Part shown: one piece after another, positions 1 through 64,000 of the stretch
Layout: the number at the start of each line of letters is the position of its first letter
Numbering within the stretch: the first letter of the stretch is position 1
Translations under genes and position numbers: made by a program
The notes under the pieces: model-generated
What the model saw: only the letters and a program-made list of their open reading frames with translations
The model's database searches: none
What the model was told of the DNA's origin: nothing
From: Anolis carolinensis
Taxonomy: Eukaryota
Length of the DNA: 64,000 bases
Assembly (NCBI RefSeq): GCF_035594765.1
Contig: NC_085845.1
Span: forward strand, 38,248,024 to 38,312,023
Direction of reading: 5' to 3'

Positions 1-700
1 AGTTAAAAAGGTTTGGTTACCATTCCCCTCCCCTACATGATTCCCAATTCCCTCTCCATAATTCTAGCCCCAGTCTTTATGCCCTCCCAAAGATTCCCAG
101 ATCATCACAAATAAGGACACCCCTAGATACTGTTCAGGCCCAGTCCAGGTCTTCATGGGGGGGGGGGGTAAACTGTGATATGAGGTCCTTGAGGAAGTAG
201 ATGGGGGTGTTTTGTCTCATGATGGTGAGGTGTCTCTATCCATGTTGGTAAAAGTCCTAGAGTGCCAAGATCTTATTGACTGGCTTAACATAGGTGGATT
301 GCACATGAACCCAGAGTCTCAAGCTTGTCTAGTCCACAGGTCTTGCCCAACCCACCCCAACCTAGACCCAAACTCAAATAGCCCAACTCACCCTGAACCC
401 AAAAAGACCCTCCAAGATGCAACCCCGCCCAAAAAAAAAACCCCTTGCAAAGGTGATGGTAAAACTCCCTGAACCCAAAAACAAAGGCGATTGTTAGTCT
501 CTAAAGAAAAATTGCACATCTGCAAGACAAAGTGCGACAAAGGGCCAGTGAAGGCGTTTTTATCTGCTGCTGGCTTCAGGTGAGACTGCACAGCTGTGGG
601 GGCCACACCCTGTATGTTTGGTGAGGCTGGACCCAGGCAGACGTTCTGAAAAAGAGCTCTCACCCTCTGGCTGCCTTTGTTGCTCAGCAAGCCAATACAT
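1..700 (-). mobile_element. Probable 5' region (5'UTR / pre-ORF2) of an L2-type LINE running off the window start
   Basis: GC-richer than the flanks. The minus strand reads ...GGGTGTGGCCCCCACAGCTG... then a G-rich tract resembling squamate L2 5' regions. No catalytic motif lies inside the window. Confidence 0.35.
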
Positions 701-726
701 TGAGAATGGCAAGAAGGAGACTTAGG

Positions 727-910
727 CTATGTCCTCACTGCAGAATGATAGTAGCTTGACACTACATTGATGGCCGTAACTCAGTAATATGGAATTCTAG
801 GATGTATAGGATTTACAGATTACAAATTATAAGTCCCAGGATTCTATTAGATGGAACCATAGCAGTTAAAGTTGTGCCAAATTGCTATAATTATGCACTG
901 TGAGTGGTCA
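727..910. mobile_element. Degenerate palindromic Harbinger-like MITE
   Basis: Imperfect palindrome (CACTGCAGAAT...ATTATGCACTGTG). It shares GGATTC(C/T)AT and GCAGTTAAAG motifs with copies at 14207 and 63359. Confidence 0.55.
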
Positions 911-1895
911 ATTGGTCTTTAGGATACACTTTGGGTGTAGAATCACTTTTGGAAATGTTGATCCTGAACCCTGTTAATTTGGATTTTTCAACAAGGCTGT
1001 GTTAATGACATCATCAATTTTGTGACTTTTGTTCACTAAACTCTTAGGGTGACAAGAGAGCAAGGAATTGGAGTTCACTTAAGCATCAGGGCCTTTTTTA
1101 AGAGGAAGTGTTGAGAAAGTTCAATCCCGTTGCTTGTTGACTGCAACTGTACAACTGAGTCCACAATCCATCTTTACATGCACGTAGAAAAATGCCTCTG
1201 ATGAGTGCTAGCAAGACTTACAATTACAAAGTATATGTAAATCTATTCTGTAATCATGCATTCCACTTACACTCCTTACTATTTTCTCTCCTTTGACATG
1301 GTCTCAAGATGGAGGGTTCAGAAGTGATTGTCATATGGCCTATTCTATACTTTCTGTTAGGGAGACAGTGAGATTATGTTATTTTGTCTCGGGGCCATGT
1401 TATGAAGTCAGTGATATAGTCAAATAGCTTAGAACAAAATCCAATCTGTCAGAGCAGACGGAAACTTAAGGCAGGCTCTATAGAGACATGTTATTCTTTT
1501 TCAACTACAAATGAAATTCAAATATTTTTGTCTTTTAATTTATTCTGCCTGTTTTTATTTATTCAGACCCAACTGTTCAAAACCTCTTAAGAGACTGTAT
1601 TTTGCCATAAAGAAAATAATTCAAAAGTTGCCTGCTGGACGCCCAAAAGTATTCCATGCTATGATGCAAGGCTGTAGCATTGAATCTCAGTGTGTCTGAT
1701 AAAGCCTCAGAAGAATAATTTTTGAAGCTTTGACTTCTGGGAAGCAAAGCTATATATAGCATGCAACTGGAAAAAATCCATTTAAAGAAATTTCTTTTTT
1801 TGCCCTATTTACATTAACACCAAGCCATCTGAGTAGCTGCATGAATTATTTAGTTCTTGAACACTATATCAAGTATTGGACATCGAGTAATACCT

Positions 1896-2228
1896 AGGTA
1901 AAGGTAAGGCTTTTCCCTTGACATTAAGTCTAGTTGTGTCTGATTCTGGGGATTGGTGCTCATCTCCATTTCTAAGCCGAAGAGCTGGCGTTGTCCATAG
2001 ACTCTTCCAAGGTCATGTAGCTGGCATGACTGCATGGAGTGCCATTACCTTTCTGCTGGAATGGTATCTATTGATCTACTCACATTTGCATGTTTTCAAA
2101 CTGCTAGGTTGGCAGAAGCTGGGGCTAACATTGGAAGGTCATCCTGCTCCCTGGATTCAAAGCACCGACCTTTCTGTCAGCAAGTTCAGCAGCTCAGTGG
2201 TTTAACCCATTGCACCACCGGGGGCTCC
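1896..2228 (-). mobile_element. Sauria SINE, full length
   Basis: Reverse complement of a tRNA-like head (GGAGCCCC GGTGGTGCAATGGGTTAAAC) with an ACCTTT-repeat tail. Colinear with copies at 3708 and 38786. Confidence 0.9.
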
Positions 2229-2676
2229 TAATATGGACCTAATCATGCAATATTGCATTTCTTGGTAAGTGGTTTGGAACTATTCTAACTAATGTTTATT
2301 TTTATCTGTATTTCTTTATATTTAGCGAGAGATCTGTGTACTGTTAGCATGCCATTTTATTTATGACTTATGCTGTCCTGTTATCATCTGACATAACATG
2401 AAGAAAATAGCTTCAATTTATTACAGTACAGTTATAGGGTAATGATATACACACATCAAAAGTGAAAGAAATAATAATATCTGGCCAAAGCTTTGCCTTG
2501 TCAATGTTTATGATAATAGTGGCATAGACTTTTTGTAGACTCTGGCTTGCTTGCTCCCTCACTGCATTTTTAACTCACAAACTGAGATTTGGATGCAAAG
2601 CAGAGACATTGAAATTGGTGAAACCCTTGAGCTCCACTAATTTTAATGACTCTTTTTAAAGTAAGACTGTGGTGTC

Positions 2677-3003
2677 TGGCATTCTATGCAATTATGACAT
2701 TGTGCTTCCATGTTAACTAACTGCTATGTAACATCATAGGGAATTCTGTAAAAATTATAAACGCTCTACACTAAACAGAAAATCCCAAGATTCAATAAGA
2801 TGTAGCCAATACAGTTAAAGTGATATCATAGTGTCATCATTGTGTAGAGCAGTGGTTCTCATCCTGGGCCCCCCAGTGTTTTTGGCCTACAACTTCCAGA
2901 AATCCCAGCCAGTTTACCAGCTGTTAGGATTTCTGGGAGTTGAAGGCCAAAAACATCTGGGGACCCCAGGTTGAGAACCACTGGTGTAGAGTAAAGAGCC
3001 CCG
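2677..3003. mobile_element. Degenerate Harbinger-like palindromic MITE interrupted by a hAT MITE
   Basis: The left arm CTATGCAATTATGACA mirrors the right arm TGTCATCATTGTGTAG, and the CAGTTAAAGTG motif is present. Confidence 0.5.
2850..2983. mobile_element. hAT-Charlie-type MITE (134 bp)
   Basis: TIRs CAGTGGTTCTCA/TGAGAACCACTG with a perfect 8-bp TSD GTGTAGAG (2842-2849, 2984-2991). Confidence 0.93.
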
Positions 3004-3116
3004 AATCTGGATCCATGGCCCTTAATGTTTAAAATACAATTGACTTAGAAGGTTTGCTTATATGACTTGCCTTGGTTTCAAAGAGACTCTTCATGAACCA
3101 TCTTGACTTGTTAGAC

Positions 3117-3251
3117 TAGTGGTTCTCAATCTGTGGGTCCCCAGGTGTTTTGGTCTACAATTCACAGAAATCCTAGCCAGTTTACCAGCTATTAGGATTT
3201 CTGGGAATTGAAGGCCAAAACATCTGGGGACCAACAGATTGAGAACCACTG
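3117..3251. mobile_element. hAT-Charlie-type MITE, same family
   Basis: TIRs (T)AGTGGTTCTCAA/TTGAGAACCACTG with a perfect 8-bp TSD TGTTAGAC. Confidence 0.93.
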
Positions 3252-3707
3252 TGTTAGACATTTTAATCATGACTTCAGTTTTAAGCAATTTTAATTGACA
3301 TTCATTTATTAATTATTCACTTGCATATCATTACCCTAGTAATTCCCAAAGTCCATGCCACAAGAAAACTTCTGCTGGGCTGTGAGAAACAAATGAAATA
3401 AAGATTCCTGTGAGTTTCTGAAGTAACCAACCATAGAGAGTTGGTCTTCTGGTATGGTTTTTGTCTTTAGCCAATTACTTTTTATTGTGATTACATAACT
3501 GCGCTGCAGTGTTGCACTAGGTTTTACAGGATAATTTCTAACATGCTTCTAATTAATTCCATGAAGGTAGTTGACAGAAAAAATGACTGTCAAAGAAAGC
3601 TGCCCACCAAAACACAAAATTGAATTCCTCTGGTGCATGCAATTTTTAATTTTTAATTCCTAATTATCTATACTATGAGAATTAGGTATAAAGTACTCCA
3701 AATTTCT

Positions 3708-4025
3708 GGAGCCCCCAGTGGTGCATCAGGTTAAACTGCTGAGCTGCTGAACTTGCTGACCAAAATGTCAGCGGTTTGAATCTGGGGAGTGGGGTGAGCT
3801 CCCACTGTTAGCCCCAGCTTCTGCCAACCTAGCAGCCTGCATGTTTGAAAACATGTACATGTGAGTAGATCAGGCAGGAAGGTAATGGCGCTCCATGCCG
3901 GCCACATGACATTGGAGGTGTCTATGGACAACGCCAGCACTTTAGCTTAGAAATCGAGATGAGCACCAACCCCCAGAGTCAGACACAACTAGACTTAATG
4001 TCAGGGGAAACTTTTACCTTTTACC
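3708..4025 (+). mobile_element. Sauria SINE, full length
   Basis: GGAGCCCCCAGTGG head and TTTACC tail. 12-bp TSD TACTCCAAATTT (3694-3705) / TACTTCAAATTT (4026-4037). Confidence 0.92.
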
Positions 4026-5973
4026 TACTTCAAATTTAATTTAGAATAAAAGTGTGCCTTACCAAAGTTGAAATAAGTATCCATACCTCAAAGTTGCACA
4101 ACCATATATCTCTTGCAATGGGGAGAGAAGGGTTATTGGAGGTGGGGGCCTACCTTCCCAGCAGAGAATAGGAAATACCTAAAATTCATCTGGATCACTG
4201 GTCAGGTCTGTTGTCTCCACTCAGTGATTAGAGAAAATAAGGTATTTAAATTTTAAATACCCTGCATAGTTTTGAGCTGAGCTGAGTTTTATAGCAGGAA
4301 CATTAATATGGATAAGTGAACTGTGTGCTTTGTATGCATGGAAGCTGTTGTATGGATTTGAACTCAGCTTTGCAATCCAGGGAAATGTTGCAAGCTGCTG
4401 TTCTTTGCAACCAGGTGAGCTTTTGGATTTGGACCTACTCCTAATTCAGCATCTGGTTAGTGATATGCATACATGTAAGTGTCGTTGACAAAAGACTTAT
4501 TTTTTCACAGGTACCTTTTTATCCTTTTGTGACCTATCTAAAACAGCTCCTCAAAGGTTACTGTTTATGCCAAGGAGCTGAGGCTTACTAAGGAGGATTG
4601 GGGAAAGATAATTCAAAGGAGGAAGATATTTCTTGTGTTAGCTGTAAGAAAGAAAGATGGAGTGAATCCTCCTTCCCCTTCCCATTGAAGACAAAACCAA
4701 CTGTTATCCTACTTTTTTTGAATTGCTTCCTTCCTTCCTCTTCTCCCCACTGCCAAGCAACAAGAAATGACCGTGCAGGGGAAAGCATCAACTGCATGAG
4801 AAGAGCATTATTATCCATCTGTTCAGTTGTAAGAATAAGTGTAAAGTATTGTGCTTTTTGGATTTCTGGTACCCTTTGTTAACTTTAGATATATTCTGAA
4901 GATTTTTTGTTTCCTTTTGTCCCATATAGCCATATACCTCTAAATGTTTGCTGACCATTGAGAGTGGCAGAAATAACTTTCCAAGAGGAATTGGTAGAGT
5001 TCAGGACATAACTATAGATGTAACACTAATGAGGTTCTGGCAGTCACCTTGCAGTCTTTACAGTAACCACCTTTCTAGAACAGATCATTGTTCTGCCAGT
5101 CACATGTCATCCCCATCCAAGCAAAATGAGTTCAAATGATTTCCATCTGGTAGATCCTTTTCTAAAATTGCTGATCATAAACCCTTTTAGAACTGCTTCT
5201 GGAAAGACATTGACCATAGTTACTGAGAAATCAAATATCATTCTTCAATCCTACTAAAAGAAAGCTTCTTGGTTGTATTAGAAGTGACTCATAGAAATAT
5301 GTGAATGGGTAATAGTGGGAGGAGTCCTATTTATGCAAGTCTTTTAGCAAAATGTGTGAAACAGAGGAGTAAAGGCATTTTCACTCAGCATGAAATATTC
5401 ATGCTGATAACGTACATAAAACAAAAGATGGAGTATTTTCTGCAGGGAAATTACCTTCTATGATGAGCTCCATTTATGCATGATGGAGTTTTAAATTTTT
5501 GAAAACCTCTTTGGTGTTCGTCCCCTCAGCCCCATTGCAATTCTGGTGGTTTTAATTTCAAGCATATAAACAGAGAACTGTAAACTTCTTTGCTAAAAGG
5601 GTATGGCCATGTTTAAAGTCGTATTTATTTCATTCACTGAAAATAAAATTGCTTTTTACAATGGCAGTGATTACGAAATCAATATTTAGGACTGCAGGTT
5701 CATGGAGTTTGTTGCTGTGTGTGATGGGAGTGCTTCAGTTTCAGAGTACCCTTGGTTGAAATGTGTCTTCATTTACTCCCCTTTTCATGTGTTGCTATTG
5801 TGTCTTTGATGGACAAACTTCTATATTAACTGCAATACCCCTTTCATTTCAGGGTGGCGAATTATGTTACATTGGAAAAAAAGATCTGAATCAATATTTT
5901 TTTTCTGAATTTATCCAAAAGATTCAGAGGCTTGTGTTTTGATTCATAAATGCTTCATAGGAACCCTTCCAGC

Positions 5974-6013
<40 letters not shown>

Positions 6014-6150
6014 CAACAACAACAACAACAACTTTTTGTACCCCACCTCAATCTCCCCGAAGGGATTCAGAGTGGTTTACATATGGCACAAGGTGCCTAA
6101 AACAACACATAAAATAAACACACAGTACAATACAAAATAAAACCATAAGT
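5974..6150 (-). mobile_element. L2 3' tail with an (AAT)n(AAC)n microsatellite
   Basis: CCCCACCTCAATCTCCCCGAAGGGATTCAGAGTGGTTTAC is the reverse complement of the L2-type 3' stem-loop tail. The microsatellite spans 5974-6031. Confidence 0.7.
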
Positions 6151-6822
6151 AAGTATATAAAACAATAATTTGAACTCAGAACAGTGCCAATAACCTATTT
6201 TGTCATCTTTCGTAAAAACATGGCCAACTGTAAACAAGAAGAAAGGAAAGGGATAGTGTAGCTAAGGAACAAGAGAATGGGATAAAAGTGCTGTGCTTAG
6301 AATTTTGGCGGCTTGTATCTTTGAATTGCCAAAATTTTCCAAAATCTGAAATGACGCCCAGAATTTCTCACACCTCTACCTTTCACAGCAAAGCATCTTT
6401 GGCAGTTTTATTATTTAAAGGAAAACCACCACTTCAGTCAGTTTTAAACTATGAATTTTAAAGTCACATTTGGTTAGTATTAATAATTTTAATGTGTTTA
6501 ATTTTGTGAATTCTAATATATGTGTTTTAATAGTTTCATGTTTTATATATTTATCTAGGTATTTTAATTATTTTATTTCATTATGTAGTAGTTGCATATT
6601 TTACCCCTATTTAATGACTTTTATGATGTAAAAACATAATTTTACTTATGGCAGATGATCTGCATACATTGTAGCCAATGGAAGTAGGCAACTTCACTAA
6701 AAACAGTCTAGTTGGAATGAGGGAGACTCCTGGCTTCCCACTCCTAGTGTCTTGCTGCATTGTATAAACAATGACTTTACCCAGTTGCTCATGCCCTTTC
6801 AGCTGTGGCCCTTCACTTGCCT

Positions 6823-7099
6823 GCTTTTGGAGTCAGCTGAATGAAGGTAGCTTAAAAGGGGGTGGGTGGGTGCATGAGGGAATGAAGCTTCTCTTGCCTG
6901 CACACCTGCCCCCTTTCATCCACAGTGCTTCACTTACTCGCTCTCAGATTCAGACAAGTGAAGCACCACAGATGAAAGGGGAGTAGGTCTATGGGTGAGT
7001 GAAGCTTCACTTACCCACCCCCTTTCAGTTTTACTTGGCTGAGTCCAAAAGCACTGGGTTGAAGAGAGAGACAATACCTGTTCTCTTCAACCCAGTGCT
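6823..7099. repeat. Imperfect ~230-bp palindrome followed by a perfect 18-bp hairpin (probable old MITE)
   Basis: GCTTTTGGAGTCAGC...GCTGAGTCCAAAAGC forms the outer palindrome. AGCACTGGGTTGAAGAGA (7050-7067) is the exact reverse complement of 7082-7099. Confidence 0.6.
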
Positions 7100-10000
7100 A
7101 GAGGCATGTGAAATGGCAGAAATCCATTTCACAATGGATTTCTGAAACAGTGGGGGAATTCTCCAGGCAATGTGGTGAATCCACAGGGCAGCAACCACAT
7201 TCTGAAAAAGTTTGAAGACATGGTTGTTTCAATGTGCTGTTAAGTAATCAGCTGCACTTTTGCCATATAGTCCAAAATCGTCCTGCCGGCTCCTAGCACT
7301 TTACCCTACTCTGGTTCCACTATCCATGTTTGCACAAGCCTGCCCCTCTCATGCAACCTAAATAGCCCCACTCCTTGTCCAACTGATATGTTGTGTGTTT
7401 ATTTTAAAGTTTTAAAGTCATTCGGTTTTGCTATGTATCTTAATCTTGTAACTTGTATTGTTTCATGTATATGTCAACTGTTATTTTAGGGCTTTGTCCC
7501 CATGGAAGTCGCCCCGAGTCCCCTTGGGGAAATTATTATATTATATTACGTGGGAGGCTGGGCAGAATCTTAGGATGCTGGCAGGAGACTTCTTTTATGG
7601 AGCCCCTCTGGAAGTAGCCTTGAGTCATATGATGGGCTCTGTCAGGCTCTGTTGAGGAAATGTCCTGGAAACATCCTAGGATACTTTCCAAAGATAATGT
7701 GATGAGGGCCTTAGTGTCCTATATATTTATAAAATGGCACCCTCTGGAATTATTACCTGTTTGCCAATGTCATGCCTTTTAGTGAAAAACACAACTGAAA
7801 CATACCTGCTTCTTTCTTAGGGCTTGTTTACATTGGCCAGAAAACGCAGACTCACTGCAAATTTACCGTTGTCTGTTCTCATGATGTATGAGTATCCTAG
7901 GGTTGGGGTTAATATGACTTTGCTTCAATTTAGATAAGGTTGGGATACTCCAGATTTTGCAGGTAACTCCAAAGTATTATGGAGTGTTGGGGAAGTTTGG
8001 ACAGCTGCATGGGATCTGTTTCAGACTGGTCCTTTGCTTAGATAGACTAATTGTTGCAGGAGAAGGGGATGGCTCAGCCCCATGTTGCTGTTGACATTGC
8101 TCCTAGCCAACAGAGCTCCGTTGAGCACTTGGCAATCACAGTTGTGTCTACTGATGTCAGAACAGGGCAGAAAACCCTCCACAAAAGACCTTAAGCATGA
8201 TGGTTGGAATGGACACCATTGATCTTCCCACAAGGACACCAGGGTGCCTTTATTTAGATTTGGCTGTATGATGTTATGGAGTGAGAATACAGATCTGAAG
8301 AAACAATAAAGAACAATACAACTGCTAGCAGAAGCACATTAACAGGCTAGGAAAAAAGTGACTTTCATTTTCATGAATGTTTTGTATCACTATAAATCAC
8401 CTCATTTAGATCCAAGTCACTTCCACAAATAATGGCTGAGTTTGAGAAGTAGGGTCATGTGTTAGAGCAGCTTAGCCTTTTTATTTACCCCAGTTCCTTG
8501 GTGGGTTGGTGAAGATGTCTTGCATTTTACAGGTAACATTTGAATCTGGTGGACTCTTTTCAAAAGGTAGATTTAGAAGCCGAGTCACATATACTGTATA
8601 AGCACTCTGTATGGAGACTTTGGTTTGAGATTCATATCACCTTGAATATTTAGGATTCATGTAGTGTGCATTGCAAATTCCCTTCTTCATTCCATCCCCC
8701 CTATAACAACACTACAGTTGGAGTTTATTTTTCTAATGCAAAGAAGAAAAAACTTTGAATCATTAGCATAAAGAAACTGCCACTTTGCAGAGCGGAAGAC
8801 ATTTTGTAGTAGTTGTTTAGCCTTGAGGCTGTTCATTATTTACACACAGGTATATGAATTATGGGCTCCAGGCAGTTTCTATCATTACTAATGAATGAAT
8901 AAGTGCACCCTTTTCTTTTAAAACATGTTTCATCAAAAGGACATGTTACACTACTCTTATCAATAATTATGTGCAAGCAAAATACAAGCCTCTGGGATTA
9001 TATTGTGTGTTTTGTGTATGTTTTTAAAGAATATATGTAATCACATTTTATTAAAGGAAAATGCATACAGAGATGATGAATGGCGGTTGCACGTTTTAAG
9101 TAATTAAATGATAAAATGCAACATTTTGAGTCCTGCTAACAATGAGATGTTGAAAAATACTCTACAGCTCCTAAACAGATAACATCCCATTAAAATGAAT
9201 AGCATGCACAAAATAGGGTAGGGTAATAAAAATAGATTGACAGCCTTTTAATAATAAGGCAAATAAGAATAAAATAATTACTTTCTCTCTCTCCTTCTCT
9301 CAAAAATGTAGAGCATTTACAATATTAGAAAAGTGCAATTGAAGAAGAATGAGAGAGAAATAAATCTGGCACTCCACCACTGTGTCCGGGACAGTGTAGA
9401 CTTCTTTAAATGAGTGGAAGCCCTTTCTTTTTTGATGGTTAATCGTGGCAGGAAAGCCAGAAAGAAGATACATAGCCGTAGCCAGTCATGGTAATTTAAT
9501 TTGACAAAATGAGGTCAAATGGGTGCTTGCCAAGAGGGGCAACCGATGAGTTCTACTTGTGAGATCCTTGAAGAGAACATGATCTTTGTGAATTCTTTTA
9601 TGAAATAACTTGATATGCACCTCTTGGAGCAATATACAGCTAAGAAATTCCATGAATGCTTTGAATCTTCTCTCACCAGTTTATTATACCAAGATATGCA
9701 TTTAAACATGTCAGAATTGAGATCTATAACAATTATATGTCTAAATACATTTTAGGGGATTAAAATGGGGAGCTGAAATATAGCAAGGAACTAGAATGTA
9801 ACAAAAATATGTTTAAACTCCTGAAAATAAAACTGACTGCAAACAGAAACACTGATTTCTTACAGGTGTGTTTATTCAAAGGCACACTGAGTTGCCGAGT
9901 GGTCAGGAGCCTCCCCCTGCATACCAGGTTGGAGAAGTTCTTTGACCACTTGGAACAACTCTGCTGGTCTCATAAGACTGAAATCAGTTTTATCAGTATC

Positions 10001-12805
10001 TGTGCAATACAGCAGAACCAAGGGGTTTGTAAAGATGGATTTCAGTGTGAACATATACTCAGAAGTAAAACCCACAAATTCAGCAGGGCTCACCTCTAGC
10101 TCAATGTGTACAGGATTGCAACCTTGAAGTACTTACAGAGAATAGGGAAATGGGAAAACCTTTAAACATAAAATTTTGGAATGCTGCTATTTAGGCATGT
10201 TATTGCTTCCTGTCACTACTTATATAAATGTCTCACATGAGTATGAGTAATTAGCTGATACCATATATTGAACTAGTACTATTTCTGTTCTCATTGTAGT
10301 AATGCATGGTAATGAGGGAAATAAAATATCATCATCATTTAATTACTTATTAATCGCCCTCCATCCACGATGCTCTAGGCGATTTACAAGATAAAATATG
10401 TCATGCTTATGGACTAAACAAACATTGAAGTAAAATATTTTTAAAAATACACTGACTCATTATCCTTGGGGCCAATATGGCATGGCATACATTGGATTGG
10501 CACCCAGGATGGTGCACACAGTCACCCCCACAGCTCCTGTGGAGGCAGGAGGAATCTCAACTGCTTGATAGTATTGAACCTGGTTTGGCATTGCCAGATG
10601 GCCACCCGTACTATTTTCAGTGTCAGGGCAGTCTCTGGATGTGATATGGGTTCTGCTTGGTTGGCTGTTATCTATGGTGACATTGGCCAAGGCAATGGCG
10701 GAGGGGGGAAAGGGAATCGCTCCCTCCTTTTTCACTTTCCTTCCTCAATCATCCTTTCAGCCCATCTGAAATCACTGTGAATTTCAGCCAACCAGTAGGA
10801 TCCATGTTGCACATGAAGACTGCCATGACAGGGAGACACTGAGCCCAGAAAACACAGATGACAGTGAAAACAGCTGTGAATGGTTAAGTCTCAAAACTGT
10901 GTTAGCATTTGGACTCTTCCCTGACTTTGGTTAACACAGGGCAAAACTATGTTAAGGTGGCCTTGCCCCATATTACTCTGGGTCAGCTCTTTGTGGTGTT
11001 TCGACATCATGGGGCTAATCTAGAACCCTTCAAAAATTCTGAATTAAGTAGTTAGTATAGAAGTGCCCCTGGGTGCAAATTCTATATGGAACTAAAATAT
11101 TCCCAAAAGGATCCATGTAAGCAAGGGAAGATGGGTTACTATTAAAGAACTTGTCTGACATAATATAAGGCATGTTTTATAAGGATTTTTAAATCTCCTT
11201 TTGGTTCCTGATTCTGATTGAATGGTTCTTCCAAAGGATTCTTACCAATCATGATTTTTTTAAATTAGTCTAGACTAAGACACAGATTATGGAGCCTAAA
11301 CAGAGAATTTGAGTACAGTTAAAAATTGAAGTTGCATTTCTTGGGTAATGAAATGAAAACTTTGTAAATATTTATATATAGTGCATTATGTATTATTAAC
11401 ATGACTCTAAATGCAAACTTTTCAGGAAATACTTTTCGAGTCAAAGATCTACTAACCTCTTACTATTCCCAAAGAGTTCATTAACCTACATGCAAAATGC
11501 AAACATGTCTGATTCATATGCAACAAAGAAAAAATTAATGCTGCAAGCATGAATTGTTTAAGAGCAAATTAACCTGATTTGAATGGCAAAACCCCTTGAG
11601 TTGTTATTTAGGATCTGTACCGAAAGCTGTTCATAGGCTATTCATCAACTTCCTTTAAAAAAAATCTGTGCCTGATTTGTCATTCACTTATTGCAGTCTC
11701 TACTGTAGCAATGGACTCCAACTGTGCTGAATCTGCTGTGCTTAATCACTAACAAGAATTGCTGCCTTTGAAAGGGACAAGTCAGCACAATACTGGAGAT
11801 GTTATATTCTTGCAGACCAAAGCATGCTGCAGATAGTTTGTTTCCAGGTTCAATACCCTAATAAATAAGATGACCCAAGTCCTACAGTCACATAACAGTT
11901 TTCATTGGTTTTATATTAGATCTGTAGTTCTGTTGTAAGTGAAAGAGGAAGCACAGCTGCCTCACAGAAGGCTTCCATCCTAACTAACTTGACCAGAAGG
12001 CTGTATGCTCCACAGGCTAAGCTGGTTTACATGCAGTGCAATTGGACCACATGGGTAGAACTAAAGGCAGACTTGAAAAGCAACTGTTTTCACAGCAGTC
12101 AATCTAAATTTGAATGATAATTGAAAAATGTAATGATCACAGGAGCTGAAAATAGAAATCCAAAGAATGGCTGTGTCTAGGTTTTGTGAAAAGAGAAAAA
12201 TCCAATACCACTAATAAAAAACAGAGGGAACTTGGCAAACGTTTGTAGTAGAAAGTATGCAAATGATAACACAAATAATGAAAAGAGAACTGTGAAAATA
12301 AGGAGGAATGAATAATCAGCTAGAAAAATCATATCATCAGCATGATCCTTTTTTCGGCTTATTTCTCTGAAATTCTACAAAGAGGCTTGCAGCGTTATAG
12401 TGGCAACAACTTTTGTTTAGTGCAACACAATATGCTCTATTATTATTCCACCAGGTTTTTGTTCAGCTTTCTTCATTCGATCATGGTGTCTAAACCAACT
12501 TACAATAATTGAAAACATATGCATAATAATGAACAGAAACAAATTTGAATATCATACATTCTGGCATATTTACAAGTAGATCATCCACATTAGGATTGCT
12601 GTGAAACTGAACTCTGGGTTTGATTCTGATTCAATTGGTTCACTTAAGTAAAACCATTAGTCATCCATTGTTTTGGGGTTAAAGTATATAATTCTTTTTT
12701 ACCCAGTGTAATCAGTATAAGAAATTATCCACAGCAGACAATGCTAGTTTATGTAGATTTCATAAGTTTTTTTTTAAATGTCGTCTGCAATATATATAGA
12801 AATCT

Positions 12806-12990
12806 TTTATTTATTTATTTCCCATACTTATACCCCATCCTACTCACCCCAAAGGGGACTCAGGGCATCCTCACAACAAGCAGCAATTTGATGCCAACAT
12901 ACAATACAAAAATAACAATTACAATTAAAATCAAATCTTAAAACATAAATTACTAAAAAAGCAATTAAAATTACACAAGTTCAAAATTGT
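12806..12990 (-). mobile_element. L2 3' tail fragment
   Basis: (TTTA)n followed by TATACCCCATCCTACTCACCCCAAAGGGGACTCAGGGC and an A-rich 3'UTR. Confidence 0.7.
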
Positions 12991-13054
12991 AGTCCAGAGT
13001 CAGTCCATTAGTCAATCACTTTAAATTATTCTCATTATTGTACTGTTACAATTA

Positions 13055-13420
13055 GTAAAAAAGATCAACCCCCAAAAATGGGTCGACATCCATGTGAATA
13101 TTGTGCCTTAACTCTAATCAGGAAAAGGAACCATTTTGTTCTCGTAGTAGAGTGGAAAAAAGCAAGAGCTTAGTATATCCCAGGAGAACCTTAAAGAAAC
13201 ACTGACCCTCTCTACTCTGTCTACCATGGTGCTGCTTCTGACCTGTTTAAATTCCTGGGTGGAGAAATTGTAGCACTGGCCAGGGTTGAATGTCCCACTA
13301 AAGAGACATTGGTGCTTTCCCTTCTCCAGAGAATGATCCTTGACTTATCCATGGGTCATATCATAATTTTATCCCCCAAAATGTAATCTCAACATATTTT
13401 AGGTTGACATATACACTATA
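13055..13420. mobile_element. Tc1/mariner (Tc2-like) non-autonomous element
   Basis: Colinear with 61050-61413 (AGTAGAGTGG..AAAA.GCAAGAGCTTAGTAT.TCCCAG) and has a degenerate GACTTATAC-type end. Confidence 0.6.
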
Positions 13421-14206
13421 TATTGTGTACTTTTTGTTGTTCTCATAATAGAGAGATTTCAGAAAACAAGATGGGTTGTGAGTGTCAAGATGGAAACTTA
13501 TCTATGGCTGGCAAAGATAACTGTATTGCAGTTACAGATTTGTAACTGCTCCAAATTCACTAGTACTGTGTTCCTGATTGGACATTATTGCCACAATTGT
13601 AAGTGCCCTCATCCCAAATCTATCTTAACAGCAAACACCCACACTGAGCGATAAAGGACTGTTCTGATAGTGATAAAAAAAATGCATAGGAGCTGAAAAT
13701 GGAAATCCAGAGATTGACTTTGTCTAGATTTTGTGGGGAAGAAATCCAATAATGCAATAGGTGAGACTGCAAATGAGGAGTTGTGCCAAAGTCTTGCTTC
13801 TAATTGTCGCAGGTTTGCTCACTGGTGGGAGGGGGCTGGAAACTTCATGTTATTGTGCCTGAATCATCAGCAGACAGACCTCAATTATTTAGTACAGCTT
13901 TTGGTTGTTAAGGTAAACGTGGAAACTCAGGCAAGAATACATTATTTAATTACTATTTATAACTAAGAATGCTAGTTAGGATCTCATCCAAGATTCAAAA
14001 TCTACTTTAAAATAGCCTGATGGTTGTACGAAAGTAAGAGTGGGAAACCTTAGGTTATGGGACCTAATCCTGCCTTCCTGGGGACTTTTCTTGCTCATGG
14101 AAGTTCCCCAAGAGTCCATGCCTATGATGCCATTGTTTAGAGGTTTCCCTATCTTTTTGCCCACTTTAGCCATTTGAAGAATCAGCAACAGCTGTAATAA
14201 GACTTA

Positions 14207-14400
14207 GGGTGCATCTAGTCTGCAGAACTAATGCAGTCTTACACAACTCATGGTTAAATGCTATGGAATCAGGGAAGTTGTAGTTTGGTGAGGCACCAGC
14301 AGTATTTGACAGAGAGTGCTAAAGATCTTTTAAACCCACAGCTTTTATGATTCCATAACATTGAGCCATGACAGTTAAAATGCTGTCAACCTGCAATCTA
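14207..14400. mobile_element. Harbinger-like palindromic MITE
   Basis: Starts TTA|GGGTGCATCTA and has the internal mirror ATGCTATGGAATC...GATTCCATAACATT. Confidence 0.7.
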
Positions 14401-14539
14401 AGAACACAGCAGTTTTATCCCCCCCCCCCCCCCCCGAACTGCTTCTCCTCCAGGCTGGAAAGCTGCTGCCAAAGGTTACCACATTGATCAAAGGAATGGA
14501 AGAACCTACCTAAGAGGAAAGAGTTACAATAGCTGTGGC

Positions 14540-15000
14540 ATTTATTTATTTATCACACTGTTATGCTGACTTTCTCCAAGAGTGGAATCCAAGGCAGTTC
14601 TCAAAGAAAGTAAGCCAATTAAAAACAAAACAGAGTACCTTAAGGATAAAAATTAATCATTTTTCAAATCCACACATTTATTGTTATAAAATAGAATTCC
14701 TACAAGAGTTAAATCAATTAAAAATTAAATTAATAAAACATACATCCCAGTAAAGAGCTTCCCTCCTTACACATGAAAAGCTTGCTTAAAGAAAAAGACA
14801 TTTGGCTTCTGGTGAAAGGAAAGCAGGGAGAGGACCAGCCTAACCTCCTATGGAAGAGAGTTCCAGACTATGGGAGAAGGCTCTCTCTCTCATGCCCTCA
14901 CCTTGTCAGTCTGTGATAGTGGCAGGTCCAAAAGAAAGCATTTCCCTTAGATCTTAAAACTCTGGCAGGTTTGTATGGTGAGATACAGTTTTTGAGATAG
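14540..15000 (-). mobile_element. Old L2 3' fragment
   Basis: TTTA tail and a GAGTTCCAGA motif (WNSLP on the minus strand). Similar to the L2 at 46432. Confidence 0.6.
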
Positions 15001-15033
15001 CTCACAAAGCTTTTAACCTTCAAAGAAAGGCAA

Positions 15034-15180
15034 ATGGGTCGTTGTGCATTTTTTGGGCTCAGAGGTGCTTGCCACAGATGTAGGCAAAATGTCAGGAGAG
15101 AATGCTACTGGAACATGACCATTCATCCCAAAAACTCAGAGCAACCCAGTGATTCCGGCCATGAAAATCTCTGACAACAC
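15034..15180 (+). mobile_element. Short Penelope pLTR insertion with a 5' inverted fragment
   Basis: Matches 49460-49583. 15035-15059 is an inverted copy of 15125-15148. The flanks are CAAAGAAAGGCAA / CAAAGAAATGCAA, consistent with a 13-bp TSD. Confidence 0.75.
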
Positions 15181-16642
15181 AAAGAAATGCAAGTTGTGAT
15201 TATATGATTTGAGGACAAACAATTCTGCTTGGTGTTGTGAAAGTGAAGAGGGAGGCGTTTTCTCTCACTGTCATGGTATTAGAACTTGGGTTGGAAACAT
15301 TTAAAGAAACTAGAAGAACCAGGACAGAAACATGCTCCCTCAGTGCAAATAGTAAAATATGGGACTCACTTCATTTAGATTGAACAATGGGCACCGACTT
15401 GGGTGCCTTTATTCTCTCTGATTTTCAGCTCCAATCTTTCCATTCCTTGTTTTATTTTAGAAAGAAAGATAGTGTCACTTTGACCTTGAATAAATAGCTA
15501 TAGAAAGAATTAATTCCCAGGAAATTCTGAACATTTCTTTATATGCAGGTAGGGTTATACAGTTAGCCAGCAGAACTCTCTCCAGGCTGAATAAGTAGTG
15601 TACAATTTAGACTATGAGAATATTTTCCTTATATGTACTTTGATTTCAAGAGGTATTTAAACAAATTTCATGGAATGGTATATCCAAAGATTTCTTCTTC
15701 AGCATATCAATAAGGGACTTGGCCAAAAGGAATGCTGCTAATGTTTGAAAAAATAGAACAACACTTCTAATTTGATTTTGTCTTTGTGTTGCATTGAAAG
15801 AGACCAGGTCTATATTATAAATTTTGTCAAAAAATATTCAATTGAATTTCATTGCTTTGGTCTGAATGTGTAATCAGAGCTATCCGCTAAGTAAATAAAT
15901 CATGCACAGCACTCTGTAGGAGTTCAGGGAAATTTATGTTGGTAGTTGAGAAACCTGCTGGAAAGTTGTACTCAGGGCTCTACATAATGTAATTGGGAAT
16001 GTCAAGATACATCATTGAAACACATAATGGATGCACATATTTATGTTACACCAAGAGGCACACTTAAGCATGTGACAGTCATAAGAGGGTCACTGAAGTC
16101 ATTACAGTGGTTCAAGGAAATGGGGGAATGAATCATACGTGTTTTGCTATTTCACATATCATCAAATATCTGAAATGAATGAGAAAGCCTGGTAGTCTCA
16201 GACTCCAGACCAACACTTTAGGGCACAAACTAAAACTTAAAATCAATCACAAGAAAGGACTGATGATATAGATATTTCAATTTCCATTTTGGCTGTTTCT
16301 TTTTGTCTCCATATTGTCTAGAAATGGAGGATGACAAGATTGGCCATCTGGTTCATTTTGGGAGTATGGTTTCTCATGATGATGCAGTGCATAGCTTATG
16401 TGACTGTAAAAATATACATAGTTCAGGTTACATTTTAGAAGGTTATGTTTGTAGCACCAAAATCAGTGAAGAGCCTTGTGGTATGTGGATGGAAGCTTTT
16501 GTTGAGATCGACCTTTCCAAGTTTCCAACCCCAATAAGGCATGCTATACGGACACCATGTTTTTCTCAGAAGAACAGTTCTGATTCACATGAGCCCAGCA
16601 AACTGGAATTGCAGCAGGATATCTATGCCTACTGCCAATATC

Positions 16643-16932
16643 CAGAGCTGGCCCTAGGTATTTTTCAAGTGTAGGCGAACAGAATTTTGCCACCCCCCCC
16701 CCAAAAAAAAATCACTGAAAAATAAAAGCGTTGGATAAGCGAAAATGTTGGATAATAAGGAGGGATTAAGGAAAAGCCTATTAAACATCAAATTACATTA
16801 AGATTTTACAAATTAAGCACCAAAACGTCATGTTTTACAACAAATCAACAGAAAAAGCAGTCTCGACTGCGCCCCCATATGTTTGGCACCCGAAGCGACT
16901 GCTTAATTCGCCTCATTGTTGGACCGGCTCTG
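16643..16932 (+). mobile_element. Non-autonomous hAT element (290 bp) containing a Tigger-like MITE fragment; short sibling of 48169-51260
   Basis: TIRs CAGAGCTGG...CCGGCTCTG and a degenerate 8-bp TSD CCAATATC/CCAAGAGC. The first ~220 bp are near-identical to 48169-48380. Confidence 0.85.
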
Positions 16933-17959
16933 CCAAGAGCCATCACATGATGCCATGTGCATCCAGCTAACAGTTTGCCATCCACCTGTGACTGTAGTGC
17001 TCTCTTTTATGGGTGAAACCCATTAGTGCCTCCCAATCCTGCTGCCTTACCAGTACATACCTCAGTGAAATATGTCCCTTCTGCTTCTGTGCCAACATGC
17101 AACAAGTCACGTAATGTCACTGGGTGCTGTTCTTCTCTTCTTCCAACCTATTCCCAGGCTGGCAATTTCACTTTTCTATTTCTTTTCTGATCTTTCCTTA
17201 ATGGCTGTAATTGCAATAAAATTAAAATAATTATAAAAATCTCAAGAATTACTGGGTAGGGCATACAGCAGAGGAAAGGGCTATGGAGTCTGTGTGGAAG
17301 AATGATTGTGGAATCACAGTTTCTCAAAGCAGACAATGCAGAGAGATGTAATACTGAACACCCCTAACATGATTGTGATGGGACAACAAGAGGTGTGATC
17401 AAGCCCGCATTCCTCTAATTCAGCAACAAGCTATCACCCCCATTGCATCACTTTAAAGGGATACAAGTTTGGCACCTTCTCTTATTTCCATTGCAGTACT
17501 TAACTTGTGAACATATATATTTTTGTGAAAAATATAAAATAATATTTTTGGAACACAATAATTTTGATTTTTGTTTTTTAAAAAAACAATTAAAATTAAT
17601 AAATATGGATAAAAATGGCAAGTCCATGAATCACCCTGCAAAACTGACAAATTAAAATAACATGAAATACCAATAGTGACTCAAACCATGACTGTTGTTA
17701 CCATTTAACAATTTATATAAAGGCTTTTAAAATCATCGCTGAAACATTTAACAAATTAGGAACAGCAAATTCATCTTTAATGAATTATTTCCACGCTCTA
17801 GAAATCCCTGCCCTGTAATTATACCGCTGTTCTTGGATTCACCTGGCTTTCACTAAACAAAGTGAGATATCTCTCATAGCAACAGTCCTTAATGTTTGAA
17901 ATGCGTCTGTAGCTGGGATGTTTTACTATTCATTTAGTAGCAGGCATTGCTGTATTCTT

Positions 17960-18185
17960 TTAAATTGAGGCTGTGTCTTTTATTTTTGTAATGTGTTGTT
18001 AATTGATATTGTTATTGTTTAATATGCTGATGTAATTTTACCTGTATTTTATGTGTATTATGGCACTATTGTGTACTATTCTGTAAGACACCCCGAGTCC
18101 TTGTGGGAGATGGTGGCAGGATACAAATAAAGTTGTTGTTGTTGTTGTTGTTGTTATTATTATTATTACAATAACATTATTATTA
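17960..18185 (+). mobile_element. L2 3' tail plus (GTT)n(TTA)n microsatellite
   Basis: GTAAGACACCCCGAGTCCTTGTGGGAGATGGTGGCAGGATACAAATAAA followed by the simple repeat. Confidence 0.65.
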
Positions 18186-19710
18186 TGACACAGCAAACAA
18201 GATAGATATGCTGGATTTCATATCACAAAATCACAAGTCGAACACTTCCCAAGTGTCTAGGACTGTGTGATGTATTTTCAGATGATGCACACAGATCCCA
18301 GCAGGGTGGCCTTTTGGAGCTGGCAGATCATACTTTTGTCAGTGTCTATTGTTTCCAAATGCCGGCTGAGATCTTTTGGCACGGCACCCAATGTGCCCAT
18401 CACCACCGGGACCACCTGTATTGGTTTCTGCCAGAGTCTTTGAAGTTCAATCTTGAGGTCCTGATAGCGGCTGAGTTTTTCCTGTTGTTTTTCATCAATG
18501 CGACTGTCACCTGGGATGGCAACATCAATGATCCAAACCTTTTTCTTTTCCACAACTGTGATGTCTGGTGTGTTGTTCCAGGACTTTGTCAGTCTGGATT
18601 CGGAAGTCCCACAGTATCTTTGCGTGCTCATTTTCCAATACTTTTGCAGGTTTGTGACTCCTCCAGTTCTTTACTGCTGGGAGGTGGTACTTGAGGCATA
18701 AGTTCCAATGAATCATTTGGGTCACTTAGTTGTGTCTCTGTTTGTAGTCTGTCTGTGCGATTTTCTTACAGTAACTGAGAATATGATCAATGGTTTCGTC
18801 GGTTTCTTTGCACAGTCTGCATTTTAGGTCATCAGCTAATTTTTCGATCTTGGCTGTAATTGCATTTGTTCTGATGGCTTGCTCCTGGGCTGCAAGGATA
18901 AGACCTTCTGTCTCCTTCTTCAGGGTCCCTTTGTGAGCCATGGCCAGGTCTTCTCCTTATCAGCTTTTCCTTCAATTTTGTCAAGGAACTTTCCATGCAA
19001 TGTTTTGTTGTGCCAGCTGTCAGCTCTAGTGTGTAGTGCGGTTTTCTTGTACTGGTTTTTTGTCTGCTGTGCTTTGAGGAGTTTCTGATTTTTGACTTCA
19101 ATCAAAGAAGGTTCTTCACTTTGCTTTACATATTCTGCCAGGGCATGTTCTTCTTCTTTGACTGCTTGTTTTACTTGTGAGAGTCCTCTGCCACCAGATC
19201 TTCTAGGCAGATATAGCTGGTCAACATCACTGTGAGGGTGCAGTGAATGATGGTCATGAGTTTTCTTGTTTTTCTTTCCAAATTGTCCAGTTCTACCTGT
19301 GTCCAATTTATAATGCCAGCAGTATATCTTATGACAGGTATGGCCCAGGTGTTTATGACCTTGATGGTGTTGCCTCCATTGAGCTTGCTTTTGAGAATTT
19401 TTCTGATCCTTTGTGTGTATTCTTTGCTGACCACAGTTTTCACATGTTCATGCTTGATGTTGTCCAGCTGTAATATGCCCAGATATTTATAGGCCTCGGG
19501 CTGGTGACACTTTATTGTTTGGCCATTAGGCGTATTTATGCCCTCACTTTCAATGATTTTTCCCTTCTTCAATGCCACTGTTGAACATTTGTCCAAACCA
19601 AACTCTATGCTGATATCAGTGCTAAAAATTCGGACAGTGTTAGTCAGAGACTGGATTTCAGTTTCCATTTTCCCATATAGCTTCAGGTCATCCATGTACA
19701 TCAGATGCGA
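18186..19710 (-). mobile_element. R4/Dong-clade non-LTR retrotransposon, 5'-truncated and frameshifted
   Basis: RT motif YMDDLKLY (19171-19701), CCHC finger CRLCKETDETIDHILSYC (18726-18941) and restriction-like endonuclease PDI...IIDVAIP (18278-18631). Flanked on both sides by (TTA)n. Confidence 0.92.
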
Positions 19711-19717
19711 AGAAGCT

Positions 19718-19718
<1 letters not shown>

Positions 19719-19761
<43 letters not shown>
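19719..19761. repeat. (TTA)n microsatellite, the R4/Dong target remnant
   Basis: Perfect trinucleotide repeat. Confidence 0.95.
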
Positions 19762-19764
<3 letters not shown>

Positions 19765-20009
19765 CAGTTAATAGTACAAATTAAGAAAATTCAGTGGTAG
19801 AGACTGTGAATATTCACTGAAATAAGAGGAGCTTTAAAAGCAAATGCAAAGGATTAGTTGCATCACTGTGTTTCTTGGCCCACTTAATTGGCCAGGCACA
19901 TTCTTGGACTCGGATTTGCTTAATATGGTAATCTTAGTGCTGAGTCAAAGCAAAAGGGGAAGCTATTCAGGAGCACTTGGAGCTCCTGTTCGAGGACATC
20001 ATTTCTAAT

Positions 20010-20313
20010 TTAATTGCCATGGCTCAATGCTATGCAATCCTGTGATATGTCATTTGATGAGGCATCAGTATTCTTTGGTAGCCCCCATGATTCCAAACTA
20101 CAGCCCCTATGACCCCATAGCATTGAGCCAGGGCAGTTAAAGTGGATTCATTCTACAACAAAGACCAGTGGTTCTCAACCTGGGGTCCCCAGATGTTTTT
20201 GGCCAATAGCTCCCAGAAATACCAGACAGTTTATCAGCTGTTAGGATTTCTGGGAGTTGACGGCCTAAAACATCTGGGGACCTCAGGTTGTAAACCACTG
20301 ACATAGACACACC
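20010..20313. mobile_element. Harbinger-like MITE interrupted in its right TIR by a hAT MITE
   Basis: GCCATGGCTCAATGCTATG mirrors CATAGCATTGAGCCAGGGC. The terminus resumes after the insertion as ACATAGACACACC. Confidence 0.65.
20166..20300. mobile_element. hAT-Charlie-type MITE, third copy
   Basis: CAGTGGTTCTCAACC...GGTTGTAAACCACTG with TSD ACAAAGAC/ACATAGAC (7/8). Confidence 0.9.
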
Positions 20314-20571
20314 TCAAGGTTTTATTTTCAATCACTGGAAGCTCTGATGTGCTAATACATTTTGTTTTTAAAGCATGAAGCCACTGTAATGCACACCTTT
20401 CTGGACAAATTACAAAGAGTGCATTTTTGCCACTGCACATTAAATTCAGCAGCAAATACTTTTTCAGGGTTTTGAAAACTGAGGTGCACATTAGATTCGA
20501 TGATGTATTAGACTCGAGTAAATACAGGGTACTTACAAGGGGTGTAAAAAGTTTAAGAAAATATAGCCTAA

Positions 20572-20752
20572 TTACCTCATCACACTAGAGCATGGATCCA
20601 TTTTAAATTCAGTTGCTGCCTCCTGCACAATTCTGGCATTTGTAGGTTAGGGGAGGAGCCTTTAAAACACCTCCCTAAATTGCAAACCCCAGAATTCTAC
20701 AGGAAGCAGGAACTGGATTTAAAGTGGATCCATGCTTTAGTGTCATGAAGTC
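20572..20752. mobile_element. Harbinger-like MITE, near-complete palindrome
   Basis: CCTCATCACACTAGAGCATGGATCCA...TGGATCCATGCTTTAGTGTCATGAAG. Confidence 0.75.
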
Positions 20753-21388
20753 TGAAGAATCCCACATTATCAGATGCCTTAATAGGAGAGTGAAGCTTAT
20801 AAGACACTTAATTTATTATACTTGAAAAATACTTTTTCTGAAAATGTATCCCATATTATCCATCTTAACCACTTTCATTCTGTTTGGATAAAACTTTTAT
20901 TTACTGAAGTTTAATAATAAATAAACAAAAGCTCTAATTGAATAATGAGAGAATGAAAATAACTCATAAAATGAATAGTGTATAATGCATCACTGGTGAT
21001 ATTATTAATGGTGTTCACAAGCTCATAAAATTAGATGTATTGAGCCAGAAATTATACAACATGCATTCAAATGTAATCATTTATATTAAAGATGTAATTA
21101 TAGTCCTCAAATTCATGTATTCATACTTGATCAATGTTACATGTGAAACGCGATTAATTGTAATATATATCAAGACAAAGGAATATTTTATCCATTTCAA
21201 TATTTTTTGAAAAATATATTTTTTCTGAATTTATGTGCTTATTTTTGACAATAATGGTGCTTTATTTACAGTCTGAATTACAAGCAAGCAACAGTTTTGA
21301 AGGTAAGAAAAGATGTTCACTGCACATTCAGGATACACAAATGTGGCTTTCAGATGTTTACAAATTTCTACTCACATCTTCCCTTGAA

Positions 21389-21600
21389 TTGTCGAAGGTT
21401 TTCATGACTGGAATCACTTGGTACCTGTGAGTTTTTTTAAGGATATATGGCCATGTTCCAGTAATATTCTCTCCTGATGTTTTGCCTGTGTCTATGGCTG
21501 GCATCTTCAGAGGTTCTGTTGGCAATGAAGCACGTGGAGTGTATATAAATATCTGTGGATTGTCCAGGGTGGGAGAAAGAACCCTTGTCTGTTAAAGCAA
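21389..21600 (-). mobile_element. Penelope pLTR fragment
   Basis: Reverse complement of 49375-49580. Contains a decayed hammerhead motif at 21473-21513. Confidence 0.8.
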
Positions 21601-21779
21601 CACATGTTTTGTTTCCTCCACAATTTTGGGTGAACAAAGTAGATTTCAACACGTTAAATATAACAATGTATTTATCATGTCTGTATCACATACAGTTTGC
21701 TAGAAAAAGGCAAAACATTCTAAGCGTTGCTTTATATCTGTAGCAGCATACACCATGATAGTAATGGTGTCATCAAGAA

Positions 21780-22283
21780 ACAAAACTAAAAATGTTTTGT
21801 GACTCATCGATAAACCGAAATCTCTGATCAGATTGCTCTGCTCTGTCTGAGATATTAAATGAAGATCACTGGATATTGATGGCACAGAGTCAGGATCAGC
21901 ATCAGCTTCCATCTGCATCTGATCGCCATCATTGCTTACCTTCTCATCCTGTAGTGTCCATGCTTCTGGCATGCCCGAGTAAGTTTCTACATGAACAGAA
22001 ATTTACTCTGGTGGTATTTTAACAGATGGAGTCTGTGTTACATGTTACATAATGTTGGTTATGGCTGTCAAATATATGAGCAATCTTAAAGATCATGAAA
22101 GTTACTGTCGAGCAAGAAAATGTTTCAAAATTTTGCAATAATTGTGAAACATAAAACATAATTGGCTGTTTCCCAAAAACCTTATGTGATGTGAGAATTT
22201 TGAAGTTATTTATGTGATCACTGTCAAAAATCTATTTGGTACACAAAAAATTCTAAAGGAAACAAAATACCTGTTTTCCAGTA
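21780..22283 (-). mobile_element. Chapaev-like (CMC superfamily) DNA transposon remnant with a transposase fragment
   Basis: ORF 21700-21972 encodes DPDSVPSISSDLHLISQTEQSNLIRDFGLS, which resembles the Chapaev motif PHLIxQxELNDLVRDLxLS. The minus strand begins with an ACTGGAAAACA terminus at 22283. Confidence 0.6.
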
Positions 22284-22416
22284 AGAATGAAAGGAATTGT
22301 TTCCTGTGCCTTCTGGCATTTTTGTACATCGGTGGAAGTCCTGGCAAGATGCCGGTATTTTGTATCTTCAATTTGAAATCCTGCTATATGAAGATCTAAA
22401 ACAGAATACTTTCTTG

Positions 22417-22885
22417 AATTTATTTATTTATTTATTTCCATCATTTCTGTCCTGCCTTTCTCACCCGAGGGAACTCTAGGCGGCTTACAAATCTGGCAAA
22501 ATTCAATGCCAATAAACAACAATAAAATAACAATAAAACATAAAGCAGTTAAAAACAGTTAAACGAATAACAATATATAATATACAAATTTAAAACAATT
22601 CAAAGTGCTTAAACCATTCATCCGTTGGACCAGAACTGTTTAGGGCTTTGTAGGCCAAGACCAGCACTTTGAATTGGGCTCAGTAGCATATTGGCAGCTA
22701 GTGGAGCTGACACAACAGAGGAGTGGTATGCTCCCTGTACGCCACCCTGGTTATAAGCCTGGCTGCCACCCATTGTACTAATTGAAGTTTCCGGGCTGTC
22801 TTCAAAGGCAGCCCCACGTAGAGCACATTGCAGTAATCCAAGCGGGATGTAACCAGAACCTCGACCACCGTGGCCAAGTCAGACT
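22417..22885 (-). mobile_element. L2 3' fragment with an internal deletion
   Basis: Encodes SRLDYCNVLYVGLPLKTARKLQLVQ and has an L2 tail with (TTTA)n at 22417-22490. Confidence 0.88.
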
Positions 22886-24328
22886 CAATTATTTCAATTA
22901 CTTCTTCCATTAATCCCTACTAACATGCCATGACTATAACTCAATTAAATTGTAAAAAAATCTCTTCTGTAATTTCTTGCAGTAATATACACACAGTATC
23001 CCATATGTACCTATGTACTTTTGAAGGAAGACCTTCAAAATATATGAGGAGGTAGACAGGCCCTCTACTTGTTAAAATTTGTGTGTCCCATTACTACAAA
23101 ACAATATAGTCCATACTGGTGAATTTCAAAAGCCCTATGTAGAAGTTGTCTTACTCTGATGTAGGGATAATTGTGAAGGTATGAAGGGGCATACATGTTA
23201 GCCATTGCACCCTAACATTCTTGGCTTGTACCTTTGATGTTTTGAATGTAAAACCCTACAATGGTAAGTTCATTTGCTTTAATGTGCTTATAGAATTCCA
23301 ATAATCAGCAACTAAAAAAATAGGGTCTACATGTATATGGTCTCTATATTCTTCCCAAAATACTTATTGTGCTCCCTGTTGAGTTAGGTGCTCTCTGCAT
23401 AAAGTTCTAAAAGGCTGTTGGACTTTTGCTCCTCACTTTCCCACTATGTATGAGCATAGGAGCTCTACATAGGGCTAAAGATTGTCTGAAGTGAAATAGC
23501 ACAGTTAGCTTGGTTTAAAGTGTATATTTTGCAATATGGAACAATTTAAGCCAGGGTTTCCCATTTATTTGATCACAATAAAGAGAGTTGCTGCATAAGA
23601 GGTGTCTCTTGGGTTTCTTTTTCTACTGAAGTGTCTCTTAATGCTTTCATAGTCAAGATTCAATGAAGGTCAAAGCAGTAGGAAGTGTCTCCACTGATTT
23701 AGATAAATGGTACCTTTATGGAATGGATTGCTTTCCCTTTTATCAAATTGAAGACTAACCACAGGATTTTACTTTAGGCAGTGTGACAATGTGCAAATAT
23801 TTCATAAGCCATAGTGGGGGTTATTAACTTGGCACCAATTTGACCCTTCAGGGCAAAAATGTCTGCTTCTTAAGAGGGTTTTATATTACCAGGCAGATGC
23901 CATAAATACTCTAAATACCTGGTAGTGGTGATTTATTCTTCTGCCGCTTTGATACTATACAAAGCAGATGTTCAAAGTAAAATTGGAAATTGGAAACACA
24001 ATGTATTAATTTACTTCCTCTCTATTATTTAAAATAGCCTCAGAGTTCATGTTGCAGTCATTTTTTATTTGTTTAATACTGTAGCTTCCATAATCATAAG
24101 GGCACATTCATACTTAAATATAAGGTCATATGTGTTAGGGCTGGATTCATTGGTAATTGTTTAGAGCCTTTACAATTGTAGAATTTGTTGATATGTTGTT
24201 ATGTTCCATCAAATTGGCTTAGATTTATGGAAACCCTGAAAGAGGTTTTGTAATTAACTGGTTCTGTCTTTCATGATTGAGTCAACCTGTAGTACAGGCT
24301 TCTTCTTTTCCTTCTAAATACATCTTTA

Positions 24329-24500
24329 CCAGGGGGACCCAAACTCAGGTCTTTTGCCGTCCTTGCCCTAAACTTTAGATTTAAGGTCACCCTAAGTCTG
24401 AAACAACTTGAAGGCACCCAACAGCAGCAATCCTAATTAACTTGACTATCTCATTAGCCAAATACAGGCCCACATTTCCCAATGAAATACTGGTAAGTAT
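24329..24500 (+). mobile_element. hAT-Charlie-type element 5' fragment
   Basis: CAGGGGGACCCAAACT terminus; truncated at the microsatellites. Confidence 0.5.
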
Positions 24501-24510
24501 ATACATACAC

Positions 24511-24568
<58 letters not shown>

Positions 24569-24606
24569 GACTTAGGGTGACCTTAATGTTATTAAAAATG
24601 ATTATG

Positions 24607-24653
<47 letters not shown>
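24511..24653. repeat. (TAT)n and (TA)n microsatellites
   Basis: Perfect repeats at 24511-24568 and 24608-24653. Confidence 0.95.
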
Positions 24654-24655
<2 letters not shown>

Positions 24656-25034
24656 GGGGGGGGGAGGAAATAGGCCCAGGCTTTTTGTGTGAGAGAAGGG
24701 GCACACATACACAGAAGCCACAAGAAAAATATGAGAAAAGATCAAAGAGGTGAACAACAAACAACTTACAGGACATATTTTTAATTTGTAAAAAGAATTG
24801 CTTTTGGGGAGAAAGGCTGTTTTACTGGTGCAGGAGTACACAAGCCAGAGGGTACACACACATGCAAGTACACACATAAGCCAGGTGAACTGGGGCAAGA
24901 ATACACACAAGCCAGAAGATAGAACAGGGGAGAGGAATAAATCAGTCAGGGATAAAAAAGAAGGAAGGCTTTCTTTAAAAAAAGATTTTTGGGAGGGAAG
25001 GAAGTTGCAGGACACAATACAGAAGCAAGACGAT

Positions 25035-39110: not shown

Positions 39111-42100
39111 TGTCCTGATCTTAGTTTTCTAAAACCATCGAACAGAAGAGGATTCTGTGAGCAGCAGAACATTTCTGCTGGTGCAAGAAGTTATTCCTAA
39201 TCCTAAATTATTGCCAATAAATGTCTGAAGAAGGATGGCAGTACTAGCAACTATGGAAGCTCCATCATTTCTCTAGAATATCCTTTAAGGACATAGTGAA
39301 AGGGAGAATGAATTGTTCTTAGGCACATAAGTATTATTTCCAAGGTAAGCAAGTTATTTAAGCACAGTTTAAAGAAAGATAAAAATGGAGAAATCTTATT
39401 AAAAACTTTGCAATATCATTTGACGAAAGAAGCACCAGCATCCAATTTAAATGAAAGAAATGTGTGAGTAATAAATTATTAGCCAATTGGGCTGAATAAC
39501 AGTCCAATGACTGTTCCTTTCAGAATTATTTATTGAAAAGAAAAAATGGTCATATCAGATTCTCCTTTTGGACCTAATCATATTTCAGATCTAATAATAT
39601 ATTATTAGAATTTTCAGCAATTTTTTTATTCCATGATAACTTGGAATGCCAGATACCAGAAGTGATTCTGCTACAGAACAGAAAAATATTTATTTTTCCC
39701 TCTTTTCAGTTGTTTTTTTCCCCCCTTTCCATTAAGAGCAAATGAACACTACTGTCAAGGACAATCTATTTTTGTAAGCAAATTGAGATGAAGATACACA
39801 TGGATGGTTAGCACCTGTAGCACCTTCTGTGAAGCTGCAGGCCCATACATACTTACCTGGACATAAGTCCTGTTACCCTAAAGCCAGTAACAATTCCCAG
39901 CTTGAGTAGAAGTATTAACTCAATGGTGTCTATTTAGCAGTTGCTGTTATGTGCCAGTAGTGTTTGTTTGCTCTTAATGTAAATGAGAAAAAAACTGAAA
40001 AGAGAGGAAAAATATAAATCAAGTTGACTTCAACTTATTGTGAACCTCATCAGTTTCCCTTCTCAAGAATTTTAAAATCAGGACCATGGCTTTCTTGATT
40101 GAATCAAGACTTCATCACATGTGCTGCTAGAAATGGGGAAAATAGTCTTCTATCACACATGCAAGCTTTATCTCCACCCACTCCATATTGTATTTTTTAA
40201 AACAGGAAAATCTTCAAAATACCAAAACCCTGAAACCTTGAAGTACTTGAAAGGAGAAATTTTTGATCTCTCAAAAAACCAGGTTACAGCATATATTTTT
40301 TTCTAAATAAAATATTTCTAATTCTCTTTTGTTTGATTGATCACCCAATGCAAAATAACATTTTTAAAACCATTACAAATTGATCAGACCTTAAAATTTA
40401 ACATCAAGTGTGGTGCTTCAGTTCTAGTACTGAATAAGGATAGCCCCACAATGATAACGATAGCATTCTGTAAAAGTGCTAAAAGCTGTTAAAAAGATAC
40501 ATTTAACATTCAAGCAAGGAACTCATTATAAATATAATATTAAATATTAATGTTTTTATCCAATATAAAGAATGTATACATTTATCAAATTTAGTTATGT
40601 ATTTCAAATAATATTTTAAGGCACCTAGGCAAAAAACGTGCTTACAGTTCTATGATTACATGTAAGGAAGAAATGTAATTGTGAGTACTGATTGCTTAAC
40701 TTTCAATTGATAGCACAGGTAAAAAAATTAAAAGTTTAAAATAGTGACATTATGCAAACAGCGTACTGCAGAGGGAGAAAATACAGCTACATTAGAGCAG
40801 TGATAACTTTCAATTGCACCATTTCAATTTCAATTCAATTGTGAAAGACTTCGCGCAAGAACTGGAGCATTGATGCTTGGCAGAAAACCACCCATAGAAA
40901 TGGCCATTGCTCCACATCACTGAAACGAAATGACACTGGGGAATCTGACAGATCCCATCCCAAGGGTTTATGAGTGCTGCCTCTAGTTTTCAAACACTTC
41001 AGGGACTCAGAAGACTATTTCTCCCCATTTCCTCTTCTCCCCGTTTTGTGAAACTTTACCCTTCAAGGACAAAACACTACAGATGACACACAAAAATCAA
41101 GAAACATCATCTGATGGGCTATGTGGCACTTCATTATTGAAATTGATTAGAAGTGTGTAGAAATGGGAAGGGAATTGTATCTGATGAGGTTTTCAGTCTA
41201 CCACTAGTGCTGCTTCCCTTTTTTCCTACTGTTTTCACTTTGTCAACCATAATTGTCTTTCCAGGTAAGTCATTGATACAAGGATTGTATTCTAGATTGT
41301 ACTCCAGGAGGATTTCAGGGATTATACCTAGTCAGATTTTCTTCTGAGTAAATTTGGAATATTGTAAATTTTTCTATGAATGAGGATTTTCATACATCCA
41401 GCAAAGACATCATCATCAGATATTACCTTGCAGACTTAATTAAGAAACTCACATGAACTGTTCATATTATAACTTTATTCCTTTTTTGTTTATACATTTA
41501 TATTTCATTGAATATTTTGCATAGTTTTAAACTGTATTGTTATAAAATAGGTTGTTACTCACTTTGAGATTTATCACTGAGAGAAAGACAGGATAATAAT
41601 AATAGTAATAACATTAGACATAAATACTCTAATAATGTTGAGACCTTAGTTTTTGGAAAATTGCCCATGGTTTTTCTGATACTGTGGCCATAATTCTGGG
41701 AGCAGCAATTTTGCAAAGTATCTTTTCCAAAGTATGTTAAAGTATTGGATTCAGTATGGAGATGTGTATGCTCTGTAACATTGCTGAAGAATGTTGTGTT
41801 TATAAACAGAACTGAAAATCTAAGCAAAGAGTTTGCAGAAAGAATATTATTGCAGTACAGTGCAGCTGCTAAAACAGATGTCTCCTTGAACCTTATTACA
41901 AATCCAACATTTGTTAGAAACTCCATCCTTTCCCACCATTGGAAATTATGATTTAGAATAATTTCCCGCATTTTGGCATTTGTTTCTTGACCACTTAACA
42001 CTGAATATTTAGGCTAATGTACTGAAATAAGACCAATGATCCATTTTCATTCACTTTAATTGGGTACAATTAGACTTAGGTACATGCGTTATTACTGAAC

Positions 42101-42505
42101 AAAGTCTCTAAAATACTCTTGTGAGTTTTTTTTTGTCATTTTGAAGCCTCATTAGGAAACTATTAATTTTATTGTCTTTCCTTTCATTCTCTTTTATAGA
42201 ACTTCCAGACTAGATACAATCAAGACTTTAATTTAACAAAAGAGCATTCCAAAAGTAAGACATGAAAACTCCCTATTGAGAGAGGCATCTAGGAAATTGC
42301 TGATAATGAGCAACAATTCAGTAGCTTTTTCTGTGGAAGGATGCCCTCTAAAAAGGCAAAGGATTAGATTTAAATACAATATAGTGATCAGAGGAAACAA
42401 TTTTTAAAATGTTAAATCTTAAAATGTGTCCTTAAAAATTAGATCAATTCTAATAAAATAAAATAAAATATTTTTTCCACACACAGATACAATGCTAAGC
42501 AATTA

Positions 42506-42726
42506 CAGCTGGCTTTCCATATCTACGGATTCTGCATCCATGGATTCAACCACCCATGGCATGAGAATATTTCTATTAAAATTTCAAAAAGCAAACCTTG
42601 ATTTTGGCATTTTATATAATAAGGGACACCATTTTATTACACCACTGTATGTATTAAGACTTGAGCATCTATGGAAGCCACAAGTGGCCCTGGAACTCAA
42701 TCCCAGGAAATACCAAGGCCCTGCTG
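42506..42726. mobile_element. Tigger-like MITE
   Basis: TA|CAGCTGGCTTTCCATATC...AATACCAAGGCCCTGCTG|TA. Confidence 0.75.
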
Positions 42727-43316
42727 TATTTATTCATTTGATGTTCAGATCAGAGTGAACCACATTATTAAGAAAGAGTGTAAGGAACAAGGCAGTGTTT
42801 CCAGATGGTAGTGACACTTCTTTTCTGGAATGCCCTTTGCCTATTGTGTCATCAAATTCTTTTGTTGTTGACTTGAAAAAAGAATTGGATAATGTAAACT
42901 AATTGTTGGAAAATGAGAAAATTAAATCATCAGAATAGTATTAGAAAAGTGGAGACGGGTGGTTATGTTTGCAGTGATTTTATCTAGAACCACAGATAAG
43001 AAGATTCGTAACCAGTGAGCTTCTGCTAAACCAGATCAGCCAGGACAGAGAACAAAGCACTTTGGATTGAAGGCAAGATACTGAGGTTTATTGCAGTTTG
43101 GCCAAAAGAGATGCAAGAACCGAGTCACCACTCAAAATCCCAATTGCTGCCTGGCCGCTTACATCATGATATAACTTCACTGCTACCAACCTAATTGTAT
43201 TGGTCTACAACCACACCATTCACTCTTCCCTGACCCACTGGCCCACCAACCACCAGAGTCAGTTCATAGAGCCACTCAAAAATGAAGGGAAACTCCGACT
43301 TGAGTGATGGCTATTA

Positions 43317-43881
43317 TGTAGACAGGCCCCCTTCCTATATTGATGCACAGAAAGACACACTGAATTCTTGTGGTGAAATTAAAACAGATTTGTGAAGTTT
43401 ATTTGATCTAGAACAAGAAGGTTGCTCAGATAATAGGAGAGGTTTAGATGCATAATGGTTTCAGAAGATTATCAAGCTGTTTCCTTATAAGAAAATGGTT
43501 CCTTGTCTTCCATAGAACTGTCTTCACTCACAGAACTAATTGGGCTTTTCAAAACCCTTCAGTCCTCCCTACCTGACGCTCCTAAAATCAGCCCTTTGTC
43601 CCTTAGAGGCTCTCTAAAGATGTAGCACTTCTCTCCCGAAGGCTATTTTTAATCACCCCCCAACAGAGGTTCTTTTTCTCCGAGCTCCCAACACCTCCTT
43701 TTCCTCCTCAGACTCCACTCTCTCAATCCCTCTCTCTCCCTGGTGCCCCCTGCCTTCTGTAGCTAGGCAACACTCTAACTCCCCCACCAATCAGGCACCA
43801 CTACCAATAAGGAGCGGGCTCTTCCCTCCTCCTTTTGCTTGGATTGGGCCTTTTCTCCCAGGGCCTAGAACTTTTCCTACA
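43317..43881 (-). mobile_element. Solo LTR (ERV-like), apparently nested in further LTR-like sequence (~42990-44260)
   Basis: TGTAG...CTACA ends, minus-strand AATAAA at ~43399 and CCAAT boxes at 43787-43810. The TSD is not convincing. Confidence 0.5.
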
Positions 43882-46431
43882 CACTGGCCTGGCAAGGTAG
43901 GCCCTTTCAGTTACACATACCTTCGCAGTGAAATTCAAGACATTTTATACACTTTGACAGCTATTCAGACAGCCTGCACCTCCTCCTGATTGGTTGAGAA
44001 GTGGGCCAGCTAGGGTCCATGCAGAGATTAGCCAGGGGTTTCCCTGGCATCACAGGAGGGGGGGGGGGATCCCCATTGTGAGAAGAAGAACAGCTGATAA
44101 TTGGATAGGTCAAAGGTCCAGTTCGTTGCAGAAATGCCCCCGTAGTGGGTGCATAATGGAAGAGGATGATTACATGGGTATGCAGATGATTCCTTGATTG
44201 ATTTAAATGCCCAGTTCTAATAAGAGAAAGGTGCAAGACTCAGAAAACAAAAGGTGATAATATTGGGTAACCACAGGCTTGGCTGCCCTTTCAGAAGGCT
44301 AATGTATTATCTTGTTTTAGCCTTTATTTCCATGGGAACGATCAACCTCCAGTCACATTTAAACATTTAAACAATGTAGACATAACCTTGGGGATTAAGG
44401 GATTATCTATCTCACATATATGCATGAAGAAACTGATATTATCTAGTTCAGGAAATCCCTGGTAGGACCTTTTGATGGCTGAGCAATCTCTGTTCCCAGA
44501 AACCTATGAAAACAGGGGGCACTGGGGAAATAGGTGCCTTCACAGTACATTTGATACAGTATTATAAACTTAAGAATTGATACAGGAAAAAATTAATACA
44601 AGTTACATAGAAAACATTCTTTAGTATATTTATTAAAGGGTTCAGATTTAATACAGTTTGGGATACTGTTGCTGCTGTGTCTACCAGAGCCTCCAGCAGC
44701 TTTGGTACAGCAGAACTTTGAAAGAGCAGGATAAGTTTGAAAAATAAAGGAAAAATCATATGTCTTGCTCAAAGTCTTCTTAATGTACAAATTAATTGGG
44801 GGGGAGTGCTGTGGCTAGAAAACATGTTCATCTGGTGCTTCCTTCTTGTCTATATGATGCTTCTCCTCTTCAAATAGACTGGTATGATCAGAGATTATTT
44901 CACTATCTTAGTCCACTTCCATTTCTTTTTCTATCTTAGATGGAGTTCCTGTAATGCAGCTTTTCTCTTTCTCACCCTTGTATCTCAAACTTTCTGTTAT
45001 GAACATGAGTTGATCCTTTTTGTTTCTGTTATTTCAGAAGTTATTTGTGTGTTTAAATGGTTTCATTATGATTTTATATTTTATAATTGTTACCTGCATC
45101 ACGAATCCTTAAGATTAAGGGACAAATAATTATTTAAATGGAATTATGAAAGAATGATTACAATTTCAGATATTTTTGGAACTGGGAGTATTTTAGACTA
45201 AGGGCTTATTTTGGAAATGGTAGCAGGCAGGGTTTTTTTCCTGCCATCTGCCATGATAAAACTCCATTTCACACAGTATGTTTTTAATTGATATGTTATG
45301 GGGAGTAAAGTAGAAGGACAGCTGACAGTTGGCAAAATAAAGTTAAAGGGGAAAATGCAGGGGGGGCAGCGGCACTGGTAACAAAAATTAGGACTCAAAT
45401 AGGTGCAAAAACGTGACCTCCCAAGATGTTATCTTAATTTTAGACCTAGCATCATTCACTATTAAAATATGCAGCAGAAAGCCGATTGATGTTTTGCTTC
45501 AATACTAAAACACAACATTTGCGAGAGCATTAGAACTGAAAACTCAAGTTTCCAATTTTTGGGTGTATAACCACAAAGGCACAGTTTGGTTGTTTAGAGA
45601 AAGTGAATACCTGTCTCATTTTTAATGACCACTTCGGGCATGATCTGATAAATCCACATCATGCACTGGAGAATTGCCTGCCTATGATATTTATTCATTG
45701 CAACTTGCATGTGATCTATCATTCCCGCTTTAAAAAACAATGCTTAGAATTTCATATCTTTATCCTGAAATGAGGTATGAATCTGTCCCTGATGAAAGAG
45801 AAGAGAATGAAACACAAGAGAAACTGAATGAAAATATGCAAAAAGCTATAATGGATCAGAATAGAGATCCTCCCACTCCAGTATCGTATTCATTAGTACC
45901 TCTGTCAGAATGTTCAAGTGTGTTTATAATAGCATGCAATGCTAACTACATTTGCCATTATTTGAATTTCATACCTGAGTAGTCAGTACAGTAGAAGACA
46001 TTTAAAACAATGAGCTTGATAAGTGTTTTGGTAACATACTCTGCTGACAACATAGTGCATTATCTTTCACTTTGTTTGCCAGCACCTGCACTTGTCTCTT
46101 TAACAGCCTTAAACATATTAAAAATTCTTAGCATTGCAGCTTGTTCTGCTCCTACGTTTTTCTACAGGGGAAAATGCAATGTTGCTTTATCACAGATGTG
46201 TAATTGAAGCACAGGAGCAGAACATAATCATTCTCATGTATTATCTTGCTGCATTGCAACTATTGAAGAGACAGATGCTGTTTCCATGTTAGAAACTTTC
46301 ACAACCCATTTTCTACTGATCAAGGAAATAGGGTTTTATAAAGCAATGCCTATATTGGTTCTTTTTGGGACAGTGATAGTTATGATTTCTGATAGATGGA
46401 TTATATTGCTATATTTTGTTTGGTTGTTGTT

Positions 46432-46820
46432 GTTATATTCATATATTTATTTATACCCTGCTTTATCTCCCCAAAGGGGACTCAAAGTAGCTTCACATAA
46501 AAACTTTAGTATACAATTTTAAATAAATACATATGTGTTTAGAATTCAACACAAACAGTACTAAAATACCACTGTTTAAATCTATCAAAACAGTTAAAAA
46601 ACACCCCCTGACATGATCTTAAAAACCTTCTTCTTTAAAAGCCTGCCTGAATAAAAAAGCTTTAGCCTGCCACCTGAAGGACAGCAGGGAGGGGGGCATT
46701 CTGGCTTCCCTGAGCAGGAAGTTCCAGAATTGAAGAGCAGCCATCAAAAATGTCTCCTCTCTTGTTCCCACCAACTGGGCTTGAGATGGAGGTGGGACCG
46801 AGAGAAGGGCCTCTCCCCTT
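46432..46820 (-). mobile_element. L2 3' fragment
   Basis: L2 tail ATACCCTGCTTTATCTCCCCAAAGGGGACTCAAAG plus an ORF2 C-terminal remnant. Confidence 0.8.
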
Positions 46821-47519
46821 GATGAAATAATCCTTCGCTTTACTCAATTTTGCAAAATCTCCATGCATAGATTCACATTTTATTTATTCTATTTTAATTT
46901 TGTCTCCAACTTCAGCACCTATGTAGTGAACACTGCAGCTAGCTATTTTTTACCCTTGTGTATCAGCCCTGATTCCTTCTGCATTCTCCTATCTTATTTA
47001 TAGATGAAAGTTTTCCTAACATACTATAGCACAGTTAAAGTGATTGGGAATTCCTAGTGGTCCTCAGGCAAGTGGTATGTGATATGATGTAGGATGGTGG
47101 AATGAAGTGGGGTCACCATAGGGGAAATCAAAGAGTTGTGCAATATGAAACCATCTAATTTAAGTTGACATGAAATATTCACTTTTGCAAAGTTTGAGGT
47201 GTGATGTTCAGTGAGTGGTCCCTAATCTGCTCAAACAGTTGGAGCACCTCTATCTTATGAACAAAAGGCTCCTCCTCTTGTTGAGAGGCAGGCATGAGGC
47301 AAGACAGGTCTCCATGTCATAAGATACTTTATTGCCAATTATGAGCATATTGATTTGGAATTGCTCCTTTACCACACTATTTCATCATTGGCCATGTCTT
47401 CATGTTTATTCTAGGACTTCATTTTCAAGAGCATCCCTACTTAGGAATAATGAAGCAAGGTAAACCATTTCAATTAGATGGTGCTTGCAAAACTCTCATG
47501 TGGAATTCTGTTTGTAGCA

Positions 47520-47934
47520 TTTTATTTAATGATCTCAACTGGCTCAGGTCCAGACTATTTGACCAACTACATCTTGTACGAACCTAGCCAGGCCCTGAGA
47601 TTTTCAGGAAAGGCCTTTCTCTTGGTCCCACCTTCCTTTCAAGTTCAATTGATGGGAATGAGAGAGAGGACCTTCTCAGTGGCTGCCCCTCAACTCTGGA
47701 ACTCCTTGCCCAGGGAAGCCATAATTGCTCCCTCTCTGCAGGTTAAACCCTTTTTATTCAGGCAAGAAGGTTTTTAAGATCGTCAGGGTCTGCTGTGATT
47801 TTATATGCTTCTAATGATGTTTAACACTGTTTTAATACTTTTATATTTGTATATTTTAAGTTGGATTGCAATACTTTTAGTTGTGAGCTGCTTTGAGTCT
47901 CTGTATGGAGAAAAAAGTGAGGTATAAAGAAACA

Positions 47935-47972
<38 letters not shown>

Positions 47973-47980
47973 ATAATAAT
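47520..47980 (+). mobile_element. L2 3' fragment ending in (TAG)n(TAA)n
   Basis: Encodes RERTFSVAAPQLWNSLP and ends in the tail GTGAGCTGCTTTGAGTCTC...GGTATAAA. Confidence 0.85.
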
Positions 47981-48430
47981 GACAAAGTTCTGGAACACAA
48001 CACACCAGACATCACAGTTGTGGAAAAGAAAAAGGTTTGGATCATTGATGTTGCCATCCCAGGTGACAGTCGCATTGACAAAAAACAACAGGAAAAACTC
48101 AGCCGCTATCAGGACCTCAAGATTGAACTTCAAAGACTCTGGCAGAAACCAGTGCAGGTGGTCCCGGTCAGAGCCGGCCCAAGGTATTTTTCAAGTGTAG
48201 GCGAACAGAATTTTGGTGCCCCCTCCCCAAACCAATCACTGAAAAATAAAAGCGTTGGATAAGTAAAAATGTTGGATAATAAGGATTAAGGAAAAGCCTA
48301 TTAAACATCAAATTACAATATGATTTTACAAATTAAGCACCAAATCATGTTTTATAACAAATCAACAGAAAAAGCAGTTCAATACATGGTAATGTTATGT
48401 AGAAATTATTATATTTGCGAATTTAGCACC

Positions 48431-48811
48431 ATAGAATCATAGAATAGTAAGTTGGAAGAGACCTCATGGGCCATCCAGTCCAAGCCGCTGCCAAGAAGCA
48501 GGAAATCACATTCAAAGCACCCCCGACAGATGGCCATCCAGCCTCTGCTTAAAAGCCTCCAAATAAGGAGCCTCCACCACATTCCAGGGCAGAGAGTTCC
48601 ACTGCCGAACATCTCTCACAGTGAGGAAGTTCTTCCTGATGTTCAGGTGGAATCTCCTTTCCTGTAGTTTGAAGCCATTGTTCCGCGTCCTAGTCTGCAG
48701 GGCAGCAGAAAACAGGCTTGTTCCCTCCTCCCTATGATTTCCCCTCACATATTTGTACATGGCCATCATGTCTCCTCTCAGCCTTCTCTTCTGCAGGCTA
48801 AACATGCCCAG
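48431..48811 (-). mobile_element. CR1 3' fragment inside the composite element
   Basis: ORF MFSLQKRRLRGDM...WNSLP and an ATTCTATG tail. Same family as 55732-56750. Confidence 0.92.
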
Positions 48812-48964
48812 TTCTGTAAGCCTTGGATGCTTTCCAGCTTGTCAACCCAGTTCAAAGCAGATATTGTGGGTTATTCTGCTTTGACATTCTGGGTTATATG
48901 GCTGTGTGGAAGAGCCTTAAAGTCCTTATGAATCCATAGGAATTAAAAGGCCACTGAAAGGGAA

Positions 48965-49583
48965 TATGGCCCCTGGTATTAAAAAAAACTCTAAAATCAG
49001 GACAGTAAATAAAGAACACTCTCAAAACAAGGGAATTCCAGACAGGAAACAATCAGGGCCAGTTAACACCACCCAAGAAAGGATTCCCCCAGGCAGGAAT
49101 CAGTCAGGCTTCGTAAGGTCTGGTTGCTTATTGCTCGGGCATCCTCTACAGAAACGAGCAAACCATGAAAATGAACAAAATCTGGCTACCAGTATTTCAA
49201 AAAGCTCTATAATCAGGACAGTAAATTGAGAGAAACACTAAAAAAGGGAATTCCAGACAGGAAATAATCAGGGCCAGCCAACAAGATTCTGCCAGGCAGG
49301 AAGCAGCCAGGCTTTGAAGCTGCAAGGCTATTTGATGCTAATCAAGTTGGCCAATTGCAACATTCACACTTGTCTCAGACAAGAGTTCTTTCTCCCACCC
49401 TGGACTTTCCACAGACATAAAAACCTCACTGTCCTAGTATCCAATATGCCTCACAACCTCTGAGGATGCCTGCCATAGATGCAGGCGAAACATCAGGAGA
49501 GAATGCTTGTGGAACATGGCCATACCACCCAGAAAAATCACAGCAACCTAGTGATTCCAGCCATGAAAGCCTTGACAACACAT
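48965..49583 (+). mobile_element. Penelope 3'/pLTR sequence, partially tandem, inside the composite element
   Basis: AATCAGGACAGTAAAT...GGAATTCCAGACAGGAAA occurs twice. The pLTR end is CCATGAAAGCCTTGACAAC. Confidence 0.8.
49457..49497 (+). ncRNA. Minimal type I hammerhead ribozyme motif in a Penelope pLTR
   Basis: CCU-CUGAGGA-U-GCCUGC(CAUAGAU)GCAGGC-GAAA-CAUC-AGG. The CUGANGA and GAAA boxes, a 6-bp stem II and a 3-bp stem I are present. Confidence 0.7.
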
Positions 49584-49597
49584 AGAACCAAAACTGT

Positions 49598-49900
49598 TAG
49601 GCCCCATCTACATTGTGAAATAAAATCCAGATAATCTGCTTTGAAAGAAGATTTTATGGCAGTGTAGTCTCAGGTCCCTTTTACACTGTCACATAATCCT
49701 GATTATCAAAGCAGGCACCAATCCACATTATTTTCTTTAAACTGGATTATATGAGTCTACACTGTCATAAAATCAAGTTCAAGGCAGATAATTTGGATTT
49801 TATAGGGTATTGTTGAAGGGGCATCATATAATGCAGTTCAAAGCAGATAATCTGGATTATCAGATCTGTTAATCTGTATTATATGGCAGTGTAGAAGTGG
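49598..49900. mobile_element. Clustered or rearranged Harbinger-like MITE sequences
   Basis: Repeated TACACTG.CA.ATAATCC / GGATT.TATGGCAGTGTAG mirror motifs. Confidence 0.65.
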
Positions 49901-50059
49901 AGTTGGTGGAGTTCAGTACGCTCTTTGATTGTAGGTGAACTATAAATCTCAGCAACTACAACTCCCAAATGACAAATCAATCTCCACCCAACCCAGAAAG
50001 AAGGGGGTTGGACTGCATGGCCTTTAGAGGTCCCTTCCCACTCTATATGATCCTATGAA

Positions 50060-50787
50060 CATTGTTTACAAACTGCATCCAATGACAGATTCCCTTACTT
50101 CTTTCTCCTGAGCCCCATTTCGGTGGTAAGGCAATAGAGATAGCATTGCAGCTCAAAGAGAGCCCAGCTTCCTATCCATGCAGCCAGGAGGGAAAGCAAC
50201 AAAACGCAGCCTGTCCCTTTAAGAGGGACCGCGTTTCTCTCCAGTCCGAAGCGCAATGCCTCCTGGGAAGCCGAGTGCCGGTGTCTCCTCCCACTTGCTT
50301 CCTCTGCTTTACTTGAGAAGGCCAAGAACTGCATTTCCCAGCATGCAAAGTAAGGTAAACTGGGCGCTGCGGCCTTAAAGGGCCAGCACAGGCAGAAGCG
50401 GCTCCAAAGCTCAGCAAGGAGGTAATGCTTTGCCAAAATGTGGTTCCTGTTTTGGAATGGTGGTGTCTTTGGTGGGGAGGAGACAGCCCTCAGGTGCAGG
50501 CCAGGATCACTTCCTTGGCGTGCGCCTTGGCGGCTTGGGCTCCTGCCTCCTTCACTCCAGGACGCAAAGGCTTGGCTCGGCTTGGCTTGGCTGGCTCTGG
50601 TTGCCGGTGCCCGATGCTGGTCTGTCTTGGCTTCGGAATCCCTCCCCCCAGCCCCCTACAGCCCCTTCTCGCCGCCCCTCTGCCGATGCCTCCTTCCCTT
50701 TCCCCTGCCCAACGGAGCCAGAGGCTTCTTTGTGCACAGGAGGGAGCCTCGCGGCAGCCTCTCCTCCCTTCCCTCCCTAGGACTCCC

Positions 50788-50836
<49 letters not shown>

Positions 50837-51190
50837 AGGAGAAAGGGAAGGGTGGGGGGATGCCTGGAGCCTCAGCCCTCCCTTTCCGCGGATCCTGCAT
50901 CAACTCACTTACAATCAGGCCACATGTTCCCTGAGCCCCCCCCCCCCCCAAGAAGCGGGAGGGAGCATCACGAGCCGAAAGCCTGGAGGGAGAGGCTCAG
51001 GGTCCCTAGGTCCCTGAGGCAAGGGAAGAGAGGCAGCCTGGAGGAGGAGGTGAAGAAGGGGCGCCTGGGATGCAGGGCCCAGAGCGGGAGGAAGAGAAGA
51101 GGAGAGCGAAGGGCATGAGGCCGGGGGAGAAGAGCTGAGCAAAACGGAGGCGTGCGAGCAACCCTGGGAGGAGGAGGCACGGGGGAGCGT
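50060..51190. promoter_or_regulatory. CpG-rich, promoter / first-exon-like segment captured in the hAT element
   Basis: The only strongly GC/CpG-rich tract in the window. It has a ZNF143-like motif AACTGCATTTCCCAGCATGC (50327-50346), a (GA)n tract (50790-50833) and G/C runs. Confidence 0.45.
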
Positions 51191-52189
51191 CTCAAGTGCG
51201 CCCCCACAGGATGGCGCTCCAGGCAAATGCCTAGTTTGCCTCGCCGTTGAACCGCCTCTGGTCCCGGTGGTGATGGGCACATTGGGTGCCGTGCCAAAAG
51301 ATCTCAGCCGGCATTTGGAAACAATAGACATTGACAAAATTACGATCTGCCAACTGCAAAAGGCCACCCTGCTGGGATCTGTGCGCATCATCCGAAAATA
51401 CATCACACAGTCCTAGACACTTGGGAAGTGTTCGACTTGTGATTTTGTGATATGAAATCCAGCATATCTATCTTGTTTGCTGTGTCATAATAAAATAATC
51501 TATTATAATAATAATAATAAATCTGAAGCTCTTTCACTTGACTAGAGATTTGTGTCACTTGAAAGTTTAATGGAACAGCCATTTCATGAAGATAGAGATC
51601 TTTAAAACTAAACATAAGAGAGATTCTTATTTTTGGTTAATAGTGCTACTTCCCAAATCCCTCTACTACAGAACACATATATATTTTAGAGAACAACAGT
51701 ATAAAAAGCAATGGATAAAGGGTCAGAGTCTCTTCTAGAACTATTTTAACCAAACTGTAACACCTGCCAAATCCTCTCTTCAATTATCAGCCTTGAGCAA
51801 TCAGCCAGCTACTTGATAATTAATGGAAATAGAGGGGAAAGCACTTCAAGGGCTTTAAAATATTCTGGCTGATGGTTTCATGTATAAAATCAAATTAGCT
51901 ATTCTACTGTTAATCATGTTGTCTACACACCTCCATAATAAACTCTATAGCTCAGTACTCGTATATTTCAGGAACAAAGCAGTTACGTAGCTCTGATTAT
52001 TTTTTCACTTAGAATTTATATGTAAATGCACCAATTTGGATTGCAAAATTGAAATTAGATGCAGGATTTGGAAAGGCAAAAACCTTCCATAAACACAATT
52101 TTTGCAGTGTGTGCAAAAGTGTCCTATGCACTTTTCGTGAGGAACTAGTCCCATGGGTTCATATCAGAATCTCTGAGGGTGCTTTCTGA

Positions 52190-52875
52190 CAGCTGCATCT
52201 GTACCTTGAAAAGTCTGACTTGGCTATGGTGGTACATGCCTGAGTCACATCCAGACTGGATTATAGCAATGTGCTCTACATGGGGCTGCCCAGAAGAGCA
52301 TTCGGAAACTTTAACTGGTTCAAATGTCAGCTGCCAGATGGCTTACAAGTGCTGGATATAGGGAAAGAACTACCCCTCTCCTAAAACAACTGCACTGGTT
52401 GCCAGTTTGTTTCCAGGCACAATTCAAGGTGCTGGCTTTAGCCTCTAAAGCCCTAAATGGATTGGGCCGAGCCTACTTATCGGACCACATCTCCTCCTAC
52501 GAGCCCATATGAGCCCTGAGGTCATCAGGAGAGACCCATCTCAAGTGTGGCTGTTGGGAATGAGATAGAGAGCCTTCTTGGTAGTAGCACTGTGGCATGG
52601 AACTCCCTCCCTACAGAGGTTAGAATGACCCCTTCCCTGCTGTCATTTCGGAAGCAGGTTAAAACCTTTCTTTGGAAGCAAGCCTTCCCTGAAGAAGATT
52701 ACCTGATGGACAGATGTAGTGTTGTGCAATGTTTTAAATGTTTTAATTTGTTAATTGTTATGTGGGGTTTATGTTGTATTTTTGACTGTAACTGTTTGAT
52801 TTTATAGGTTGTAAGCCACTATGAGTCCCCTTGCAAGGAGAAAAGCGGGATAGAAATAAAATAAAATAAAATAAA
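52190..52875 (+). mobile_element. L2 3' fragment
   Basis: Encodes TTPLLKQLHWLPVCFQAQFKVL and AWNSLP. Tail GTAAGCCACTATGAGTCCCC...(AAAAT)n. Confidence 0.9.
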
Positions 52876-54061
52876 TTTTGGACTGTTGTAGACATGGTTT
52901 GCTGTTGGCTGAATGCATGTAATCGAGAATGGATTATGCATGCTTGAAACCAGTGACGCTGCTAAAATCCAGCATAACATCAATAAATATATATAATACT
53001 CACAAGCAGATGTACACTGAACCAGAGGCTAGCATACCATTTGCGTGTACAGAAACTATTTCAAAAGTTATACTGAATGTACACAAACATGGTAAGACCA
53101 GGCAAAATTTTGCCTTCCCCTATAAATCATTCAGACAGCACTGAATAGAACAGCTGCAGCAGAGTCCTATAGTCTTCTTAAAATGCATTTTGATGGGGAA
53201 TCTGTTCAACAAGTACAGAGGTGAAAAAAAAATACTTTTTATTGTCTATTCTACTGCTATATGGCTGTAACTAGAACTCTGATTCTCACAGTGGAATGAA
53301 AATGATGGCAATCAGAGCCTAGCTGAAACTATTCATTCTAGAGTCAAAGATGAAACTTCAGTATGCTCTACACTGCAGTATCTTTGAAAGAAACCATTCT
53401 GAGAAAGAAATCCCTGATTCACAGATTAAATACAGAAAGAGAAAATCTAAAATAAGGCTTGTTTTATGTTCACTCACAGCTGTGGTTCTAGCACATTCGA
53501 AATCCATTTCTATGCAGCAGTATGAATAGTCTATTGCTATAGCTAGCAAACACTGGAGTAATATAAGAATTTATAACCATTATGTTCTCCTGTTTATTAG
53601 CTTCCATTTGTGAGCTTCCTGAGTTGCATTATACATTTTAATACCATTTTATCCCAAGAATTTGTAGCACTTCAGCTACGTTTTTCTCCCAACGTGTATT
53701 TTTTTATATAGCCAGATTAAAGATTTGGGAGATATACTGATTCATTACATCTGCATATTTCATTAACTACCATAATTTTTAGTGGTTGAAATCTAATTGG
53801 GCAAGTGCTCTTGTCTGCAGTTGATACCATTCAAGCTATTCCTCATACTTCCTCTTGAATGAATGACAATCCATGTAAGTATTTCATTTATCTACTAGGC
53901 ATGTGCAATCCATTAAAGATTGTTCAAAAGTCATTACAAAACCAGGGATGCTGATGCTTCATTTCTAAAGTGTTTATAAAGTATACTTTGTGAAAAATGT
54001 GTTACTATAATTAAAGTAACAACATTTCATTACTATTTTGTTACAATAATTGTGCATGTGC

Positions 54062-54992
54062 CAAGCAGGGCCTCTCCAGATGATCTCAGAGATCTTGCTG
54101 GCTCATAGGAGGAAATACGTTCGGACAAGTAGATTGGGCCAGAACCGTTTAGGGCTTTATAGGTCAAAACCAGCACTTTGAATTGGGCTCGGTAACATAT
54201 CGGCAGCCAGTGGAGCTGGCTTAACAGGGGAGTGGTATGCTCCCTGTAAGCCGCCCCAGTTATTAATCTGCCTGCAGCCCGTTGTACTAGTTGGAGCTTC
54301 CAGGCCATCTTCAAAAACAACCCCACGTAGAGGGCATTGCAGTAGTTTAAACGGGATGTAACCAGAGCGTGGACCACCATGGCCAAGTCAGACTTCCCAA
54401 GGAACGGGCACAGCTGGCGCACAAGTCTGAGTTGTGCGAATGCTCCCCTGGCCATCGCCGAGACCTGGGATTTCAAGCTCAGCGATGAGTCCAGGAGAAC
54501 ACCCAGACTGCGGACCTTTGTCTTCAGGGGGAGTGCGACCCCTTCTAACACAGGCTGTAACCCTATATCCTGTTCGGCCTTACGACTGACCAGGAGGACC
54601 TCTGTCTTGTTTGGATTCAGTTTCAATCTGTTCACCCTCATCCAGTCTGACACAGCGGCCAGACACTGGTTCAGGACCTGAACAGCCTCCTTAGTGACAG
54701 GTAGGAAGGTGTGACAGAGCTGGACATATTATGCATACAGATGACACCGCACTCCAAAACTCCGGATGATCTCTCCCAACGGCTTCATGTATATGTTGGA
54801 CAACCTGGGGGACAGTACTGACCCCTGTGGGACCCCACAAGACAAAGGTTGTGGGGCCGAGCAGGTGTCCCCCAATGACACCATCTGGGTACGCCCCTCC
54901 AGGAAGGATCGGAGCCACTGCAAGACAGTGCCTCTGAGCCCCATCCCGGCAAGGTGTCCCAGAAGGATACTGTGATCGACGGCATCGAAGGG
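54062..54992 (-). mobile_element. L2 ORF2 reverse-transcriptase fragment (pseudogenised)
   Basis: [20 protein letters not shown], a CHLYA* disrupted YADD, and LKLNPNKTE...SRLNYCNALY. Confidence 0.93.
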
Positions 54993-55731
54993 CACTGATA
55001 GTCTGAGGCTGCCAGATAAGCATATAGTTGTGAGGAATTAAATATTTTATATGATATTATAACATAATTAACTATTAAAAAATCTCTTTCATGTCTAATA
55101 GGCATCTGTGGAGAAAATCATACCTTACCATAGACATTGTGATACTGTGCAGCATTCATTGTTTCTTTCTATAAAATAACAAAATAGGATGTATCTATTT
55201 AATGAAGCCTGTTTAATACTTAGAAAGAGGGTTCTCTCTTCAGCATTTTGACAGCATTTTAAGGGTATTTACCATCAGCAGTAAAAAAAGTTGTCAGAGA
55301 CAACATTTCTGGAGGCTATGCTAAACAGCATACTTTTATGTTTCTGGGGATAGGTTTTATACTATCTCTGTCTCCTCTGTGGTCTTATAACTTCTGATCA
55401 GGAATGATAGTTAACTGCCCTTTTTTATCCATCAGTGGTTGATGGGTTTTACTGACCTTGTGTACATGCACAATCAATATACAATTACATAAAAGTGAGA
55501 CTGGCCATCTGTACAGTACCATTAAATAACCAGTCACCTATAGCCAGAGGGTAACTGGCCACTGCTTTTCTGGCTATGTTCCATCAGATGATTGCTTTTT
55601 TGTCTTGTTCAGCATAATTAAGAAATGTTATACCAATCTTGTATGTTGTTTTTTATACCCTCTAGTTATGGCACTGGTTTACTATTTTCTCATATCAGAA
55701 TGATTTGTTAAGAGATTTTTGCTTTTGTATC

Positions 55732-56750
55732 AAATGCATCTTCTTCATCTTGGAAAGAAGTCACGAGTGGAGTGCCGCAGGGTTCCGTCCTGGGCCCGGT
55801 TCTGTTTAACATCTTTATTAACGACTTAGACGAAGGGTTAGAAGGCACGATCATCAAGTTTGCAGACGACACCAAATTGGGAGGGATAGCCAACACTCCA
55901 GATGACAGGAGCAGAATTCAAAATGATTTTGATAGATTAGAGAGATGGGCCGAAACAAACAAAATGTTCAACAGGGACAAATGCAAGATACTCCACTTCG
56001 GCAGAAAAAAACAGAATGCAAAGATACAGAATGGGGGATGCCTGGCTCGACAACAGTACATGTGAAAAAGATCTTGGAGTCCTTGTGGACAGCAAGTTAA
56101 ACATGAGCCAACAATGTGATGCGGCTGCTAAAAAAGCCAATGGGATTCTGGCCTGCATCAATAGGAGTATAGTGTCTAGATCCTGGGAAGATCCTGCTCC
56201 CCCTCTATTCTGCCTTGGTCAGACCACACCTGGAATTCTGTGTCCAATTCTGGGCACCACAATTGAAGGGAGATGTTGACAAGATGTAAGGTGACCAGAG
56301 GAGGGCGACTAAAATGATCAAGGGTCTGGAGAACAAGCCCTATGAGGAGCGACTTAAAGAACTAGGCATGTTTAGCCTGCAGAAGAGAAGGCTGAGAGGA
56401 GACATGATAGCTATGTATAAATATATGAGGGGAAGTCATAGGGAGGAGGGAGCAAGATTGTTTTCTGCTGCCCTGCAGACTAGGAAGTGGAACAATGGCT
56501 TCAAACTACAGGAAAGGAGATTCCAGCTGAACATTAGGAAGAACTTCCTCACAGTGAGGGCTGTTCGGCAGTGGAACTCTCTTCCCTGGACTGTGGTGGA
56601 GGCTCCTTCTTTGGAGACTTTTAATCAGAGGCTGGATGGCCATCTGTCGGGGATGCTTTGAATGCGATTTCCTGCTTCTTGGCAGGGGTTAGACTGGATG
56701 GCCCATGAGGTCTCTTCCAGCTCTACTATTCTATGATTCTATGATTCTGT
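55732..56750 (+). mobile_element. CR1 LINE, 5'-truncated (RT and C-terminus, frameshifted)
   Basis: [35 protein letters not shown] and an (ATTCTATG)n tail. Confidence 0.95.
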
Positions 56751-57794
56751 GGACACCCAGAATCAGACTGTAACCTCGTATTTCTTCACATAGAAAAAAT
56801 TTACTCGGTACTCCATAACATTTATTATATAACAAATAAAATAAATATCTGTTCCATCCACAGTACACAGAAACCCTTCTGTTTCAAACCACATTATGTT
56901 ATTTTCTTGAACTCTCAATCTGCTCAGCTCCCAAAACCCAGTTTCTGACAGATAAGGTTCCAAGTTATACGCTTTTCTCCATCCATCCCTCCTTCACAAC
57001 ATTCTCTTTCACAACTCATAAGACCTATTGGAACTCAATCTCTGGGCTCCTCCAGACCTGTCTCAAAATGCAGGACCTATCTCACTGTTACTAGAGGCAT
57101 CCAAAAGATGTCTCTGATAAAACTCAATTAATACTGAGAAAATCAAGTTTCTTTGGTTTACTCTACATTAATTAAATACCTCATTGGATTCTGGTCTTTA
57201 TTAAGGATCTGGCTCTAATGAGGTATTGGGCTTTTGGGGACTTATTCCTGGGATTGCTTCCACAGTCCTAGGAGTCAGTCCCCATAGCCATCCCGCTTCT
57301 TCGGGCTCCAAATAGTCTTCAGGATCCCCTTCCCCCAAGCCTCTTAAAATTTACCGAAAAGGATCCCTGGCAGCTCTGAAGCCTCCCCTCATGTCATACT
57401 GAGTGGAGGAAATGACACATGAGGAGACCGGGGGGGGGGGGATTTTCTTCCTCACCCCTTCCATTTCCTCAGGCATCATTTCCTCCATTCAGGACAATGA
57501 GAAGAGAGGCTTCATGGCTGCCAGGGAGCCCTTTCAGTAAGTTTTAGGGGCTAAATTCAGGGCTTGGGGTGAATTTCACCCCAAGCCACTATCCCAATTT
57601 CATGTAGCCACTCCTTAGGGAAAGCCTAGGATTTGGCTTGGGGGGTGGGGACTATAACCAAAGCTGGTTACTTTAATCTATTTCAATATTAGTTATGTCT
57701 GGAAGGGCACTTCATTGCAGTATCTGGTTCCCAGATGAAATTATCCAAAACATTTTTATTTTTAAAATATGTTTTAAAATAAAAGAAACAGATT

Positions 57795-58113
57795 CAGTAG
57801 AGTCTCACTTATCCAACACTCACTTATCCAATGTTCTGGATTATCCAACACATTTTTGTAGTCAAAGTTTTCAATATATCGTGATATTTTGGTGCTAAAT
57901 TCGTAAATACAGTAATTACTACATAGCAGTAATGTGTAATGAACTACTTTTTCTGTCAAATTTGTTGTATAACACAATGTTTTGGTGCTTAATTTGTAAA
58001 ATCATAACCTATTTTGATGTTTAATAGGCTTTTTCTTAATCTCTTCTTATTATCCAACATATTTGCTTATCCAACGTTCTGCCGGCCCGTTTATGTTGGA
58101 TGAGACTCTACTG
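57795..58113. mobile_element. Tc1/mariner (Tigger-like) MITE, full length
   Basis: TIRs CAGTAGAGTCTCA / TGAGACTCTACTG|TA with internal TTATCCAAC repeats. Confidence 0.85.
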
Positions 58114-60761
58114 TAGTTGTGAATTTTGTTGCCCCCTTCCCAAGCAGAGGGCTTTGGTCGTGTTAATGTAGCAAAAGGGTGCAAACAAAGATGTAGGGAT
58201 TTCGTATCAGGACATTATGGCAACAAGGATGCAGGTTTCTGGGATCATTGCCTGCTTAATGAGATTCTAAGTACTTTTCAGTCACAAGGGTATTTTTGAG
58301 TGAAACATCTGGGGAAAAGCAAACTGTAAAAAGGGTTGTCAATCGTTTGCTCCTACTAGGAGGTGGAATTTATTTTTTGCCCCATGTGAACCTGTGCTTC
58401 TATTAGGATACATGGAATTGAAGTTGGCAGACATGATGGTTCTTTCAAAAATATCTTCCCTTCCCTTCCCTTCTTTTAAAAGAAGCAGAAAATCTAGGTG
58501 GGCTCAGTTTAGATGAAAAGCTCATTGTGGGCGAGGAAGTCCGTTTCCAAGCAAAACAAGGGAAGGAAGTTCTGGAAAAACACCACCATATATCTGTCTT
58601 TCCCCCCACATATACCTTAGTGCAATCTCCCTCTGAATCGACTCTTTATAAATACCGCAAGTTTGCTCCCATATTCCCCATCTTTCACTCAATGAATCAA
58701 TCAGATAATGCTCTCATTTGGAAATGCTAATGCTCAGCTTTACATGGCAGTTAGTCAAGACACTGTGACAATTCTATTTAGCTTATGGTAAATATTTCAG
58801 TTTTAAAAAAATCCCTTTCCTTGCAAGCTTAATAAACTGTCACAGCAGCTGCAGCTGTGTAAAATGGATTTGAAATCCTCTTTAAATATTTTCATCTCTG
58901 GCTTTATATTGTTCATTGGTTGTTAAAGCTCTTTTGGATTTCTGGCACCTGCACCGAATATCCAGGAATCTCTGTCACAAAAAAAGAAATAAAAATAAAA
59001 ACCAGCATTTAAATTTTCCCAAGTTTTATTGGAAAGAGTGCTTCTAAAGTAAATGGAGGAGTGGATTTCAAGTTTCACCCCAAACTATTTTCTAGTACAG
59101 CAGGATTTTTTTTTAAAAAAGCAGTAAGATATTTTTATGCAATCTATTTAGTACCAGAACTATAGGTCAAGAGCTGCCCATTTCTGACAGGAATTGTGCA
59201 GGATAAATGTTCACTGTATGTCTTTAGGCTGAACTGAATGCGACTCAATATTCCTCAGGCTGGAATTTGTGAAAGAATGCCAGGGATTAGGTACAGAGCC
59301 TGTATAAGTTAATAACAAATACACTTTTCTTTGCATTTCTTCTGAAGTCAAATTTGAAGTTTTGGAGTATTTTTCTCAGAAAAAAGTAAAGAAACACCAT
59401 CTGTAAATTTAATTGATGAATGTCAAACAGTTTCCCATACCATTGTATGTAGTGCTGGATTTTGTGAATGTTTGGATAATGTATTTTTCATTGTATGTTG
59501 GGAATAATGTTACAAGCCTATAATATAAAGTACTAATGTTTGCATAGAAACGAGAATTGGATTATCAAAGGAATGCCTAAATCCATCTGCGCATTTGGCT
59601 ACACAGTTCAATTTCGGAACTTCCTAGCATAGTGAGGGCATTGTCAGGGCATTCACACAACCTTTTCCAAGAAATATCACTTCAAGAATGTAAATCATGC
59701 TTTCATAATTTTTGAGTTTTTAAATCTAATCTATTAGGCTTTATTGGAATCCAAATAACAATTACAACACTATAGTGGATAATTAACCTGGCTCAAGAGT
59801 TTATGGCTTGAGTTGATACTAACTGTAGGATTCAGCAGTCTCTTTTGCTGTCTTATGCTGAATATTCCCAAATTTTGGTAATTTCCATTATAGTGGCTGC
59901 TGCTGTTATTATAATGATTATTTTATTATGATGGATGAGCATCACAGTGCCTGTGGTTACCAACATATTTCCTAGTTAATTTCTTTCTGCAAAGTGTGTT
60001 ATAGCCACTAAAAAGCTCAGGAATGTCTGTACAAGTTGAAGCAAACAATTGTTATGTTCTAAATATTGTGTATTTTTGGATATATGGCAAATACTCCAGT
60101 GATTTAAAGCTCTAAAAAGCCTTTTCACATTGAGAATTCTGTCCAATGCTTATATAGGTCTTTTCTGCTATTTGCCTGGGTCCTTTTAATCCTTATCAAA
60201 TATTTAGTGGGACCTACTGTCATCTACAAAACATTAAAAAATCACTAAATTTAAACCAAAAAGTAGATACATCAGTCACTGTGTAGCTATAAAGGATCTC
60301 TTTAAGAACATTCTCAGGATTACTGATGCTTCACTAAAACCTTTCCCTGTGTCCTACTTGTTTGAAGACTCTCTTAGAAGTATATTGCTTTACATTCTCT
60401 AGATTGGTTTCGAGAAAGAAATCTTTCTAAGGAGATCTTCCTTCCTTCAGAAATGACTAAAGTAAACACTAGAAAATACAAAATATGAAGTAATATACGG
60501 AGGCATCATTATACTTCTTAACCATGAGTATTTGATATTTTAGTTAGGTGTTTATGTGATATCCCCATTTAAAAAATATATAATGCTTGCAAGGTAAAAT
60601 TAAAGCAAAAGTTAAGATCTTAATTTGGCATAATCCAAGTAGCACGGGCAATTTGTCTGCCATGCAATGTCCATTGGAATATGTGAGAGACAGCAGTGAA
60701 CTTGAAAGCATAGTAGTAAATTAGCAATGTAGAAGGTCAACAACAACATGCCCTATATATT

Positions 60762-60837
60762 TGTTGTTTATTCGTTCAGTCGTTTCCGACTCTTCGTGAC
60801 CTCATGGACCAGCCCATGCAAGAGCTTCCTGTTGGAA
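60762..60837 (-). mobile_element. RTE/BovB-type 3'-terminal fragment
   Basis: TTCAGTCGTTTCCGACTCTTCGTGACC tail, flanked by GCCCTATATATTTG / GCCCTATATATATTTG (TSD-like). Confidence 0.75.
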
Positions 60838-61049
60838 GCCCTATATATATTTGCACATAAACACAGGCTCTAGCAGTGAAAAGAAGTAGCTCAATCTTCT
60901 TTGTAAAACATGAGAGCAATTATACTTACAATACTTTTTCTTAATCAAATTCATGGCTTAAAAAAGGAAAAGAGAGGGAAGAAGAAAGAAAGCGGCAGGT
61001 TAGAGTGAAGCATGAAAAGTACCCTATGTCCGTCTATGAATTTTTGTTA

Positions 61050-61413
61050 AAAATAACCCCCAAAACGAGGGCTGACTTACCCATGGATCAGTGTCAGTAC
61101 TGTACCACAACTCTTAGTAAAAAAAGAATGAACCCTTCTTTGAGTAGAGTGGCAAAAGGCAAGAGCTTAGTATGTCCCAGAAAAATGTAAAAGAAACATT
61201 GACATCCTGTATTTTCTTTACCATGGCATCACTTCTGGTCTTTTTGAAGACCTGGGTGGGGAAATGGTATCAATAGCCTGAGGTGGCATGGGAGCTTTCC
61301 CCTCTTTGTGGAATGAGCATGAACTTATCAGCAAGTTATATCCCAATCCATATTTTTGACTTCATAACCTATCCTTGATTTACGAGAATTCAACTTATAT
61401 ATGAGTACATATG
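61050..61413. mobile_element. Tc2-like non-autonomous element
   Basis: Homologous to 13055-13420, with the end CAACTTATATATGAGTACATATG. Confidence 0.6.
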
Positions 61414-63358
61414 ATTGCTATGGATAATCAAATGAACAAGACATTGCCATAAATGCATGCTGTGTCTAAGTTTCTATGAAGTAACATACAAAAATGTCAA
61501 CCACAAAAAATTTAAGTGTAAGAGAAGTTTTGTTCAAATTATAAATATGGAAGTTCATAACCAATTCATTATTGGCCCAACCCCTGTGTGCAAGCAATAA
61601 ACAGTCAGTTGAAATGTCAAGAATTATGACTCAGGATTGTCATTGTCTGTAGATTTGTTCTGTTGATGCTGATGCATCGAAAGACAAGGAAGGAGAAATG
61701 TAACTTTCATCTTATGTTCAATATGCCAAAAACAGGCATTTTGATTTGACAGTTTTAGGTTTGCAGCATTTCCAGTACACTAATTTTAAGGGTTTTTAAA
61801 GGCCTTATTTTAAAGATGTAAGACTCACTAAGCCAAGACAGTTTGGGTGTGGGTGTGCAAGTGCATCTTGGCGAGAGAAAAGGGGAATTATGATTTGTTT
61901 GGGAAAGTTTGAGTCTGTGTGGGGCTGAAAATGCAATTATTTGACAGCCAGGATTTTGAATGTTGTTTGGCAGGTGAATGTATAAGACCTCATTTTATAC
62001 ATTGGTTTCAGCAAACCAAATTGTTGCTGGTAAATTTTTTTCAGTCAGAAGGTGTCAACTGTATTTCTTCAGTTTCTCTCGAACATTTATTTTTTTGTGA
62101 AGTACAGACACCAACAGAAGGATAGTGGGGCATTTGTAGTGAAGGTGTTGCGATTCAGCCCCATTTTTGGGCACATTTACACTGACCACTTAAGGTGGGA
62201 TAAAATCAACTGTGAAGGAAGCAAATCAAATGTCGAATCGATTACATGTGAAGCCCTGGAATTGGTTCAAGGTCTGGGTGGTGCTTATATGCACTGGAAA
62301 GGACAGCTGATCTGGTTCTAGGATCAGTAGTATATGTGGCTTCATTTTCCCCCTTAACTCCCTGCCTCAATGTGCATTTACAGAACACCAGAGCACCTAT
62401 TTGTTAATCAGTTTTGCCATGTAATGTGGATTACACCAACACACACTGATGTGCATTATTGGCTCCATTTCAGAACATTCCCTGATTTTGCTTTCTCCCT
62501 GTTTAAAGCCTTTAATTGCATTGCTATGTGCTATGATGCTATGCATTAAGTGGTCAATGTAGATATGCCCCTTGCGGTAATGTGACTAGCTCCACACAAT
62601 GTAAATTGTTATCAATTTGTAATTCTTTGCCTCCTCCTCCGTGGGCCCAATCAGAACAGAATGGGGACTAGTTGTTTATGATATCATTGTACCTCTGATC
62701 CATGTGTTGCATTCTTGCAAACATTACAGTCTTGGCAGGAATTGAGTCTCTATAATCTCAGCAGAATCTTTGACAAATATAATGCGTATATAGTGAGATG
62801 CTGAGTTCCTTGACAGGAATTAACACTCAAAAGATGAGAGTGATTTTTTTCAGCAATCTGTAAATTAGGTCAAAGAAATAATCTCTCTTTAAGAAATGAC
62901 TGAGACTTATTTAGATGAAAATATACAAACACCTCAATAAAACTGTGAGTTTGAGAAATTAGGCTATTTCCTTTTAAAATTTGTTTCATGATGATATGTT
63001 ATATACATGTTTCAGGCGGTAAAGGAAAAATATAAGGTGCAAATGACATTCAACTGTTGTAAAATGCTTTGTAAAACAAAGTTACTTTGATTCTTTCTTT
63101 TTTTCTTTATACACAGATCCAATCAACAGTATATGTGCATTTTTGTTCATGCTTTGCTTCCAAAACTTCACATTTTGTAAACAAAATGCAAAATGCAGAA
63201 AATAATATTTATAATAATAATATTTATAATAATAATAATGACACATGTGAATTTTATGCAGAGTAAGTCTCCAGTTGTCAATAGGCTTCAAACTTGTGTG
63301 GTTTTCATAAGGAGAAGAAAGTTTTTAAAATATTCTGCTTGCTTTGAGAACAAACTTT

Positions 63359-63489
63359 GGGTGCATCTGTACATTCTTTTGGAGAGAAGACAAAAGAGAT
63401 AGTAAAACTACATTTCCCATGGTTCTATATTGAGCCATGACAGTTAAAGATGTGTCACATTGCATTAATTCTACAGTGTAGATGCACTC
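63359..63489. mobile_element. Harbinger-like MITE, internally deleted
   Basis: GGGTGCATCT...TTCTACAGTGTAGATGCACTC termini. Confidence 0.65.
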
Positions 63490-64000
63490 TCATTGATGAA
63501 TTACATCTTTTATCATCACACCATATCAAATTTAAATGTCTTCTTCCTCTAGCCTCTTTATATCACCACTGATTTTCATCAGCTATACATATGAGGCCTA
63601 CACACAACTAATTTTATGTAAGGGTGTAAATCCTCACCTAATTTATAAATAAATTTGAAGTCTTTTATTCCAGCTTTGCAAACTTCAAAGCTTTCTGCAT
63701 TAAACTTTTTAGAGCTTTTGATATTTGAGGACTTTCTTAGGAATATTATTTTTCAGAAAAAATGTGTATGGTTTTTCCATTTGGAAACCTCAACAAAATG
63801 CACCAAAAAAGCTATTTCTTACACACATGATATGCACAGTTTATGTACAGAAAAAGTATATTTATTCACTCTGCGCAAATTGGTGTTTTGTGAGCCGAGA
63901 AACCATCTATGTTTCAGTGCAGGAGTTTTCCCCAATAACATCCTGAAATGAAGAGAAACATATGAATATTGTCCTTTTTTTCCAGCAAGGTACCTTGAAT

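What the first reader, a model, noticed from the sequence alone, without database searches (positions are those of the whole stretch)
48169..51260. Pack-hAT-like element: a 3.1-kb non-autonomous DNA transposon carrying a mosaic cargo with a CpG-island-like segment
Seen in sequence: the R4 LINE reading frame stops at GTCCCGGT (48168) and resumes with the same 8-mer at 51261. The DNA between them has CAGAG(C/G)CGG inverted termini. Its cargo, in order, is a Tigger-like MITE piece, CR1 3' end, Harbinger piece, Penelope pLTRs with a hammerhead, Harbinger cluster, CR1 tail and a 1.1-kb GC-rich non-TE-looking tract. Established: 8-bp TSDs with CAG termini indicate hAT, and gene-capturing Pack-TIRs are known mainly from plants. 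Inference: the host R4 copy is young while several internal repeats are degraded and lack their own TSDs, so the cargo was probably mobilised as one unit from another locus. Such an element could disperse regulatory DNA. TE-capturing non-autonomous elements may already be catalogued for this lineage, so novelty rests on the host-derived cargo.
Basis: partly seen in the sequence, partly recalled or inferred. Interest (0 to 1): 0.85.

Follow-up and report, generated by a model that had tools for sequence, protein, structure and literature searches.

The report
Anole hAT transposon carrying promoter-like cargo
A 3.1-kb cut-and-paste jumping element in the green anole genome carries a load of old repeat fragments plus a low-copy stretch that looks like a two-way gene promoter; it is real, but DNA-capturing elements of this kind are already described in this lizard and in other vertebrates.

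Summary
The insertion is real. It is 3,092 bp (48169-51260) with an exact 8-bp target duplication, and removing it restores the R4 LINE frame. Its ends carry the CAGAGSCGGYCC repeat of the orphan anole families hAT-N6/N7/N8_AC (PMC3014272); a 290-bp sibling sharing the first 210 bp sits at 16643-16932. The Tigger-like piece therefore belongs to the hAT arm, not the cargo. The cargo (about 48432-51188) is truncated repeats, older than the R4 host and without their own duplications, plus a 1.1-kb GC-rich tract. In public contigs the tract is low-copy (about 2-4 versions, 90-100% alike), shows no protein match, and is not a formal CpG island (o/e 0.39). It holds two back-to-back ZNF143-type sites, each followed by the same 9-mer, which suggests a bidirectional promoter. 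One contig joins tract and right end to a different flank, hinting at a second insertion. The donor locus was not identified. DNA uptake by anole hATs (Novick 2011) and animal Pack-hATs with 5'-UTR cargo (Tan 2021) are published, and this scan has noted several similar Pack-like hATs elsewhere in this genome. Verdict: new member of a known kind.

The parts
47984..48168 (+). Host R4 LINE, 5'-truncated 3' end, part before the insertion
48161..48168 (+). Target-site duplication, left copy (GTCCCGGT)
48169..48180 (+). Left terminal inverted repeat CAGAGCCGGCCC
   Evidence: matches the hAT-N6/N7/N8_AC repeat in PMC3014272
48169..48431 (+). Left hAT arm; first 210 bp are 90% identical to the 290-bp sibling at 16643-16932; includes the TcMar (Tigger-like) MITE fragment at about 48253-48431
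48432..48822 (-). CR1 3' end, joined to the arm inside its microsatellite tail with a 2-bp (CA) microhomology
   Evidence: 93% to the CR1 at 56353-56743; junction
48823..48917 (.). Right end of a Harbinger-like MITE, cut off by the CR1
   Evidence: 74-78% to 49683-49897; ends in GCC followed by TTA
48940..49585 (+). Penelope (Poseidon-type) fragments in partial tandem, with small deletions
   Evidence: Direct repeats D2, D3, D10; 84-85% to in-window relatives
49457..49500 (+). Hammerhead-like motif of the Penelope piece, probably degenerate
   Evidence: Core CUGAGGA, stem II and GAAA; anole Penelope hammerhead described in PMC11167929; no Rfam hit
49600..49897 (.). Palindromic Harbinger-like MITE, last few bases of the right end missing
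   Evidence: Inverted repeats I3, I4, I10-I12; fold z -5.0; other genomic copies continue with GGGGCC then TAA (loose ends)
49898..49995 (.).
   Evidence: High summed contig depth in these bins
49997..50060 (+). CR1 3' tail fragment
   Evidence: 85% to the CR1 at 56600-56800
50061..51188 (.). Low-copy GC-rich tract (60% G+C, CpG o/e 0.39), no protein match; contains a (GA)n run at about 50791-50836 and a poly-C run at 50937-50950
50252..50276 (-). ZNF143/Staf-type site pointing left (16 of 25 to the published SBS2 probe, core intact); CTTAAAGGG follows at 50223-50215
50328..50352 (+). ZNF143/Staf-type site pointing right (17 of 25, with a one-base variant of the RRACTAYRN extension); CTTAAAGGG follows at 50374-50382
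51189..51260 (+). Right hAT arm (72 bp), about 70% like the right end of the 290-bp sibling
   Evidence: contig depth rises here
51249..51260 (-). Right terminal inverted repeat CAGAGGCGGTTC
51261..51268 (+). Target-site duplication, right copy
51261..51500 (+). Host R4 LINE, part after the insertion: end of frame, 3' UTR and start of the TAA tail

Best explanation
A non-autonomous Pack-type hAT of the orphan hAT-N6/N7/N8_AC end type. An ancestor with these ends, already holding the TcMar piece in its left arm, took up genomic DNA between its arms, most likely by template switching during repair of a break inside the element (inferred). The captured DNA was a gene-proximal stretch: old repeat debris followed by a GC-rich region whose two back-to-back ZNF143-type sites point to a bidirectional promoter (motifs shown; activity inferred). 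The whole 3.1-kb unit was later cut and pasted into this R4 copy by a transposase supplied in trans (8-bp duplication shown; the enzyme is unidentified, as for hAT-N6/7/8). It is most likely a passive, probably silenced promoter duplicate at very low copy number.
For: Exact 8-bp duplication and restored R4 frame. End sequence equals the published hAT-N6/7/8 repeat, and a short sibling shares the left arm. Internal repeats are 84-93% like their relatives against 97% for the R4 host, carry no duplications of their own, and the TcMar piece does not resume after the CR1. The tract is low-copy: listed contigs show versions about 100%, 98%, 94-97% and 90-92% alike in three independent runs. A 91-92% paralogue is no longer laid by 51131 in all three, as a donor lacking the hAT arm would behave. 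The two best ZNF143-type sites of the 64-kb window lie in the tract; no shuffle of 2000 gave two; the only two CTTAAAGGG of the window follow them symmetrically. Multicopy animal Pack-TIRs tend to capture GC-rich DNA.
Against: No donor locus or gene was identified. The second-site contig is single, of depth 5, and could be an assembly chimera through the shared right arm. The two near-identical versions are distributed across runs (X1 and X9 one, X7 the other, X19 both) in a way that also fits two alleles of one locus. CpG o/e is only 0.39-0.47. Candidate splice donors at 50422 (+) and 50098 (-) match only 6 of 9 consensus letters. The target site does not fit the family consensus NNTNNANN. 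Contigs cannot show transcription. The 9-mer symmetry was noticed after looking, so it has no formal prior test.
Confidence: 0.6

Rival explanations
1. Gap filling in place: a short hAT-N7/N8-like element inserted into the R4 first, later broke internally and copied in the 2.75-kb filler from another locus. The composite never moved and is single-copy.
For: This is the commonest origin of animal Pack-TIRs (277 of 281 single-copy). Microhomology at the left junction. The near-identical versions behave like alleles across runs. Paralogues at 94-97% are not much more diverged than two R4 copies (97%).
Against: Gap filling mostly copies DNA from within 15 kb, usually under 5 kb, but no second copy of the tract lies in the window, 48 kb to the left and 13 kb to the right. 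One contig joins cargo and right end to another flank. The left arm has drifted 10% from the sibling, with deletions, while the duplication is perfect.
Confidence: 0.2
2. The GC tract is not a captured working promoter but part of a small family of duplicated or repeat-derived cassettes (for example zinc-finger-gene promoter cassettes or an uncatalogued low-copy repeat), so all its versions are element-borne or segmental copies.
For: Several versions at 90-97% exist rather than one donor. The 91-92% version aligns only over 50944 to about 51125 in its longest listed piece, so the tract may itself be a mosaic. ACTACA-n-TCCCA words also occur in anole repeats, including 49955 inside the cargo and 63407; unchecked scan notes say the same. 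CpG o/e is below island level.
Against: Summed depth is four to five orders of magnitude below the repeat bins. The two sites carry the full core, which the repeat-borne words score lower on, and sit in a symmetric divergent layout.
Confidence: 0.15
3. The internal repeats inserted one after another into a hAT already sitting at this site.
For: Anole CR1, Penelope and MITE families are abundant and partly still active.
Against: Seven pieces in 1.6 kb, all truncated, none with its own duplication, all more diverged than the host R4; it does not explain the low-copy tract.
Confidence: 0.05

Closest known systems
hAT-N6_AC, hAT-N7_AC, hAT-N8_AC (Novick et al., PMC3014272)
   Same: Same 12-bp terminal repeat (one deviation at the right end), 8-bp duplication, non-coding, no known autonomous partner; left arm 90% identical to a 290-bp copy of hAT-N7 size in the window.
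   Different: 3,092 bp against 288-810 bp; very low copy number against about 1,000 or more; carries 2.75 kb of foreign DNA; target site off the family consensus.
hobo_AC and hobo-N1 to N15_AC (PMC3014272)
   Same: Anole hATs of 1.3-3.4 kb (up to 15 kb if autonomous) that took up genomic DNA holding older CR1, Penelope, SINE and Chapaev fragments and moved it as a unit.
   Different: Different ends (TAGGCTT...), tens to hundreds of copies; the paper mentions no promoter, exon or host-gene cargo.
Animal Pack-TIRs, e.g. Pack-hAT-N8_XT carrying the CAPSL 5' UTR (Tan et al., PMC8277862)
   Same: hAT ends around non-repeat, gene-proximal, GC-rich DNA; microhomology at a junction.
   Different: Cargo here is far longer than the 291-bp frog case and mixes repeat debris with promoter-like DNA; parental locus not identified; the survey found none in lizard, where only 77 TIR elements were annotated.
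ZNF143/Staf bidirectional promoters (PMC3082894, PMC3627581)
   Same: Two SBS-type sites with intact core, one with the RRACTAYRN extension, in divergent layout in GC-rich DNA.
   Different: Inside a transposon, CpG-poor for an active island, no transcription shown.

Membership tests
hAT superfamily | 8-bp target-site duplication | tested here: met
hAT superfamily | Short terminal inverted repeats starting YARNG | tested here: met
   CAGAG at both ends; motif
hAT superfamily (non-autonomous) | No transposase frame | tested here: met
   No long frame other than GC-rich ORFs without homologues and a CR1 piece
hAT-N6/N7/N8_AC | Terminal repeat CAGAGSCGGYCC | tested here: met
   Left end exact, right end one mismatch
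hAT-N6/N7/N8_AC | Length 288-810 bp | tested here: not met
   3,092 bp; a relative with shared ends, not a member of the published consensi
hAT-N6/N7/N8_AC | Target consensus NNTNNANN or NTTRYAAN | tested here: not met
   GTCCCGGT
hAT-N6/N7/N8_AC | Internal identity to the Repbase consensus sequences | not testable with these tools
   Consensus sequences not held; only the in-window sibling was compared
Pack-TIR | Ends of one TIR family on both sides of the cargo | tested here: met
Pack-TIR | Internal non-repeat sequence | tested here: met
   50070-51190 is low-copy in four runs; not compared with Repbase or Dfam
Pack-TIR | Identifiable parental copy without the transposon ends | tested here: inconclusive
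Multicopy Pack-TIR | Two or more copies with different target duplications | tested here: inconclusive
   One low-depth contig with another flank
CpG island | G+C above 50-55% over 200-500 bp | tested here: met
   60% over 1.1 kb
CpG island | CpG observed/expected above 0.6 | tested here: not met
   0.39 overall, 0.47 best 500 bp, 0.60 best 200 bp
ZNF143 bidirectional promoter | SBS core (CCCR at 3-6, C at 12), optionally with RRACTAYRN | tested here: met
   Two sites; 0 of 2000 shuffles with two
ZNF143 bidirectional promoter | Divergent transcription and ZNF143 binding | not testable with these tools
   Only contigs were available; no run on record as RNA

The most novel reading that the evidence does not exclude
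A reptile hAT of the orphan hAT-N6/7/8 type has packaged a complete two-way ZNF143 promoter and moved it to at least two sites that differ between anole populations, where it can start new transcripts in both directions.
Probability: 0.15. Interest if true: 0.62.

Novelty: new member of a known kind. Interest (0 to 1): 0.33.

Why it matters
It extends DNA capture in anoles from the hobo group to the orphan hAT-N6/7/8 group and supplies a lizard Pack-TIR candidate where the one animal-wide survey found none for lack of annotation. If the cargo is a working bidirectional promoter and the element is multi-copy, it would be a clean, testable case of a DNA transposon moving a whole vertebrate promoter. 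As it stands it is one more composite hAT in a genome known for them.

Tried and rejected
Protein searches of three frames of the tract found nothing. The representative search gave one repetitive 910-aa protein, rejected as a low-complexity match. Rfam gave only sub-threshold hits; the best is the MITE hairpin. Exact DNA patterns from the tract and the left arm were absent from the metagenome, viral and prokaryote collections, as expected for a lizard. Look-ups of earlier findings by sequence, by words and nearby were blank, which says nothing. The sigma-70 scan is irrelevant to a vertebrate. A Pfam scan of ten open stretches found no host gene in the window, only an RT piece. An snRNA-type promoter (SBS plus octamer) was considered because ATGCAAAG overlaps the right site, and dropped for lack of an Rfam hit. 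A one-base shift of the boundaries gives worse ends. Run X7 shows GATC put in at GATC sites, which looks like a Hi-C library, so its depths were used only roughly. Zero counts in the tables are unsafe because the tool did not count everything.
Full report
Source. The repeat content and the terminal sequences match those published for the green anole, Anolis carolinensis, and earlier scan notes on this genome name the same species. The window has no N. No host gene was found in it by a limited Pfam check.

Observation. The 8-mer GTCCCGGT stands at 48161-48168 and 51261-51268; no other length from 4 to 13 is duplicated at these boundaries. Removing 48169-51260 and one 8-mer gives an open frame ending at its natural stop, 97% identical to a second R4 copy at 18180-18587. 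The ends read CAGAGCCGGCCC and CAGAGGCGGTTC. This pattern has five matches in the window against 0.23 expected; two belong to a 290-bp element at 16643-16932 with a decayed duplication (6 of 8). Novick et al. list three anole families with this end, hAT-N6 (810 bp), N7 (288 bp) and N8 (329 bp), none with a known autonomous partner (PMC3014272). The 290-bp element fits hAT-N7 by size and ends. It shares the first 210 bp with the finding (90%) and a right end about 70% alike.

Anatomy. The left arm (48169-48431) includes the TcMar MITE fragment, which the short sibling also carries, so it is not cargo. The arm joins a CR1 3' end inside the CR1 tail, with a CA microhomology, and the TcMar sequence does not resume after the CR1. 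Then follow a Harbinger-like right end, Penelope fragments in partial tandem with a hammerhead-like motif, a palindromic Harbinger-like MITE, an unidentified high-copy fragment at 49898-49995, a CR1 tail, the GC tract (50061-51188) and a 72-bp right arm. Identities to in-window relatives are 93% (CR1), 84-85% (Penelope), 85% (CR1 tail) and 86% (TcMar) against 97% for the R4 host. No internal piece has a flanking duplication beyond 5-6-letter chance matches. The cargo was therefore not built by insertions after arrival; this is an inference from pairwise identities with single relatives, not from family consensi.

Copy number. Twenty runs from eight studies of one organism hold part of the tract, at best 67% of its words. 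Laying four runs shows summed contig depth of thousands to millions over 48000-50069 and 51220-51420, but tens to a few hundred over most of 50070-51104. The tool warns that depth is no copy number, so I rely on the listed pieces. These show a version identical to the window, one about 98% alike, one 92-97% alike that also has the CR1 tail next to the tract, one 90% alike, and one 91-92% alike over 50944-51107. They recur in X1, X7 and X19. I read this as about two to four loci. Contigs with the variant at 51116 are more numerous than those covering 51131 in all three runs, so one paralogue is no longer laid after about 51125; a donor without the hAT arm would look so. That is the signature of a second insertion. 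It is one contig of depth 5 and could be a chimera through the shared right arm. The 100% and 98% versions are also spread over runs like two alleles (X1, X9 one; X7 the other; X19 both). Multi-copy status is suggested, not shown. No copy of the tract lies elsewhere in the window.

The GC tract. It is 60% G+C with CpG o/e 0.39 (window 0.18); the best 200 bp reach 0.60 at 50205-50404. No frame tested has a protein relative. Against the SBS2 probe printed in PMC3627581, with the core defined in PMC3082894, the two best sites of the window are at 50328 (+, 17 of 25) and 50276 (-, 16 of 25). They are 52 bp apart and point away from each other; 11 of 2000 shuffles of the tract gave one such site and none gave two. 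Each is followed 46-53 bp on by CTTAAAGGG, the only two occurrences on either strand of the window. A looser 19-letter consensus alone was not significant (18 of 300 shuffles with two). ZNF143 sites are enriched in bidirectional promoters and suffice for two-way activity in human cells. I therefore read 50090-50430 as a captured bidirectional core promoter. First exons and splice donors are weak guesses (6 of 9 consensus letters). Shorter ACTACA-type words also occur in anole repeats (49955, 63407), which tempers the reading. Expression could not be tested: only contigs were available.

Mechanism. Shown: hAT-type insertion, family of the ends, age order, low copy number of the tract, promoter-type motifs. 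Inferred: capture by template switching inside an older hAT, then cut-and-paste of the unit by a transposase in trans (0.6). Rivals: gap filling in place with no later movement (0.2), the usual route for animal Pack-TIRs but one that mostly copies nearby DNA; a duplicated or repeat-derived cassette rather than a host promoter (0.15); serial insertions (0.05).

Comparison. Anole hobo elements are known to take up large pieces of genomic DNA holding older CR1, Penelope and other fragments and to move them; that paper does not mention promoter or exon cargo. Tan et al. found 370 Pack-TIRs in animals, 208 with hAT ends, among them a frog hAT that spread a host 5' UTR to three chromosomes, and noted a GC bias in multicopy cases. 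Their lizard count was zero with only 77 annotated TIR elements. This scan has several unchecked notes of 1.6-2.0-kb Pack-like hATs with promoter-like cargo elsewhere in this genome; I could not compare their sequences and do not count them as support. The element works like a Pack-TIR and passes the hAT tests. It is a relative, not a member, of hAT-N6/7/8. The parental-copy test for Pack-TIR membership is inconclusive.

Verdict. A real, well-bounded composite hAT with probable promoter cargo; new member of a known kind; interest 0.33.

Noticed in passing
window 16643-16932: 290-bp hAT-N7_AC-like element with a 6-of-8 decayed target duplication; shares the left arm and the TcMar piece with the finding, so that abundant short family may be a deletion product of a longer composite ancestor.
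   Followed up: yes
window 18180-19710 (-): A longer 5'-truncated R4 copy with RT remnants, 97% like the host R4 of the finding.
   Followed up: partly
window 57795-58112: Full-length TcMar-N7/N8-type MITE with the published CAGTAGAGTCTCACTTATCC end; used as the reference for the arm fragment.
   Followed up: yes
window 46615-46816 and 47607-47781: Inverted pair of about 77% alike L2-type 3' pieces 790 bp apart, just left of the R4 (I1, I8, I16).
   Followed up: no
window 21703-22002 (-): Open stretch whose end recalls a Chapaev3-type transposase motif from memory; no Pfam hit.
   Followed up: partly
window 2983 (-) and 20166 (+): Ends of SPIN/hAT-N1-type MITEs (CAGTGGTTCTCAACCT).
   Followed up: no
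window 50393-50404: A one-mismatch look-alike of the terminal repeat inside the GC tract, just after the right CTTAAAGGG; probably chance.
   Followed up: no
run X7, places 50048 and 50890: GATC put in at GATC sites, suggesting that this run is a Hi-C library.
   Followed up: no
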